A stretch of 64,000 bases of DNA from Botryllus schlosseri. Its lineage: Eukaryota. Numbering within the stretch: position 1 is the stretch's first letter; the number at the start of each line of letters is the position of its first letter. The notes under the pieces are model-generated. The model was not told the origin of the DNA and made no database searches. It worked only from the letters and a program-made list of their open reading frames with translations. This document shows, one piece after another, positions 1 through 64,000 of this stretch. Both the position numbers and the translations under genes were made by a program. The DNA lies in assembly GCA_051294905.1 (NCBI GenBank), contig CM119373.1:12152001-12216000 (forward strand). The letters run 5' to 3'.

Positions 1-23
1 ATGTAATGTATACGAATAATGAT

Positions 24-50
24 TCTCTCTCTCTCTCTCTCTCTCTCTCT
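24..50. repeat. (TC)n microsatellite
   Basis: Uninterrupted TC dinucleotide run of about 13 units. Confidence 0.95.
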
Positions 51-1053
51 TTTGAACCGTCGCGGAGCCCCACAAAGTTTTAGTTCAACTTTAGCATAAT
101 TATCGTGAAATCGTCATCTGTCTTGCGCAAATGATAACTGTAGGCTTTGTGATAAACAGCAACAAATGACTTTTCTTGAAAATAATCATATTATGCACGT
201 AGAAATTGAGCTGACTTTTATTAATTCAATGCGAATTCTGCAATTGCATTTCTTGAACTACGTAGTCTTGTCTTGAAAATCCGCGCCTTCGATAGGATAT
301 TACCGAGTGCCGAAAATCCATTTCCACAAATTAGGTGGTGGCGAATGTAATAATAACGCGTAACGCTTCCGACGACACATTTGGGTATGATCGCAACAAA
401 TGTGGCACCAACATTGACAAACAATTTTTTCAATGAACATATGACGTCAAGCCCGGTCATTTCTATCTAGCAGCTTATCTTGAAATTATTATGGAAATGG
501 TTGTATATATCACAGGAGAAAATGGATTTTTGTAAACATTTCGAAGTCACCGTGATTGACCTTACTCATTCCACTTTTTATCCACAATCTCCAACAAAAC
601 ATCTCCAATCAGGAAAATGTTTGTATCCGTAGGCTATTGACAATTTAGCAATTAAAATGAGTCTACACACTAGGATATTTAATCTCACGCTGCCGTTCTG
701 TTGATGTGAGCTCTGTAGTTTTACCAGTAATGAAGCGAAACTGCCTCGTTATTATCCGAATTAACAAACATATTGATAGAATATGGTCACAGTAAGATAA
801 TATTTTGGGCTAATTTACATGAACTTTCCAACATTTGATTTGATATGTCCGCTAAAACAGTTGTTATTCTGCTTTCGAATAAGACCTAAATTGCTGATTT
901 CAATGGTAACTGTGTTTGTCAAAGGCTGTAAAGGTAATTTTTTTTCCATGTTAGATGTTTGTTTGTTTGTTTGTGGTGTTCATGGTGGTGGTTCGACTAC
1001 ACTGGTCAATTTACGCCAGGCCGGTTCTTATTATTATCATTCCGTATCTGCCC

Positions 1054-3435
1054 GATTACCAGTGAACTCGGCACTTAGTGAATTCGGCCGCACAAACTCG
1101 GCACTTGGTGAATTCGGCCGTGGTAGATCTGGTAGCGGTACCGGTCGCCATGATTGGTTACTAGAATGTTTGTCGGTGAACTTGGCACTTTGAGTGGTTG
1201 TCAATGTTGTACGGGGGTCAGGGCATGCGTAGATCACAGATTGCGTAATCGCGGGAAATAACGCGACGCTCTTCACTTGGTGAACTCTGCCCTTGGAGGA
1301 ATTGGCACTAGAACACCTTCGCATTAGAAATGCATTTAATATGAATGAACAGTATCAAAAAGGAAATTTAAACGTGTCGTGGCTCGCGGTAGATCTCTTA
1401 ATCTTGGGATCCTTCAACCAGAGTGTACTCAAAGGTGGTGTGGACACAGAAAGAAATTCTCTCGTTCACGCTTCACTTGGGTAGTCAAGATTGTTATTTT
1501 CGATCCGTTTTCAGTACTGACTCAGTGCAAAAGTCGGTATTGGTATATGTCGATTTTGACGATGTTTCATATTGATATGGGTGACAAGTTTTCGTATGGT
1601 ATATCTGGATGATGTGATCTAATACTGTACCAAGTTTCAAGGTCCTCACTTCATGATTAGGGCAGTAATTTCGTTATCGAAGTCGACCGCTTATGTAGAG
1701 ACCTGCAGCTGCAGCGTCTGTCCTCTCGAATCTAGCCTACCGCATAACAGAATTTACGCAAAAGCCGGCACTGGCCGGTGTCCATTTGTCCGCATGGTAT
1801 ATCTTCATGATGTCATCCAACACTGATTCAAGTTTTAGGGTTGTAACTCAAGGATTGGGGTGCACTCATCGCTAACGAAATTACTGCCCTAATCATTGAA
1901 TGGCAGCCTTGAAAATTGACACGTTAGCTGATATAATCAAGATATACCACGCGAAATCTTGTTTCCCAACTCCGTATAGAACACTGTCAAAATCAACACA
2001 CATCAATAGCGACTTTTGCGTAAAATCTGCTATGTTGGAGCCTAGTTTTAGTTTAGCGCACACCTCTATACATAGTCGATTCGGATAAGACAATTACTAC
2101 CCTATACCCTAATGCGTGATAGCCTTGAAACTTGGTACAACGTTAGCTGACATTATGAAGGTAAACCATACGAAATCTTGTCTCCAAATACGTATAGAAC
2201 ACCGTCAAAATTAACACATATCAATAGCGACTTTTGCGTAAAATCTGTTATGCGGTAGCCTATAGTTTCAGTCTGACTCTCATCGTCGAAATCGGTAAAG
2301 CAATTACTACCCTAATCAATGAGTGAAAGAGTTTAATCTTGGTACATATTAGCTGATATAATATAGAATAAAGATATACCATACGAAATCTTGTCTGCCA
2401 ACTACGTATAGAATACCTTCAAAATCAAAACCTATCAATAGCCAGTTTTGCGTAAAATCGGCAATGCGTAGGCCGCGCACACTTATACTTAGTCGATTCG
2501 AATAAGGCAATTACCACCCTAATCATGAGTGAGAAACTTGAAACTTGGTACAGTGTTCCATGATATCGTCAGGATATACCATACCAAATCTTGTGACCCA
2601 TCTCGGTATAAAACATCGTCAAAATCAACGCATACCGATACCTACGTTTGCGTCAAATCACTGTTTCAGACGGATCGACAATAGCATACTTGACTTCGGT
2701 AACGCAATTACTGCCCTAATCATGAAGTGAAGACCTTGAAATTTGGTACAGTATTAGATCACATCATCCAGATATACCATACGAAAACTTGTCACCCATA
2801 TCAATATGAAACATCGTCGAAATCGACATATACCAATACCGACTTTTGCACTGAGTCAGTACTGAAAACAGATCGAAAATAACAATCTTGACTACCCAAG
2901 TGAAGCGTGAACGAGAGAATTTCTTTCTGTGTCCACACCACCTTTGAGTACACTCTGCTTCAACCCTGTTATCGAGACACCCTAACCCCAGAGTGGAATC
3001 GTCTCTCCAAAGGCAAAAAATAATTTATTTTGACGTGATCATGCGAAACATTTGTTGATGAGGAACACTGGCTTGTCGTGATCGATAAACGAAGAAGCGC
3101 CGCTTGATCTTCCACATTTTCGATCTCACATACAACGCCAAGATCCATCTTCTCAAAACTTACACGACACAGGCCCGTCACTCACGCCATCGATTCCAAG
3201 CAGACCGCGCGTGGTCGGTATATGAGCGCTGCGTTATTTCCCGCGGCTACGCAATCCGTGATCTAATCACGCCGTGACTGCGTGATCTACGGATGCCCTG
3301 ACCTGCTTACAAGATTGACGAATCACTTGATAATACTATTATTAGTTCAATAATTCATAATAATAGCTGTTAATACACTTCATTACAAAATTTCCCGAGG
3401 GCCGAATTCACCAAGTGCCGAGTTCATCGGCAACC
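1054..3435. mobile_element. Non-autonomous DNA transposon (Merlin-like), with an internal insertion
   Basis: Imperfect TIRs GATTACCAGTGAACTCGGCACTTAGTGAATTCGGCC / GGTTGCCGATGAACTCGGCACTTGGTGAATTCGGCC; inverted similarity extends ~250 bp; 8-bp TSD ATCTGCCC at 1046-1053 and 3436-3443. The superfamily is inferred from the GG/GA terminus plus 8-bp TSD only. Confidence 0.7.
1419..2957. mobile_element. Foldback (Galileo/P-superfamily-like) non-autonomous element
   Basis: ~265-bp near-identical TIRs starting CAGAGTGTACTCAAAGGTGG (1419-~1684, ~2692-2957); ~5 tandem ~200-210-bp units in the right arm; 7-bp TSD CTTCAAC at 1412-1418 and 2958-2964. Confidence 0.85.
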
Positions 3436-4306
3436 ATCTGCCCACTTATAGCACGGCCCACTCCTAGGCTTTTTAAGACATGGCTATGCGGATCAGATGG
3501 TGACGAGGAGCCTAGATAAACGGCCAACACTTCGGTAGGAATTATGGAGTCGACGTGTCAGGCTCGAACCCGCAATTCATTGGTGTTTAGCTATAATGGC
3601 AGGTACCACTACGTTACCTCGCCATACCTTGTAAAATGGGACCGTAGCATTTGGCATTTCGTGTGGCAATTGACTATTGTGTGGAAAATTGTGTTCGTTT
3701 TAGAACATATCCGAAACTTTTATTCCGCCATAGATTGTATATGATAAAACGAAGCCACTCACCACAAAGGAGGATTTAAAGAAGTTTGATGACATATTGA
3801 ATGAAAGCAAAAGCCTTTGCAAGAGATGTGGTATGTTGAATCTGTTTTGTTATTTTCAAATGCTTGCCGATAGCAGACGGTATATATAAACGTAAGATGT
3901 GGAAGCTATCAAGGTGTTATGTTTATTTGTTTTTAGAAATTCAGTCAGCCAAAGTGGACGATCATATTGCTTGGATTATATTTAGGCTTATTTTAGCATC
4001 TTTGAGATGCAACTCTGAACGTGGACGGTCATGAACAGTCAACTAATTCTGTTCCTATATTGACATATCAGACATTTGCACTCGTACCGTTGGCGGCGAC
4101 AATATTGGTCAGTCAGCAAAAAGCATCATGAAGAAGGTTGCCAGTCTGGTGAAATTATAGCAGAGTCGGAAAGAATGGGAAATACGCTTTCATCAACCTC
4201 CATTTGAACAAGATCACATATAGTAAGAGACATTCATGATATGCTGCAAATGTCACTGTGTTCTTTGTCTAGTCATCCCACTCTTGTAACTATTGAGGCT
4301 TCATGC

Positions 4307-4793
4307 CAGGGTTGTAACCAAGTCACAAGGCTCCGAGTCGCAAGTCAATCTCACTTTTATAGTTTTGACTCGAGTCATTTTCAATTCACCACCGAGTCAA
4401 GTCCGAGTCCAAGTCAGCGAGCAGAGGGCCGAGTCCGAGTTATGGTATTATGACTCGAGCCAGAGTCATTGTGTTAGCTGCTCAGTTTCCAATTTAAGTC
4501 TTGTTAAACCAACTTTTCATATATTTTTTGTGATATCGAGTGGGTCGCATTTATAATATACGAATTTTCCTTACTTTTAGCAGTTTCTGGCCGCATTTTC
4601 CAATACCAGTATCAATAGACGAAATCCCAATAGCGATTTGCTGTACTATTCTTTGAAATAATAATGAAATGTCGGTCTTGGCCGTCTGAGTCTCAAGTCA
4701 TGCGCAATGAGTCGAGTCATTTCAGTACTTTGAGAAGATGACCTGAGTCAAGTCGAGTCAACAGAAAATCCTGACTCGAGTCTTACAACCCTG
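4307..4793. mobile_element. hAT-type MITE, GACTCGAGTC-repeat family A
   Basis: TIR CAGGGTTGTAA/TTACAACCCTG; TSD CTTCATGC/CTCCATGC (7/8); subterminal CGAGTCAAGTC repeats. Related copies at ~27196-27750 and ~58990-59525. Confidence 0.85.
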
Positions 4794-6299
4794 CTCCATG
4801 CAATGAGCATTTACTTTGGTTGGTTGGTTTGTGGTATTCATGGTGTTTGTCGACTACTATGGTCATTTACACCAGGCCGATATTCTTTTTTATTTTCCGT
4901 AACTGCCGACTTATAGCACGGCCCACCTCTAGGCTTTTGTAAGACACCGCTGACGCGGATGTGGTGGCGAGGAGGAGCCTAGGTAAACCTCCAACACTTA
5001 GGTATCGGAATTCAAGCATTTACTTTGAAGATAAATAGTAATTAAATAACTGGTTGGTGGTACAAAATTTTAATACTGCTTTCAAAAGTACCTTCATGAT
5101 AAACGTTATTGAAACCCGAAGAACTTTTCGCGTGCCTATTAAAGAGCTACCGGCACCTAGGAAGCAAAACATAGTTGAATTCAAAACCAGATGGAGAATT
5201 ATGACGCATTAATGTCGAATTTAGAAATAACATCAATGGAGCCAGAACACAGCAACAATGCAGTGCATAACAACGGTTGCGTAAAACAGTATGACAGCGT
5301 GACACAATTCTTTAATTATTTATTATAGTGGTGCCACCGTAAATACTATTTTATTAAAATCCGAATTTTTCGATGGCAATAACTCCGCTTCCACTTGTTT
5401 GAATCGAACCAAATTTGATGAACATCGTTTCTATACATAACCTAACACTTTCATGGGGTGAACAAAAAATTTTCAAATTTTTTCTATTTATTTTTATATA
5501 ATAAATAGAAACTTTCTTTTCCTGTAGCAATGCGGCTACTGGTTGGAATTGAACCAAATTTGGTGTGTAGGCTTGAATTAGGTAACCTAACAATTTTATC
5601 AAGTAGCAAGAACGATTTGAGAAAAAAAAGTCATTTTTTAAGAGCCCTAATGTCCATGTCAGAGAAACGTTTTAGGGTAGGCCTACTCACATGTCTCGCA
5701 GCGTTCTCTACATAACTGTCAATTGCGGTACAAACTGTTCGCTTGTATTGGTTAAGCGTTCCAACCTCGAATTGTAAAATGTTGGGAGTCTTGATATCAA
5801 ATTTTTGAAAGGTGCACTTTGAGAAGATTTCGGAATCTGTCAAATTATACAAAAAAATTTAGCAAATTCTTTGACATATATCTCAAATTTGGGACTCGAT
5901 CAACGTAAAAGAATTAGTAATTATTTTATACAATATATTGTATTTGTAGTTGAAGTATAGTAATAATTCTTATGGTTACCGCACTTGTAACGATTCACGG
6001 CCATAACTGGAATAATCATAATGATATAACTTTCAAATTGTCATGCATTTTGCAACAACATTGTTCTCAATTTTCAAGGTGCTGACCATTGGAGGAAGAA
6101 TCACCCTTAAGCCGGGAATTCACGATCCGTAAACGCGGCCGACTGTTTCTCTCCTCAAGAGGAAGGAAGAGAAAAAGGGAGCAGAAATAGCAAGAGTGTG
6201 ACAAGTCGCGTCCATTCGCTTTAATGCGTATTTCCATCCGCGAAGCGCGAAGTAGTAGGTGGGAAAACTAATGGGCGTTGGTTAGCGCTTTATAAGGTT

Positions 6300-6950
6300 G
6301 ACTCCACCGCTGTATTTGCTAAATGTTGCGGTGAAATAGGGGTGGTGTCATTTGGTATCAATATTGACTATTAAAAGACCATTTGTTAGTGGTCATGGAT
6401 TTGTTCGGCCAGTATGCAGTAATTTCTGATGGTCACTTCCCGGGCTTCTGTTCTCTAACCCCTCATGATTGTTATTCTGCTTCTAGTAAGACTGTCGATT
6501 CTAATGTTTTATCGTATCGTTTGTCGGAGGTTTCACTCGCTTTTTTTACAACGTTTTGCTCTCTGCTAGGTCAATTACTGGCTGAGTATCACTACAGCCT
6601 AAGAAACTGCACTAATTCTCATTTTAATGTCTTGCTGGTTATCTTGCTGTCAATTCTAATAATTTGTTAATGTCTATACCAGTGCCGCCACTCATAGTTT
6701 TGTTCTCTGTACACAATATTGTTAGCTTTCCAGGCAGAGTATCCTTCCACTTTCTAGACTTGAGTATATATCTCTCCAACTAGCTGCCAAATAACTGATT
6801 CATTTGGATTGTTGAATTGATCATTTTTGACAGAATGTGAAGAAATTTTAGTCAAGAATTCTTTTTGTGTTAGTGGCTGTTTTCAAAGATTGCTGAAGTA
6901 GTCATCGTTGATCTTGATAATCAAGTAGAAGTGGCGATTGAAGTCAGTTC
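6300..6950 (-). mobile_element. Highly degenerate LINE (RTE-like) APE endonuclease remnant
   Basis: Broken minus-strand translation gives LKTAT-N (LKIATFN-like), SGGTGIDINK (GGVGILI-like) and IMRG (IIMGD-like) in the expected order; many stops. Confidence 0.3.
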
Positions 6951-8597
6951 TCTAGTCATATAATAATAAAAAATATAATAATAAAAACTTGAAAACTTGA
7001 GTGGAAATAGTCCAGAATCAAATCTATTTTAGTAAGTATGGGTGAAAAAAATGTAGGAGTCATTCGTTACTCGCTACCTCTGCCATTTTCGCAGTACGAA
7101 TGTCTTAGCTAATAATCGTCATTTTCATTTTATTTCTACAGGGTGTTGAAAAGAAAACGCCAGAGGGATTATCATCATCAGACGATGAAACCTTCTGATT
7201 GCTGACTGTTCTCATAGTTTCATTCATTGCTACTTGGCCCTACAAGTAATTTCGTTCGTTTCATTTTTTACACCAGCATTATTTACTTGCCAATTCGTTT
7301 TGAATTAAATTACCGCAAATGTGATTAATATGTAGTAGATAATGTGGTGTGTGTGTGTGTACGCAGCCGTGATCAGGTTATGCCCAGTGGTAGAAAACAG
7401 GTTATTATATCAGGATATTCTTTTAATGTAGGATCTACATTCTACTCACCATGTTTAAAGGCTGTAGCATCTGTATAATATTTACATTATTGAAGGACAT
7501 GGAAAAGACATTGAATTGAGTCGACACAAAATCCCCCTTTCTACGACCTGCCGAGATCTAATATCTACTATATCGGGCTCGGCTTTCTACATCTTTGGTC
7601 TGTACTGTGTTTACTGGGTAGCTTACCAACTATTTTGAGGCTTCGGGGATCCCCTGAAAATGCTTCGCAGACCCCCGGTTGAAAACCGTTGTCATAGATG
7701 TTTGCTCACAAATGTATGTAGACCCGCGGGTCACATTATAAAGTAAGACCGGAATGTGACTGCGGGCCGCTTGAAATCCCGTCGCGGGCCGGATCCGGCC
7801 CGTGGGCGGTATGTTGCCCGCTCCTGTGCTAAGGCCTGTGCAGGTGGAGAAAGAAGGTACAAATATAGCCCTGTAAGGCTTTCCAAGTCTGTTACCACCC
7901 CTCACTGTTTAGTACCCATAACCTACTCAAATTAGTGGCAGAAAATACTAACATGATTATTCATAAGTGAAAAAAGATAAGACTATACCCTAAGATGGAA
8001 ACTAAGGCCTAGTGATAACGAAGAAATGAAAGCGTTCGTTGTCTAATACTTTTAGCTGGAAACTATCACTAAAACAGAATTAAACTTGTGGATTTATGGA
8101 AAGTGATGAAACTGGTATAGCATATTTTGTTCTTGATATTTGTGCGGCAAATACACCGACTCACGATACACATACACACGATCTGTTCATTTGCATACAA
8201 TAAGTGCATGATGTGCTTCGGTATATGCCGCTGGAGAAGGACGGTGCAAATATAGCCCTGTGAAACGCTTTCCAAGTCTGGTACCACCCCTCCATGCTAT
8301 CAAGGTAATTTAGAGCGCCAAGAGGGAACGCAATATACACCAGAGTTACTAATCAGGTCTATGGTCTGACCCGGCCGGGTATTGAACTCACAACTAATGT
8401 GATTAATCAAGAATAGCAAAATCAATCAATCTGTATATTTAAAATCTCACTGGTAATAATCTAACGAATATTGGTAAATGCTGCAATTCGATGTATATTT
8501 AGAACAGGCTCGCGGGCTCTCATCTGGTCCTCACGGGCTACCTGGGGCCCGCGGGCACAGCGTTGCTTACTCCTGGTGTATACCATACACTGTATAG

Positions 8598-10658
8598 CAG
8601 GGGTCACCAACACGCGACCCGCGGGCCGCATGCGGCCCGTAAAGTCATGTTTTGCGGCCCGCGATCTGATTTCAGGAAATTTCAGAAGAAAGCTTGGTAA
8701 GCATTTTGAAATGCTGAAAATGATTTCAGTTTAAACATATTGTTGTGGTGGTTCAAGGTAAGCCATTCGCCAGTCCCCACTACCGCTATTCCTCACTATC
8801 TGATACCGCTTCGGAGGAAGAATTTGCTGATTTGAATGGGCATATTGCCGTGACGTGCAATGACACGTCACTGCCAAGACCATACGCTTGAAAAACGACT
8901 TCTGTTGGTAAAAAGACCATGGTTTACGATGAAATAGTTTCCCAGCAAGTCCTGTGTCTAGCTAACCCTATTTTAGATTCCTTAGTCCAGGATGGTCAAT
9001 TTGTGGCAGTAGCAGACAAATTATGCGGCCGTCAATACTTAATTAACTATGATGTGTCGGCGCCCATCAATACGCAAATTGAGTTTACGAATTGACTCCC
9101 TAATTATTGAGAGGCTTCAAATCATTCTTCAAGATTTCTTCGCGTTACGCGCGGTTCAATGCGAGTTGATTTCGATTTTAATATGGTAGTGTCCTTTGTA
9201 ATCTGAGTTCAACAGTACAGATGCGAACAGACGAGGAAAATTATGCGCTCCATAACGAAATACCAATTTATAATCGTGTTCACCTCATCATGAAGGAAAT
9301 TTGTTTCTGGTAGGCCTACGTTTGAGCGAATCGAATATATTTCCAGTATACCGACAATCCTGATGAGAGGTCAAGAAATAAAAGCCTTCAGCAATATATA
9401 TATCGACTTTCAATTAAATAAAAGGGCAAAAGAAAACAGGAAACAAAGAAACATGAAGATAATCAGTTTTGGGCCCCTGTCAAGCGCCTCCAGCGTGGGC
9501 GGTCGTGTGCGTCTTCGAGCGACAGCCCGCGTTGCCCGAGCTCGGTCTCTATTGTCGAGCGCCATGTGGTTCTATTCCAACCACCTTTGCGCCATGGCTC
9601 CGTCGGAATGTGGTTGATGATGGCGGCGGCTGGTTGATCGTCTTGATGCCGCACTAGATGACCGATTAGGCGGAAGCGTAGTTCAGCAGCCAACAAACGG
9701 CATGGGACCGTTTTTGTGAGTTTGCGCAGAGCATTGGTGGATATGTGCTCCGGGTGGGGAATGCCGAATGCGTAGTGGAGGAGTGCATCGTAGTTGGCGT
9801 TGAGTGTTTCAGCCATCTTTTCTGTCAGCGTGAGTGCTTCTATTCCGTAGAGAAGAACCTGCTCGACAGTGGCAGGGAAAATCCGGGTCTTGAGCTGGGT
9901 TGAGGCACTTGAGTGGAATAGGCAATGCAAACGGGACTAATAACAATTGGTCCACCCAAAGATGCAGCACAGCAATAATAACTTCCCTAAATTTTCGAAG
10001 ACAGCCCCTGCGTTTAATCTATACCAGTGAATCTGAACAAATGGGGTGGGAAAAGATATACATATTTGATAGTAATATGTGAAACTATACTAATATTAAT
10101 GACGAAATTCACTAAAAAATTTGAAAAATTTTTCGCGCTTCGCGCGTTTACGGAACGTATCACCGTGGATGTTCATGACATGGCTACTCACGATTTCGGT
10201 GCACATAGTAAGCCGTTGTGAGTGAATAGATTAGCCCGGAGTGTACCGACAATGGATATGGACAGTTTAACGTGGGTATTTGGCTTTCAGTTAATTCATT
10301 ACGATTAAGCACTGGAATGCGGCCGTCAGTAGCAAAAAGGTCGGCCGCCCCTGTTTTAGTTCTTGCATAGTGTTGTCAGGAATCGCGCGCCACTCATAGT
10401 TCAAAATTTAATGAAATTGATGATCATAATATTATTTGTTGTAACTGTATTTTTTCAATAAAATATTATTTCTTTTGTGGTAACTCTGCCCGTCGCCCAT
10501 GTTAGAGTACACAGCGTTGTACTGACGTAGATTGATCAAAACGTGCTTGTTAAACGGCGTTGCCTATTTTTATCTCGATATTGAAGTCATGCGGCCCGCG
10601 GCCCGCGGCCTCAAATTTGAAAAGTGGCCCACGACCCATTTTGAGTTGGCGACCCCAG
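8598..10658. mobile_element. Charlie/Buster-type hAT MITE containing a second MITE (8988-10353) and an RTE LINE
   Basis: Ends CAGGGGTCACCAAC...GTTGGCGACCCCAG with GCGGCCCGC subterminal motifs. The inner element matches the family at 61636-62348. TSDs are not recoverable. Confidence 0.65.
9380..9930 (-). mobile_element. 5'-truncated RTE-clade LINE (C-terminus of ORF2)
   Basis: ORF 9463-9930: LKTRIF..TVEQVLLYGIEA.TLT...RFRLIGHLVRH..R.GG..RTTW...A.DR..WR, typical of an RTE ORF2 C-terminus. GC-richer than flanks; interrupts a MITE whose uninterrupted copy is near 61930-62030. Confidence 0.85.
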
Positions 10659-10971
10659 CAGTGTATCGTATAGTATACAATACATTTGAATTAGCCCAGG
10701 CTTAAATTGTTTCGTATAGACGTGTAAGTGGATCGTGTATTGCGTAATATCAAATTGTTTCAACTTTCTGAGATTTCATATTCTATTATCCATTTGGCTG
10801 ACAGATGCAGACGTAGTCTATAAGTTCAAACTACAAACAGCTGGTCCGAAAACTCGTATCTGCATATGGAATACTTGGAACAAACATGAATATGAAAGTT
10901 CACTTCCTGTTCAGTCATCTTGATATATATTTGCCGATGATCTTGTTGATTAGCAAGTGGAGAGGTTTCAC

Positions 10972-11236
10972 CAGAGGTGGTCAGTAACGAAGTACTTCTA
11001 CTTTTTGAAGTACTTGAAGTAGATTTTGCCTGCTCGCACTACTTATTAAGTAGTTATGATTTTAGACAACTTCTACTTCTACTTGACAGTTTCCAGTTTT
11101 TTAGGCTAAAATAGGCTTAGAATACCTACTTATTACTTACTTGTCAACCGCCACTCCTACTTCTACTTGAGTAGAATTTATGGCGTTACTTCTACTTCTA
11201 CTTGACTAGCGACAGTGACTACTTTGACCACCTCTG
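10972..11236. mobile_element. hAT-type MITE, TACTTCTACT-repeat family E
   Basis: TIR CAGAGGTGGTCA/TGACCACCTCTG; TSD GGTTTCAC/GTTTTCAC (7/8). Related sequence at ~19455-19608, 59919-61290 and ~63650-64000. Confidence 0.85.
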
Positions 11237-11483
11237 GTTTTCACCAAGACCTCAAAGCAATAGAAAGATATTAGGGCAAATGAGATGGACATATTATGGC
11301 AGATCATTGCTGGAACCTTTCGAGAAACTGCACTAAATTGCTTACAGGAAAAAATCGTACAATAAACAATTGTGTTTTAAAATAAGTGAATATTAATATA
11401 TTTCAACTGATTATTTCAAAGTTACAATAGGTGGTTGGCGTAAAACTGATTGAATTATTGCCACGTTATTTGAGTATCTAGGT

Positions 11484-12140
11484 CAGGGGTCACCAACCTT
11501 TTTGCAGCCAAGAGCGACTTCTTGGGTACTGATTGAAGCGGCGGCAACCGTTCACTCCCGCCGTTTACGCCTACCAGACTGAATTTCCACATTGATATTT
11601 ATAGCACTGGGCGGCAATCACATTGTGGGAAGAGTTCTAAGACACTCTTGTAAAATAAGAACATCCTAATTGAACTCGCTAGCCACAAACCTCTTTAAGG
11701 AACCATGAAATACTTCGCACCATGTTTTTATAAATTATGCAACAACAGTCAATTCAATTTTTTAAATAAATCATGTCACACTTTGGACTAGAAATCATGT
11801 CATCTGTTTATATATTATTACTTGGGAATCCTGGCATTGCATGCTATCCACTGGTGCACTGTACTCCGATATGCAACTTGTTACTTCACACTGCAACTGT
11901 GAGTGATTCTTCCAGATGTGCATCAGTGAGGCGTATTCCGTGTTTGTTTTTGGTGACGTGCATGTCAGAAACGGCTGATTCACAACGATAAGTGGAACCA
12001 AACAAGCTTGTAACCTTCATGGCTGCTGCACATACACCACTGCATTTTACCGTGTCAACAAGGAACCAAAAGTTCATTGCAGCCTTGTGGGCTATGAGGT
12101 GTAGGTAATTTTGCAGTGTTATAATTTCAATCTTCAACTG
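11484..12140 (-). mobile_element. 3' remnant of a hAT (Buster/SPIN/Charlie group) transposon
   Basis: Minus ORF 11886-12158 contains SLFGSTYRCESAVSDMHVTKNKHGIRLTDAHLEESL (hAT C-terminal dimerisation domain); TIR CAGGGGTCACCAAC at 11484. Confidence 0.85.
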
Positions 12141-12179
12141 TTCAGCACACAGGGTCAATAGATTTCGATATACCGAGCC

Positions 12180-12300
12180 GCAGGGGGAAGCGAGTGGCGC
12201 AGTGTTCTAAGCGACACCAATGGTTCTTGGTACGAGTCTCGGCTCCACCATATTTCTGTGTGTCGGAGGTTATCTGGGCTCCTCGTCGCCGATCCCACTG
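12180..12300 (+). mobile_element. Diverged copy of the tRNA-SINE family
   Basis: TGGCGCAGTG A-box-like head and TTATCTGGGCTCCTCGTCGCC body motif shared with the copy at 3444-3623. Confidence 0.6.
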
Positions 12301-13973
12301 TACTAACAGTGCGTTGAGGCCCAGAAAGCCCAGAAACAGAGTAAGCCACGCTCTCATAAAGTCGGCAGCAGATACCCGAAGAAGTACGCATGCAAGTGAA
12401 AGAGGAATATGTGTGAGTGCGCGTGAATGAAAGTCGTCCAATGAGAAAGTTGCATGAAGCTGAAGATACTGAACCGCCAGTCAATGAAACTGTTCTGTAC
12501 AAATATCTGTGTCGTGACGCACAAGGCTAAACGGCGATAAGCGTCACTGTTAATACCTGTGTGTAATAATAATAATAACCGGACAGCAGCAACGAATGCA
12601 GGTTGTTAGAAACATGGCACTAAGCTGCGTTGAGAGTAAGAAAATCAATCCGTGTCAAAAGATACAATACGTAATTGGCAGGCTAGTAATTCACGGCTAT
12701 CTGCTACCGAATGATAATGTTGTTCACTCCTTTGGCATTGTACAGGACGTCGAGCCATTATAATGGAACCCCCGCCATTTCAAGAAGACCGTGGATGGCA
12801 TTCTGTAGTTTCGCCTGTATACGCAGGGTGCCATATCCTCAGTGTTGTGATTCGATTACATGTTTGTATACTACTAATTAAATTTGAGGATATCATTTTA
12901 AGGGTTTATATATATATTGATAGTTTCGGCGGTAATTTTTCGGCCAAGATTCGATATGGTAACACACTTTGCGAAGTCGCATGTTGGCCGAAACTTCAAA
13001 AGTCGCGATGTGTCGTGGAGCCGTAATGGCCAGCGCTAAATTGCCAATATGTATTTTATAAATGATGCGAATTTTTTGGGGGGCAAACATTCAATTACGT
13101 GAAATCGCGCGGAACGCGTGGAAAATTTTGAAACGTACTAGGTTTCCATCAACATTTATCTCCCCCTGAGCGTTTCCGCCCCTTTCAAAATCGCCAGCGC
13201 CCTTAGGGGGGGGGGGGCTGGAGGCAGGGTTAAGAACCACTGATTTAGATTATTGATCGCTTTCCATAGACTAGAATTATTTTGCGCATAATTTCGAAGA
13301 AATCGCTCGCGGCACACTTGCAAGACGTGAATGGCACATTAGTGTGCCGCGGCACACTGGCTGAGAACCACTGCTATAGCCTATATTAAAAACCTACTTC
13401 GTAATCGCTGCACCGGTCGACACACGGATTGGCCGTAAATTCAGGATACTACGAACCTAAGAGCTTTAGTTCTTTCATCGATCACTTACAACTATAATAC
13501 GTTTACATTTATTATAGATAAACTCCATTTTTTATTTTATATCAACAATATATTCAACATATAATAATGGACAAAAACATATAAATATATACACACTACA
13601 CACTCTACCTCGTCCACATACCGTAAAGTGCGATATAAGAATTCGCTATTGCATAAGTGCATTATCATCCCTTGGCTACATGGCCTACTACATGATATCG
13701 GATTTGTGGGCTCAGAGAAACGAAAATGTTTATTTAAATTGATGCTTTGAATGTCCCTGTCAGCGCTAACTGTCAATTTTGTTCATCGACACCTTTACAC
13801 TGCATGGTATTCGCGTACTATCAACCCGCATCACTGAAAGAAACTCATGCCAATTCTGTTTTGAAACAAAACCACCTTGGTGTTTGATGATGAGTAACCC
13901 ACAGCAAATTTCAGAACATTCCATTCGTTTCGACATTGCTGTCTTTCTACTTTCAATCAACTGCGGTATCAAT

Positions 13974-14369
13974 AGGGTTGCATTTAAGACAAAGATCAAA
14001 TTTTAACATGTTTAAAACAAGAACCTAATTTAAAACATTTTTTTAAGCCATGAAGTGACGACTATTCAACCGTGACGTCATAGTGGATTGACATCAACAA
14101 TTGAAAATATAAGGTGAATATAGCTCCTTTGACGAAATATCTGTTCTATTAATGTTGAACCGACTATTTTGAGGGTTCCAACAATCCCATATCCATATTA
14201 CATCGGCTATATCGGGTTGTAATTGCCCGTAGGCACATACAACATGTTTTTGGCAAGTATTTTCACAATTATGGCATAATTTTACAACTTGAAAAAAAAA
14301 ACAATTTTTTTAAAGGCCTGTGTTTTAGACAAAGTGTTTTAAAACAACGTTCGTCTTAAATGCAACCCT
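13974..14369. mobile_element. MITE family H (AGGGTTGCATTT TIR)
   Basis: TIR AGGGTTGCATTTAA...; a second copy with conserved interior at 50208-50602. No clear TSD. Confidence 0.75.
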
Positions 14370-14504
14370 CGGAATGAACGGAATAAAGAGATATCCATTA
14401 TCGTTTAAGATTCCCGTCACCTCTGATATAAGCATACAGGTATACAATATACATGGTCCAACTGTTTCAAGTGTCATTATCATTATCCTCGAAAGTGTCC
14501 TGAA

Positions 14505-16756
14505 TGGTGACTTTATCATCATTGCCCCAATAAGTCCAGAAATTCCGGCGTCACGAAGAATTGACGAAGGTCTCGCGACAGATGAGCGTTTTCGCGTTCA
14601 TGCCATAAAGCCGGTGCAACAAGCATACGTCGTCCACGAGTAAACACCGTTGAATAACTTCAAGAGATCGCAATGCGAGTCAAACAATTTCACATCAGGT
14701 TCCATGTAGTCGCAATGTATGTTTCTGATACATCGTAAAAATGTCTTCATATCTGACGAAGTATATTCCTCCTGGCCTTCTTTTTCATCAATATCCTTTA
14801 ACATTCGGTAAGAGCAGTCGGCCTCATTCGTCGTGAATTATGACGCGTCAAAAATCCTTTCAGAGTTTTCACCCAAGACAGATCTGGATATATTTCTTTA
14901 CGAGACTTCCTGAACCTATGTAATATTGTTTTCAAAACATTCATTCGAGCCGTCGAAACGAGTATCCGGTGCATTTCTAGTGCCATCGGATTTCACCCCA
15001 GATTCTTCTGCGGCCTTCCTCTCATTCGTTTCAGGCCTCTTAGACGTATTACCTGTATTGAAATTTTCCCGTAATTATATTCCTTCCACCATCCGAACTC
15101 TATACAAGTAGCCATCCATTCGAGTGATGAAAGACATCGCTTTGTGCTCATCCCAAAAGAATGGGTGTTTCAGTATATCTGCTGTTTCTGGCTTGTCCAT
15201 GTCCATTTGCGTGATAAGGTATACACCCAAGTACGCGTCGCAGTCTGCCGTTAAACATTCACACGCTAGGATCTTAAGTCTATGTATCCAGGATTTCGGT
15301 AAGGCTCCATAATGTTTCATGGAATCCACATCCGACATCGATTTGAAATCATCGCCGAAATCCAAACTTGAGGGTTTTTCATCTTCTTCCATATCAGCTT
15401 TCGAATCCCCTTTTAAGCATTTTTAAAACGTTTTGGCAGTCATTTTTATTTCCATTTCATCATATTCCGCAATCTTCAAACGTTTCCCATCACGCTACAC
15501 GAGCATATTGTCGAGTGTTTGGTTTTCGTGTATGATGGACATACTGTGCATATCGTTAAAACCTAGAAGATTATGCTTGAAACAAAGTTTAATGTTCTCA
15601 TGATCAATGCGAAACTTTTCCCCTTTGTCAAAGAACACATCTAGCGTGCCGAGAGAGCAGCCCTCCATTGCTATCCAGATGTCCCTTCCCGCCGTAACTT
15701 CTGAGGCAGCGAGGTATTCTGTGGTATATTGCACGCCCGCCAATATCGCTAACTCAATCAGATCATGTATTCTTTTGGTTCTTCCGGTTTCTTACTCATC
15801 TTTTCCTGGAAAAAATCTTTTCACCGCAATCCTCGTACAATCTTCAAAATCCTCCTCCCCGTCACATGAGAATCCGAAATGGATGTGCCTCCTACTATTA
15901 TTCTTGCTTTCGCTATTCGCATTAGTCATCCTCGAAAGATCTATTACTAGCTTCACATCCTCGAGTCCGTGCGCCCCGTAGATACCGACGAAACCATGCT
16001 TTTTCGTTGTTTTAAATAAAGTGATGAGCGGATAGTGCTTTTCGAAACTCTGAATCCCTCCGACAACTTTAGTGTCTGAGGAAAACTCCCTCCGACTCCG
16101 AAGAGTTCCATCCCAGACTCCGAGATACTCCGATGAATCTCGTCAAGTATCCGAAACAGTGGCAAACATGGTACACTTGGTAATGTGTTTTGCTAAATTA
16201 ATGTGATAATAGGGTTGGCCTCATAGTATTGTCTACTTTCCAGACTCCAGTCCCCAATTGCAGTGCAGATAGCTGGTTTTTATGCACTTAGCAATCATTT
16301 TTGCATGTTACCCGTCATATTACAACTTTACAAGGTGTCAACTGTCTGCTTTTTGGTTTGTAATCATAATCAAGAGTGTATTCTGGTTAGAGCTATCCAA
16401 AGATATCGGAGAGAAAAGTTACAATACTCCGAAATTCTCCGAAAAAATACATGTGGTAAACTCCGAATCCGCTCCGACTGTCACAAAATCGGCAAAACTC
16501 CGCTCCAAATACACTCCGACTCCGCTCCGATGCCCACGGCAGGTCAGAACCTGGTAGTATTAAAACAAGTTGTTTGACGAGGCAAGATAGTCTCTTGATC
16601 ACGAATTCGATTTCCGTCCTTGTCATACAATAACCCGTAATATAAAATGCAATCGTCGTCCTTATCCCACTCCCAGGATTCGTTGATCTTTGGACCTTGC
16701 GCCTTTGGTAGAATACCTGCAGCAAAAAAGTCATTTCCTAGATCAGTGACTCTCAT
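14505..16756 (-). pseudogene. Intronless IRE1/RNase L-like pseudokinase + KEN ribonuclease, decayed
   Basis: One frame from ~16060 to ~14930 gives RIAVKRF, IWIAMEGCSLGTL, IIHENQTLDNMLV, LKIAEYDM and ILKHPFFWDEHKAMSF, with 5 in-frame stops. After a frameshift comes KEN-like YTSSDMKTFLRCIRNIHCDY. An ACTCCGA-repeat MITE (~16070-16540) separates a probable 5' ORF (16544-16756); that join is inferred. Confidence 0.75.
16070..16540. mobile_element. Probable MITE with ACTCCGA subterminal repeats
   Basis: Clusters of (A)CTCCGA repeats at 16085-16132 and 16426-16530 around an AT-rich core; interrupts the kinase-KEN reading frame. Ends are not precisely defined. Confidence 0.5.
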
Positions 16757-17448
16757 ACTTTATTAGACACGCCCCATTGAGGACAGTAAAAAATTTCCCG
16801 CCCCTTATCGTCATATCAAAAACATGTTGAAAAGAACCACCAGAATTTTTCCAATTCCCGCGCATCGTTTGATGGCATATGGAAGGTTATGACTGATGAG
16901 AGAATTACGACATACGAGATTCAGATTATACACAGAGCAAGAACTAAGAGCTGGAAATCGCTCCCAGCGCGAAAACCTGTTCACTTGAATATTTCGTCAA
17001 AGATAATAGTGCGCGATGGTAGCACGTATTATTTAGATATCGTAGTTTCTACTACAGGGGCGGGCAACTTCTCCAGTCGGCGGGCCGGATGTAGGAAAAT
17101 TAAGTACTTGGCGGGCCGGATACGGATAGCTGAATTGATACAATATTCGCCCATTTATGCACATATACCAGGAATAAATCACATGTAATGAATGTATTAT
17201 AACGACAGCAATGTCATTTCAAAACTACGTCTAGCCGATAATGACGAAGACAATGTGGATTCAAGGCGTTCGATAAGACCGGTAACCCAAATTTACCAAG
17301 ATATCAATTCATTAGGGTTGAGTACATCGTAAAAGCCGATAATGCATGTCTTCTCGCTTCTACGAAGTTACGCGTAAGTAAATAGAAGCGTTACGACTTG
17401 CATTATAGGCATTTACGGTTCTATACCAATACCGAGAACGGTATAGAA

Positions 17449-17694
17449 CAGTGGTTCTCAACCTGAGGGGCACACGTGAAAGCATCTGAAGGGGCGCGCT
17501 CTATATATGGACCGAATGTCATATTTTTTAATTCTCATATCAATAGTCATAACCTTCCATGCCACCGAACAATCTGTTGGGGTCGCTAGCATCCCGGGTC
17601 GTCCCGGTTGGATTTTGTGATATGATGATGAGGGGGCACGAAATTATTCACTATCATAAAGGGGGCGTGTCTAAAAAAAGGTTGAGAACCACTG
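17449..17694. mobile_element. Charlie-type hAT MITE
   Basis: TIR CAGTGGTTCTCAACCT/AGGTTGAGAACCACTG; both flanks fit the nTnTAGAn target consensus. Preceded by a partial family-G MITE from 17055. Confidence 0.8.
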
Positions 17695-20498
17695 ATCTAG
17701 ATTGATTCAGTGAAGTTATTATACACATTGATTCAACCCGAAAAGTGTACATAATGTCAACAGTCTATGTTGGGTGTCAGAAGCTCCGCATGCTATTCTT
17801 AATGATATGTGGACCGTTGGTTGAAAGTTTGGGTATAATATCAAGCATTTCACACGATTTGAGGGTAACTCTGGTAACGTATCGTGTTGTAAACAAGGAA
17901 ATGGAGCATGCATGAGTTAACTGTTAGACCTCTGATTACTTACACACATACACTAAATAATGCAAGTCATATGTGGAGGTATTATACTAATTTAACATAT
18001 ACACAAGAAATATATATTGTAAGCGTGTGTCCGTAAATGTACACTTCTGACACAGTCTTCGCGCACAGAAAATCTGTGCTGGGCACAAGCACAAAAATCC
18101 AACCTGAGTCGAAAATCAACTTAAAGACATTAAAATTCGTTCTGTGCTATTTTTCAATGTGAGTCAGTAAGTGACATGTGACTAGCTTTTCCAGCCAATT
18201 ACGCAATATACATACGTATTCGAACGGATAATCAACGTCATTGGACACATTTATATGGTGAAGTCTCTTCATGTGACATCATTGCCGAAGCGTTGCAAAT
18301 AAAATCGGGTTTGTATGGGCAGACTTGTAGCAGCTCAAGCGATATCGCAATTCGGAATTGCGCTCGGGGATAATGTTACGCCAGCTTCAACAACAAGAAA
18401 TACGTTTACGCAGTACTAGAATGTCGAAGCACACCTTGCTCATTTGCCGCAATCAAAGGCTCAAAGAGCCGAATGTGGCTCAATGAACTGCAGTCTACCC
18501 ACCAATGCTATATCGCAATGTGAATCAACCAGCAATTTATGGAAGTCGTTAGTGAGCTTCCGTTAGAAAAATTACCGGAACCACTACGTATAGCGACGAC
18601 AGTGTATCGATTTAACCGTATCGATTTAAATGACGAGCGAAGGTTAGTTGCTTCAATCAAAATGCTTTGATTTGCTTCAAATGCTGTATTTCTGTATGAC
18701 GCCAAATCTATAGATAACACTATCTGCTATCTACTTTTCACACGACAAGTGCTACCAAAGTGCTGTCAGTTTCGAGCTTTCTCAGTTGCAAGCCAGGATT
18801 GCAGTGGGCTGAATTTTGGATATCACGTGAACATTGGCTATAGCAATGCTCATTTCCTGAGAATTATTTATATTTTGTGATAATGCTAATGCTTGAGAAT
18901 CCAATTATTGCAGGGTGTCTTAAACTGGTGTCCGCGAACTAGTTTGAGGGGCTATGTGAACGGGCAATGTTGAAATACCTTATAAAAGCAACTGCAAAGC
19001 CCGATTATTATCCTTCGGGAATGACGTCGTCGGTGAGACTTAATTCATGCCTGCTGAAGCCACCAAAAATGTCATCACTCTTTGGATTTTTTAACATAGA
19101 AGGTTGATTTGGCATTGGTCTACATCACTTGAACGAGAGAAATCGTGGTGGCAACTAACGGTTGCTGTTGTTGATTGTAGTATTGATCAACTAAAATGGA
19201 CATCATCACACCATGTGCCGATTTTCTATACTTTGATTCTATGTCTGATGACGTGTAGCACGGGTCACAAATTTGCTTTTTAAGACAGCAGTTGCTCGGA
19301 TGACATGGATAGAAGGAGCCTAGGTAAACCGCCAGCAAGTAGGTAGGAATTCCGGAGACGCCCTCGGTCGGACTCCAGCCCATTGGTGTTGTAGCTGTGA
19401 ATCATACTACTATGCTACCTCGACACACAGGAAACCGATGGTAATAGTTTCGTGTCGCGGTAACTAAAGATGTACTTTCAAAAACTCCGCCTTTAATGCC
19501 TTGGCGTGTGCACATTCTACTTCTAAATAAGTAGCATTTACGACATTAAATTCTTACTTCTACTTCTACTGGCGTAGCAATGCCGACTACTTTGAGCTAC
19601 ACTGAGATTTGGACCATCTTCATGCTTGGATCCGTTATCTACTCCAGCTCTTCTGGTACGTATGATTTGTGGTCGACTTTAAACCGGAATGACGCATCTT
19701 TTTCTTCAGCGTCATTTTGCGTAAGACGATTTGTCGACGGTAAATGGATCTCGAAGGGGGAATGTGGAGTCGGTACCAGTAGTTTTGCGCCTCGCTAATT
19801 GTTACTTTAGCATACTTTTCCTGAAGGGTCCGGCAAGAATGCCGAAGATACTGCGGGAAGTTCAACTTAAAGCAAACGACGAAAAAGAATGGATTGTGAG
19901 TGGTTTTGAAACTGTGAAAGTTTCCGTTGAACCACAATAATATAATCGGACGCTCAAACATTTTCATCCGCTCAAGACACACAAACACAATGCGATACAA
20001 TGTAGATATAGTAGGATATCGAAACGAAAAATCGCGGCCTATCATTCCAACATCGATCTGGGCTTACTGCCATTATAATAATATATTAATGGTCGAAGAA
20101 TCAGTGTTCAATCTTGATCACTCGACTGTCATTTATCAAACACTTTATCGATTTTTTCACTTTGGTCTATCTCTGAGCATTTTTGCCGTGACGCTTTACG
20201 ATCAACGTGATGATTGACGTCTAGATGGAAAGGCCCATTCACAATTAAAGGGTCGAAATATCTGACAATTCATAAATTTAACGATTGCTTAACTTCGTTT
20301 GAAGGTTTGTCAGCGAAGAATTCGTGGAGACGAAGATTTCTCATGAAATTGGGACGACTACGTCAAAGGATTCGGAGATCCCGCTGGAGATTTTTGGCTC
20401 GGTATGACGATTTGTAGCTGGATTTGACTTCGCAAATACCTATTGTAACATACCTGAACTGCTGAATGTGGCAATCGAAGGAAAATATCGCATAAAGT

Positions 20499-21449
20499 AA
20501 GTATTGGGATGACTCGAGTCAACTTTTTCGTATGCCTTGACTTGACTCGAGTCACTTTTCAAAAATTACTTGACTTGACTTGACTCAGCCCTTCAAAAAA
20601 TGTGAATTGACTCGTGACTCGGAGCAAAACGTACGAGTCAATTTCAAGTCACCAAGAGCACAGTATCGATTCAATCACCGTATGGTAGGCTATGTATGTT
20701 ACGATTTCTTGCGATACGCCGGTGTCACTGGTGAGAGCAACGAGTCATTCACTGATTGTACGTCTCACTGGACCTTCACACATTGCTGCATGACAAATAA
20801 ATTGACCGCAAACGACATGATCACAGCTTACGTTGTCGTAGTAGAAGTAAAATATTCTAATTGTAACGTACCTCTGTTTCTTAGAGGTCTCGGTGCTTAC
20901 ATTGCGCAGTGCCCCCATTTACCAACGCTATTGTATAGCTTGAGTCGAAGGAATATAGTTTATGCGTTTATATTCTTGTGGATGTGTAGATGTGTAGTGT
21001 ATTGTACCGTATCAATTTGTATCAACTTCTCGAGGCTTCTTGGGTTTTTATTCGATCCTCTAGTTTGACTGATAACACCAGACTGTGGCAGGCAGCTATA
21101 CAGTTACGCAAAGGTATTTTATTAGCAGTTCTAGGTGTGCGTGAGCGACACAACGCATTTTTGCATGTATATCTACCTTTATATTCGTAGTTTGATTCAA
21201 GATTAATCGTCTATTAATCTGTTTTTCCCACAAATAGCAAAATTTCATGACTTTGAATCACCACCCGTTCTTTGAAAATTCAATTTTGACTTGACTCGTA
21301 TCTTGACTTGACTCAAGTCACCTAAAAAAAACGATTGACTTGACTTGACTCGATTCCCCTTGGCAAATCGACTGACTTGACTCGAGTCACAATATGCAAT
21401 GACTCGAGATGACTCTTGACTCGAATGTAGTGATTTTATCCCAACACTT
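20499..21449. mobile_element. hAT-type MITE family B (in FReD intron)
   Basis: TIR AAGTATTGGGAT/ATCCCAACACTT; TSD CATAAAGT/CATAAAGC; GACTCGAGTC/TTGAC repeats; inverted relative to the copy at 31095-32071. Confidence 0.8.
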
Positions 21450-22437
21450 CATAAAGCATAAAGCATACGCCCCATATGTCACACCTGGCCTGTCAGACAA
21501 TTTTGTCTGAACTGCAAAGCAATTTTGAGAAAAAGAAAAATATTTGTGTTATCTAGCACATTTCTAACAAAAGTTGAGATTTTCAGTTGGAAATGCGTTG
21601 TGAGTCAAAATGTTTAGCTATATTCTCCAGCGTGTCAATTTTATTTATAAATTGAAAGAAGGTAATTATAATTGTAAATAGATCCTGGTCAGCGGATGCG
21701 TTGATATAAGATAATGACAAAATGACGGTTAATTACCAAAATTATTAACGTATTTACTTTCCGTCACAATTCGGCACAATGTTAAACATGATATATTTTG
21801 AACTCTCTTTAAACATCCCCGTTTCTATATTAAGACATTAAAAGGTATTTGGGATACTACAAAGCTTATTGTCTGGATCGCTGCCTTTCGAACAGTGTGC
21901 GGCTTCGCGAAATCACCTTTTAGTTGAGCGAAGCTTGCAGGTCTTTTGAAATTCGCCCTCCCTTGACCGAGTGTCTCTCATCGTGGTTTTGTCATACGAC
22001 AGACTTAAATTATACTCTTCAAACACGGTGACCTGCTCGGCTCAAACTAAAATGCCGGGTTTGTCACTGACTCCATTAAAAAAATGTTTAGTGCTTCATA
22101 CCGTTTGATTTAAACTATACGGAAAGAGTTACTTCTTGTGACTTTAATCGTTACGGCATACTTTGCTACATTGGCTTTATCTTGAATCTGAATTACGCAT
22201 GCGAGGAACGTAGGTGGCGTAATCGCGGCATATTAATGAACAATGAGCGGGCTTCAAAGTAGACCAATATCCGTTCAGGTTCAGATTATACAGCCTATGG
22301 TTTTATTTCACGCAAACATATTCAAAAGTAGGTTTTCTGTTATTAATTCCAAGAAACTTGCGCGGATGCTAAAAATGGCTCCACGGGCCACATTTGGCCT
22401 GCGAGCCGCCCTTTGTCCAGGTCTGCTCTATAGTCAC

Positions 22438-23865
22438 TAGGGCTCGTGCCAACGTGAGGTTCCCGTACATGTTCGGTGTCCGAACGTCAGAAATTCGGAG
22501 GTTCGCGTTTGCAAACGAACCTTGATATGTTCTACAGCAGACTTATAGGCAAAGTGCGGCCCGCGACTCTATTCTGAGCGCCCCGCGATCATGGAACATG
22601 AAAATTTCTATTGAATGTTAATCCGAGGACTCAAATCACAGTCTATATAAACTGAACCAGACGTCCGTTCATTATGAAACCTGTTTACATATTTCCGCCA
22701 TTACGTAGAATACGTACGTCATATGAGTAATCAAGATTCAAAATAAAGCCAATGTTGCTAAGTGTGCCGTAGCTATTGAAGTCACAAGAAGTCGTTGTTT
22801 ACATAAAGTTACATATAGTTTAGTTCAAAACCTTCCTAGTGGCTATTGCCATATCTACACGCTATATACTCCAAATTGTTATATGATAAATTTCCAAATT
22901 CCTAATTCGTAAAACAAGTCAATCAGGGCTCATGGGCAATGTGAGCATGTCAAAAAAATAAAGATGAGGGCCAACGGCTGAAATTCCAAGCAGATTCGGA
23001 TCACTAAGTATTTGTTTACTGCATAGAGTCAGAGCTGAATTCGTCCTATAACTTTGTGACGAGCAGGTCGTTATAAACTATAATTTAAGTGGGTATCATG
23101 ACAAGAAATCGAACATCATCCATCAACACAAGGCTATTTCATCAAGCTGCACACTGCCCGGGAGGCCAAGTCAACCTTAGTAGAATCCAAAATGCATTTA
23201 ATGCCTCAATAGAAAAACTTGTCGGAGGGTTAAAAGTAGGTTTAAATGTGTCATGTTTACGATTGTTTTGACTTCTGGCGGTGAACAAATACTCTATATT
23301 TGGTTTATCAACCGTCACGTTCTCATGGCCCCATAGCAATACACCCACTGATCAGAATGTATTAATAGTATAATTCCCTGCTGTCATATAAAAAATATGA
23401 TTAATACGCCGCAGAATATCGATAAATTTTTGACTCGGCCCGCCAACGTATTTTCTTCTTTTTATTTGTCCCGCGGGGAAAAATAATTGCCCACCCCTGC
23501 TCTACACTGTGGACTTTTCATAGAAATTACATATTTTTTAGGTATTTTATCATCATTGGGTAAAATCGTTTAAATTTCAACTTCAGGTCAATATCCGCAT
23601 GGCGGTGGCAGCATAGAATGAAATTTAACACAAGATTAAAACGAATTTTGCCAATTAAAAAAATTATTTGCCATGTTAGAAAAGTTTGAATAAAATATTC
23701 AGCTGGTCCGTCTGTGTATATATTTACTATCAATACGCGTGCAATTGTGTTGGAAATTAGAAATATGACGTCAGAGGTTCGGGTTCACGTTCGTGTTCAC
23801 AGCAAACCTTTTGTAATGGTTCGTTCACAAGAACCAGAATTGTTCAGGGGCTCGCACCATCCCTA
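22438..23865. mobile_element. hAT-type MITE family D (diverged, with internal insertions)
   Basis: Ends TAGGGCTCGTG.../...CACCATCCCTA and GGTTCACGTTC motifs shared with 37776-38387 and a partial copy at ~26140-26260. Confidence 0.6.
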
Positions 23866-26800
23866 GTCCCCATTAAAACATGTCGGTGACATTGACACAA
23901 AATTCCAAGTATGCACAATATTGCACATTCAGTTAAAAGTTTTCGGTAAAATGCATACCGAAAAAAGAGCCTGTCACTCAGGCGAAGACGCCAATCGGAA
24001 ATCGCTGTATGTAAGTTACATGGAGAATATCAACTTTACACTAAGATCGTATTTCAAATATTTGCGTTCGCACTGCTGTGCAATGTCTGAATCGAAAGGC
24101 TCCCGGAATCATTCGAGTGGTTCGGCCCGCAAGTGATAAAAATGCGTTAAAACGGCCTGCGATCCAAGTTGAGTTTGACATCTATGCAATACAGCATTTG
24201 GGCTGAAATTAATTTCGTCGTATGAACGTACGTTTGGTATGTCGGTGGTCATTAGTCTTTTCCTGTATCTGGAAAGTGACCGTTCGAATAATGTGAACTT
24301 AGATTCGGATTTCGGGCTTCATCAAAGCTCATTTTACTTTCGTTCACGTTTCGTACAGTATACCAACAATGCTGCCCACAATAGACAATTTTTTTGACAA
24401 TCTCCTTTGACCACAGGACTTGAGAAAATGCATCAAAGAACTAAGAACGGAGAAATGGAGCTGAAGATTGACATGATCACGACTTCTGAAGTTCGTTTGA
24501 TTGCTAAGTACAGGTAAACGCAAGAGATTTGGTACCATTGTCTGCATTTTGAATATATATGGCTTATGTAACCTACCTTTTAAATCACAAGCTTCGCCTC
24601 ATCATGACCATCTAATCTATATATCCCTTCTTCTTGCAAATTCTTTGAGATGACAAAATATGGACAATTGGCAAAAAAATGCACTAAAGAATCTGACATT
24701 GGGCAAAGCAACGAACTTGGTATGGACAACTCTCTCCAGTGATATTTCGTTGATGGTAATGCAAATTGTTATGCCCTATCGTCTGTGCTGCGTATCGGCT
24801 AATAAAGCTGTAAACTATAATACCCACTAAGCAGTGCTCAATCTGTTCAAATTACGTAGAAAATACCAACATTCCCGTAAGTATTATTGCAGTTAGGGTT
24901 TTGTTTCACAGACTTTCTCACCACTAATAAACGGTGGTCAGACACGAAACTCAGTGAGTAGTCAAATAGTATTTGTGTATATGCACGTAGTCAAGTATTC
25001 ATGGACTGCTTGCACTCTTTCTTCAACATTTGGTCGACCAAAGCGGCTGAGTTACTCACTAACTAGACATACGTTTCATTCAAAGTTGGAAGCAGTGTTT
25101 GATTATATTCGCATCAATTTTATAAGAGATGTTGTCACTTACACAACCGGGCCATGTATTTACTTTTCCACAGTAGCATGGTAGAATTCCGAAAATTGCT
25201 CCAATTTGTGGTTTGGTAATTTGGTATTGGTCGCGATGATGAATCTTGCAATTTGTAAATAATGTTCCTTCGCTTTTATATATTATTAATAATGTTGTCT
25301 AATGTAAAAAGTATAGCAGGCGTACGGGATCTATCTTGATTATATTTATTGTATCATAAAAACAAATCCCCCGGTAGGGGTGTTGTATACTATATAACAT
25401 AGTTTTACGGAAATATCTGTAGCAAGTAGAGAAACCTGTATTTAATTCTGATCAATATCAATAAAGCAATATAATCTGATGCCTTAACAATACATTGTCC
25501 GGTCTAACCTGGACCGTTAATGCGTTAGCGGGGATATAGCGTAGCGGGAACGGTAAGCGCCTACCGCCCAAGCGCCATGGATTCGATTGAGCGTCGGAGG
25601 TTATTTTGGGCTCCACTTCCCGCGCTTCGCTGTTCTTACGGCGACAAGAGAACAAACAGAATAGACCAGATGAAAGAGTGCACTCATAAGGAATGGAAAG
25701 AGCAAGAAAGGGCCGCAGACTAGAAAGTAATGTCGAAAAAAGGAAATGTGAATTCGGGCACTAGGCCGAGGGGGGATGCCAGTTTAAGAGACCGCTACTG
25801 GAACCGCAACTGGTCGTTTGGCATCCTCCTATCTGTTCATTACATGGCCGTGTGTCTTATCGCATTGTACATGTTATGTGTGTTTTTTCAGACGAAAATA
25901 TGATCTGACGATTATCGATTACCGAAAAGCTAATATTCCCTTGCTAGTCCTCGTCGAAATTGTTGGCAATGCGACGGAAAATAATGATTTTATGGAATTA
26001 TTGTAGAACTTGATTGTACCAGTTGATAGATTTGCTGATGCTTAAAAAGTCAGTTTTTACTTCAGCATTGTAGTATAATGTGGCCTGAGTCGACGCAAGT
26101 AATTTCATATATCACTTGACAGAAATGTTTCTTTGGAATTAGCAATATGACGTCACGTGACGTCATAGATTCGTGTTCAGGTTCTCGGCTACATAGAACC
26201 TTTCCGAAAGGTTTCCGTTCACACGAACCAAAACCTTTCTGGGGTTCACACCATCCCTAATACAAACCCTAGTTTCGACTCCGACACCGACCACTTCAGT
26301 ATAAAGTCAAGTGCTTCAAAAGGTCTCAGGAAATTGCAGTACCTTGTTCATTAAATTTTCTTACCGGTTAAAGCAATTATTCTCGTGACAGCATAAACAC
26401 GTATTTGAGAGGTCAAGGCAGTGGTGCTTCCAGGGTTAAGGGCTCGGACCCGTTTACAAAATCCTCAAATTTAAGTTGCTATAGCTTCAGCAACCAATAT
26501 CCCTCGCGAATTCGATGTACCCGGCCGGCATCGCGCTCTGCGTAATCTTGGAGTGCACCATACGTTAGTTGATCAAGATAATAGCAGACATGCGGACGCC
26601 TATATGACAAGCTAGTTTTCAAATACAAATTGTCTTCCATATATACGTTGAGGAATGAACTGCCTTGCAAGTGACATTCCAATTACAAGTCCAAATTACA
26701 AACAACGTTTCGCTATCCTCGTCAAAATTAATAAGTAGCTTTCCATTACCGCCGTAAAATGTAGGCGTGTAGTGCAACGTTTATGTTACCGCCGTATTGA

Positions 26801-27708
26801 AAAGTCGATCAATATTCATTTTCGGAAACAGTGCTATAGTTATATTAGATTAATATCAGTTATCATAAATCTTGAGCAACTTACGATGAATTGCGCTATC
26901 ACATAGGATGATTAATAGCCTACGAGTTTTTATAGAGAAAATATGACACCCACGACGAATTCCATCTAGTCAGTTCGAATTTGTACCCTTATGACGTCAC
27001 GAATTTTAAATTGTGACGTAACAATTGATTGAAAAGCATGGCTCTTTGGGAGTTGAAATGGTTCTTCCGACGAAAAAGGTAGGCTACCCGAACTTTGATG
27101 TACAGATTTTCAGAGGGGGACACTGAGCCGCAAAATAAGTCGATAGTAATGCAGAAAGCAATAAAACGTATAGGGTTGCACCGTTTAGAGGAGAACAGGG
27201 ATGTAACCAAGTCACAAGGTTCCAAGTCACAAGTCAATTTGACTTTTACACTGTTGACTCAAGTCAGATCGAGTCATTTTCAATTTACCACCCACTCAAA
27301 TCCGAGTCCAAGTCAAGCAGCAACGGGTCGAGTCCGAGTCATAGTGCTAAGACTGGAGTTCAAGTCCCAGGCATAGTGTTTACTGTTCAGTATCGAGTTC
27401 AAGTAACGTTCAACTTACTTCTGTGAAACTTGAATGATATCGAAGGCCTAGAATACATAACATACTAATTTTTCTAACTTCAAACATCTTCATTCAAACA
27501 GATGAATAAGATTTTCTGGCCTATTTTTCAATTATTGGTCCTATAAACCAGACTTGAATAAGTCACATAGAATGTGTCGAGTCTTATTCTTTACTCGAGT
27601 CAGGCGCAATGTCCGGAGTACAAGTCGATTCAAGACACAAATTGACTGGAGTCGATTTATTTTCTATTTTTAAGAAAACGACCCTAGTCAAGTCGAGTCA
27701 ACGCAAAA

Positions 27709-28012
27709 TTACGACTCGACCCGAGTCGTGACTTGAGTCATCGAGACCTGGAATATGGAACTCAAAATGGAACTTAAATATCGAACACTAATATCAAATA
27801 TTTCTGGGGAGTTTTCCAAAATTGATCCAAAAACTTACTGCGATACAATATTATGTTTATTGTTACGACTCGACCCGAGTCGTGACTTGAGTCATCGAAA
27901 CCTGGAATATGGAACTCAAAATGGAACTTAAATATCGAACACTAATATCAAATATTTCTGGGGAGTTTTCCAAAATTGATCCAAAAACTTACTGCGATAC
28001 AATATTATGTTT
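27709..28012. repeat. 154-bp near-perfect tandem duplication
   Basis: Unit beginning ACGACTCGACCCGAGTCG at 27711 and 27865; about one mismatch; spans a MITE end and its flank. Confidence 0.95.
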
Positions 28013-29441
28013 CTGTAACACAAAATGAAATACAAGGACATAATTTACGGCCAAGCGGATTCCTGTAAATAAATACTGACGCTATAAGCACCCGTACACT
28101 TCACGGTTGTGTATAATATATCTGCCTGGGGTCACGCAATATCTCTCTATTCAGCACGTTTCAAGTAGGACCAAGCTCCGACAAATACAGGCTGACCGTA
28201 AAGGGATACTCCGGCAATGCCACCAACGGCCTCTCACCTCACAACAAGCTACAATTCTCTACCAAAGACGCGGACCACGATACTAATCCCAACGTGAATT
28301 GCGCGGTACGACACGAAGGAGGCTGGTGGTTTCACGGGTGCGTGCACGCCAATCTCAACGGAAACTTCATGAAAAAAGGATGGCCGGGAATTTGGTGGAT
28401 TAAAGCAGCGGCTAACCGTATGCGCTACACTGAGATAAAGATACGCAGAAAAACCGTAACGTGAATTGTCGATGCGAGAAATGCACACAACTTTTCATGC
28501 GTGCTACTTAGAACTTGAGCGACATTTTCTAGCATATTTGAAATTTCGATATGACTATTTTTGATATAATCGGATTTTGTTGCTGTTCGGTATTCGTCAC
28601 AGTGTTTTTTATACTACCAGTAGTGTGTAAGATGGGAATTCAGCCTCATCCCCAAATGATTTTGAATTCTTCGTGAATTGATTATTTGAGTTCTGCAATA
28701 CTTTTGTTATGATATTCCACACATTTTAATTGCCATTTTAACATTACAATACGTTAAGGGAAACCACTACACAGCATAGAAGTGACAATATATTCGCAGC
28801 GTAGGGTGTAAATTTTCGGAAATACCAATCGCAACAATATGACATATATAGTTTAAATTAAATCAACCAACGCAGATCACTTGATATCCCTCGTAATCAG
28901 ATATTTACTGGCATTGACTACATGAAGCGATTTCTCAGTTGGATATGGCCTTCTCGAAAATGGTCTGAGAACTTGGAAGATATGTCTGAGATCATTTATG
29001 AATTAGAAACGACTTACCATCATGGCGGTATTAGGCCTACTCTTGGAAAGAGAAAGTACAAATAACGTTGATGTGTAGGATACCATAGTCATGTATTCAT
29101 CATAGCATTGGCAAACATTTTTTTAATTGAAATGACCACTTATATGTTTCTTGGTCAAATAAAATAATTTTTGATTTCGTTGCAATGTTTCCGCTTAGAT
29201 TTGTTGTCAGTATATCTTTGCGCTCTAAATTCGAATAAATTGATTTCATGCTTAATCTCCGCGTGGTGAGTAGTCGCCAATACGTGCAATAGTGCATTAT
29301 AATTGCTGATGCGTTTGTGGTTGACGGCCAATTTAGAAATTGTTTTCGTTTATGTAAAAGTCTGTACCCACCGGGCTGATGTACTTTTTATTGTGATTTC
29401 TGAGCTGTCGAATTTTTACACGGTCTAAAGTCGTTTTAGGC

Positions 29442-30702
29442 CAGGGGTTCTCAAAGGGTGGGCTACAGAGCATTTTGAGGTGGGCGACAGAGCTATTTAG
29501 AAAATTTCAGAATTAATGTAAGTTTAGTTATATTTTTTATGTTATCCGCTAAAAATATATTCGTATTATCTAATTATACGTAGGCTACATTAAGCTTTTC
29601 ATACGACTCTGATTAGACGTGGTGCCACGTATGAAGTCAGCATGTACAAATCGAAAACGTTAGGGAGAAACGGTGGCTTTTTCTACTGGCCATGACAACC
29701 TACGGCTGACAGCAACTAAAAAACAAGATCAAGCGTATAATAACTGGAAGATAATGCTGAAGTGACCAAGTATTCCAGCAGGGTCATATGTCGTATGCCG
29801 TTGAAAGGGGTACGCAATGAACTCGCAATGAAGTGCAGCAATTGATGTACGGATTTACTGTCCTTCGGCCGGCCGTATTATTGTAAGCTAACAATAAACA
29901 TTGCAAATTATTAGCAACTTCCGGCGGAGGTATACTGCACCACCGCAACGAATCTTAATGGATTGAGGATTTATCGGAGCGCATTAATCTTTGAAGTCGG
30001 TTTAAAATGTCCGGCCTGGAAATCATTGTACATAATGATAGAGTCACAGAAATTGGTTGTAACATTGGATTGAATATTCTGACATCGCAACTTCAGTTGT
30101 TTTGGTAAAAGACATACAAAGTGCATCATGATCATGCATATTGAAAAATCTTTCTTCACTTCTCTGTAGTACCCCATTCACCAATGAATTGTTCGATGCT
30201 GTCCCGGAATGACAATAATATTCCCCACAATAGTGGAACTAAAGTCCCAATCACACAGTGCGGGGATCTGATCACAGTGTTTCGCGACGCGAATGAAGCA
30301 GTGGACAAAAATAATCAACGAAGCAGCGGACAGAAATAATCAACGAAGCAGCGGACGAAAATAATCTACTTTTTAGCTTATGATCTACCAGCGCCGTAAC
30401 TGCCGCACCCACACCCCCAATTAGGGGAGCTCGAAAGGGCCCAAGATTATTTCGTTGGTCGTTTGTTGGAGGATATTTATTCAACTTGAACTTTTTTCGA
30501 GCCTCGCGCGATTCCATAACCCGGTAGATCGAGATTTTAATATCATCAATTAGAGAAAATGCACATATTTTAGAGAAATGGGCATATCGGTGCTGTTCAT
30601 AACCACCCATTAAACAGGATTATGACTAGGATATCAAGTGGGCCACAGCACATTTTTAAACCGGAAAATATGCCACGGTCAAGAAAGGGCTGAGAACCCC
30701 TG
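29442..30702. mobile_element. Charlie-type hAT non-autonomous element with a nested repeat (~30389-30610)
   Basis: TIR CAGGGGTTCTCA/TGAGAACCCCTG; TSD TTTTAGGC/TTCTAGGC. The nested GCCGTAACTGCCGCACCC family also occurs at ~32785. Confidence 0.75.
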
Positions 30703-31094
30703 TTCTAGGCTTCAGCACGTCAGCGCTTGCGGATGGCGATCACGGGCCCAGATAAGAATACAAAACTTTGGATGTTGAATGATATGCAGGGTGTTGAAAA
30801 TGAAATGCGATCAGCGTTTTGTGCTACCAAACAACAAATGATTCAACGAAGAGGCCAATATCGCGACTAAAATCTGTTCAGGCGTGGGAAAGAGAACATG
30901 CGAATTGTAATGGGAAAATTATAAATTATGATATTAACATTCAAATGTACCAACCGATCCAGCCAAGCAGGATTGCTTCATACGTTTTTCCCACTTTTTC
31001 ACTCTGTCGATACATGACTCCATTTCACTTTTGTTTTTATGCTAATTTATAATACTTCGTTAGTTGCAATATGCTGTCCTACACATTCGCTTAG

Positions 31095-32071
31095 CAGTGT
31101 TGGGATCAAGTCACTACCTTCGAGTCACGAGTCATTTCGAGTCATCGCACATTTTGACTCGAGTCAAGTCAAGTCAATCGATTTTCGAAGGTGACTCGAG
31201 TCAAGTCAAGTCAGTCGATTTTTGGAGGTGACTCGAGTCAAGTCGAGTCAAGTCAAGTCAAGTCACGAGTCAAGTCACAATTCAAGTCAAATCGCCTTTT
31301 CGAGGTATGAGGCGTGATTACGTCATTGTATTTTGTTCGCTGTCTGCAATACAGATTGAGTGGTCATTGATTTTGAACTGATGAACGAATATAGAGTTCA
31401 ATATACACGCAAGTAAGGCGCTGTATCGCTCACAATTAAGTAGAACTAATAAACTCAGTAAGTAATTGCACAGCCTCAGTTTATGGTTACCAGCCTACAT
31501 AGAGAATAGAGAAACGAATTGATAAGATGCAATACATTACCCTTTTGCAAATTTATATGATACAATTCGAGTCATCGCCAATGGTTGAGGACTATATAAA
31601 CTATTTCCGAATTCAATTTCAATAAAACAAGAGGTTTGGTTAAGTTAAGAACACAGAACAGAAATAGACATTTCGCTGTTAAATTACTTTACTATACTAT
31701 AGTTTATGACAAAGTAGGCTGTAAGCTTCGATCACTTCGTTTGCGATCAATATATTTGTGAGAGAACAATGGAGGCTCATTAAAACGCACGATCATTGAA
31801 TGATTGGTCGCTCTCACGGGTTACACAAGCGTTGCGCGAACAATCCGAACATATGCAAGATACAGTGACTTTTATCGACACTGATTACTTAATGACTTGA
31901 AATTGACTCGTGAATTTTGCTCCGAGTCACGAGTCAATCCACATTTCTGATACGCCGAGTCAAGTCAAGTCAAGTCATTTTAGCAAAGTGACTCGAGTCA
32001 AGTCAAGTCATACGAAAAAGTGACTCGAGTCTGACTCGAGTCAAGTCATGACTCGAGTCATCCCAACACTG
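31095..32071. mobile_element. hAT-type MITE family B
   Basis: Perfect TIR CAGTGTTGGGAT/ATCCCAACACTG; perfect 8-bp TSD TCGCTTAG (31087-31094, 32072-32079); dense GACTCGAGTCAAGTC arrays at both ends. Confidence 0.92.
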
Positions 32072-35000
32072 TCGCTTAGTATCATAATATTATTAAAATG
32101 TACGTTCAAACAAATAAAATAGACTTCAAAGTAAACGCATTTCTGGATCAGTTTATACAATAGTTTTTGGGTACACATTAACATTAATAAATATAGCCTG
32201 TTTTATGGCCTAAATTTCAAGGAACTTTTCGTGAGCCGCTCAGAATCGCGTTGCGGGCTGAATTTGGCACGCGGGCTGCATAATGCCTAGGTGTGACATA
32301 TGTGATGATGAATCATATGACAAAATATAAAAATACCTAATTCAAATTTCCTGCTAGCGAGCCAGGTTCGATAGTGCAGCATCTAACCCAGTGATTCCCA
32401 ATCTCGGCCCCGAGGGCCGCATGCGGCCCCCAGATAGCCTTCTTGCGCCCCCAAAAATATATTAGGAAATCGATTTATGACAAAAAAAGGTCAACTTTCC
32501 GGCCCAGCTCCCGAAATAGCTGCCGTAGCTCTACCTACAGTGCTGACTTATTGTATATCAGTCGAATTTGGCCCTATATGTAACCAAAATCCTCAAAAGA
32601 GAAGACATTCGGCCGTCCTCCGAGGACACTTTAAAAATATCAAAAAAAAAGGACTAATCATCTTGAAAGAGGACGTATGGTAACCCTATGATAACTAGAT
32701 GTGCAACACGTGACTCACGGTTGAATACGCCGAGATGCATACTGCTTAGCTGGATGAAAGCAGCATAATTCGTAGTCCAATAGTCAGGGCCGTAACTGCC
32801 GCACCCCAAACCTCCCAATCGAGGGGGGCCGAGCTCGAAGGGGGCCAAAAATTATTTCGTGAATTAGCATAATTTATAGAGTATTTTTTAAAAATTTGTG
32901 CAACTTTTTCGAAAATTTTTCGCGCTTGGCGTGATTTCAATTTGCCACATATCTTGATTATTGGGTACTCTTCCCCAAGAAAAAAACGCAAGATTTATAG
33001 AAATGGGCATATCAGCGTTGGCCATGACCACACCACAACGCACCAAGACAGATAAAGTTGTAGGCCATGTAACATGTGACTCCAAGAAGTGTGTCAGAAC
33101 GATCGGCAGCGAGAAAGCCTTGGCCGTAAAGGTCTGCTTTTATGCTGTTCAAAAACTTTGAAATACCAAAACCTTCGTTATATATAAAAATATATCTATA
33201 TAGGTTTAATTGTCCAAATAGGCGCCTAAATGACTGGCGCCGAATGTTCTCGTCTTGGCAATCTGAACCTCACACGACAGATACCATCCCGCAGGAAAGA
33301 AAATTATATGCCATTGAAGAAATACCAATCTGAAATCATGTGTTCTTTCGGTTTAGTAGGTTTGGGCAATTCTACATTTTTTGATATAGTCATACCTGGG
33401 GGTCCGCCCGCCCGAAGATGTCTGCAGTTTCAAAGACACCTCTCACGCAGCTCTACCGGTAAATCTGATTACGTGGGGAAAGAGGACAACCATGCAATTC
33501 CCGATCTTATTCACCGATTGTATCATGAATTATCGAAATATTCGTGCGTCGCGCTGTCTCACTAAACAGTACAACTTTTATTTCGTGGCAAAAGCAAACA
33601 ACGTGATGCGCCGTCATTTTATCACCCTATGGGAGCCCGGGGTCCTGACGAAGTGCTGTTACGTTCCTGCCAACGGGTATACCCCCGGAGAGGTTTAATT
33701 ACTATTGAGGAGGCCTATACCTTTTCAAACACACTTCACTCAGCTCTACCGGTAAATCAGATTACGTGAACAGAGACAGGATGAAAATTGATAGCAATAC
33801 ATGCAATTCCCGATCATGATAATGACCGATTCAGTCATGAAACTAAAGAAATTTCTCGCGCTTCGCGCGTTTAGGCGAGAAAAGCTGTTTCACTCAACGG
33901 ACACCCAATCCAGCAGATAAGTAGCGGTAAACAGTGTACAGTTTTGAAATCTCGCCAGGGCAATAAAACTACTCCGAAATAGCCATGATGACTGTTTTGG
34001 GTCCGTTTCATAGCCGTAGTATTCGTGCGGCCCCGACCGTACTCTGAAATTCTAAATTTGGCCCTCACACCGAAAAAGTTTGGGAACCACAGATCTAACC
34101 TGTCTCGTCATTTTGTCGTAGCATGCTGGATGAATCCCAGTATAAACAAGTACGATCGCATGCGATGGCAGAGCTTGTTGGTGAAAGTTACGTTTGTATT
34201 AGGTTTGGATTGAGATCGGGTTTAGCGTTCCGGAGGTGACACGAATTAAGTCAATCAAGACAGCGTCAGTATCATAAACAAACGCCTAGGGCGTTAGTAC
34301 CCGTACTATAGTTGGCAAGGGGAACGACTGAGTGTGAGATGACCGGATCATAACGAAAACTGGCTTTTTGTTTAAACTTTTCTCCCCGTGTTCGACATGT
34401 GAGGGGTCAAATTGTCATACAAAGATGAGGAGGGTGCATTATATGGGATGGGTAAGGGGCTATAGCAACGACGTAATACATTTGCACAACACTAATAACC
34501 CAGGGCAACAAAAATTATTTTTTTCAAAAATCATCATATGTGAGATTAATTCAGGGGTATATCATAGGGGCGCTGAGTCCGTAAATGGCATTACTTTTGC
34601 CGAATCGGCTCTATTTTTTGAGATATGGCCTCTTCCTACATATGCCAAGAAAAGTAGTATGTTTGTGGGTAATATAGGTTAACTCGCGCTTGAGAAGGTG
34701 AATATGGGCTAGATGAGTATATATCCGCTCGAATGTAGTACTAACATGTGCGTTGTAGTGCACTGATAAGACAGTAGTTAGTTTTATCCTGAATATTATG
34801 ATTTAGTTTAGAGACTATTTTTTCGACAGATTACGTTAATTAACACGCCCGTCCTTTAAGCCACAGAAAGAGTCAACTGACATTTATCTCATCACCAATG
34901 ATTACTGAGCTCAAATTTAACACGCTTTCCGACGGTTTTTAATATTAAATACTGTCCGTTGCTATCACTTTCAGAAATTTCAATTCATGGGTTTTTTATT

Positions 35001-35713
35001 AAGTATTTCAAAAATTGAATGATAGCTAGACAGAGAAAGTGTTGTAATGACCTAGATTTATTTTGGAACATATGTTACGCGAACACGTTGAACATGAAGC
35101 GATTCAATATGTGAAATGTCATTAAGTGCACTGAAAAGGAGTACTTTGGCATGACGTTGAAAGATCAAGATAAACGCAAGGCATCGTAAACGCCCCGCCA
35201 GCATTAGGCTAAAACTTCGCGCTTATAGATCGAAGGGTAAAGTCTAAATGATGCAATTTGTAATTTCCATAGTGTTGTGCGAGACAAAGAGCGACCATGA
35301 TGACTGATACTTTTACATGATTGAGATGTAAGGTTGGAATAAAAACAAGATTTCATAATCCTCAACATTGACTCTACTTTACAGCCAATTAACCACTCCC
35401 CAGCAATTTCAGTTGTAGCTTTACGTCACTGCTAAATCTGATTTCGAATGATGCCACATTATTACGAATATAGAGTGAGTAAACACCTTTAACTCGAGAT
35501 CAGCTAAACAACGAAGGTCTTGACTTGTGTTGAGACGACAAAAAAACTATGGGGGATAATGTAGAGCTGTTGTTCACGATCGTTCTTGAATCAAGGATAA
35601 GCATGAGCATCATCGCTTCCCCAAAACCTGGAAAAGATGAGTGAGGAGAGACGTGAAAGGTTTCTCCTATAAATCAAATAAAGGGAAAAGAAATATAAAG
35701 ATAGGCCTACTTG

Positions 35714-36925
35714 CAGTGACGTGCGGTCCAATGAAGCAGGTGAGGCAGGGCCTCACCTGTCGCCAGGATGAGTAGGCTAAGAGAAAATTGTGAAACCCAT
35801 CCATGAGTCGTGATTATATTGATGTTACACATCGATGTTCATAAATAACTAAATTTGAACATTTTATTCATCCAACATCATCGATTTGTATCATTATTAT
35901 TCAAAAATACAGCGCGAAAGGAGAGGTGAGGCACGGGTGAGGCACGGGCGGGTCGTGCCTCACCTGCAACTATGCAATTCATCATAAATAGCTCGGAATT
36001 CTTAATAACTGGTATCAATGAAATGGTATGGTCACACTGATTCCGAAAATATAAATATTAACAGTGTCAGGGCACCAGAACCCCCATAAATCGCCAAGGA
36101 AGGTGACCTTCGCCTTTATTACAGACAATGCTATCATAGAGAAACAATGGCTAGGTGAGGCACAAACGAATCTGCTTCATGCACTATTCGCTAATAATTG
36201 GACAATCGAAATGCAGTGAAACGCGCTATCGATTTCGGAATCCAACAGTCTTGTAGGAATTATATAAGTAGCGACGGCCAATGCGTAATTCGCAGCCAAT
36301 ACATTCCCTTACTTATGTAGCTGTTATATATTTTGCATCCATAGCTACGTTAAATTGTGGTATTTGATAGCTACTTGCATAGGCTGCATTGTCGTTGTTT
36401 GTGTCCTTTATGCTGTGTTCGACTGCAATTGCAATCCCTTTAACCCCTAATTGTGATATGTGATTGTGATAGCCATATACTTACAAAGCCTGCGGTGTTG
36501 TTTGTGGTCAGTGGTGCCACTCCTAAACACTGGATCTAGTTTATTTTGACTTGACCTAGTGCATTTTCTTTCGAAATTCGGCAAATCCAGTTTTTTTTTT
36601 ACTGAAAAAAATTGTATCTGAGGATGCTTTTTTGATGTTCTTCGAAGAATTTATACCGGAAGGCGTACTTGAAGAGATAGTAATTATTATTTGTCTAAAT
36701 TTGCCCATTTAGCACAATAGCGACCAGTCCTACATGTATTATAGAATGTGGAATTGCACCGGCTATCAGTGTCCAACGAAAATTCTCTCTATACCCACTG
36801 CTGTTGTTGTTCACATTTCAGGTCTCTTTATCAGGTGCTTTACGTGCTTGCGTGCGTGTTATGTGTGTGTGTGTGGGGGGGGGGGGGCGTGCGTCACCAG
36901 CCATGAACCTCACCGCACGTCACTG
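35714..36925. mobile_element. hAT-type non-autonomous element
   Basis: TIR CAGTGACGTGCGG/CCGCACGTCACTG; perfect TSD CCTACTTG (35706-35713, 36926-36933); GTGAGGCA subterminal repeats. Confidence 0.9.
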
Positions 36926-37775
36926 CCTACTTGGTATGCTCACATTATGACTGATTACTGCCTGCTGCCTATTGCGAATCTGTCCCCATCAAAATTTGTT
37001 CAAGAGGACTTTCCAGCAGATGACCTTCAAGCTAATTTGAGTTAATAACAGGAGTTGCTTCTAAGAACTTTAGTAATACACATCCAGATACTGATTTATT
37101 TCTACGAGAAGATTTGAATCCTCATTGCTAAACAAAATATTGCTTGGTTGTTTATTTCGTCTGTGTTTGTTTACAAATTGTCGTCTTTTTGTAGTAGATT
37201 CAGGCATTTGTTGTTCACTTCAAACACAATAATCGTTATAGGAAGCTTATTGTCACAAATTAAATATATTAGGAGAATCAGATGAAAATACGAATAAATG
37301 GAGTATTTTTCTGTTGAATATGTGGAAAAGAATGGATTATGCAGTACAGTTTCGTTCGTTGTGTTATACATCTCTCACATTTTAGTTGTTTCAGTACAGA
37401 TTGGCCTACTAAAACATTTAATATATGCTGTTAGGATAAAATGTAACCTAGTTTCAATAAAATAAATAATATAAAATGAAAATATCCAAATTCGGTGGTA
37501 TCTTGAAAAATAGTGCCAATCTGCAGAAACCAATGCCATTTTCGAGCTCGGCGCCCCCGATCTACCCTAAATCGTTCTCACCTACCATGATGAATTTTTT
37601 GTTGTTGTCCAGTGTAATTAATACCTCAAAATCTATTTGAATATCTTTGATGTCGTACTAGTCAAATCATATATTTTAAAAGTTCTTGGTATGAAGCAAA
37701 CAGAACGAATTGAGGTAGTTTAAACTGACTTGGGAGTCTGTACGAGTCGATCAGTCCTCAAATATGTCTTAAAAC

Positions 37776-38387
37776 TAGGGATGGTGTGAACGTGAAGTTT
37801 GCGTTCTCGTTCTGTGAGTGAACCTCGGAAATTTTGAGGTTCACGTTCACAACAGAACCTTGGTAGGTTCTGCACTGTGAACCTTTTTCATATATTACAA
37901 TTTTCAGTTCATTATAACATATTTGGTTCAAATTTATTGCATTGCAACTACGGGCCTATCTATGCGTGGCGCTGACAGCATAAACAATCAACACTAAACG
38001 AGCATGCACGTCGACATTCTGAAAAACTTTACTTGCTTTGTTACAAAAGTTTGATCGAAATATCCAGCCTTCCGCCTATCCAGCCTATCTTATGAATATT
38101 TAGTGACTCTCTGCTGTGAGCTTGACCCGCAATCAAACAATATCAAGAGCGAAATACACTACATGTAGTCAGCGAATGATGCTTATTCAATCAATCAATG
38201 AGATTGATACCGTTTTCTGATGTAAAAATCTAGCAAGCGTGCGGGGTCAATCTTGAAATATAGGGTTGAAATTGGCAATATGACGTCACGTGACGTCATG
38301 AGGTTCACGTTCGCGTTCACACAGAACCTTTCAAAAAGGTTGGCGTTTACACGAACCTGAACCTTTCAGAGGTTCACATCATCCCTA
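37776..38387. mobile_element. hAT-type MITE family D
   Basis: TIR TAGGGATGGTGTGAAC/GTTCACATCATCCCTA; perfect TSD CTTAAAAC (37768-37775, 38388-38395). Confidence 0.92.
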
Positions 38388-38588
38388 CTTAAAACCATTA
38401 AAAACGGCATATGAAAACAACTAGCCTACAATACAAATATGTGCGGAAAACGCGTACTCATTAAAGACGCTGGTATTTTGCAGTACTTTCTAGTGGTTAT
38501 GTAAATCAAATTGGATTCGATATACAGAATTGAATATTGGTGTGAGATTCGATGTTGTCCAGTCCTAGCTATGATGCTGTTGTGAACA

Positions 38589-38791
38589 TGTCGTAAACTG
38601 ACTATTGCGTTGAATAACTAACTGAAGCTTTATTAAGGCAAAGGTAACCAATGTGGCTTTAAGCAACATAGAACACAACTGACAGCAGAACAGAAGAGAA
38701 GAGAATGACACGGTAACGATAAGGCGACACTGTACTGTACAACGTAACTAATCAGATGAAAGTAATTATTGCCTAATTGCGGATCACCACA
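38589..38791 (-). repeat. 3' LTR
   Basis: Matches 42531-42733; preceded on the minus strand by the PPT. Confidence 0.97.
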
Positions 38792-38843
38792 TTCTACCCC
38801 CCTTTCATTTTGTAAATTCACATAGAAGAATGACACAAAAACA

Positions 38844-40013
38844 TCAATGACTAACAAAATTACCATACCGATCCGGCTGGCGCCTAACTCTAGTTGAACG
38901 CCGAAGCTCGACGTCTAGATTTCTACTCGACTCATCTGGTGCATCCTCTGAATGGTTAGATTCTTGAGGCTCTTCATCAGATGACTTCAACTCAACGTTA
39001 CAAACTTCGCGACTTGGCTCGTGGCCATCGATATCAACAGAACAAGGTTCAGCTTGTTTCGTTTCAGGATTAGTCGATGGTGTGTCTTCTCCAGTAGGAA
39101 AACGGGCCAAATCGTTGAGTGAGACGTTTGACTCGCGGCCGTTAGGAAAACGAACACGTGCGTAAGTCGGGTTGGCTTCAAGAAGTTCGACCTCAGAACA
39201 TAGTTCGTCGCCCTTGTTTCTGACGAATTTGCGTAAGAAAACTGGCCCCGGTGTCAATAGCCAGGATGGCACGCTATTCCCCACCATACTTTTTCTTGGA
39301 AAGGAAAAAAATCGGTCATGCGGTGTTGAATTAGTTGACGTGCAAAGTAGCGATCGAACTGAATGTAGCGCATGAGGAAGGGCGTCAGCCCAACATGATT
39401 CTGAGACTCCGGTTGATTTCAAAATGAGTTTGATAGTTCGCCATAATGTTTGATTAAGGCGTTCGCACTGCGAATTTCCTGTTGGGTGGTAAGGCGTAGT
39501 GAAGCTAGTTGCAACCCCGCGAGAATGTAAATAATCCTTGACTTCCTTGGACACGAAAGCGGTGCCTCGGTCACTGTGAACGTATCCCGGAAGTCCAAAA
39601 ACTGCGAATAGTGTCGACAAACACGAAACGACGGTTAGCGCGGAAGTGTTGCGACATGGAAAGGCGAACGGAAAACGACTATATTCGTCTATGACAACGA
39701 ACATGAAAGGGGATTTGTTAGATTTCAAAGGCCCTTTGAAGTCTACGTTGATTCTTTCCCAAGGTTTCGTTGCTTTCACAAGCACTTGCGGATTGCATTT
39801 GTAAAAATTTGGTTTGATCTGAGCACAAATGCGGCAACGAGCGCAAGTCTCACGGACGTCATTTAGGGAGAACGAGAGATTTTTCGAACGAACGAAATGA
39901 TGCAGCCTTGTGACTCCTGGATGACCCAGAGTGTCGTGTATGCGATTTAGATTAGAACCCAACTCACAGGGTGAAATCGATGCGCAATACGAAGATGTGG
40001 TCCGCGAAAACAT
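38844..40013 (-). CDS. Gypsy integrase portion of pol (continuation after a 1-nt frameshift)
   Basis: HHCC (HDTLGHPG..CARCRIC) and D-D-E (NVDFKG, HSDRG, QCERLN); no chromodomain. Confidence 0.93.
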   Translation of the reverse strand: MFSRTTSSYCASISPCELGSNLNRIHDTLGHPGVTRLHHFVRSKNLSFSLNDVRETCARCRICAQIKPNFYKCNPQVLVKATKPWERINVDFKGPLKSNKSPFMFVVIDEYSRFPFAFPCRNTSALTVVSCLSTLFAVFGLPGYVHSDRGTAFVSKEVKDYLHSRGVATSFTTPYHPTGNSQCERLNQTLWRTIKLILKSTGVSESCWADALPHALHSVRSLLCTSTNSTPHDRFFSFPRKSMVGNSVPSWLLTPGPVFLRKFVRNKGDELCSEVELLEANPTYARVRFPNGRESNVSLNDLARFPTGEDTPSTNPETKQAEPCSVDIDGHEPSREVCNVELKSSDEEPQESNHSEDAPDESSRNLDVELRRSTRVRRQPDRYGNFVSH

Positions 40014-40027
40014 ATCAGCCGCAACAT

Positions 40028-42511
40028 TCAGTGCCCCGGTTTGTGTACGATATCATACGAAAATTGACCAAGTTCGACACGCCACAGCTGGATTTTGGTA
40101 TTTTTGATTTTACCTTTAGATTTGCCGTCAAACATGAACGCGACAGATCTTTGGTCAGTAACAAGAGTGAAATGTCTGCCATGTAAAAAATGAGCCCATT
40201 TACGAACTGCCGCGATAATTGAGGACGCTTCTTTCTCAACAGAGGAGTATCGTATTTCACTTGGCGATAGTGCTTTTGACATGAACGCGACCGGTCGACC
40301 GTTTTGACTGAGGATAGCTGCAATGGCTGCATTGGAAGCATCACACTCTATTGTGAACGGACTTGTCTCGTCAATCCTACCAAGAGACGCGTCAACTAAC
40401 TCGCGTTTTAAATCGTTAAATGCGATAGATGCATTTTCGGAAAGCGGAAATTTTTCGACTGAATACAAAGGACGGATTTTGTCGGAAAAGTTGGGCAACC
40501 ATTTGGCATAGTAGGCAAACATACCACACACTCGTTTTAGTTCTGGGTTGTTGCGTGGCGGCAATAAATCGATTAACGGCTTCAGTCTTTCTGGGTCCGG
40601 TTTGATCACGCCATGCGACACGCGATAACCGAGCAAGTCTATTTCCGTAGAACGGATGATCGACTTCGAATGATTGAAAGTGAGGCTGAATCGCTGAGCG
40701 GCATTGAGAAACGCGTCGAGATTTCGATCGTGGTCGTCCTTATCCATACCGCAAACAGTAATATTATCGAGATAAGCGAATGTGCCGGTGAGCTTGTTGT
40801 CTTTTATGACGTTGTCTATTATTCTTTGAAATGCCGAAACTCCGTTGGTGACTCCAAATGGCAATCGACGGTATTGGTAAAGATTTCCAGCGGCTTCGAA
40901 TGCCGTATACGGACGATCATCAGGTGATAGTGCCACTTGATAATACGCGGACTTCAGATCTAACGTACTGAAAACTTTGAAACGGGCGATGCTGTTGACT
41001 TGGTCATCGATCCTTGGTAAAGGATAGGCGTCTAGTAAGGTATACCTGTTGACCGTCTGAGAGAAGTCGATGACCATGCGCTTCTTGTGTCGACCGTCAT
41101 TTACAACAAGAACCTGTGCTCGCCAAGGCGATGAGGACGGCTCAATGATTCCTTCCTTCTCGAGTTTCGCAACTTCCGCTTTAATGAAATGTAGATCGGC
41201 TACGCTATATCTTCTGGATTTAGTGGCAATCGGTTTACAATTTGGTGTCATAAACTTGAAAATTTGCGGTGCTTCGACACACGCTTGAGCAACTCCGCAT
41301 ACACTGTACTTCTGATCTCGAGGGAGTTCCAAGGTATCTTTATCTCCGTCCATATTGAAAATGACCCGTTTATGCAAGTTCATGAAATCGAGACCAAGCA
41401 CCACATCAGCGCATAAATCTTCCATCCCTTTAAGAGGGAATTCCGTATATTTCGTTTCGTTTACAAGAATGTCCGGTCTGTAGAGTTCTTCAATCTTGCG
41501 GGAATGGGATTTAGAAGCAAATGTAACCGTAGAGGAGTACGGAGTGGATTTCAGGTCAATTTCGTTGGCGTATCCAGTGCTTATGAAGCTTTCCGCGGAA
41601 CCGGAGTCGATTAAAGCAAATGTTATGTGGCAGCCGATCTTAACCACGATTCTTGCTTTTATGAGACATTTGGGTACTCCGATGGCGCTGAAGTATGAGA
41701 TCATTGCAGTTACTGTTTTCCTGTTGTCGGTGGCCTTTCTCATGCAAACCACTTCATAATGACCTAGGACTCCACAATAGCCACACTCGCTCCGTTTCGC
41801 TGGACATTTATATCGGGAGTGGAATGACTGACCGCAAAAAAAGCACTTCCGATCAGGTTTGATTGTTTTGCTCATTGCGTTGAGTTGACTGTGAGTTTCT
41901 GTGGATGATAGTTCGACTTCGGGATTCAAAGATTTTTCCAGCGGTTCGACGCCGACAGATGAACATGGAGTGCTGCAATAGATACTAGAGCTTCGCTGGG
42001 CGAATTCTAATGAGCGGGCTTTTGAGATCGCCATTTCGAGGGTTACAGCCCCGTCACTTTCTAATAATCTCTGTCTGATAACGTTTGATCGGAGACCAGT
42101 AACGAAAGCGTCGCGGATGGACTCCTTGCGATGATCTTCCGCCGAGATAGTCTTGAATGTGCAATCTTTCGCTAGATCTGCCAAGGCGCGGGAAAATTCC
42201 TCGATCGTCTCTTCGGGCTTCTGAATACGGGTTACTAGCATGTGGCGGACGAAGATTTCGTTCTTTTGCTTGATATAAATTTTGTCGAGAAGTTCTATTG
42301 CGGTATCGTAAGTCGAACTTTCTTCAAAATAGGAATAGACAGACGACGACACGAAATTTGTTAAGATCTTCAACTTGTCGATCTGTGTATCTTGATCAAA
42401 TGATGAAAGAAAATTATCGAAGGTCTTCTTCCAATGCTTATACTGTTTTTCAGCAGAGGCGGAGTCCGGACTGATATCGAGCTTGTCTGGTTTCAGAATC
42501 CTTTGTGCCAT
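40028..42511 (-). CDS. Gypsy gag-protease-RT-RNase H polyprotein
   Basis: Two Zn knuckles (CFFCGQSFH..C; CGYCGVLGH..VC), protease LIDSGS, RT LDLKSAYYQ..LPFG..YLDN, RNase H ECDAS..EKEA..TDQ. Confidence 0.96.
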   Translation of the reverse strand: MAQRILKPDKLDISPDSASAEKQYKHWKKTFDNFLSSFDQDTQIDKLKILTNFVSSSVYSYFEESSTYDTAIELLDKIYIKQKNEIFVRHMLVTRIQKPEETIEEFSRALADLAKDCTFKTISAEDHRKESIRDAFVTGLRSNVIRQRLLESDGAVTLEMAISKARSLEFAQRSSSIYCSTPCSSVGVEPLEKSLNPEVELSSTETHSQLNAMSKTIKPDRKCFFCGQSFHSRYKCPAKRSECGYCGVLGHYEVVCMRKATDNRKTVTAMISYFSAIGVPKCLIKARIVVKIGCHITFALIDSGSAESFISTGYANEIDLKSTPYSSTVTFASKSHSRKIEELYRPDILVNETKYTEFPLKGMEDLCADVVLGLDFMNLHKRVIFNMDGDKDTLELPRDQKYSVCGVAQACVEAPQIFKFMTPNCKPIATKSRRYSVADLHFIKAEVAKLEKEGIIEPSSSPWRAQVLVVNDGRHKKRMVIDFSQTVNRYTLLDAYPLPRIDDQVNSIARFKVFSTLDLKSAYYQVALSPDDRPYTAFEAAGNLYQYRRLPFGVTNGVSAFQRIIDNVIKDNKLTGTFAYLDNITVCGMDKDDHDRNLDAFLNAAQRFSLTFNHSKSIIRSTEIDLLGYRVSHGVIKPDPERLKPLIDLLPPRNNPELKRVCGMFAYYAKWLPNFSDKIRPLYSVEKFPLSENASIAFNDLKRELVDASLGRIDETSPFTIECDASNAAIAAILSQNGRPVAFMSKALSPSEIRYSSVEKEASSIIAAVRKWAHFLHGRHFTLVTDQRSVAFMFDGKSKGKIKNTKIQLWRVELGQFSYDIVHKPGH

Positions 42512-42513
42512 AA

Positions 42514-42529
42514 TTCTATGTTGCTTAAA
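42514..42529 (-). promoter_or_regulatory. PBS-position sequence complementary to the element's own LTR (putative self-priming site)
   Basis: TTTAAGCAACATAGAA (minus strand) starts 1 nt after the 5' LTR and is the exact reverse complement of LTR 42615-42600. It does not begin with TGG as a tRNA PBS would. Confidence 0.75.
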
Positions 42530-42530
42530 T

Positions 42531-42733
42531 TGTCGTAAACTGACTATTGCGTTGAATAACTAACTGAAGCTTTATTAAGGCAAAGGTAACCAATGTGGCT
42601 TTAAGCAACATAGAACACAACTGACAGCAGAACAGAAGAGAAGAGAATGACACGGTAACGATAAGGCGACACTGTACTGTACAACGTAACTAATCAGATG
42701 AAAGTAATTATTGCCTAATTGCGGATCACCACA
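42531..42733 (-). repeat. 5' LTR
   Basis: Matches 38589-38791; on the minus strand it has an Inr-like TCAGTT (42624-42619) and AATAAA (42576-42571). Confidence 0.97.
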
Positions 42734-43602
42734 GAACATCTACAAAGGACCAAGTTGAATCAGTTGGGGAATAGGAATGGCACTGTCTAAAGAAAATTGT
42801 ATGGTGATTATGAACCTCTGACGTTGATATCTTGTCAACCTTGCAATCAGTTCAGTGGATAATCCACGACTCTTTCTCGTTCTCACGACGAGAGAGGACC
42901 GTACACGCGAACGGCCAGTTTCTAGATATTTCTGGCGGGCGAAATCGCGAAATCTAGAGCGAGAGCGATCAAACAGAAAGAAAGAAGTATCTATTCAACC
43001 GCGAACAGGGATATCTAAAACTCCGGGATGGCGGACTCTCTCGTTTTCACTCCCGGCGCCGAGCGACAGGAGGGCCACATGTTCTTTGTTCAGAGTTCAC
43101 TCTCGCTGAGTTCTTGAGTCGGACGGTTCTCGCGCGGTTAACGAGATGTTGCAGTGTTTATTTTACCTACATTTAGATCAATTTTGAGGATGTAGACTAA
43201 TATATGGTATGTGATGGATGATCAGATATCCATATTCTAGTGTGCCAGCAATACACAGTATAAATTACCGGTATTGTGCTACATTTCGTGCAACTGTTTT
43301 GATATATTATTAGTTGTCAGGAACACCTGTACTAGTGGGGCTCTTGGTTGTATTCGAAGCATGTTTAGTAGTTTATCAAGTCATTTAATTGAAAGTATAA
43401 TTCCTCATATATAAAGGCTTCCTTGTATTGCGTTAGTAGCTTGAAATCCCTGCCCAGGCAATCCATCCTATTTGTATATTTATACTAAGTTGTGTCTTTA
43501 TATGAATAACTACTACTAAGTCATTTAGCTGCCTTCCTATCGGTTCACATTATTATTTTGACTTTGTTAACCCAGGGACAATGACTATCACTGATAATTA
43601 GG

Positions 43603-44796
43603 ATGGGGTATACATGTTGCATTCCTGAATGCAGCACTGGGTACAGGTCTAGTAGTAAAACTGGTGCGACTGCTACACTGCTCAAGTTTCCACGGGACGA
43701 AAAATCTAAGGAGAAATGGATCAGGGCGATACCGAGGCAGAACTGGACACTGTCGGTGAACCACAGGGTGAGGAAGCGTAATGCATTGTTCACGCCCCTG
43801 CAGCCATCAGGAGATCATCCGGGCCTTGCATACCTGAAAGAGGCAATAATCATCTTTAAAGAATGGCAAGCATCTGGAAATATTGGACTGACTCGAGAGA
43901 CATTTATGGCGTGTATCCAGACAATGGGTGCCATTATTGACCTCACGAGTTATTTGGTGAGCAAATATGGTATTGAATACATACTCTCAGGAAAAGTGAT
44001 GTTCGATCCGATAGAAGCAAGATTTGGGATGTACCGCCAGTCAAATGGTGGCAACTTCTTCATGTCAGTGAAACAGTTGCTTTCGGCAGAGAAAAAATTT
44101 CGATGCTTAAGTTTACTCCAACAACGAGGATTGTTCATCGCTTCACGTCTCGATCAGTCTGATCATGGAAATTATCATGAGGATGATGCACCCTCTTCAT
44201 CCCAGTTCTCGTGGTTAGTTGAATACTTGAGTAATGTTGCCATTGACGAGGTGGCTGATAGTGATGCGGCTGTTTCTTTCTATGTAAGTGGTTATATTGG
44301 ACGGTCCATTACCAGGCGAAGGCATTGTGGCAAATGCAGTAATTTACTTGTTAAGAGCATTTCTGTTCCGCCACTATCTGATTCTATACCAGACAAGTAC
44401 AAATCAGTGCTGCAAATTGCAAACAGGGGTGGTCTCTCAGAACCATCTGACTATTGTTATGTCTTGACAACCCTTGCTGTCCAATATTACACAGCTCTAG
44501 CCAACAACAGTGATGTTATGAAAAAGTTCATAACCTGTCCTAATCCAAGAAGGGTTTTTGTATCTGCCATTCGCGAAATTTTGAAGTCAACTTTTCTGTG
44601 CAATCTCATATCTGTTGTATGTGAGAATGAGAAAGATCCCCATAACAATTTTGAATTGATCATGCAAACGTCATTCAACTACTTTGCAAAAAAACAGTTG
44701 AAACGCTTCAACAGCAAGACTAGTTCCAAGCTGCCCATGAGCCAAAAACATCAAAAGATCAGGAAACTTAACTCCAAGGGTTCCAGCAAATCTTAG
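43603..44796 (+). CDS. Truncated THAP domain fused in frame to the C-terminal part of a P-element transposase (397 aa)
   Basis: MGYTCCIPEC..KFP..KW..AIPR (THAP N-terminal half) joined after NHRV to LTRETF..YILSGK..DPIEARFG.YRQSNGGN and Y.SGYI..C..C..L..RGGL (P/THAP9 C-terminus). Most of the catalytic core is absent. Confidence 0.85.
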   Translation: MGYTCCIPECSTGYRSSSKTGATATLLKFPRDEKSKEKWIRAIPRQNWTLSVNHRVRKRNALFTPLQPSGDHPGLAYLKEAIIIFKEWQASGNIGLTRETFMACIQTMGAIIDLTSYLVSKYGIEYILSGKVMFDPIEARFGMYRQSNGGNFFMSVKQLLSAEKKFRCLSLLQQRGLFIASRLDQSDHGNYHEDDAPSSSQFSWLVEYLSNVAIDEVADSDAAVSFYVSGYIGRSITRRRHCGKCSNLLVKSISVPPLSDSIPDKYKSVLQIANRGGLSEPSDYCYVLTTLAVQYYTALANNSDVMKKFITCPNPRRVFVSAIREILKSTFLCNLISVVCENEKDPHNNFELIMQTSFNYFAKKQLKRFNSKTSSKLPMSQKHQKIRKLNSKGSSKS

Positions 44797-45530
44797 TGAT
44801 TTCTGGCTGTATCTGCTTTGTATGTTATTACACCTGCTCTGTATCTTCCCTCGATAAAAATACCTTGGTGTTCAGCTAGTGATTTCTGGCTGTATCTGCT
44901 TTGTATGTTATTACACCTGCTCTGTATCTTCCCTCGATAAAAATACCTTGGTGTTCAGCTAGTGATTTCTTATTCTATCTGCTCTGTATCTTGCCTTGAT
45001 TAAGTTGGTGATGTTTGGTATCTGCTGTGTCTCTACTAACCTGGATTAAAATATGTTTGTCATCAGCTAGTGATTTTCGGTTGTATATCTGCTCTGTAGC
45101 TTGTCTCGTTAAAAATACGTTTGTTTCCAGCTAGTGATTTTTACTATATCTACTCTGTAGCTAGCCTTGATTAAAATACTGGAATCTGCTGTGTATCTAA
45201 CCTGTATTAAAATGTTTGTCATCAACAAGTGACTTTTAGTTGTATCTGCTATGTACCTTGCCTTGATTAAAATACACATGCTTTCCGTTACTGATATTTA
45301 GTACATTCGTTTTCAGCTCTGTATGAGATAACCATAATGTCTGCTAGGCAGTTTTGATTTTATCTGCTCTGTGTTTTTTGGTTATATTTGCTGTGCATCT
45401 TGCCTTGAATAAAATACCCACCTTGATTAAAATACACATGTTTTCAGTTACTTATATTTGGTACATTCGTTTTTAGCTCTGTATGAGATAACCAGAATGT
45501 CTGCTAGGCAGTTATTTGAGAACCAAGAAA
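44795..45530. repeat. 83-bp tandem repeat array in the 3' part of the P element
   Basis: Two exact 83-bp units (TAGTGATTTCTGGCTGTATCTGC...GTTCAGC) followed by progressively diverged units. Confidence 0.9.
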
Positions 45531-45750
45531 ATTCATGTCAGTCAGCAGTAGTGGGATATTCACAGTAATCGCCAACAGTATTATCTACGGCCTACGCTAT
45601 CGATGCGTTCGAGGTGGCACTCCTATTGCACGCCTCTAAAACGAGAGATACATCCCGGTGTTTAGATATCCCTGAACCGCGAAGTAAAGGCGCACAACCA
45701 GTAAGATTCGTTGGCTGAAGGCTCGCTTCTCGTGAAAACTGAAAGTTATT

Positions 45751-46178
45751 TAGGGTTACCATACGTCCTCTTTTTTCTCAATAAATTGTAAGTCTCCTCG
45801 GACGTCGCCTAAATGTCCTCTATTTTGGGAATTTGTCCTCTTTTTTGTCCAGCAAAAGTATTAACATGCGAGCAAAAACTCGACTCCGACGCAGCCAACG
45901 CCAGAGTAGGCAAGACAACCAACGAAAAATACAGCGCGACGGGTATTTCGCGAGTAAAGACGATAAAGATGACCTTTTTAGAGTCTATTCCACGAAACTA
46001 TCGTAAAATGCGGGTAATTCTCGAGTCGAGTTAAAGTAATACCCTTTTTGATTTGGTCAACACAATACTATCGCTCGAATATTTTCAGAAATCACCAGTT
46101 TTCTTTTCCGGCCATATATTGCTTTCATAATTTTTGTAAAGTGCCCTCCTTGTCGGATCCTAAAATGTGGTAACCCTA
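45751..46178. mobile_element. MITE family F (TAGGGTTACCA TIR)
   Basis: TIR TAGGGTTACCA/TGGTAACCCTA with GTCCTC repeats; further ends at ~32670-32690 and ~63532. Confidence 0.8.
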
Positions 46179-46523
46179 CCGTTATCGTTCAAGCTGAATA
46201 CGTTGGGAGCCCTGTAGAGCCATTTCATTTCCCCTGCCTTAATCTCGAAACGACGAATATCACTATACCAAGCTTCAACACTGTCAAGACTTGGACGTAC
46301 GACACCAAAGCTGAGAATAATACCAATCCTATTTCAAGCACAGTAGCATAATGTGTTGATCGTGGACTTGGTGTCGCAATACCAGTGTAAAGTTGTGATT
46401 GGTTGCGGACGGTATGGCGATCGTAACGTTGCTCATGAGCATCTGGTTTATTGCTAATGCACTGTAACGACGTCAAGTCACATCGCTAACGCTGGGAGAT
46501 ATTACGTAGTCTAAGCGTCCTGG

Positions 46524-46853
46524 ATGTCTGCTACAGATTATTTTTGCAGAAAATTGTACATGGAGGCTACAATCGAAGGGGAACCGATCACGCCTTCAAA
46601 ATTAGCAATCAGAATCTTCATAGAATCTGTCGCACTGAAGACCTCTCATCATTCATTGATAGCCAAGCAAGCTAAATTTCTTGCACACATAATTCGAAAA
46701 CCTAATGACAGTGTCGTGAGGTCAATAACGTTTGAAGATGAAAAGAGAACGAAAAAACGAAGACCCTCTGCAACGCTGATGAACAATGTCCTCAATCGGA
46801 ACGACACCCACATCAGCACATTCTCTAAAGCAGCACTTCCACTAGAAATTTAA
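46524..46853 (+). mobile_element. Degenerate RTE-like LINE ORF2 C-terminal fragment
   Basis: KQAKFLAHIIRKPND.V..ITF...RRP.ATL.N resembles the RTE C-terminal 'RQLRF.GH..R..GRP..T..D' pattern. Confidence 0.5.
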
Positions 46854-47612
46854 TTTATAATTCAAATCTTTGATGCTCTCTTTTTCGATGGATACTTCCA
46901 TCACCTCGGTGATGGTGCTCTAAGTCTGAACGCAGACTGAGCTAGACCTATAGATATCATGCTTCGTTTTAGCTTGCAGTTCGCTGCTATCAGGCTGCGT
47001 TGTCCCTCAACCACATATTTCGAGCTAAAACACAAATGATGGAAAATGTGACTATATTTAGAGTAACAATTTATTCCGAATTATTGTAAATTCTTAGTCT
47101 AGTAATACAAAGTATATGCGAAAATTTCATAAGTCAGGTCTCTAGTGACGTCACACAAACATTCAAACTAATTACCGATCAATTCCAATCAACTGAAAAA
47201 TCTAGCTATTATCGCACGGAAACGTATATGGACGGAGCCTAAATCAAGTAATAACCTAAATCGTGGCGTAAATCTCCAAAGTATCGGATATGTGACGGTT
47301 GGGATCAACGTTACTGAATAACGTACATAAACGGATTTACTGAATAGGTTATATTTCAAAATCGAATCACGAATATGGTGGAATACTCATTGATCGCTGA
47401 TATATAGGCTAATATATCAGAATTGAGGGCGAAAAATCTCCGGACAGGATCCTACATCCTAATGAAGTCACTCAGATTAAAAAAATACGTGAGAAGTCTG
47501 TTCCACGGACAAGAATCTCAAATGTTGTAAAATTCCAGAAAATCCTTCGTTGTTCCGTTGTAAACTAACTATGAGACGTATAAGTTTGATGCTTTGCTTG
47601 GAGTTATAGTTA

Positions 47613-49283
47613 TCAAACCCATGTCTGAGTATTCCTCATTGTTATTGAAGTGGTGCGTCTTCGACCTTGCCATGCAAGATGATTTTCCTCTAACTCCTCT
47701 TTAATGGCATCGAACTCATTTGGATACTTCCATTTCAGAAAGGAAAATAGCGTATATTCATGTTCTCCGGTAAAGACTTTCAAATCTGTCAGCCGTTGGT
47801 CTCTGATCAAAAATTTACCAGCCACGAACATCACATCGCGCCAGTAAAGTTCCCGACTGATGAATGCGTAGTATAAAATAGAGCGACCACTTGAATCAAG
47901 GATACTTTGTAAGTTGAGTATTGAGTTGGGAAATTGGACAATCCGTTTTGTTGGAACGACGCCTTGATTCAAGTCTGAATTCTCAAGGAAATCAACTAGC
48001 GTTTTCCAATTACGTTTTGCTTTTAATTGTTTCACAAATACATCTGCATGGTCATAGTTTAAAGAGTAATCCGTTGATTTGAACACACTTCGGTAGTCAT
48101 CCGAGGAAAATTTCTTGTATAACTCTTCTTTTTGCTTAATATCAGTGACCAACGCGCTAATGACAGTGCCCGTTCTTCCAAACATATGACGCCACATTTC
48201 GATTACCTGGAAATCTTTACGCCCCAACGCCTCACTAACTTTACTTTGAAGCTTCTTCTTATAGCCATCCGAATATAAGTTATTTAGAACACGTTCAATG
48301 AACTGGTGTTCACGAGGACGCGCACTCTTGAGGAATGAAAGCAAAATAATCGTTACTTTATTTTGATTTGCTGGCTCCATTTTTAACGACGCAACAATCA
48401 CCTTTACTACACCATAAATCAATGTAGCCAATTGCACAACAAATGACAAGTGATGCGTTACTAGAACTGCTGAGAGCGAGTAAGAATATGATGTTGGCGT
48501 TGCTTCACATCTATAATATTCGAGTCGCGTACCATTTCCGTCGACTACCGTCAAGTTACAATCGAAAAAGGATAATGGCGGCCAAATGGTCGGTATCAGG
48601 TGTAATCGAAGAGCCAACACAAGATGGATTAATATAACAATACCCCGGTAAGTACAGCACATAACATAGGAGACAAGTAGGTCCGTCGTCGGTAAGCTCA
48701 AGGTCAATTTTAAACATGCTTCGCGCACGTTGCTCTGGGGTTCAGAGCAATTTGTATCCAAAATATTCATAACAAACACGTCGTGGTGTAGCTCACTTTC
48801 CTCATACGCAGTGTACAGCGTCTCGGTTGCACTATCAAACGCTGATGCAGCATTCTTGAGAGACTTCATTCTTGTCCATGATACCCAAGTAACAAACTCG
48901 ATGATTGCGCAGATGAGAAGCATCGAAATCTTATCGAATATAATAGCGGTCGTGTTCAAACATTGATTTGTCACGTGTTCCAAATAGTCATCAGTATGAT
49001 CTGCTTCTCTATCGGAGCTGCAAGTCAGATCGTGTTTCATGCTTTCTAATCGCCAGAAAATCAAGGCGCAAACAGAGTTAACAACGAGCGAGACCACTCT
49101 TACTTTTTCCCAGGTAGGCCGGAGCCGTGATTGGCTCAAAAGATTACTATATATGATGTCATCTGCGCCGAAAGGTGGCATCGCCTTCGTAAAATTTGGA
49201 TACACTTGCTGATTAAGGCAGAAATATATCACTATAGCATAGTCTGTGTACGACATGGGAATAGAATGTAGACATGATAGCAT
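47613..49283 (-). CDS. LRRC8/pannexin-like large-pore channel protein with a non-LRR C-terminus (single coding exon; likely start ATG 49181, MPPFG...)
   Basis: Open 556 codons. Four hydrophobic segments; two Cys in each extracellular loop (DLTC..NQC; FDC..YRC); SRLRPTWEKV resembles LRRC8 RILKPWWDVF; a post-TM4 NQNKVTIILLSFL segment; no LxxLxLxxN repeats. A possible acceptor (TTTCTGCCTTAATCAG) lies just upstream of ATG 49181. Confidence 0.8.
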   Translation of the reverse strand: MLSCLHSIPMSYTDYAIVIYFCLNQQVYPNFTKAMPPFGADDIIYSNLLSQSRLRPTWEKVRVVSLVVNSVCALIFWRLESMKHDLTCSSDREADHTDDYLEHVTNQCLNTTAIIFDKISMLLICAIIEFVTWVSWTRMKSLKNAASAFDSATETLYTAYEESELHHDVFVMNILDTNCSEPQSNVREACLKLTLSLPTTDLLVSYVMCCTYRGIVILIHLVLALRLHLIPTIWPPLSFFDCNLTVVDGNGTRLEYYRCEATPTSYSYSLSAVLVTHHLSFVVQLATLIYGVVKVIVASLKMEPANQNKVTIILLSFLKSARPREHQFIERVLNNLYSDGYKKKLQSKVSEALGRKDFQVIEMWRHMFGRTGTVISALVTDIKQKEELYKKFSSDDYRSVFKSTDYSLNYDHADVFVKQLKAKRNWKTLVDFLENSDLNQGVVPTKRIVQFPNSILNLQSILDSSGRSILYYAFISRELYWRDVMFVAGKFLIRDQRLTDLKVFTGEHEYTLFSFLKWKYPNEFDAIKEELEENHLAWQGRRRTTSITMRNTQTWV

Positions 49284-49362
49284 GGGCCTTAGATGCTATA
49301 CATTCAAAATAAGAGCATGAATTATTACAAACGACAGTAAGCTACGTCCGTTTCATGTAACA

Positions 49363-50085
49363 CAGGGCTGGCCAACCTTTTCGGCCAAAGGGCCACATTC
49401 GATTGACGAACTTTTGCGCGAGCCACTATCCGCGCGAAGCGCGAAAATTTTTGAAGTTCATAGGTCAATAATATTGTCACTTGACTATATTGCGGGCCTG
49501 CTGTATATCGCTGGGCTAAGTTTGCGAGGACTGGGCTATTCGGCGCATGGACATATCGATATTGAAAGCTGTGACCAACATGCGTCAATCATTTCGTGCT
49601 TAGGTTTCACGGTGAACGGTCTTACTGCGAGCGCAAACGCAATGTCGCATATGTTGAACCACACTCTGTCTCGTAATCGCGAATACAGTTACACTCAATC
49701 TGATACATTAGGTGTTCTTCCATTTTCACAAAAAGGCAACAATATTAAAAACAAGAAATCGAGTGACAACATATTGCGCTAAGCTTGTAGAAAATTTTTA
49801 CCTTTGATAAATCTATCGCAAATTATTCTGCTTTATTGTAGTGCACGAAGATGTACCAATATGTGAATGGCTGATGAATCTGTCAATGCGTCGGAACTGA
49901 TATTTTAGTCATCACATCTTAAGTATTGCGGCCAGACTAATCAAATTTTTGGTTGGCCTTGCAAGCTCAAAATCTGTGCAATCCATTTTTGATGATATTA
50001 GAAATTTCGGAAATTACCTCGCGGGCCACTCAAAACCTTCTCGCGGGCCACATGTGGCCCGCGGGCCACTGGTTGGCCGGCCCTG
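49363..50085. mobile_element. hAT-type MITE immediately upstream of the channel ORF
   Basis: TIR CAGGGCTGGCCAACC/GGTTGGCCGGCCCTG; perfect TSD ATGTAACA (49355-49362, 50086-50093). Confidence 0.9.
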
Positions 50086-50207
50086 ATGTAACAGGTAAAA
50101 TCAATATGGAATACATGTTTGTCACTCGAATGTTCTCGAACTCTCAAACACTCGAATGTTATTGTTGAGTGTCCCAAAACATATATCAATTGCATAATAA
50201 TTAGGCG

Positions 50208-50602
50208 TAGGGTTGCATTTGAAACAAAAATCTATTTAAAACAAACATGTTTAAAACAAAGCCCTTGTTTCAAACATGTTTCTTATTTTTTTATTTATTA
50301 AAGCCTTGACGTCACGAATACTAAATTGTGACGTCATAGTGGTTTGATATTGACAATTGAAAATATAGGGTATATATTGCTCCTTTGACGAAATATCTAT
50401 GCACTATGTCTATAGCTGTTGAACCGACTATTTTGAGCGTTCCAACCATCCCATATCGTATATGTCGGCTATATCGGGTGGTAATCGTCCGTAGGCTCAT
50501 ACAACATGTTTTTTTTTTTAAGTATTTAGACAATTATGGCATAATTATACAACTTGAAAAAATAAAAATTTTAAACAACCATTTGTTTTAAATGCAACCC
50601 TA
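50208..50602. mobile_element. MITE family H, second copy
   Basis: TAGGGTTGCATTT/AAATGCAACCCTA ends; interior colinear with 13974-14369. Confidence 0.8.
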
Positions 50603-51249
50603 GTTAAGGGATTTGCACATTATCATGGTTATGCAAAAATTGTCAGTACCAAATTACCTATAAATTTTCTGGTTCAATTGTAGGTCATTTTTTGCTTTCT
50701 TACATTGCTCATGTGAGACGTGAATCAGAATTGGGTTTCAGGTATTACATGAAACCTGTTTTAAACATTTCAGGTGTTAATCATGCCCAGCACACTGTAG
50801 CCTAGTACTCAAACCGAGTCTGTGGAATCATTTGTAGCTATAGGTATTTCAACTAACGTCCTCCAAAGTTGCTCTGACTTTGATCAAAGATCATCATTCT
50901 GAAAGTAAACCCCGTGCGCGCAGAATAGCTTGTAGATTAAGTATAGTCAGCATGAGTCTGTAAGTAATTGGTTCACACCGGGCTATTCTTACGGTGACGT
51001 TTTATTTTGACCGGTATTTAGCTATATGATCTGTACTAACACGATGTAACGACAGTGAAAATTATAACGAAAACTTCAATATAACTGCGGCTACGATGGT
51101 CCAGAAACGTGCAAAATTTCTTACTGACCAAAATTCGAAAACTGATTTTCTTGAATCGCAAGTTAAATACTGACGTATCGTGAGTCGTGACATTAGTAAC
51201 ATTATATCTGTCTCGGGGGTTTATCAGCGTGAATGATTGAGTCATGCTC

Positions 51250-54200
51250 TACTTAACCTCATCGGACGGGAGAAAGCGACAAGGCCACTTTTTAGTCTTT
51301 TCAGTGATCTATGTCGTACAGTTAGCAAAGCGCATCGCCTACAACAGCACAGCAGGAAACCCAGCCGACCGAAACCAAACCAGCTGAAAATCCAGCTCAA
51401 ACCGACACTATCGTTAAAGAAAATAAACAGAGAACAGGATAGACCATCATGAAATCACCGAAGCCGACACGCAACAACAACGCAACTAAAAGGTATCTCG
51501 AAAAGCACGAGTATGACGAAATAAAATCGCCGACCAGAAAAGCTGTAAACCTGTCAACCGAACCGATGATAACAAACACAGTTCCGAAATCGTACCTTAA
51601 ATAATAACGATGGATCGACTGTCAAAAATTACGGTAAACGTTATAACATACTAAATAGCAACACGAAAAGAACTCTAGTTTTTGACTACCTTAAGAAATC
51701 CAATGCGGATATATGCTTTCTACAAGAAACACATACCACACTGGAAACATAATCCATATTGCAAAACGAATGGAATGGCACGTCTTTTTGGAACTCATAC
51801 GACAAAACTCTGCAGGTACAGCTATATTGATTACCGCGAAAAGACGTGACATAAGAATAAAGGGATCTCATAAGGATCCAGAAGGTAGAATTATCAACGC
51901 TGACACTAAAATAGGGAACGTTAACCTACAGCTAACGAACATATACGCACACACTGACGGCGCAAAGAAAAGACCCCAATTTTATAGAATGGCCAAAAGC
52001 ACCTTTAAAGCAGCTAACAAGATTGTCGCTGGCGACTTCAACTCTGTTGAACAACCACAGTTGGACAGGGTCAATACGGTCCCGTTCAAAGATAAGAAAG
52101 ATACAGAGGCCTTGAAAGAAAGTCTGAAAATAACTGGTGTGGAAGATGCCTTTCGAACCCTGTATCCAACTAAAAAGGAATATACGTACAAGTACGGCGG
52201 TGGTGAATCACGACTTGACCGAATATATGTGTCTGAATCTATTGCTATAAAATCATGCGAGCACAGATCGTGCCCGTACTCTGACCACGATGCGGTTCTC
52301 TTGAAAGCAACTATACAAAAACGGGAAATTGGAGAAAAGATTTGGAATAACAATACAATGATCTATGAAGAGGAATCCTTTCATGATGGATTTGCATCAA
52401 AATGGAACAAATGGCAAACTCTTCACCCCATTTTATACCGTACGAAAACAGAGTGGTGGATAGCTATCAAAGACAAAATTAATACTTTAGAAATCAAACA
52501 GGCAAATAGATTAGGAAAAGAAAAGGCGACGAAACTTGATACAGAAATGAAAAATATTGACGAAATGCGAAAACAGATCGACGAAGGGAAAGACCTCGTG
52601 GAGGAATATCGTCGTGTTAAAAAGAAAATTTGGAACTTGGAAGCGGATAGCCTTCAAAAATTACAAATCCAAGCCAACATCGAAAACGAAAATAGCCTGG
52701 ACAAGATTCCGTCAATGCTCTTTGACAAAATTAGAGAAAGAAGAGAGCCCGCATATATAGACGAACTTGTGGATACTAATACATCTGATCACGCCGCGAA
52801 ACAAACAATAGCAGCAAACTTCTACCGAAACCTGTTCAACAAAAGATCGATCGATAAGCAATGCTCTGAGGACTTCCTCGCCAACATCAATGGAGCTTTA
52901 TCAGATAATCAGGTTAGTGAACTTGATTCGGAAATTACCATGACAGAGGTTCGAACGGCCGTTTTCAGCCAGCATAACTGTGTCGTACGCCTGGCGCAGA
53001 CGGGATTAGTGCTGAATTTTAGCAATCGAGCTGGGATATAATCAAACACGACCTGGTGGATATATTTAACGAACTTTATGGTGCAAATGAGATCAATCGA
53101 GAAATTCTCGAAGGCGTCGTTAAAGTAATTCACAAATCTGGGGATGGATCTGATTTGAAAAATTATCGGCCAATCACATTATTGAATGTGGATTATATAA
53201 TCTTAAGTAAAATCATCACTCGCCGTATCCAAAATTTCCTTCCTGAAATCTCCCATGGACGCCAATATGTCAAACCGCCGAACAAAAGAACAGATTTGAA
53301 TGTCATGCTCAGAGAAATTGCCGAAAATATGAAAGAGAGAAAGGAAGGAAGGCGCAATAGTATCGGTTGACTTCAAGAAAGCGTACGATTCATTATCGCA
53401 TGATTTCATGTTAAGTGTTTTAACGAAAATGGGATTTGGTGTGAAAGCCCTGGCCTACATAGAAAACGTATACAAAAACAGCACGGCGAAAATATTTATT
53501 AATGGCCGAATCGGAGACACGGTAGAGATTGGCAGGGGAATCAAGCAAGGTGATCCCATTTCCATGTTATTATTCACGTTAACTACAGAACCTCTTCTCC
53601 AGATGTTAAATAAGAAAGTCCCTGGCTATAAACTGCCTGGAATGAGGAAATGAATTCTAACGCCAGCCTATGCCGACGATATCACGCTGACAATACCACG
53701 CAGAGCAGACGCGGAGTCGTGTATTGCTATAATTAGGAAATTCACGCTGGCAAGCAACTTGGACATGAACGAATTAAAGACAAAAGGAATACAATTCGGA
53801 ACAGACAGACGGCAGAGCACTATTCTCCACGTTGAAATGGGTTGACAAAATAAACGTCATGGGAGTATCGATAAGGAAAGCGAGAAACATACAGCAATGG
53901 CGAAAGATCTACGAAGACGCGGCAAAAATATGCAGCAAAATGAGAGATCTGAAATTAAGAATCGACGAAAAGGTAATTGTGTTCCGAACAAAAATATTCC
54001 CTAAATTTTTGTATCTAGGTATGATCCGATGCCACGCGAGACAAGAAGTAAACCGAAGAAACAAATCATGACGACGCTTTTCGATAACTACGCCACAGTT
54101 GAATATGACACGATCATCAAGAACAAGATCGCATGCGGTCTTGGTCTCTTAGACATCCCAACTAAGCTCGACCTCCAGTTCATAAAACCGGCGATCAAGT

Positions 54201-55200
54201 TCTTGAAAAAATCAGAGAGCGACTACAACGAATGGACAAGAAGGGTAGACCAACAAATTGCAATAACCTTTTCAAAGTTTTTGAATTACAGACTGAACAA
54301 CGCGAGACCGCACGCCTTCGAACCGCTGCAACATTGGAAATCGATGCTGCAAGTCATAGAAAATTACCAAATAACGAATGAAGAAATACAAAAAGAAAGT
54401 ATAAGAGAAATTTACAAGAAGATAATCGCTCGCAGAAGAAGCCAAGATCCAGTACCCGTTTGGGTTAATTGGAAGAATGTAAACAGCAATACGCTAAGAC
54501 CCGTAGAACGAAACTTCAATTGGGAAGTTGGGCACAACACCCTGTACACAAAACACAGGATGTACGAAAGACTTGGTGCGCACAGCACAGAGTGTGAATT
54601 CTACAATACGGGCATTGAAAACATCAGACACCTCTTTGTCAGATGCCAAGTCACCAAAGCAATTATATCCCGACCACTGCAAGCATGGGATAAAGCGGCA
54701 AATGAATCTGCAACGCAGCCTTCAGAAAAGCTAATCGTTGGTCTGAATCAGCCTGGCAGCCAGAAAGAAGATGCACTGCTTCAAATAATTACAATCTTCA
54801 AGCAAGCGGTATGGAGAATGCGAAACAGACGCGTGTACGAATCAGTCCAGCCGAGTGTCCTCTGGTTGAAAAAGTCCATCAGTCTACGAATACAGAACAA
54901 AATCAATCAACAGAGAGATATACTCGGGCCGATCACAACAGAAACACTGGCGCAAATAAAACGAGATATTCGAGAACGAACCTAACTACTACTACACTCC
55001 GATGACAACTCGACGACAGCAGCAATAACATCGTACTAAAATTTAACGCATTTATTCTGATATATTTTTAGTTTTGAACCGTAATTTTCATGAAATTCTA
55101 ACAAACGAAAGATGATTTTCGCATCGCCTTCCGTCGAACATCGCATTAATGTAATATCTTTCGTTACAGTAATTACCCGCGTATTTTTCAACGATACGTT
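51250..55200 (+). mobile_element. Degenerate L1-clade (Tx1-like) non-LTR retrotransposon
   Basis: ORF1-like tail to ~51600, ORF2 from 51610 to 54985, then an AT-rich 3' region. Ends are approximate. Confidence 0.85.
51610..54985 (+). pseudogene. L1/Tx1 ORF2 (APE endonuclease-RT-Zn finger), multiply frameshifted
   Basis: FDYLKKSNADICFLQETH, VAGDFNSV, SRLDRIYV, SDHDAV (APE); KNYRPITLLNVDY, DFKKAYDS, GIKQGDPIS, AYADD (RT); C..ENIRHLFVRC (zf-RVT); spread over at least six frame segments. Confidence 0.92.
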
Positions 55201-55424
55201 ATAGACCAGTTAGTAAATCATTACTCGCAATACAAGCTACTTGAACCCACTGCTGTGTCTGGACTTTAACGGTCAGTTATAAATCGGTCTCTCGCAGCAG
55301 ATATTCCAGTCCACAGTTCCGTCGAGAACTGATCCTGCGGTACATAAGAGGTAAAATACGAGTGGCGACCGATTTCGATATGGAGACAACACTGCCAGCA
55401 GCCGAAGCAGTGTCGCTCCCTGCT

Positions 55425-55650
55425 CAGCCAGCAGCAAGTCAACACGGATTCGACACTGTGAGCAGCCGAAGCAGAAGTGCTCACTGCTCAGCCAGCAGCA
55501 CTTCAAAACATCACTGCCAGCAACCGAAGCACAGGTGCCCAGCCAGTAGCTAGTCAACACGGATTTGACACTGTCAGCAGTCAAAGCAGAGGTGCTCAGC
55601 CAGCAGCTAGTCAACACGGATTTGACACTGTCAATAGCCAGCAACATGCT
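55425..55650 (+). repeat. 57-bp (19-codon) tandem repeat within an eroded ORF
   Basis: Units start at 55425, 55489, 55540 and 55597 (periods 64, 51, 57) and translate as QPAASQHGFDTVSSQSRGA. Confidence 0.85.
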
Positions 55651-58600
55651 GAACTCACGAAGTCCTATACGAGAATACAGTGCCTCTAAAATGAGAGCTA
55701 AGCGTGATTTCTTCAACGCCATCAAGAACGCATAATCGCACACGCACGTCGCCAACCGCAAATGCGAACTAGTGACGAACTAATCCTTGAAGGATACCTT
55801 GAAAAGACTGATACAAATAGCACAAGCGTACAAAGCCACAATTCCAACCTATACCTCGAATATACAATAGGGCTGTTCAAAAATAACTTATTTTTCTGGA
55901 TTCCAGTCGTTCAGTTATCAAATTGTCAGGTTACCCTAAAAAACGCTGCACACCAAATTTGGTTCAATTCTAACAAGCATAGGGCTCCGCAGATCCAATT
56001 AAAATTTTTAATTTAAACAGGTAAATTTAAAAAAAAATCAAATTTTTCTGTCAACCCCATGAAACTGTTGAGCTGTCTTCCGAGACAATGTAAAACAAAT
56101 TTGACTCAATTCCAACTAGTAGAAGCGGAATTATTTGAGCTTTTCGTTGATAATCCTCGGATTATCCACCAATCCAGGATAATCCGAGAAATATCAACGA
56201 AAAACCCCAATAACTTTAGGAAAATTAAGTACTTGACGGGCCGGATTGCTGAATCGATACATTACTCGCCCATTTATCCACATATACAAGGAATATATCG
56301 TAATACATGAATGTATTTTAACGACAGCAATGTCACTTCAAAGCCATTTCTCGCCGATAGTGACGAATACAATGTGGATTTGAGAATATAGCATTGTCAT
56401 ACAGGCGCCGCCATGTCTGCTTCTATCTGATCAATCAACACACGGAGCAATCCTTAATTAGGATTCAAGGCGTTCGATATGCCCGGTACCCCAAATTTAC
56501 CAAGATATCAATTCATTAGGGTTGAGTAAGTGACGAGATATCGCTGTGTTCAACTGTGTGGCCTAGTTAATCTCGACATTGGATTCATGCGGCCCGCGTC
56601 CTCTACGAAATTTGAAAAGTATCCCGCAACCAATGTTCCCTCTAAACTGCGCACGTGCGCAAATGCGCAGTGCTTTCACGGTCTCTGTGCACAGAAAATG
56701 TAAGTTGCGCACAAAAAATCCGAAGTGATGACCTTTTTTTTAGTCATTACGCACTGTTTCCAAGGGTCTGCGCAGTGAGTTGGTGAGTGTGCGCAGACCC
56801 GTCAAAAATTAGATGGAACTTTGCCCTCAACCCGTTTTGAGTTGGCGACCCCTGGCATAAGCGGTGTCTTACAAAAGCCTAGAAGTGTGCCGTGCTTCAA
56901 GTCGGCGGTTACGGAAGCAAAAATAAGAAATACCAGCCATGATTACCACAAACGACATAAGGGTTGAGTACATCGCAAATGCCGATAACGCAAGTCTTCT
57001 CGCTTCGACGAACTTACGCGTAAGCTCCACTCTTACACGCTGCGCATACACGTATATAATAACATACAGTCACTAAAATTTGACGTAGTAAGCAAGTAGT
57101 GGGGAATCACGGCAGACTTGGGGCCGCGGGCCACATTATCATGTAAGACAGAAAACTGTCTGCGGGCCGGACAAAATCCCTTCGCGGGCCGGATGCGGCC
57201 CGCGGGCCGTATGTTGCCCGCCCCTGTTCTAAAATAAACCCTGCGCGCACAGCTTGACTGGCAGATTAAAAAGAGTCTGTATGGCACTGTATAGATTTGG
57301 TACACACCGATCCATTCTTATGGTGACGTTTTATTTTGAACTGAATTAAGCAGTATGATATGTACAGGTAACGCTGTAAAGACGATGGAAACTATAGCGA
57401 AAACTTCAATATATCTACAGCTACGATTGTCCGGAATCGTGCAGCGTTTCTTACTGACACAAATTCGAACCCTGGATTTCCTGACTGACAAGGTAAGCAC
57501 TGACCTATGGCAACATTAGTATTACCCTTTCTATATAGTTATTCTTGCTCATATCACGCCACAAATATACACGGTTCACGTTATACGGTTGAACTATTTC
57601 AATATCACAGAAGCAAATTGAAACGGCCCATGTGGCAATGTTTTGTCGCGGTTGGAAGATTTTGAAAAGACGATGACAACGCTACACTGATTCCCAAACT
57701 GTGTTCCACCGCAGATTCTAAGGTATGCCGTGAATCTTTTTGGTATTTGGAAACTAAATAGTTTGTTAACTGTATCAATGAATTAATTCACCAACAAGAA
57801 ATCCTTCCGCAAATCATAAGCATTTTCAGGAGTTCCACTCGAACTGCAACATAACTTCCCATAATCTTCCGTTAAAGACTTTAGATGGGTATAGGTAGGC
57901 CCAATTCATTCAGAAGCAATGAAGCAATCAATGTTTCTGCAGAATAAGAAGAACAGCTCGCTGATTTACGAAAGGACGCGTCTTCTAGAACGCTGTCTCC
58001 ATAAAAAAAAATTGTTGTATATTGACTATATGTTTCTATTTTCCTAATTCCATCGAACAAACGATGCTCGCCATCTCGCGGCAAAGTATTGATTGAAGTT
58101 AAGCGAAGTACTGATTTTTACGCTGTGAATTTTTGTTTTTGTTCACCTGGTTAGTAATGGTTGAGAACACAGAACAAGCCGCTTGAAACGTGGAATTTTT
58201 TCGAAGGTAATGAATGAATTTGGTGGGTATATATCGTTGTCGCAGAATACCATCTTCGCTATCGACCAATGATTATTTATGACGCATGAATGATGATATT
58301 GGCGTTGGCGCTTCGAACCTATCACTTCACATGGCGCACTGCATGATATCGGTCGCATATTATAGTTTTGCTTGAATCGTTTAGTTTAGGGGCGTATTAT
58401 TGTAGTTTGGGTTCTATTTGGCTTTCATGTTATTTATTTCGTATTATCTGTTTGTATTAAGAATTTGGATTGTGTTATAAATTATTTGGTCAGTTGTATA
58501 ATCGCTGGGAATTTGAATCATTAAAAACCGTACTTCACTCAAGAAGACGCGTGTTTGAGTTTCAATGGGAGCGAAGACAGCTGACAGTGCTACGTCGTGT

Positions 58601-59918
58601 ACCCAGATTAGGCCTGAAATTTCTGCGGTTACATATATAGCTTATATTAGTAGGCCACTTATATACCCTATGTAAATAAATATTAACAATGTTGATAATA
58701 TTAAAATTGCTATGGTGTAGGCCTATTTCACTGGTGTAAGTTTGTCAAGGTCACGATTCAATCACCGGTTACAATTGCTTACTTTGAATGCCTGTGGTTG
58801 GGTCATGTTCTTCGCAATACATCAAACTTCAAGGTAATAACGCATGTTTAGCATCAATGCTAGGCAAATCGAACTCAATTTCATACCAAGTAATATGATG
58901 CTTCCCACCATACTAATTTATAGAACACACATACAAACCATCAATAAACCGATGACTTATGCAAAATGTGAACAGACTTCCTCTGTAGCCCGGGTTGTAA
59001 CCAAGTCACATGACTCCGAGTCACAAGTCAATCTCACTTTTATGGTTTTGACTCGAATCAAGTCGAGTCATTTTCACTTCACCTCCGAGTCAAGTCCGAG
59101 TCCAAGTCATCGAGCAGAGGGTCGAGTCCCAGTCATGGTATTATGACTCGAGTCCGAGTCCAAGTAATGGCGTTGACCGCTCAGTTTCCATTAAAGTCTT
59201 GTTAAACTCACTTTTTATAACTCTGTTTGGTGATATCGAATACTTCGCATTTATAATATACTAATTTCCCTCACTTTTAGCAGTTTCTGGTCGCATTTTC
59301 AAGTATCAGTACCAATAGACAAAATCGCAAGAGTGTGGTTACTTTATTTCTCTGCGAAATTACAATGAAATGTTGGTTCTGGCAGTCTGAGTCTCGAGTC
59401 ATATGACTTGGTTCGAGTCATCCAGAATGACTCGAGTTCAAGTCGAGCCAATACATGGATTGACTCGAGACGAGTCGAGTCATTTCCGTATTTTGAGAAA
59501 AGGACTCGAGTCAAGTCGAGTCATCAGAAAATCGTAATTGATCATTATGACGCGCGCCCGGGCTCTCTCTCACATCTGTATATCACAGAGGCGGGCAACA
59601 TACGGCCCGCGGGCCGGATCCGGCCCGCCAAGGCATTTTGTCCGGCCCGCGAACAGTTTTTCGTCTTACATGATAATGTGGGCCGCCGGCCCCAGTCTTC
59701 CGAGATTCCCCACTACGTGCTTATATACATCAAATTTTAGTGACTGTATGTTATTATATACATTATACATGTATGTGCACTGTGCAGCGAGCTAGGGTGG
59801 AGCTTACGCGTAAGTTCGTCTAAGCGAGAAGACTTGCATTATCATCATTTACGATGTACTGAACCCTATAATGTAATTTGTGGTAATCATGGTGTCTGTC
59901 GACGACAATGGTCATTTA

Positions 59919-61290
59919 CAGAGGTGGACTGTAACGACGTACTTCTACTTTCCCGAAGTACTGAAGTAGTTTTCATCTACTTCTGGTACTTACTCAAGTA
60001 GATCTGATTTTCTCTACTTCTACTTCTACTTCGTAATATTTTGCGATCTACTTACTTACTTTTCGCTATTTTCAGTTTGTCAAGTAGAAGTAGATTAATC
60101 CTCCATTCAGAAAGATAGCCTAAGGGATTTCTGGGCTGTTATAACGGAGTATCAACATCAACATTTAATTTTCATAAAAGTTGAGTAAAGTCCAGAATTT
60201 TCGTCGCGCATCGCGCTCAGTGAATACAGAGCAGCCAGCATGATTTTACGAAAGTATCGGTGAATATCATTTAGGTAGCGGGTTGGCGTTGTTCCGTTCA
60301 CTCCGCATTGTCGCCCTTCGCCCATATTAGATATTTCATCACTGTATATATGGCTCATCAAACTCAAACTAATGTTTCGCAATCTAGCATTTACTTATCA
60401 AATCGTAATCTAGCAGTCAATGGCGTGTCCTAATCTGGAAAAGTGGACTCTGACTTTTTTTAGTTTTAGAGCTGTTTTAGCATACCATCTTTGAAATTTT
60501 CCGACTGAAGACATGAAATATATTTTCCGTTTTCAGAAGTAGCATTTATATGGATTCGAACTTTTTTTAGTTTTAGAGTTTTGTTAGCATACCACCTTTA
60601 AAACTTTCTGGACTAAAGACATGAAATACATTTTCCGATTTTAGAAGTAGTATTTATATTTCACTTTCAATTGCCATGATCATATACTCTGAGTTCTAAT
60701 TAATATCAGGTTCTTTGTCTCGAAAACATACAGAGCAAGTGTAGTTAATTCCCGGAAACAAAGCTACATAATATGGCATTTTTACACTCCATCTTATTTT
60801 TTAATAATCGCGCAGAGTGTTTACACTGTATCCGATACAACTTCTCCGTATTGCTCTTCGACTAAATTACGAGCATTATAATATGGGGGAGTCCGCGATA
60901 CCATGATATTTTCTAAAACGTGCTGTTCGATTAAACATAGTATTAGTATCGCATCTCCTTATCAATACCATCATTTTCATCCCATGATGCTAACGATTGC
61001 TTAAGCAATCGAAAATTGAATACCTCCTGGTATGCATCAATATGAATCAAGCTCCGCATCTTTTGCATAGCTCAATTTGCACGTTTTGACAATCCATGCG
61101 AACGAAGTACGATCGTTTTCACAACTACTTACTTACTTGAGTAGATTTAAAGTCAGTCAATTCTTCTTCTACTTCAAGTAGTTTTAGGTTGCTTATGAAA
61201 GAAGTACTTCTACTCGTACTTGAGTAGATTTTTTCGTCGGTGCTTCTACTTGTACTTGAGTAGCTTTCTTGACTACTTTGACCACCTCTG
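59919..61290. mobile_element. Long family-E hAT element inserted into a SINE tail
   Basis: TIR CAGAGGTGG/CCACCTCTG; perfect TSD GTCATTTA (59911-59918, 61291-61298). Confidence 0.9.
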
Positions 61291-61635
61291 GTCATTTACA
61301 CCAGGCCGATAATTCTTATTTTTGATTCCGTAACCGTCGACTTGTAGCACGGCGCAGGCTTTTGTAAGACACCGCTTATGCCAGTTGTCGCCAACTGAAA
61401 ACGGGTCGCGGGCCAATTTCAAATTTCGAGGCCGTGGTCCGCATGAATTCAATATTGAGATAGACAGACCACACAGTATGACAACCACGCCATCTCGTCA
61501 CATACCAAACCCTAATGCATTGATATCTTGGTGAATCTGGGGTACCGGGCTTATTGAACGCATTGAAATCTTAATGAAGGATTGCATCGTGTGTTGATTT
61601 ATCAGAGAGAAATAGACATGGTGGTACCTGTATGA

Positions 61636-62348
61636 CAGGGGTGGCCAACCTGCGGCCGTAGAAGCAAATTTGTTCGGCCGTGGACACGTAATTCAATAAG
61701 TAGGTGTTGGCGGCCGTCGACATGGAATTTGAATTTACGAATTGACTCCCGATTTCTTGAAAGATTTCAATTATTATTGAAATTTTCTTCGCGCAGGGCG
61801 CGATTCAATGCGACTTCATTTTTCGATGTTAATATAGTTGCGCACTTTGCAATCAGAGCCACACAGTACAGTTGCGAACAGATGCGTCTCATATAGAAAT
61901 ACCTACTCGGAATCGCGTGCTCTCCTCACTATACCGACAATCCTGACGGGAGGTCAAGACATGCAAAGAACAGCATGCAACAAAGTGACTAATAATCATT
62001 GGCATGCCGGAAGATGCATCATCATTCATAACCTGTCCTAAATTTTCGAAAACAGCCCTCCATCAACTCTACCGGTGAATCTGATCACATTGGATGAGAA
62101 ATAATATGTAAAATTACTATGACGAAATTCATGAATGAATCTGAAAATTTTTTCGCGCTTGGCGCGACTATAAGCAGCCTACGTTATTTAATGGATTAGT
62201 ACGGAGTTCACCGGAAATGGACATAGACACTTTAACATGAGTATTTGGCGTCCTGCTAGTTCATTGCGACTATGCCCTGGAATGCGGCCGTAGGCTACAT
62301 GAGTAGTCGAAATGCGGCCGTGACTGGCAAGAAGGTTGGCCACCCATG
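61636..62348. mobile_element. hAT-type MITE nested in the family G element
   Basis: TIR CAGGGGTGGCCAACC/GGTTGGCCACCCATG; TSD CTGTATGA/CTGTATGG. Confidence 0.85.
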
Positions 62349-64000
62349 CTGTATGGCAATGCTGTTCTCAAATCCACATTGTCTTCGTCATTATCGGCGA
62401 GAAATGGCTTTGAAGTTACATTGCTGTCGTTAAAATACATTCAATAAATACGATTTATTCCTTGTATACGTGGACAAATGGGCGACTAATGTATCGATTC
62501 AACAATCCGGCGCGCAAAGTACTTAATTTTCCTATATCCGGCCCGCCGACTGGAGAAGTTGCCGCCCCTGGTATATCACGTGATTTATGTCTTTCTTCTC
62601 GTACCACGTTACTGATCATTTATCAGCCCACGCATTTCAATTACAAATCAGACTCATCTACGATATCCTACTGTATATTCCATGCATATCCGACCAATAT
62701 ATCTATCTGAGGCAATCCTGTCGTTGCATTCACGTTGAAGTTGTCAGATCAAGGACTTAACGCAGGAACGTGCGTCTTAATACCCACGAGCTAAGTATAT
62801 CCACCCAGCCACACATTACGTGGGACTCAGGTTACAACTCTAGCAGGTTATCAGACGACACACCTTCCCATATCATATTGACTGCATTGACGACCACGGC
62901 TGCTCAAAAACATTTGTTGCTGTAACAATTATTAATAGCAAAAAATTTCTACCATGCTGAGGTTATTCCTTGGTTTTTGTTAAAGCAACGCACACCTCTG
63001 GAAGTGTAATTATAATCAATTACAACCGGCAAACCATTCAGTATACTTTTAACTTTACCTTTCAATGTCACTGATGCATCGCGTGACTTGGAAACATCGA
63101 AGAGGCTTACAATAGCAGACAGGAGAAAGACCGTGCCAAGTCCAGAATATGATGCGATAGTATTGAACTTAATTTCCCGCCTGAGGAGATTTCTCTCAGT
63201 AATCAATTTGAACGGTACTCGACAGTATTCATTACACAGGTCTACACGATTTTTTGCGCCAGGATCAGGTAATTCTGATCTAATTTGGGAGCGCTGAATC
63301 CGAATCTGGCGTTGTTTCATCTCTATCAGATCACGTTTTTAAAATGATATATAGGCTATGTCGATTTTTACTACTTTTTTGGGTAATCAAGTAGATTTTG
63401 ACTCCTTGCATAGTAGCCTACTTACAGAAGTGTTCATGTTTTCAGACTATTTCCGTTTCTACTTGACTAATATTTTAGACAGACTAGTTAATTTTGCAAA
63501 TTGAATTTTGAATAGTAGAGTTTAGTTTGGGCAGGGTTACCATACGTCCTCCTATAGGAGGATTTGACCCCCTTTTTCGGGTTTTTGAAAATGTCCTCCG
63601 AGGACGCCTAAATGTCCTCCTTTTTGAGATTATGTCCTCTTTTCTAATATTTCGTTATCTACTTACTTACTTTTCGCTATTTTCAGTTTGTCAAGTAGAA
63701 GTAGTTTAATCCTCTAATCAGGAAGATAGCCTGCGGAATTTGGGGGCTGTTTGCACGGAGTATCAACATTTAATTTTCATTAAAGTTGAGTAAAGCCCAG
63801 AATTTTCGTTGCGCTTCGCGCTCTGTAGATACGGAATAGCCTGTATGATTTCACGAAAAATCGGTGAATATAATTCAGGTAGCGGATTGCCGGGGTTCCG
63901 TTCACACCGCATTGCCTCTCTTCGCCCATAGTCCATGGCCCCAGCAAACACGAAACAGCCCATTGAGGTTAAAAAAACATTTTTATTTGGTTCATATTGA

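What the first reader, a model, noticed from the sequence alone, without database searches (positions are those of the whole stretch)
40763..40774. RT active site reads YLDN instead of YxDD in a recently inserted element
Seen: codons TAT CTC GAT AAT give FAYLDNITVCG, while the rest of RT and RNase H look intact, the LTRs are identical and the TSD is perfect. Established: YxDD is near-invariant; in Ty1, changing the second Asp to Asn keeps polymerisation but blocks transposition. Inference: either a lineage has evolved to work with a YxDN site, possibly alongside self-priming, or this copy was mobilised in trans or mutated by a single G>A.
Basis: partly seen in the sequence, partly recalled or inferred. 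Interest (0 to 1): 0.75.

Follow-up and report, generated by a model that had tools for sequence, protein, structure and literature searches.

The report
Retrotransposon lineage with YxDN polymerase site
The Asn in the reverse-transcriptase active site of this young LTR retrotransposon is not a private mutation. It is the inherited, selected state of a large animal-wide Ty3/gypsy lineage, so the second Asp of YxDD is dispensable in nature more often than textbooks suggest.

Summary
Window 40763-40774, read on the minus strand, is TAT CTC GAT AAT = YLDN, and its Asn aligns with the second Asp of the Ty3 YLDD motif.

It sits in a 4145-bp Ty3/gypsy element (38589-42733, minus strand). The element has identical 203-nt LTRs and a 5-bp target duplication (TGTTC).

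The Asn is a lineage trait:
- 104 of the 119 closest homologues that cover the motif carry Y/FxDN.
- In ten multi-copy DN families, no copy that covers the motif has DD.
- Both Asn codons are used (AAT 35, AAC 16).
- DN RT-RNase H evolves under strong purifying selection (dN/dS 0.03-0.05).
- Intact DN copies with 99-100% identical LTRs occur in other assemblies.

D and N have swapped at least 7 times on the tree. The other two catalytic Asp are invariant (138/138).

The family also carries a conserved Tf1-like self-priming signal: 11-19 nt directly after the 5' LTR pair with a stretch inside the LTR. This signal also occurs in a DD member, so it is not tied to DN.

This particular copy has one frameshift in gag-pol that puts integrase out of frame.

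YVDN is already known in nematode BEL/Pao elements. I found no description of YxDN for Ty3/gypsy. The host was not identified, and sister copies from the same genome could not be obtained.

The parts
38589..42733 (-). Whole LTR retrotransposon, 4145 bp, Ty3/gypsy type
   Evidence: LTR pair, domain order, single copy in the window
42734..42738 (.). Target-site duplication, 5' side (TGTTC on the element's strand)
42531..42733 (-). 5' LTR, 203 nt, TGTGG...CGACA, 100% identical to the 3' LTR
42600..42615 (-). Stretch inside the 5' LTR (TTCTATGTTGCTTAAA) complementary to the primer-binding site; putative 5' end of the transcript (self-primer)
   Evidence: transcription start not mapped
42514..42529 (-). 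Primer-binding site, 16 nt, one base after the LTR; does not start with TGG, so it is not a canonical tRNA 3'-end site
38844..42511 (-). gag-pol gene (gag, protease, RT, RNase H, integrase); broken by one frameshift, no internal stop
   Evidence: counts only
41744..41845 (-). Two CCHC zinc knuckles of gag
41378..41641 (-). Aspartic protease domain (DSG at 41600-41608)
40619..41089 (-). Reverse transcriptase domain (RVT_1); motif-A Asp at 40958-40960
40763..40774 (-). RT motif C: Y-L-D-N (TAT CTC GAT AAT), the finding
40061..40438 (-). RNase H domain (RT_RNaseH_2 / RT_RNaseH)
39807..39950 (-). Integrase zinc-binding (H2C2) domain
39483..39770 (-). Integrase catalytic core (rve); no chromodomain detected after it
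38797..38810 (-). Polypurine tract AAATGAAAGGGGGG, 5 nt before the 3' LTR
38589..38791 (-). 3' LTR
38584..38588 (.). Target-site duplication, 3' side (TGTTC)

Best explanation
Window 38589-42733 (minus strand) is a recently inserted copy of a compact (about 4 kb), single-ORF, self-priming Ty3/gypsy LTR retrotransposon. It belongs to a clade spread across animals. Named hosts among its relatives are corals and an octocoral, gastropods, a stingray, a shrimp, a damselfly and Ciona. In this clade the usual state of RT motif C is Y-x-D-N. The Asn is therefore inherited and kept by selection; it is not a lesion. Inferred mechanism: the two-metal polymerase centre is built from the motif-A Asp and the first motif-C Asp, both invariant here. 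The third position accepts Asn, whose amide can still hydrogen-bond or ligate through its oxygen. By analogy with the Ty1 D211N enzyme, this could change the rate and metal preference without abolishing synthesis. Minus-strand synthesis is probably primed by the element's own transcript, as in Tf1: its 5' end folds back onto the 16-nt site just after the 5' LTR. Shown here: the motif, its homology to YLDD, its distribution, codon usage, purifying selection, young intact DN copies and the conserved complementarity. Inferred only: that DN enzymes polymerise in vivo, their kinetics and metal use, and the transcript start. This copy has one frameshift in gag-pol, so as assembled it probably cannot make integrase in the usual way.
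For: The motif and its alignment to Ty3 YLDD are. Of 119 homologues that cover the motif (54-78% identity), 104 have Y/FxDN and 15 have Y/FxDD. In ten 90%-identity DN families with 5-137 members, the listed copies that cover the motif carry DN in 70 cases and none carries DD (three odd reads: YLEN, a partial LDN, one non-homologous string); several ORFs of at least 1150 aa occur per family. Across 82 related loci the fourth codon is AAT 35, AAC 16, GAT 16, GAC 10. Between DN elements dN/dS is 0.03-0.05 at dS 0.7-2.5; window versus L001 gives dN 0.14 with synonymous sites saturated. The motif-A Asp and the first motif-C Asp are 138/138, and the fourth position is only N (119) or D (19). Intact DN copies with single ORFs of 1196-1238 aa and 99.0-99.6% LTR identity lie in large contigs (L002, L007, L009, L011). 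In assembly WLWD01 all 13 retrieved loci are DN. For self-priming, 16 of 27 elements with LTR pairs have 11-19 nt of perfect complementarity at offset 0-2 after the LTR, while controls reach at most 8-12; at least 8 different sequences keep the pairing. The RNA fold is -28.1 kcal/mol with z -4.2. The Ty1 D211N enzyme keeps polymerase activity (PMC2148107). Natural DN precedents are YVDN in nematode BEL/Pao elements (PMC554778, PMC9094657) and GDN/ADN in RNA-virus polymerases (PMC9752661).
Against: No DN enzyme of this clade has been assayed. In Ty1 the same change stops transposition and cuts kpol 223-fold, and in retroviral RTs it is reported to inactivate the enzyme (PMC554778). No column co-varies cleanly with DN/DD, so no compensating residue was identified. 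The NJ tree is star-like, so the count of D/N switches and the ancestral state are uncertain. Some 100%-identical LTR pairs sit at the two ends of about 4-kb contigs and may be assembly collapse (L006, L008, L020). Sister copies from this genome and the reads were not available. This copy itself is frameshifted.
Confidence: 0.85

Rival explanations
1. Private lesion or sequencing error: a single G>A change, or a base-call error, turned YLDD into YLDN in this copy only.
For: D and N codons differ by one transition. The copy also has a frameshift, so it is not pristine. Reads could not be inspected.
Against: The nearest relatives P0001 (78% identical) and P0002 (67%) and 104 of 119 homologues have the same Asn. 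In ten multi-copy DN families no listed copy has DD.
Confidence: 0.02
2. DN reverse transcriptases are inactive, and DN elements spread as parasites of DD elements that supply polymerase in trans.
For: Ty1 D211N cannot transpose. DD and DN members co-occur in some samples (Ga0210059 and the JGI samples). This copy's identical LTRs together with a frameshift show that imperfect copies can be young.
Against: Strong purifying selection acts on DN RT-RNase H (dN/dS 0.03-0.05). The other catalytic residues are invariant, and the fourth position is restricted to N or D. DN persists at more than 50% protein divergence with both Asn codons in use. All 13 loci retrieved from one assembly are DN.
Confidence: 0.06
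3. The genomic Asn codon is recoded to Asp in the messenger by A-to-I editing (AAU read as GAU), so the protein is YxDD although the DNA says YxDN.
For: Only that the first base of both Asn codons is an A whose editing would give Asp, and that D/N switches recur on the tree. There is no direct evidence.
Against: Nothing in the data calls for it. DN is stable across very different animal phyla with different editing capacities. Edited templates would be copied back as G and should erode DN, yet DN dominates.
Confidence: 0.03

Closest known systems
Ty3 of Saccharomyces cerevisiae (solved RT 4ol8, Gag-Pol 7q5b)
   Same: RT-RNase H is homologous over about 375 residues (E 4.5e-47). The motif-A Asp, the Y-L-D of motif C and the RNase H catalytic columns are shared, and the domain order PR-RT-RH-IN is the same.
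   Different: Ty3 has YLDD, separate gag and pol frames and a tRNA primer (from general knowledge). Here motif C is YLDN, relatives have one gag-pol ORF, and the primer site pairs with the element's own LTR.
Cigr-1 of Ciona intestinalis / RepeatMasker class Gypsy-Cigr (recalled from memory; clade named in PMC6238403)
   Same: It is a compact element of about 4.2 kb with a single gag-pol ORF in a marine animal. A C. intestinalis protein (P0029, 61% identical in RT-RNase H) falls inside the same set of relatives.
   Different: The Ciona protein has YLDD. No Cigr-1 reference sequence was available, so clade membership was not tested.
Tf1 of Schizosaccharomyces pombe and the Tf1/sushi group (self-priming)
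   Same: The primer-binding site directly after the 5' LTR is complementary to a stretch of the element's own LTR. This is conserved with covariation in 16 elements.
   Different: No chromodomain was found after integrase. The transcript start and the RNase H cut that would release the primer are not shown. To my knowledge Tf1 RT has the ordinary DD.
Nematode BEL/Pao elements Cer7-Cer12 and Atlas virus (YVDN)
   Same: They show the same Asp-to-Asn replacement at the last position of YxDD as a lineage-wide trait, in elements that look intact (PMC554778, PMC9094657).
   Different: They belong to a different superfamily (Belpaoviridae) and are restricted to nematodes. The element here is Ty3/gypsy by domain families and by homology to Ty3, so the Asn arose independently.
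Ty1 RT mutant D211N (laboratory)
   Same: The same position carries the same replacement, and polymerase activity is retained in vitro (PMC2148107).
   Different: It is an engineered mutant in a copia-type RT: kpol is 223-fold lower, Mn2+ is preferred and transposition is lost unless RNase H suppressors arise. Here the Asn is natural and selected, and no consistent second-site partner was found.
RNA-virus polymerases with GDN (negative-strand RNA viruses) or ADN (Birnaviridae) in motif C
   Same: They are right-hand polymerases in which the last acidic residue of motif C is naturally Asn (PMC9752661).
   Different: They are RNA-dependent RNA polymerases and are not homologous at the sequence level to this RT. 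The comparison is an analogy only.

Membership tests
Ty3/gypsy (Metaviridae) LTR retrotransposon | Direct LTRs with TG..CA ends flanked by a short target duplication | tested here: met
   203-nt LTRs, 100% identical, TGTGG...CGACA, 5-bp TGTTC duplication
Ty3/gypsy (Metaviridae) LTR retrotransposon | Domain order gag(CCHC)-PR-RT-RNase H-IN | tested here: met
   Pfam hits in that order; two CCHC knuckles and DSG
Ty3/gypsy (Metaviridae) LTR retrotransposon | RT-RNase H homologous to Ty3 rather than to copia or BEL types | tested here: met
   Best solved relatives are Ty3 RT 4ol8 and Gag-Pol 7q5b, E about 1e-46; RT_RNaseH and RT_RNaseH_2 families
Ty3/gypsy (Metaviridae) LTR retrotransposon | F/YxDD in RT motif C (usual, not strictly defining) | tested here: not met
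   YLDN here; 119 of 138 clade members have N at the fourth position
Cigr-1 clade | RT groups with the Cigr-1 reference in a phylogeny | tested here: inconclusive
   Only a Ciona intestinalis protein (P0029) of unknown relation to Cigr-1 lies among the relatives. No reference sequence was at hand.
Tf1-like self-priming elements | PBS complementary to the 5' end of the element's own transcript | tested here: inconclusive
   The complementarity is present and conserved (16 nt here), but no transcript data were available to show that the stretch is the transcript's 5' end.
Chromoviruses (Tf1/sushi group belongs here) | Chromodomain at the integrase C-terminus | tested here: not met
   No chromodomain hit in the integrase reading frame at E up to 0.01
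Nematode YVDN BEL/Pao elements | BEL/Pao-type pol | tested here: not met
   Pfam and PDB place the pol with Ty3/gypsy; only the DN motif is shared

The most novel reading that the evidence does not exclude
The repeated D/N switching at one catalytic position (at least 7 changes in 138 sequences) is a natural tuning knob of polymerase chemistry, setting speed, fidelity or Mn2+ versus Mg2+ use. A whole pan-metazoan Ty3/gypsy clade exploits it, and the DN state is favoured in combination with the clade's compact, self-primed replication. This would make it a natural counterpart of the Ty1 D211N suppressor story and of GDN/ADN RNA-virus polymerases.
Probability: 0.15. Interest if true: 0.7.

Novelty: new variant of a known kind. 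Interest (0 to 1): 0.5.

Why it matters
YxDD is treated as a signature of functional reverse transcriptases. It is used to call elements dead or alive, and to design annotation filters and degenerate primers. A large, widespread animal Ty3/gypsy clade keeps YxDN under strong purifying selection, with young intact copies. This shows, independently of the nematode BEL/Pao case, that the second Asp is not essential in nature. Annotation rules that score DN copies as inactive will therefore misjudge this clade. The scattered DD members give natural matched pairs for asking what the third carboxylate contributes to catalysis. The conserved self-priming signal extends Tf1-type priming to a chromodomain-less animal lineage.

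Tried and rejected
- Other copies in the window: none found by tblastn or blastn.
- Exact look-up of the window's two pol reading frames in the public gene index: not on record. Same-genome sister copies could therefore not be tabulated.
- Host identification through neighbouring ORFs: the 556-aa ORF has no relatives, and the THAP ORF has only unnamed relatives. The host stays unknown.
- Literature search for YLDN/YVDN/YxDN/YIDN: only the nematode BEL/Pao cases came up. Searches for Cigr-1, and for YXDD with asparagine and gypsy, gave nothing on this motif.
- Search for a compensating residue that tracks DN versus DD: no clean column. The best signals are weak and probably phylogenetic.
- Link between DN and self-priming: rejected, because a YLDD element (L054) has the same signal.
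- tRNA primer: no tRNA gene lies in the window and the site lacks the TGG start. It was not compared with a full tRNA set.
- Not run: the large representative protein search (operators' cost note; the claim does not rest on absence), structure prediction (the sequence homology to Ty3 RT is unambiguous), and scans of the prokaryotic and viral contig collections (wrong hosts).

Full report
**1. The observation**

On the plus strand, window 40763-40774 reads ATTATCGAGATA. Its reverse complement is TAT CTC GAT AAT, Y-L-D-N. This lies at residues 580-583 of a minus-strand reading frame that starts at 42511, in the context FAYLDNITVCG.

Pfam places a gag-type aspartic protease, RVT_1 and the Ty3-type RNase H families in this frame. 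Integrase zinc and core domains lie further downstream. A search of solved structures returns Ty3 RT (4ol8_A, E 4.5e-47) and Ty3 Gag-Pol (7q5b) as best hits. In the printed alignment the Asn stands opposite the second Asp of Ty3 YLDD, and the motif-A Asp and the RNase H acidic columns are kept.

**2. The element**

- Two 203-nt direct repeats, 38589-38791 and 42531-42733, are 100% identical.
- They begin TGTGG and end CGACA, and are flanked by a perfect 5-bp duplication TGTTC.
- A polypurine tract, AAATGAAAGGGGGG, lies 5 nt before the 3' LTR.
- gag has two CCHC knuckles and the protease has DSG.
- No chromodomain follows integrase.
- The element is 4145 bp and is the only copy in the window.
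- Six single-ORF relatives of 1207-1235 aa align to it from first to last residue, but in two frames with no internal stop. gag-pol therefore has one frameshift, which leaves integrase out of frame (counts and outer bounds only).

**3. Is the Asn private or a lineage trait?**

A word search with the RT-RNase H part found 2013 relatives, of which the best 120 were listed at 54-78% identity. Most are single ORFs of about 1200 aa on contigs of about 4 kb or in large eukaryotic contigs. Named hosts are Palaemon, Ciona, Plakobranchus, Ischnura, Biomphalaria and Hypanus.

- **Motif census.** Of the 119 that cover the motif, 104 have Y/FxDN (YLDN 56, YVDN 26, YIDN 16, YMDN 5, FLDN 1) and 15 have Y/FxDD. 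The nearest relatives, P0001 (78%) and P0002 (67%), are YLDN.
- **Multi-copy families.** In ten 90%-identity DN clusters with 5-137 members, the listed copies that cover the motif have DN in 70 cases and DD in none (three odd reads: one YLEN, one partial LDN, one non-homologous string). Each family has several ORFs of at least 1150 aa. Named members come from Acropora, Montipora and Paramuricea.
- **Codon usage.** A scan of metagenome contigs added 80 loci. Across 82 loci the fourth codon is AAT 35, AAC 16, GAT 16, GAC 10. Asn has therefore persisted through synonymous change.
- **Column conservation.** In a combined alignment of 138 RT-RNase H sequences, the motif-A Asp and the first motif-C Asp are invariant. 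The fourth position is only N (119) or D (19).

**4. Are the DN enzymes under selection?**

- Pairwise Nei-Gojobori estimates over about 385 codons give dN/dS 0.03-0.05 at dS 0.7-2.5 between DN elements (L006, L008, L017, L025).
- Window versus L001 gives dN 0.14 with saturated synonymous sites.
- Very close copies within one family approach 1, as expected for decay after insertion.
- DN elements with a single ORF of 1196-1238 aa and LTRs 99.0-99.6% identical lie in large contigs (L002, L007, L009, L011). Further ones with identical LTRs sit on short contigs, where assembly collapse cannot be excluded.
- In assembly WLWD01 all 13 retrieved loci are DN.

Together this argues that DN elements replicate with their own polymerase. 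That conclusion is an inference from sequence, not a measurement.

**5. History of the switch**

On a neighbour-joining tree built without the motif column, DD members form seven separate groups (sizes 7, 5, 2, 2, 1, 1, 1). Fitch parsimony needs at least 7 changes whatever the root. The tree is star-like, so the direction and number of changes are uncertain. More distant relatives (36-45% identity) include both states.

No alignment column co-varies cleanly with DN/DD. The only regularity is that all 19 DD members have Leu at the second position, while DN members have L, V, I or M.

**6. Self-priming**

- Directly after the 5' LTR, 16 nt (42514-42529) are perfectly complementary to 42600-42615 inside the LTR.
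- The RNA from that stretch to the start codon folds with the two ends paired: -28.1 kcal/mol, z -4.2, and 0 of 200 shuffles fold as well.
- Among 27 elements with recognisable LTR pairs, 16 have 11-19 nt of perfect complementarity at offset 0-2 after the LTR. Random internal 30-mers reach at most 8-12.
- The paired sequences differ between families while the pairing is kept, which is covariation.
- One of the 16 is a YLDD element (L054). The signal is therefore a family trait, independent of DN.
- It resembles Tf1 self-priming, but the transcript start has not been mapped.

**7. What is known**

D211N keeps polymerase activity with kpol down 223-fold, prefers Mn2+, loses transposition, and is partly rescued by RNase H suppressors (PMC2148107).
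- YVDN is a described hallmark of nematode BEL/Pao elements: Cer7-12 and Atlas virus (PMC554778, PMC9094657).
- RNA-virus polymerases with GDN or ADN in motif C are described (PMC9752661).
- I found no paper that reports YxDN for a Ty3/gypsy lineage. The library lacks most subscription journals, so this is weak evidence of novelty.
- The clade may be the one called Cigr-1 / Gypsy-Cigr (PMC6238403). This rests on memory and on a Ciona protein among the relatives, and was not tested.

**8. Verdict**

The Asn is the normal, selected state of a widespread animal Ty3/gypsy clade. It arose independently of the nematode BEL/Pao case. How the enzyme works with it is inferred by analogy only. This copy is young but carries one frameshift, so its own autonomy is doubtful.

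**9. Limits and a slip**

- The host was not identified.
- Same-genome copies and reads were unavailable.
- The large representative search and structure prediction were not used.
- Those bounds bracket the frame change. I did not localise it further, and here gag-pol is given as one part.
Queries ended at the frame change.

Noticed in passing
window 43603-44796 (+): A 397-aa ORF with an N-terminal THAP domain lies about 870 bp from the element's 5' LTR. It has 38 unnamed relatives, many with PF22824 and one with PF21787 (P-element-transposase-like). It is probably a THAP9/P-element-like transposon remnant.
   Followed up: partly
window 44794-44989, 45036-45179, 45261-45513: Tandem repeats of 83 nt (two copies 100% identical) and 64 nt, plus two 93-nt copies 160 nt apart, lie directly after the THAP ORF.
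   Followed up: no
window 47613-49283 (-): A 556-aa ORF has no Pfam family and no relative in the word search. It has hydrophobic stretches. It is either an orphan gene or a chance ORF.
   Followed up: partly
window 51713-53041 (+) and 54029-54985 (+): ORFs with an APE-type endonuclease domain and a zf-RVT domain look like pieces of a LINE. AT skew is unusually high at 52-56 kb.
   Followed up: no
L001-L082 (relatives): All 19 YxDD members in the 138-sequence RT-RNase H alignment have Leu at the second motif position, whereas DN members use L, V, I or M. The PBS of nearly all families starts TTTAA/TTTTA.
   Followed up: partly
L006, L008, L020, L021: Contigs of about 4 kb begin and end in the same LTR with 100% identity. 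This may be assembly collapse of multi-copy elements and not truly identical LTRs.
   Followed up: no

What the first reader, a model, noticed from the sequence alone, without database searches (positions are those of the whole stretch)
42512..42624. tRNA-independent, self-priming-like PBS in a non-chromovirus Ty3/gypsy element
Seen: the leader between the 5' LTR and the gag ATG is only 19 nt and has no TGG tRNA PBS. Sixteen of those nt (42529-42514, TTTAAGCAACATAGAA) are the exact reverse complement of LTR 42615-42600, which lies 7 nt downstream of an Inr-like TCAGTT and upstream of AATAAA, i.e. at the predicted 5' end of the genomic RNA. The geometry places the primer 3' end next to the U5 boundary. 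Established: self-priming by fold-back and RNase H cleavage is known from Tf1 and the Tf1/sushi chromovirus group. Inference: this element has Mag-like gag knuckles and no chromodomain, so it may represent an independent or unrecognised self-priming lineage.
Basis: partly seen in the sequence, partly recalled or inferred. Interest (0 to 1): 0.85.

Follow-up and report, generated by a model that had tools for sequence, protein, structure and literature searches.

The report
Self-priming retrotransposon family without chromodomain
A young gypsy-type retrotransposon carries, where a tRNA primer site should be, a 16-base stretch that pairs with its own terminal repeat, and dozens of relatives keep this pairing while the bases change, so the family most likely primes its own reverse transcription.

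Summary
On the minus strand lies a 4,145-bp Ty3/gypsy element (38589-42733) with identical 203-nt LTRs, a 5-bp target duplication, a polypurine tract and a gag-PR-RT-RH-IN gene broken by one frameshift. One base after the 5' LTR, 16 nt (42529-42514) are the exact reverse complement of LTR 42615-42600.

This is a family trait, not chance. In 28 distinct related elements (36-71% protein identity), the 11-19 nt after the LTR match a segment of that element's own LTR. They do not match the segment of other elements. On 16 aligned elements, 13 of 16 pairs show changes on both sides, and RNAalifold finds the same helix. None has a TGG-type site. None of 26 relatives has a chromodomain.

The best reading is Tf1-type self-priming. 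The transcription start, the RNase H cut and the RT clade (Mag versus Tf1/sushi) could not be tested. Named relatives come mostly from corals, anemones and a jellyfish.

Self-priming is already known or predicted for Tf1/sushi, Tcn1 and the plant copia TAR lineage. I rate this a new member of a known kind, of moderate to high interest.

The parts
38589..42733 (-). Complete LTR retrotransposon of the Ty3/gypsy type, 4,145 bp
   Evidence: Identical LTR pair, TG..CA ends and target duplication, domain order. It is the only copy in the window.
42734..42738 (.). Target-site duplication, 5' side of the element (TGTTC in element sense)
38584..38588 (.). Target-site duplication, 3' side of the element (TGTTC in element sense)
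42531..42733 (-). 5' LTR, 203 nt
38589..38791 (-). 3' LTR, 203 nt, 100% identical to the 5' LTR
42600..42615 (-). Putative self-primer segment in the 5' LTR (TTCTATGTTGCTTAAA). Its 3' end is the family-invariant AAA.
42597..42599 (-). GCC directly after the primer segment. GCC or ACC is conserved here across the family. This is the presumed flank of the RNase H cut (inference).
   Evidence: (invariant columns A18-A20 and C22).
42530..42530 (-). Single A between the LTR end (..CA) and the primer site. It is conserved as CA|A|TTT in most relatives.
42514..42529 (-). Primer binding site (TTTAAGCAACATAGAA), the exact complement of 42615-42600
   Evidence: Family covariation.
38658..38673 (-). Second copy of the primer segment, in the 3' LTR
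42571..42576 (-). AATAAA poly(A) signal candidate, 23 nt after the primer segment
42619..42624 (-). It is not conserved in the closest relative, so its role is unproven.
38792..38806 (-). Polypurine tract (GAAAGGGGGGTAGAA) abutting the 3' LTR
38844..42511 (-). gag-pol gene (gag, PR, RT, RNase H, IN). It is broken once, by a single frame change (-1) between the RNase H and integrase domains, and has no internal stop codons. Relatives carry it as one ORF of about 1,180-1,235 aa.
41744..41845 (-). Two CCHC zinc knuckles of the nucleocapsid part of gag
41378..41641 (-). Aspartic protease domain
40619..41089 (-). Reverse transcriptase domain (motif C reads YLDN)
40061..40438 (-). RNase H domain
39807..39950 (-). 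Integrase zinc-binding (H2C2) domain
39483..39770 (-). Integrase catalytic core. No chromodomain or Tf2-type SH3 domain follows it.

Best explanation
This is a recently inserted member of a large animal Ty3/gypsy family that has no chromodomain and starts reverse transcription without a tRNA. A 12-19 nt segment of the LTR, presumed to lie at or near the 5' end of the genomic RNA (R), folds back onto the complementary site one base after U5. RNase H then cuts at the 3' end of the duplex, after the conserved ...AAA and before GCC/ACC. The freed 3' OH primes minus-strand synthesis through the short remaining U5/R, as shown experimentally for Tf1.

Shown here: the anatomy, the position, the family-wide compensatory covariation, the lack of any tRNA-type site, and the lack of a chromodomain.

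Inferred: that the RNA starts at or before the segment, that RNase H makes the cut, and that the site is re-copied from the primer in each cycle. Such re-copying would explain the perfect Watson-Crick match and the absence of G:U pairs in the core.

In half of the relatives the primer segment ends in AATAAA or ATTAAA. The same helix may therefore also mask the 5' copy of the poly(A) signal (inference).
For: 1. A 16-nt exact complement starts 1 nt after the 5' LTR. It is the longest perfect inverted repeat in the element.
2. The 118-nt RNA spanning both arms folds with this helix as its backbone at -30.9 kcal/mol, z = -4.2.
3. In 31 of 41 related loci the longest complement between the pre-gag region and the sequence upstream is at least 11 nt, with the same geometry. 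Coding-region windows used as controls give 7-8 nt typically, and only 1 of 200 reaches 11.
4. Twenty-two distinct primer/site pairs show exact runs of 12-19 nt with their own LTR. Against other elements' LTRs the runs are mostly 6 nt or less. Positions 1-12 have 0 mismatches and 0 G:U pairs in 264 cells, with up to 4 pair types per position.
5. On a 16-element alignment, 95.3% of cells pair, against 69% when shuffled and 30-46% when slid. Thirteen of 16 pairs change on both sides, and the covariation score is 0.671 against 0.164 (0 of 500 shuffles reach it). RNAalifold independently predicts the same 13-bp helix.
6. The closest relative (71% protein identity) has a different, 19-nt complement. 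Intact multi-copy families linked by cluster names to Porites and Pocillopora corals show 11 and 15 nt.
7. No TGG occurs at the site in any of 28 distinct elements. No tRNA-like or other Rfam match lies in the element.
8. Identical LTRs, a target duplication and a polypurine tract show that the window copy arose by a working reverse-transcription cycle.
9. The Tf1 mechanism is established: the first 11 bases pair with the site and RNase H cuts between bases 11 and 12 (PMC7175516, PMC4600332).
Against: The transcription start is unmapped.

No RNA or cDNA data were available. Contigs from sequencing runs turned out to be collapsed LTR-plus-body unitigs or fragments without poly(A) tails.

Host tRNAs could not be searched.

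A stem-loop next to the primer, required in Tf1, is visible by eye in many copies but is no better than shuffles.

Some lineages carry an inherited mismatch at duplex position 14. This fits poorly with complete re-copying of the site from the primer.

Whether this RNase H can cut an RNA duplex is unknown.
Confidence: 0.8

Rival explanations
1. The helix is a regulatory or structural RNA element, and priming is done by something else not yet recognised. Possible roles are masking of the 5' poly(A) signal, control of gag translation, or packaging or dimerisation.
For: In 14 of 28 distinct elements AATAAA or ATTAAA ends exactly at the 3' end of the LTR segment, and no other canonical hexamer follows it. 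In several relatives the duplex reaches or overlaps the gag ATG. The helix dominates the predicted fold.
Against: A functional primer site must sit directly after U5, and nothing else is there. The whole leader is 19 nt and has no TGG. The 3' end of the LTR segment always pairs with the base 1 nt after the LTR, which is the register needed for priming and is not needed for masking. The core has no G:U pairs in 264 cells, which fits copying better than selection for pairing alone. This role can also coexist with priming rather than replace it.
Confidence: 0.1
2. The site binds a host RNA, such as an internal tRNA segment, a half-tRNA or another small RNA. On this view the match to the LTR is secondary.
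For: Priming by internal or half-tRNA segments is known or predicted for some Ty1/copia lineages (PMC6317226). Host tRNA sets could not be searched here.
Against: The site differs at most positions between relatives while each matches its own LTR. A conserved host RNA would hold the site constant instead. No site contains a 3'-CCA complement at its start. No tRNA-like match lies in the element.
Confidence: 0.04
3. Self-priming is real, but the family is a chromodomain-less offshoot inside the Tf1/sushi radiation. That would make it a known mechanism in a known group and not an independent lineage.
For: The architecture is the same as in Tf1, including a single gag-pol ORF in relatives. Chromodomains are known to be gained and lost among Ty3/gypsy clades (PMC13524379). 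The RT phylogeny was not testable.
Against: No Chromo or Tf2-type SH3 domain appears in 26 relatives or in the window integrase. Gag carries two CCHC knuckles and matches the general retrotransposon gag family only weakly. No Tf1, Tf2 or sushi protein came back as a named hit.
Confidence: 0.25
4. The complement is a chance inverted repeat.
For: None beyond the AT-richness of the region.
Against: The chance expectation is about 2e-7 (my arithmetic). Shuffles give 0.11 matches against 3 observed. The pattern recurs with different sequences in 28 distinct elements.
Confidence: 0.005

Closest known systems
Tf1, Tf2 (Schizosaccharomyces pombe) and Tj1 (S. japonicus)
   Same: The primer site directly after the 5' LTR is complementary to a segment of the LTR, with no tRNA site. 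[quoted passage not shown] Tf1 has a single gag-pol ORF, as do relatives of this element.
   Different: Those elements are fungal and carry a chromodomain on the integrase. Here there is none. Here the duplex is 11-19 bp, gag has two CCHC knuckles, and the RNA 5' end is unmapped. The primer segment often contains the poly(A) hexamer. A neighbouring stem-loop is not demonstrable.
sushi-ichi and other vertebrate Tf1/sushi elements; Maggy, Skippy, Cft-1, Boty, Grasshopper, Afut1
   Same: They are predicted to self-prime from LTR/site complementarity (PMC6934838, which cites Lin and Levin 1997; PMC6317226).
   Different: They are chromoviruses of fungi and vertebrates. This family lacks the chromodomain, and its named hosts are mainly cnidarians.
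Tcn1 clade (mosses, club-mosses, fungi) and the Ty1/copia TAR lineage (Houba, Osr-1) of plants
   Same: Self-priming was predicted from a complement of at least 10 bp starting 0-5 bp after the 5' LTR. That is the same criterion met here (PMC6317226). The copia case shows the trait recurs outside Tf1/sushi.
   Different: Tcn1 elements carry chromodomains and are plant or fungal. TAR belongs to another superfamily. Neither is an animal element.
Mag lineage, including Steamer-like elements (Mag C-clade)
   Same: These are compact animal Ty3/gypsy elements with short LTRs of about 180-200 bp, one gag-pol ORF, zinc knuckles and no chromodomain (PMC11046912, PMC6238403).
   Different: The Steamer-like element MchSLE1 is reported with a tRNA-Asn primer site (PMC11046912). 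This family has none. Membership of the Mag lineage was not testable.
Ty3 (Saccharomyces cerevisiae)
   Same: It is the best solved-structure relative of the RT-RNase H region, E = 8e-48, with the same domain order.
   Different: Ty3 is primed by a tRNA (my own knowledge).

Membership tests
Ty3/gypsy (Metaviridae) LTR retrotransposons | LTRs with TG..CA ends, a target-site duplication, and a polypurine tract before the 3' LTR | tested here: met
Ty3/gypsy (Metaviridae) LTR retrotransposons | Domain order PR-RT-RNase H-IN, with the RT closest to Ty3-type RTs | tested here: met
   Pfam domains are in this order. The best solved relative is Ty3, E = 8e-48.
Self-priming LTR elements (the mechanism, as defined for Tf1) | A site 0-5 nt after the 5' LTR that is complementary (10 nt or more) to a segment of the same LTR, with no tRNA-type site | tested here: met
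   16 nt in the window. 11-19 nt in 28 distinct relatives, with covariation.
Self-priming LTR elements (the mechanism, as defined for Tf1) | The complementary segment is the 5' end of the genomic RNA | not testable with these tools
   No transcript data were available. The Inr-like motif is not conserved. Contigs from sequencing runs were uninformative.
Self-priming LTR elements (the mechanism, as defined for Tf1) | RNase H cleaves the RNA duplex to release the primer | not testable with these tools
   The only evidence is a conserved AAA|GCC/ACC junction at the presumed cut.
Self-priming LTR elements (the mechanism, as defined for Tf1) | A stem-loop of the U5-IR type beside the primer/site duplex | tested here: inconclusive
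   A GCCTA...TAGGC hairpin is seen in many copies, but stems are no longer than in shuffles.
Tf1/sushi group (chromoviruses) | [quoted passage not shown] | tested here: not met
   No Chromo match in the window integrase at E up to 1, nor in 26 relatives, nor in the precomputed domain lists of 120 hits.
Tf1/sushi group (chromoviruses) | RT/IN groups with Tf1 and sushi-ichi in phylogeny | not testable with these tools
   No Tf1, Tf2 or sushi sequence came back from any search. The viral structure library returned no Metaviridae references.
Mag lineage | RT groups with Mag and SURL in phylogeny | not testable with these tools
   No named Mag or SURL protein was returned.
Mag lineage | One gag-pol ORF, and a nucleocapsid with two CCHC knuckles (a lead from the literature, not a strict definition) | tested here: met
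   Relatives have a single ORF of about 1,200 aa. There are two invariant CCHC knuckles.
tRNA-primed LTR elements | A site beginning TGG (the complement of the tRNA 3' CCA) within a few nt of the 5' LTR | tested here: not met
   0 of 28 distinct elements have it. The window's 16-mer contains no TGG.

The most novel reading that the evidence does not exclude
On this reading, a large family of compact (about 4 kb), chromodomain-less Ty3/gypsy elements replicates by tRNA-independent self-priming. It is abundant and apparently still active in reef corals, sea anemones and jellyfish, and it has not been recognised as self-priming. It would stand as a lineage separate from Tf1/sushi. Self-priming would then have arisen more than once within Ty3/gypsy, or be an ancestral trait retained in animals. 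The self-primer would in many members also serve as the poly(A) signal.
Probability: 0.4. Interest if true: 0.72.

Novelty: new member of a known kind. Interest (0 to 1): 0.6.

Why it matters
Self-priming has been shown experimentally only for fission-yeast elements. Beyond them it has been inferred for their chromovirus relatives, the Tcn1 clade and one plant copia lineage.

An animal family that shows the signature with clear covariation would widen the known range of the mechanism. Its named hosts are corals, anemones and a jellyfish.

It bears on the proposal that the ancestral LTR element was hairpin-primed and that tRNA priming came later (PMC3601003).

Such elements would also be invisible to annotation pipelines that demand a tRNA primer site. 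One survey of animal Ty3/gypsy elements found no tRNA site in 361 of 1,512 elements (PMC13524379).

They would also escape host defences that target the tRNA primer site with tRNA fragments (PMC7472051).

Tried and rejected
- **Host tRNA test.** ARAGORN found no tRNA gene in the window or in 30 related loci. Rfam found nothing in the element. The direct test was therefore impossible and only indirect arguments remain.
- **Clade placement by named hits.**
  - The large protein search and the cluster look-up gave only 'hypothetical' or 'uncharacterized' names.
  - Solved structures gave Ty3, a caulimovirus and retroviruses.
  - A gag profile matched only two-knuckle retroviral nucleocapsids.
  - An AlphaFold model (mean pLDDT 76.6) searched against the viral structure library returned caulimoviruses and retroviruses but no Metaviridae references.
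  - The proteins I had in mind were the polyproteins of Tf1/Tf2, sushi-ichi, Mag, SURL and Cigr-1.
- **Transcript ends from sequencing-run contigs.** All were collapsed unitigs with 30-nt end overlaps, or fragments without poly(A) tails.
- **Hairpin beside the primer.** It was not significant.
- **Bacterial promoter scan.** It is irrelevant here.
- **Programmed frameshift at the gene break.** There is no slippery heptamer, so a plain mutation or a sequencing error is simpler.
- **Older key papers.** Levin 1995, Lin and Levin 1997 and Atwood-Moore 2006 are not held in the library.
- **Literature searches.** I found no report of self-priming in an animal element without a chromodomain. The library lacks most subscription papers, so absence is weak evidence.

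Full report
**1. What is there**

The finding lies at the 5' end of an LTR retrotransposon on the minus strand, window 38589-42733 (4,145 bp).

- Its two LTRs are 203 nt long and 100% identical. They begin TG and end CA, and TGTTC flanks both ends as a 5-bp duplication.
- A polypurine tract abuts the 3' LTR.
- The body encodes gag with two CCHC knuckles, then an aspartic protease, reverse transcriptase, RNase H and integrase, in that order.
- The RT-RNase H region is closest to Ty3 among solved structures, E = 8e-48.
- The gag-pol gene is broken once, by a single -1 frame change between the RNase H and integrase domains. There are no internal stops and no slippery heptamer. Most relatives carry the gene as one ORF of about 1,180-1,235 residues.
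- There is no other copy and no solo LTR in the window.

**2. The observation**

- The leader between the LTR end and the gag ATG is 19 nt. Relatives align to the window protein from residue 1-4, so this ATG is the conserved start.
- Sixteen of the 19 nt (42529-42514) are the exact reverse complement of LTR 42615-42600, and of the same segment in the 3' LTR.
- It is the longest perfect inverted repeat in the element.
- Chance is negligible. My arithmetic gives about 2e-7. Shuffles give 0.11 matches against 3 observed, even with two mismatches allowed.
- The RNA spanning both arms folds with this helix as its backbone, -30.9 kcal/mol, z = -4.2.

**3. It is a family trait, and it covaries**

A protein search found more than 1,000 relatives at 45-51% identity, and one at 71%. 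I fetched the closest relatives, 80 metagenome loci and several contigs from sequencing runs.

- Wherever both an LTR and the gag start were present, the bases after the LTR end matched a segment of that element's own LTR. The pattern is ...CA, then one A, then usually TTTA.... The matched LTR segment lies 29-70 nt before the LTR end and finishes ...AAA, followed by GCC or ACC.
- In 31 of 41 loci the longest complement was at least 11 nt. Control windows taken from the coding region gave 7-8 nt typically, and only 1 of 200 reached 11.
- Twenty-two distinct primer/site pairs had exact runs of 12-19 nt with their own LTR. Against other elements' LTRs the runs were mostly 6 nt or less. Positions 1-12 showed no mismatch and no G:U pair in 264 cells, with up to four different pair types per position.
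- On an alignment of 16 distinct elements, 95.3% of cells pair, against 69% when shuffled and 30-46% when the partner is slid. Thirteen of 16 pairs change on both sides, and no shuffle reached the covariation score. RNAalifold predicted the same helix without being told.
- The closest relative has a 19-nt complement of different sequence. Aligned to the window LTR, it shows several compensated differences.
- More distant, decayed copies (36-38% identity) keep the architecture with a mismatch or a wobble.
- Exceptions were truncated 5' LTRs, chimeric contigs or copies too degraded to read.

**4. Not a tRNA site**

None of 28 distinct elements has TGG at or near the site. The only nearby TGG in the window sits inside the gag start, 20 nt past the LTR boundary fixed by the 3' LTR and the duplication. 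No tRNA genes were available for a direct test, and Rfam finds nothing in the element. The stronger argument is that the site sequence varies widely among relatives while tracking each element's own LTR. A conserved host RNA could not cause that.

**5. Mechanism**

The register is what priming needs. The 3' end of the LTR segment pairs with the base one nucleotide after U5, so extension would copy U5 and R exactly.

[quoted passage not shown] I infer the same here, with the cut after the invariant AAA.

The absence of G:U pairs in the core suggests the site is re-copied from the primer during plus-strand synthesis, as tRNA sites are in retroviruses. This is my inference from established retroviral replication. 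An inherited mismatch at position 14 in some lineages argues against complete re-copying.

The identical LTRs show that the window copy was produced recently by a working cycle. With its one frame change it may have used proteins supplied by other copies, or the change may be an assembly error.

**6. What is not shown**

The start of transcription is unknown. Contigs from sequencing runs gave no transcript ends. A stem-loop next to the duplex, needed in Tf1, is visible in many copies but is not better than chance.

**7. A twist**

In 14 of 28 distinct elements AATAAA or ATTAAA ends exactly at the 3' end of the primer segment, and no other canonical hexamer follows it. In 3 elements, including the window, the hexamer lies only downstream. 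The poly(A) signal is therefore at or after the primer segment. That places the segment upstream of the poly(A) site, as expected for R. It also leaves only a short remainder of R and U5 (20-70 nt between the segment and the LTR end). The helix could additionally hide the 5' copy of the signal, which is a secondary role and not a rival to priming.

**8. Which lineage**

- No chromodomain or Tf2-type SH3 domain is found in the window integrase, in 26 relatives, or in the domain lists of 120 hits.
- Gag has two invariant CCHC knuckles and matches only two-knuckle retroviral nucleocapsids among solved structures.
- This excludes membership of the chromoviruses by their defining domain. It cannot place the RT.
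- No Tf1, sushi, Mag or SURL reference was returned by any search, including a structure search with a model of mean pLDDT 76.6.
- 'Mag-like' therefore remains a lead. Steamer-like elements of the Mag C-clade are reported with a tRNA-Asn site (PMC11046912), so this family differs from them on that point.
- Named relatives come from corals (Pocillopora, Acropora, Montipora, Porites), an anemone (Actinostola), a jellyfish (Sanderia) and a sea cucumber. The isopod records are flagged as possible contamination.
- One coral-linked family has the identical 1,192-residue protein on 14 contigs from many samples, which suggests recent activity.

**9. Novelty**

The mechanism is known. It has already been predicted outside Tf1/sushi, for the Tcn1 clade and the plant copia TAR lineage (PMC6317226). 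I found no report for an animal element without a chromodomain, but the library lacks the older key papers. I rate it a new member of a known kind.

These bracket the break. I noticed this later, deleted nothing, and give the gene as a single part in this report. Consensus lines printed by the alignment tools were not used.

Noticed in passing
window 40619-41089 (-), and relatives P0001-P0232: RT motif C reads Y-x-D-N in 130 of 172 long relatives (YLDN 91, YVDN 20, YIDN 19) and YLDD in 42. The window copy has YLDN. Replacing the second Asp of YxDD is unusual for an RT of elements that look active.
   Followed up: partly
window 42600-42615 and 42571-42576; loci L002-L096: In 14 of 28 distinct elements AATAAA or ATTAAA ends exactly at the 3' end of the self-primer segment, and no other canonical hexamer follows it. 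In 3 elements (including the window) the hexamer lies only downstream, and 11 have neither.
   Followed up: partly
window gag-pol 38844-42511 (-); proteins P0109, P0007, P0028: The upstream reading frame of the window gene ends at the same alignment column (within 3) as P0109, an 824-residue relative with 13 cluster members. Two other relatives end within 30 columns. This may be a recurrent weak spot at the RNase H/integrase junction. No slippery heptamer is present.
   Followed up: partly
window 42585-42599 (-), and the equivalent place in relatives: A small hairpin starts at the conserved GCC/ACC right after the primer segment (GCCTA...TAGGC in many copies). Its stems are no longer than in shuffled sequence.
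   Followed up: yes
L096-L100, between the primer site and the gag ATG: The family that the cluster look-up links to Pocillopora has an A-rich leader. It is a run of about 15-30 A with occasional C, and its length differs between copies.
   Followed up: no
L096, L097, L001: These metagenome contigs are chimeric across copies. The 3' flank of L096 and the 5' flank of L097 share GCACC, so they appear to come from one insertion with a 5-bp duplication. The 5' LTR of L001 is cut short.
   Followed up: partly
window 43603-44796 (+), 51713-53041 (+), 54029-54985 (+): The element's neighbours are also mobile-element-like. They are an ORF with a THAP domain and ORFs with endonuclease and zf-RVT domains typical of non-LTR retrotransposons.
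   Followed up: no
window 44794-44959 and 45261-45513: There are two exact tandem copies of an 83-nt unit. There are also two 93-nt copies, 94% alike, spaced 160 nt apart.
   Followed up: no
proteins P0116, P0127-P0132: The isopod (Armadillidium vulgare) relatives are flagged UNVERIFIED_CONTAM by the source. The apparent spread of the family across phyla may therefore be partly contamination.
   Followed up: no

What the first reader, a model, noticed from the sequence alone, without database searches (positions are those of the whole stretch)
47613..49283. LRRC8/pannexin-like channel whose cytosolic LRR domain is replaced by an unknown ~240-aa domain
Seen: an intact single-exon ORF among decayed neighbours, with 4-TM topology, paired loop cysteines and an N-terminal RLRPTWEKV. 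After TM4 comes a helical, charged tail with no LRR motif but one ankyrin-like segment (DSSGRSILYYA). Established: LRRC8 is a pannexin-like pore plus LRRs (VRAC, also conducts cGAMP); pannexins and innexins lack the LRRs. Inference: a large-pore channel with an alternative regulatory or sensor domain, potentially an undescribed subfamily.
Basis: partly seen in the sequence, partly recalled or inferred. Interest (0 to 1): 0.75.

Follow-up and report, generated by a model that had tools for sequence, protein, structure and literature searches.

The report
LRR-less LRRC8-type pore protein gene
This is an intact, transcribed, intron-free gene for a very divergent member of a large family (over 50 loci in this probable sea-squirt genome) that joins the membrane pore domain of vertebrate LRRC8 volume-regulated anion channels to a family-specific helical tail instead of leucine-rich repeats, which bears on how LRRC8 channels arose.

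Summary

After residue ~320, where LRRC8 starts its LRRs, comes a ~200-aa helical domain shared across the family. It has no LRR, Ank, Pfam or PDB match. No LRR array lies in or near any of 62 family loci.

Two probable-RNA assemblies hold unspliced contigs covering the ORF and a ~0.5-kb 3' UTR that ends at an AATAAA. A second allele keeps the frame.

Channel activity and oligomerisation are inferred, not shown. Constraint on this copy looks relaxed (pN/pS ~0.67, long branch).

The scan has flagged the same family before on other DNA of this genome (s1-249653).

The parts
47613..49283 (-). Full ATG-to-stop ORF as listed (556 codons plus stop at 47613-47615).
   Evidence: It is far longer than any stop-free frame in shuffled windows (maximum 210 codons).
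47616..49181 (-). Probable coding sequence from Met35 (522 aa). All residue numbers in this report count from this Met.
   Evidence: Every paralogue starts about 20 residues before the L-x-P-x-W-E-K motif. Both RNA contigs include this ATG but stop before the first ATG.
49098..49142 (-). N-terminal family motif, residues 14-28 (LLSQSRLRPTWEKVR). It aligns with the LKPWWD segment of LRRC8 that precedes TM1.
   Evidence: P22 and E25 are invariant; L15, W24 and R28 are at least 90% conserved. HMM alignment to LRRC8D.
48369..49181 (-). LRRC8-type pore domain, residues 1-271: TM1 23-47, EL1 48-78, TM2 79-103, IL1 104-167, TM3 168-199, EL2 200-230, TM4 231-267.
   Evidence: AF2 model with pLDDT 82.3. 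Leave-one-out pore profile E 2.1e-22 over residues 3-269. Foldseek and VIA-align to LRRC8.
48948..49040 (-). Extracellular loop 1, residues 48-78. It holds C54, C74, the sequon N76, and helix 64-77, which starts with D64-D65 at the position aligned to the LRRC8A R103 / LRRC8D Phe pore constriction.
   Evidence: The role of R103 is from PMC6363415. The mapping to the target is my inference from the alignments.
48492..48584 (-). Extracellular loop 2, residues 200-230: a beta hairpin (206-214, 217-227) with C208, C225 and sequons N209 and N216.
   Evidence: The two Cys align with the two EL2 Cys of LRRC8D.
48225..48368 (-). Post-TM4 linker helices, residues 272-319. They correspond to the LRRC8 IL2 helices that precede the LRR domain.
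   Evidence: VIA-align: model 12-319 on LRRC8A 15-410. The profile alignment reaches LRRC8A residue 402.
47616..48224 (-). Family-specific cytosolic tail, residues 320-522: about 12 short helices, a small hairpin (468-477) and a long C-terminal helix (490-517). It matches no known family.
   Evidence: Tail profile built without the target: E 1.1e-29 over residues 273-489. No PDB hit at E<=10. No Pfam family in 30 members. No Atlas hit.
47865..47897 (-). DSSGRSILYYA, residues 429-439, the best-conserved tail motif ((R)SILYYAF in the family).
   Evidence: L436 and Y438 kept. The ankyrin-like reading is untested beyond Pfam, which was negative, and a weak lead.
47071..47612 (-). 3' untranslated region, covered colinearly by the RNA contigs.
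   Evidence: X13 contig covers 47104-49245 and X4 contig covers 47071-49052, with no joints.
47070..47075 (-). AATAAA polyadenylation signal, at the point where both RNA contigs end.
   Evidence: Sequence read; contig ends.

Best explanation
The ORF is a real, transcribed, intron-free gene. It encodes a ~522-aa membrane protein of a lineage-expanded family, found here in what is probably an ascidian genome.

Architecture. Residues 1-319 form an LRRC8-type pore domain: an N-terminal pore-lining segment, four TM helices, two disulfide-type extracellular loops and the intracellular linker helices. At the junction where vertebrate LRRC8 begins its leucine-rich repeats, a family-specific ~200-aa all-helical cytosolic domain follows.

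Shown: homology and fold of the pore domain, with LRRC8 closer than pannexin or innexin; absence of LRRs; homology of the tail across the family; transcription; and an open frame in two alleles.

Inferred: like LRRC8, pannexins and innexins, the protein assembles into a six- or seven-subunit ring, perhaps with paralogues. It would form a large-pore channel whose gating is controlled by the cytosolic tail in place of the LRR domain. The position that carries the anion-selecting Arg103 in LRRC8A is Asp64 (with Asp65) here, so the pore need not be anion-selective.

This copy is the most divergent one found, and it evolves under weak constraint.
For: ORF and chance.

Family: at least 80 matches and at least 50 loci in the own genome. 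16 of 35 members hit PF12534 on their own.

The target belongs to the family. Profiles built from 30 paralogues, without the target or its nearest relatives, give pore E 2.1e-22 and tail E 1.1e-29, and none of 2000 shuffles scores. The target keeps 23 of the 30 columns that are at least 80% conserved, including all four loop Cys.

Link to LRRC8. The family profile against PDB gives LRRC8D 1.6e-19, LRRC8A 8e-18 and LRRC8C 2.6e-17 over profile positions 20-315, corresponding to LRRC8A residues 20-402. Pannexin-3 reaches only 0.16.

No LRR.

Expression. X13 has a 2143-nt contig and X4 a 1982-nt contig over the ORF plus 3' UTR, with zero depth in the flanks and no joints. Raw RNA-seq reads carry the X13 allele. 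AATAAA lies at the contig ends.

Selection. The frame is open in the second allele. The terminal branch is about 2 changes per column without a stop. The reciprocal-best relative P0001 is not encoded in this genome.

Topology. Sequons N76, N209 and N216 fall in the predicted extracellular loops.
Against: The target alone matches no Pfam family or PDB chain, so the link to LRRC8 runs through the family profile and an alignment-dependent model.

Constraint on this copy looks relaxed. pN/pS is 0.67 from 12 nonsynonymous and 5 synonymous differences, too few to distinguish from 1. It has the longest branch in the tree (2.07). It has lost 7 conserved columns, including a 97%-conserved Arg (R175C).

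The gene sits alone among transposable elements, and several family loci are pseudogenes with stops. Coverage in raw RNA-seq is low and the strand was not resolved. The two assemblies are only guessed to be RNA.

Oligomerisation could not be tested (no verdict). No conductance or localisation data exist.
Confidence: 0.6

Rival explanations
1. The copy is a dying gene: a recently released paralogue drifting towards pseudogene status. It would still be transcribed, with its frame open only because too little time has passed.
For: pN/pS is about 0.67. It has the longest terminal branch, 2.07. It has lost 7 of 30 conserved columns, including R175. It lies isolated among transposable elements, far from the family's tandem clusters. 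The family contains many copies with stops. RNA-seq depth is low.
Against: A branch of about 2 changes per column with no stop in 522-556 codons is not expected under long neutrality; shuffled sequence gives at most 210 codons. Both alleles are open, and polymorphism density in the ORF (17 in 1633 nt) is about half that of the 3' UTR (10 in 509 nt). All four loop Cys and the N-terminal motif are kept. A reciprocal-best relative exists in another sample.
Confidence: 0.2
2. The protein is functional but is not a conducting channel. The LRRC8-type fold would serve as a membrane scaffold or receptor, with the expanded, fast-evolving tails acting as interaction modules.
For: The large, rapidly diverging, tandemly arrayed family resembles recognition or immune gene families. 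The constriction residue and a conserved Arg differ from the family or from LRRC8A. Nothing here tests conduction.
Against: The pore-forming elements are retained: the N-terminal segment, TM1, TM2, the EL1 helix and the IL1 helices. Every characterised family with this fold (LRRC8, pannexin, innexin) forms large-pore channels; this is established knowledge, see PMC6363415.
Confidence: 0.12
3. This rival concerns the tail only and is compatible with the main reading. The 'unknown' tail would be a strongly diverged ankyrin-repeat domain rather than a new fold.
For: The conserved (R)SILYYAF...G...FAAAK.L segment and the W..LV..L.N..L segment resemble ANK helix 1 and helix 2 consensus. That is my reading against recalled consensus. 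For paralogue L021's tail, the language-model features' nearest named clusters are ankyrin-repeat proteins at 0.91-0.92. The model shows short paired helices and a hairpin.
Against: None of 30 tails hits any Ank family in Pfam at E<=1. The tail profile finds no PDB chain at E<=10, although ANK proteins are abundant there. The Atlas lead has low shared-feature counts (111-145) and low recognition (1506). The target's own tail gave no Atlas hit.
Confidence: 0.3
4. The ORF is carried by, or derived from, a transposable element or virus, which would explain its multi-copy, intronless state and its TE-rich setting.
For: Its neighbours are a Gypsy-type pol, a THAP ORF and LINE fragments. A highly repeated, highly transcribed element abuts the 5' side at 49266-50761. 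The family has more than 50 copies.
Against: The copies are 13-30% identical, so they are ancient paralogues and not a recent burst. No terminal inverted or long direct repeats flank the ORF. The homologues are cellular channel proteins.
Confidence: 0.02

Closest known systems
LRRC8A-E (vertebrate volume-regulated anion channel, VRAC, subunits; Pfam PF12534 Pannexin_like plus LRR)
   Different: There is no leucine-rich repeat domain. A ~200-aa helical domain of unknown family follows the linker. Asp64 sits at the position of the LRRC8A Arg103 constriction. The IL1 and EL1 loops are much shorter. The family has more than 50 fast-evolving copies in one genome, against five conserved paralogues in vertebrates. 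The target itself falls below Pfam's threshold.
Pannexins (PANX1-3) and innexins (Pfam PF00876)
   Same: They share the 4-TM large-pore fold with paired loop cysteines and a helical cytosolic region, and they lack LRRs.
LRR-less 'LRRC8 pannexin-like TM region domain-containing proteins' in UniProt/AlphaFold DB (for example A0A7D9HTE8, A0A0C2NBR2, A0A6P8J671), named by automatic annotation
   Same: They carry the same pore-domain fold without LRRs, and are 339-619 aa long. One aligns over the query's full length.
   Different: Identity is only 10-12%. The organisms were not shown by the tool. The full-length alignment has an rmsd above 20 A, so a shared tail fold is not shown. I found no literature describing them.

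Membership tests
LRRC8 (VRAC subunits) | Pannexin-like four-TM pore domain (PF12534) | tested here: met
LRRC8 (VRAC subunits) | C-terminal cytosolic domain of about 15-17 leucine-rich repeats | tested here: not met
   There is no LRR Pfam hit in the target or in 30 family tails. No LRR motif occurs in the long paralogues. No LRR arrays occur in six frames of 62 family loci or in the 34-kb neighbourhood. The transcript ends without further exons.
LRRC8 (VRAC subunits) | Two conserved cysteines in each extracellular loop (EL1-EL2 disulfides) | tested here: met
   C54, C74, C208 and C225 are present. Each column is 97% conserved, and they align with the LRRC8D loop Cys. Disulfide formation itself was not tested.
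LRRC8 (VRAC subunits) | Basic residue at the extracellular constriction (Arg103 of the obligatory LRRC8A subunit), which confers anion preference | tested here: not met
   By alignment the position is Asp64, at the N-terminus of the modelled EL1 helix 64-77. The role of R103 is from PMC6363415. The position also varies among LRRC8B-E, so this argues against an LRRC8A-like subunit, not against the fold.
LRRC8 (VRAC subunits) | Hexameric (or heptameric) ring assembly | tested here: inconclusive
   The trimer prediction of residues 1-320 gave no verdict. The tool folded without the alignment, at pLDDT about 52.
LRRC8 (VRAC subunits) | Swelling- or low-ionic-strength-activated anion and osmolyte conductance | not testable with these tools
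   This needs electrophysiology.
Pannexin/innexin (PF00876) | Sequence-profile match to the Innexin family | tested here: not met
   No PF00876 hit in the target or in 35 family members. Pannexin-3 scores only E 0.16 against the family profile.
Pannexin/innexin (PF00876) | Four-TM large-pore fold | tested here: met
Ankyrin-repeat domain (tail only) | Profile match to Ank, Ank_2 or other members of that clan | tested here: not met
   None of 30 tails matches at E<=1. The tail profile finds no PDB chain at E<=10. There is only a weak language-model lead from paralogue L021. A fold-level test was not possible.

The most novel reading that the evidence does not exclude
The family is a previously undescribed branch of large-pore channels in the sister group of vertebrates. 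It would pair an LRRC8-type pore with a new cytosolic gating or sensor domain, and would represent either the pre-LRR ancestor of VRAC or an independent fusion at the same junction. Its more than 50 fast-evolving, tandemly arrayed copies would form combinatorial heteromers with diversified permeation (for example the acidic constriction in this copy) and diversified regulation, perhaps in immunity or self/non-self signalling.
Probability: 0.2. Interest if true: 0.8.

Novelty: new variant of a known kind. Interest (0 to 1): 0.55.

Why it matters
The published view is that LRRC8 arose near the chordate origin, when a pannexin-like pore combined with an LRR domain. On that view Lrrc8 genes are absent from invertebrates, and the LRR domain may have brought volume sensitivity (PMC6363415).

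Here a probable tunicate genome holds dozens of genes whose pore domain is clearly of the LRRC8 type rather than the pannexin type, right up to the LRR junction, but which continue into a different, uncharacterised helical domain. That provides natural 'LRR-swap' versions of the VRAC pore. They could be used to ask what the LRR domain contributes to gating. They could also show whether the LRRC8-type pore predates the LRR fusion, and what an alternative cytosolic domain senses.

The particular copy in this window is the most divergent and least constrained member, so better-conserved paralogues would be the first choice for experiments. Examples are those at C3:23.5-24.05 Mb, and the MKPWWE-type genes on C7, C15, C2 and C12.

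Tried and rejected
- Single-sequence AlphaFold gave pLDDT 38 and was unusable. It was replaced by the alignment-based model.
- The search for homologous proteins was blank three times: with the target, with alignment A1 and with paralogue L018. Proteins known to be in the collection (P0001-P0004) were not returned for A1 either, so I treat these blanks as uninformative.
- Complex prediction with three copies of residues 1-320 gave no verdict. The alignment was not used and pLDDT was about 52. This is not evidence for or against assembly.
- An ankyrin versus TPR profile-profile test of the tail could not be run.
- The six-frame search of the own genome with PF00876 Innexin found nothing, and nothing rang in the controls either, so it is uninformative.
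- I dismissed three weak hits as chance: JmjC_2 (E 0.011-0.019, below cut-off), an ARMC4 PDB chain (E 0.98) and 7tm_1 in one paralogue (E 0.009).
- Rfam found nothing in the window.
- I rejected a TE-borne origin: no flanking terminal repeats and anciently diverged copies.
- I first guessed amphioxus from genome size and chromosome-scale pieces. I dropped that guess after earlier notes pointed to a sea squirt and a GH6 domain, a tunicate hallmark by established knowledge, was found on C9. The species itself remains unknown to me.
- The strand of transcription could not be settled from the sparse raw reads.
- The 5' end is unresolved, because the RNA contigs break where a high-copy repeat begins.
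Full report
**1. The observation**

A 556-codon ATG-to-stop ORF lies at 47613-49283 on the minus strand. In 30 composition-preserving shuffles of the window the longest stop-free frame was 210 codons (mean 151), so the frame is not a chance product.

Its long-ORF neighbours are transposable-element genes:
- a Gypsy-type protease/RT/RNase H ORF and an integrase ORF at 38844-42511 (minus strand);
- a THAP-domain ORF at 43603-44796;
- LINE pieces at 51713-53041 and 54029-54985.

Hydropathy shows four hydrophobic segments in the first ~290 residues, followed by a soluble tail. The tail is charged: 28% D/E/K/R, pI 9.6.

**2. What the target matches on its own**

The target alone matches nothing above threshold:
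- no Pfam family above threshold;
- no PDB chain;
- no hit in the word-indexed protein search.

An exhaustive HMMER scan of 1.84 billion cluster representatives found only four relatives: P0001 at 1.8e-28 and 29% identity, then P0002, P0003 and P0004. All four are unnamed singletons from Logan assemblies, and the two I looked up (P0001, P0002) come from one run.

**3. A large family in the same genome**

Searching the window's own assembly (495.5 Mb, 219 contigs) with the protein found 12 divergent paralogues at 20-28% identity. Each is a single long open frame.

A profile of the family then found 80 matches, representing at least 50 loci. Most lie in tandem clusters on contig C3, at 12.45-12.9, 18.1, 23.5-24.05, 26.3-26.7, 29.7-29.9 and 35.03 Mb. 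Others lie on C2, C4, C6, C7, C12, C13, C14 and C15. Many are intact (450-1064 aa) and several carry stops.

All members start about 20 residues before a shared motif, L-x-P-x-W-E-K-x-R. This places the target's probable start at Met35 (49181), giving 522 aa. Residue numbers below count from that Met.

The target belongs to this family. Profiles built from 30 own-genome paralogues, leaving out the target and its four nearest relatives, recover its pore half at E 2.1e-22 (residues 3-269) and its tail at E 1.1e-29 (residues 273-489). None of 2000 shuffled decoys scored.

The target keeps 23 of the 30 columns that are at least 80% conserved, including the N-terminal motif and all four loop cysteines. 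It has lost seven: Y30V, T46E, G49K, P56S, N71T, V108L and R175C.

**4. What the family is**

Sixteen of 35 members hit Pfam PF12534, 'Pannexin-like TM region of LRRC8', on their own. No member hits Innexin, Ank or LRR families.

The family profile matches the pore domains of LRRC8D, LRRC8A and LRRC8C in the PDB at E 1.6e-19 to 1e-13. The match runs over profile positions 20-315, corresponding to LRRC8A residues 20-402. That covers everything from the N-terminal segment to the linker helices just before the LRRs. Pannexin-3 reaches only E 0.16.

The printed alignment shows three shared features:
- the LKPWWD segment;
- the first EL1 Cys and the N-x-x-C...W...Y stretch of the EL1 helix;
- both EL2 Cys.

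An AlphaFold2 model of the target, built with the 35-sequence family alignment, reached mean pLDDT 82.3 and pTM 0.75. The fold searches on this model agree:

| Search | Result |
|---|---|
| Foldseek, PDB | Top 50 hits are all LRRC8A/C/D or pannexin-1 pore domains; TM 0.52-0.68 by target |
| ESM Atlas, by shape | LRRC8C-like clusters, TM by query 0.47-0.48; innexin cluster 0.43 |
| AFDB Swiss-Prot | Only LRRC8, pannexin and innexin entries |

The sequons N76, N209 and N216 fall in the two predicted extracellular loops, as the LRRC8 topology requires.

**5. The tail**

From about residue 320, the model shows roughly a dozen short helices, a small hairpin (468-477) and a long C-terminal helix.

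The tail is homologous across the family.

No search links it to a known family:
- the tail profile finds no PDB chain even at E<=10;
- none of 30 tails hits any Pfam family at E<=1;
- the target's tail has no Atlas neighbour.

There are no LRRs:
- no LRR motif in ten long paralogues;
- no LRR array in any frame of 62 family loci, 273 kb including flanks;
- around the target, only chance-level loose matches, 5 against 5.0 expected.

One lead remains. For the tail of paralogue L021, the language-model features' nearest named clusters are ankyrin-repeat proteins (0.91-0.92). The shared-feature counts and recognition value are low, so this is not evidence.

**6. Expression and constraint**

In two assemblies whose size suggests transcriptomes, the flanks of the gene have zero depth. 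In each, a long contig is colinear with the genome over the ORF and about 0.5 kb downstream:
- X13: 2143 nt covering 47104-49245, depth 52;
- X4: 1982 nt covering 47071-49052, plus 187 nt reaching 49219.

No joint falls inside or after the ORF. A raw bulk RNA-seq run (X24, about 6% sampled) shows sparse reads across the ORF that carry the same variants as the X13 contig. An AATAAA sits at 47075-47070, where the contigs end.

Two things stay open. The strand could not be resolved. The 5' end is also unresolved, because a high-copy, highly transcribed repeat begins at about 49266.

The X13 allele differs at 17 ORF positions, 12 nonsynonymous and 5 synonymous, with no gap and no stop. That gives pN/pS of about 0.67. 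Polymorphism density in the ORF is about half that of the 3' UTR, where there are 10 differences in 509 nt.

In the family tree the target pairs with P0001 (support 98/95). Both are on very long branches (2.07 and 1.84 changes per column), so the pairing may be a long-branch artefact.

P0001's best match in this genome is the target (32% identity), and no identical copy exists here. P0001 therefore comes from DNA that this assembly does not encode, most likely another species.

An open frame over such a long branch argues for coding selection during most of its history. The current level of constraint looks weak.

**7. Mechanism (inferred)**

All characterised proteins with this fold (LRRC8, pannexins, innexins) form ring-shaped large-pore channels. 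In LRRC8 the pore is lined by the N-terminus, TM1, TM2, the EL1 helix and the IL1 helices, and the cytosolic LRR domain is thought to regulate gating (PMC6363415).

The target keeps all of these pore elements. I therefore read it as a subunit of an oligomeric large-pore channel, homomeric or mixed with paralogues, whose helical tail takes the regulatory place of the LRR domain.

In LRRC8A a ring of Arg103 at the N-terminus of the EL1 helix forms the constriction and favours anions. LRRC8C and LRRC8E have Leu there and LRRC8D has Phe. In the profile alignment that Phe lies ten residues before the second EL1 Cys. The same offset in the target is Asp64, followed by Asp65, exactly where the modelled EL1 helix begins. 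An acidic ring would predict a pore that is not anion-selective. This mapping is an inference from alignments. The attempt to test self-assembly gave no verdict.

**8. Comparison with the known, and novelty**

The protein shares the pore domain of LRRC8 but fails that family's defining LRR domain, so it is not an LRRC8 proper. It also fails the Innexin profile. It is best described as an LRR-less member of the PF12534 pore-domain group.

Such LRR-less proteins already exist in UniProt/AFDB under automatic names such as 'LRRC8 pannexin-like TM region domain-containing protein', at 339-619 aa. The bare architecture is therefore not unknown to databases.

The literature I could search does not describe them:
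- Searches combining LRRC8 with amphioxus, Ciona, tunicate or cnidaria found nothing relevant.
- The founding paper (Abascal and Zardoya 2012) is not held in the library, so I could not check what it says about tunicate homologues.

**9. The host**

Earlier follow-up notes of this scan call this genome a sea squirt. As a partial check I found GH6 domains at two loci on C9. By established knowledge, GH6 occurs among animals only in the tunicate cellulose synthase. I do not know the species.

Another first-stage note (s1-249653) flagged the same kind of protein 14.09 Mb further along this contig. That is my locus L054, an 897-aa ORF without LRR motifs.

**10. Verdict**

The gene is a divergent, weakly constrained but transcribed member of a large, undescribed, lineage-expanded family: an LRRC8-type pore joined to a non-LRR helical tail. 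The family is the interesting object, as a new variant of a known kind. Better-conserved paralogues would suit functional work better than this copy.

Noticed in passing
window 49266-50761: The stretch directly upstream of the gene reaches very high summed depth (about 400-2500) in the probable-RNA assemblies. It is covered only by many short, diverged pieces with loose ends, so it looks like a high-copy, highly transcribed dispersed repeat. It may supply or disturb the gene's promoter, and it is why the 5' end could not be mapped.
   Followed up: partly
window 38844-42511 (minus strand): Two adjacent long ORFs of a Gypsy-type LTR retroelement lie here: 827 aa with protease, RT and RNase H, and 389 aa with integrase. 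The gap between them is about 15 nt, so the element looks young. I only described it.
   Followed up: no
window 43603-44796 (plus strand): A 397-aa ORF has an N-terminal THAP domain (E 1.2e-6). It may be a domesticated or transposon-derived gene.
   Followed up: no
window 44794-45513: A degenerate tandem array of about 83-nt units, including two perfect 83-nt copies at 44794-44959, lies just after the THAP ORF.
   Followed up: no
window 46741-46772: In both raw RNA-seq runs many reads match only this ~32-nt piece and continue into unlike sequence on both sides (17-36 reads per side). The piece carries a fixed difference at 46758. It looks like a short segment shared with an expressed locus elsewhere.
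   Followed up: no
window 47224: Twelve X24 reads break here and continue downstream-of-gene into unrelated sequence with perfect agreement, and six molecules begin at 47274. This may be an alternative 3' UTR structure, a splice, or an allelic insertion.
   Followed up: no
window 51713-53041 and 54029-54985 (plus strand): Two ORFs, of 442 aa (endonuclease/exonuclease/phosphatase domain) and 318 aa (zf-RVT), look like fragments of a LINE-type element whose RT part is not in a long open frame.
   Followed up: no
G000 C3:24034862-24036655 (+) and C3:24045672-24047465 (-) (L036, L037): Two family members with the same frame length (618 aa) and the same N-terminal 30 residues lie in opposite orientation about 10 kb apart. 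This is a recent inverted duplication within the main cluster.
   Followed up: no
G000 C7, C15, C2, C12, C3:18.1 Mb (L021, L022, L052, L053, L056, L058): A separate clade of longer family members (690-770 aa) carries the exact LRRC8-like K-P-W-W-E motif and a longer tail with an extra C-terminal module (W..IVALLNT.IV...). These look like the most LRRC8-like and best-conserved genes of the family.
   Followed up: partly
G000 C9:15025585-15025875 and C9:15068570-15068854: Two GH6 (Glyco_hydro_6) domain matches above the Pfam cut-off lie inside ORFs of 531-545 aa. They are consistent with tunicate cellulose-synthase genes, and I used them only as a check on the host lineage.
   Followed up: partly
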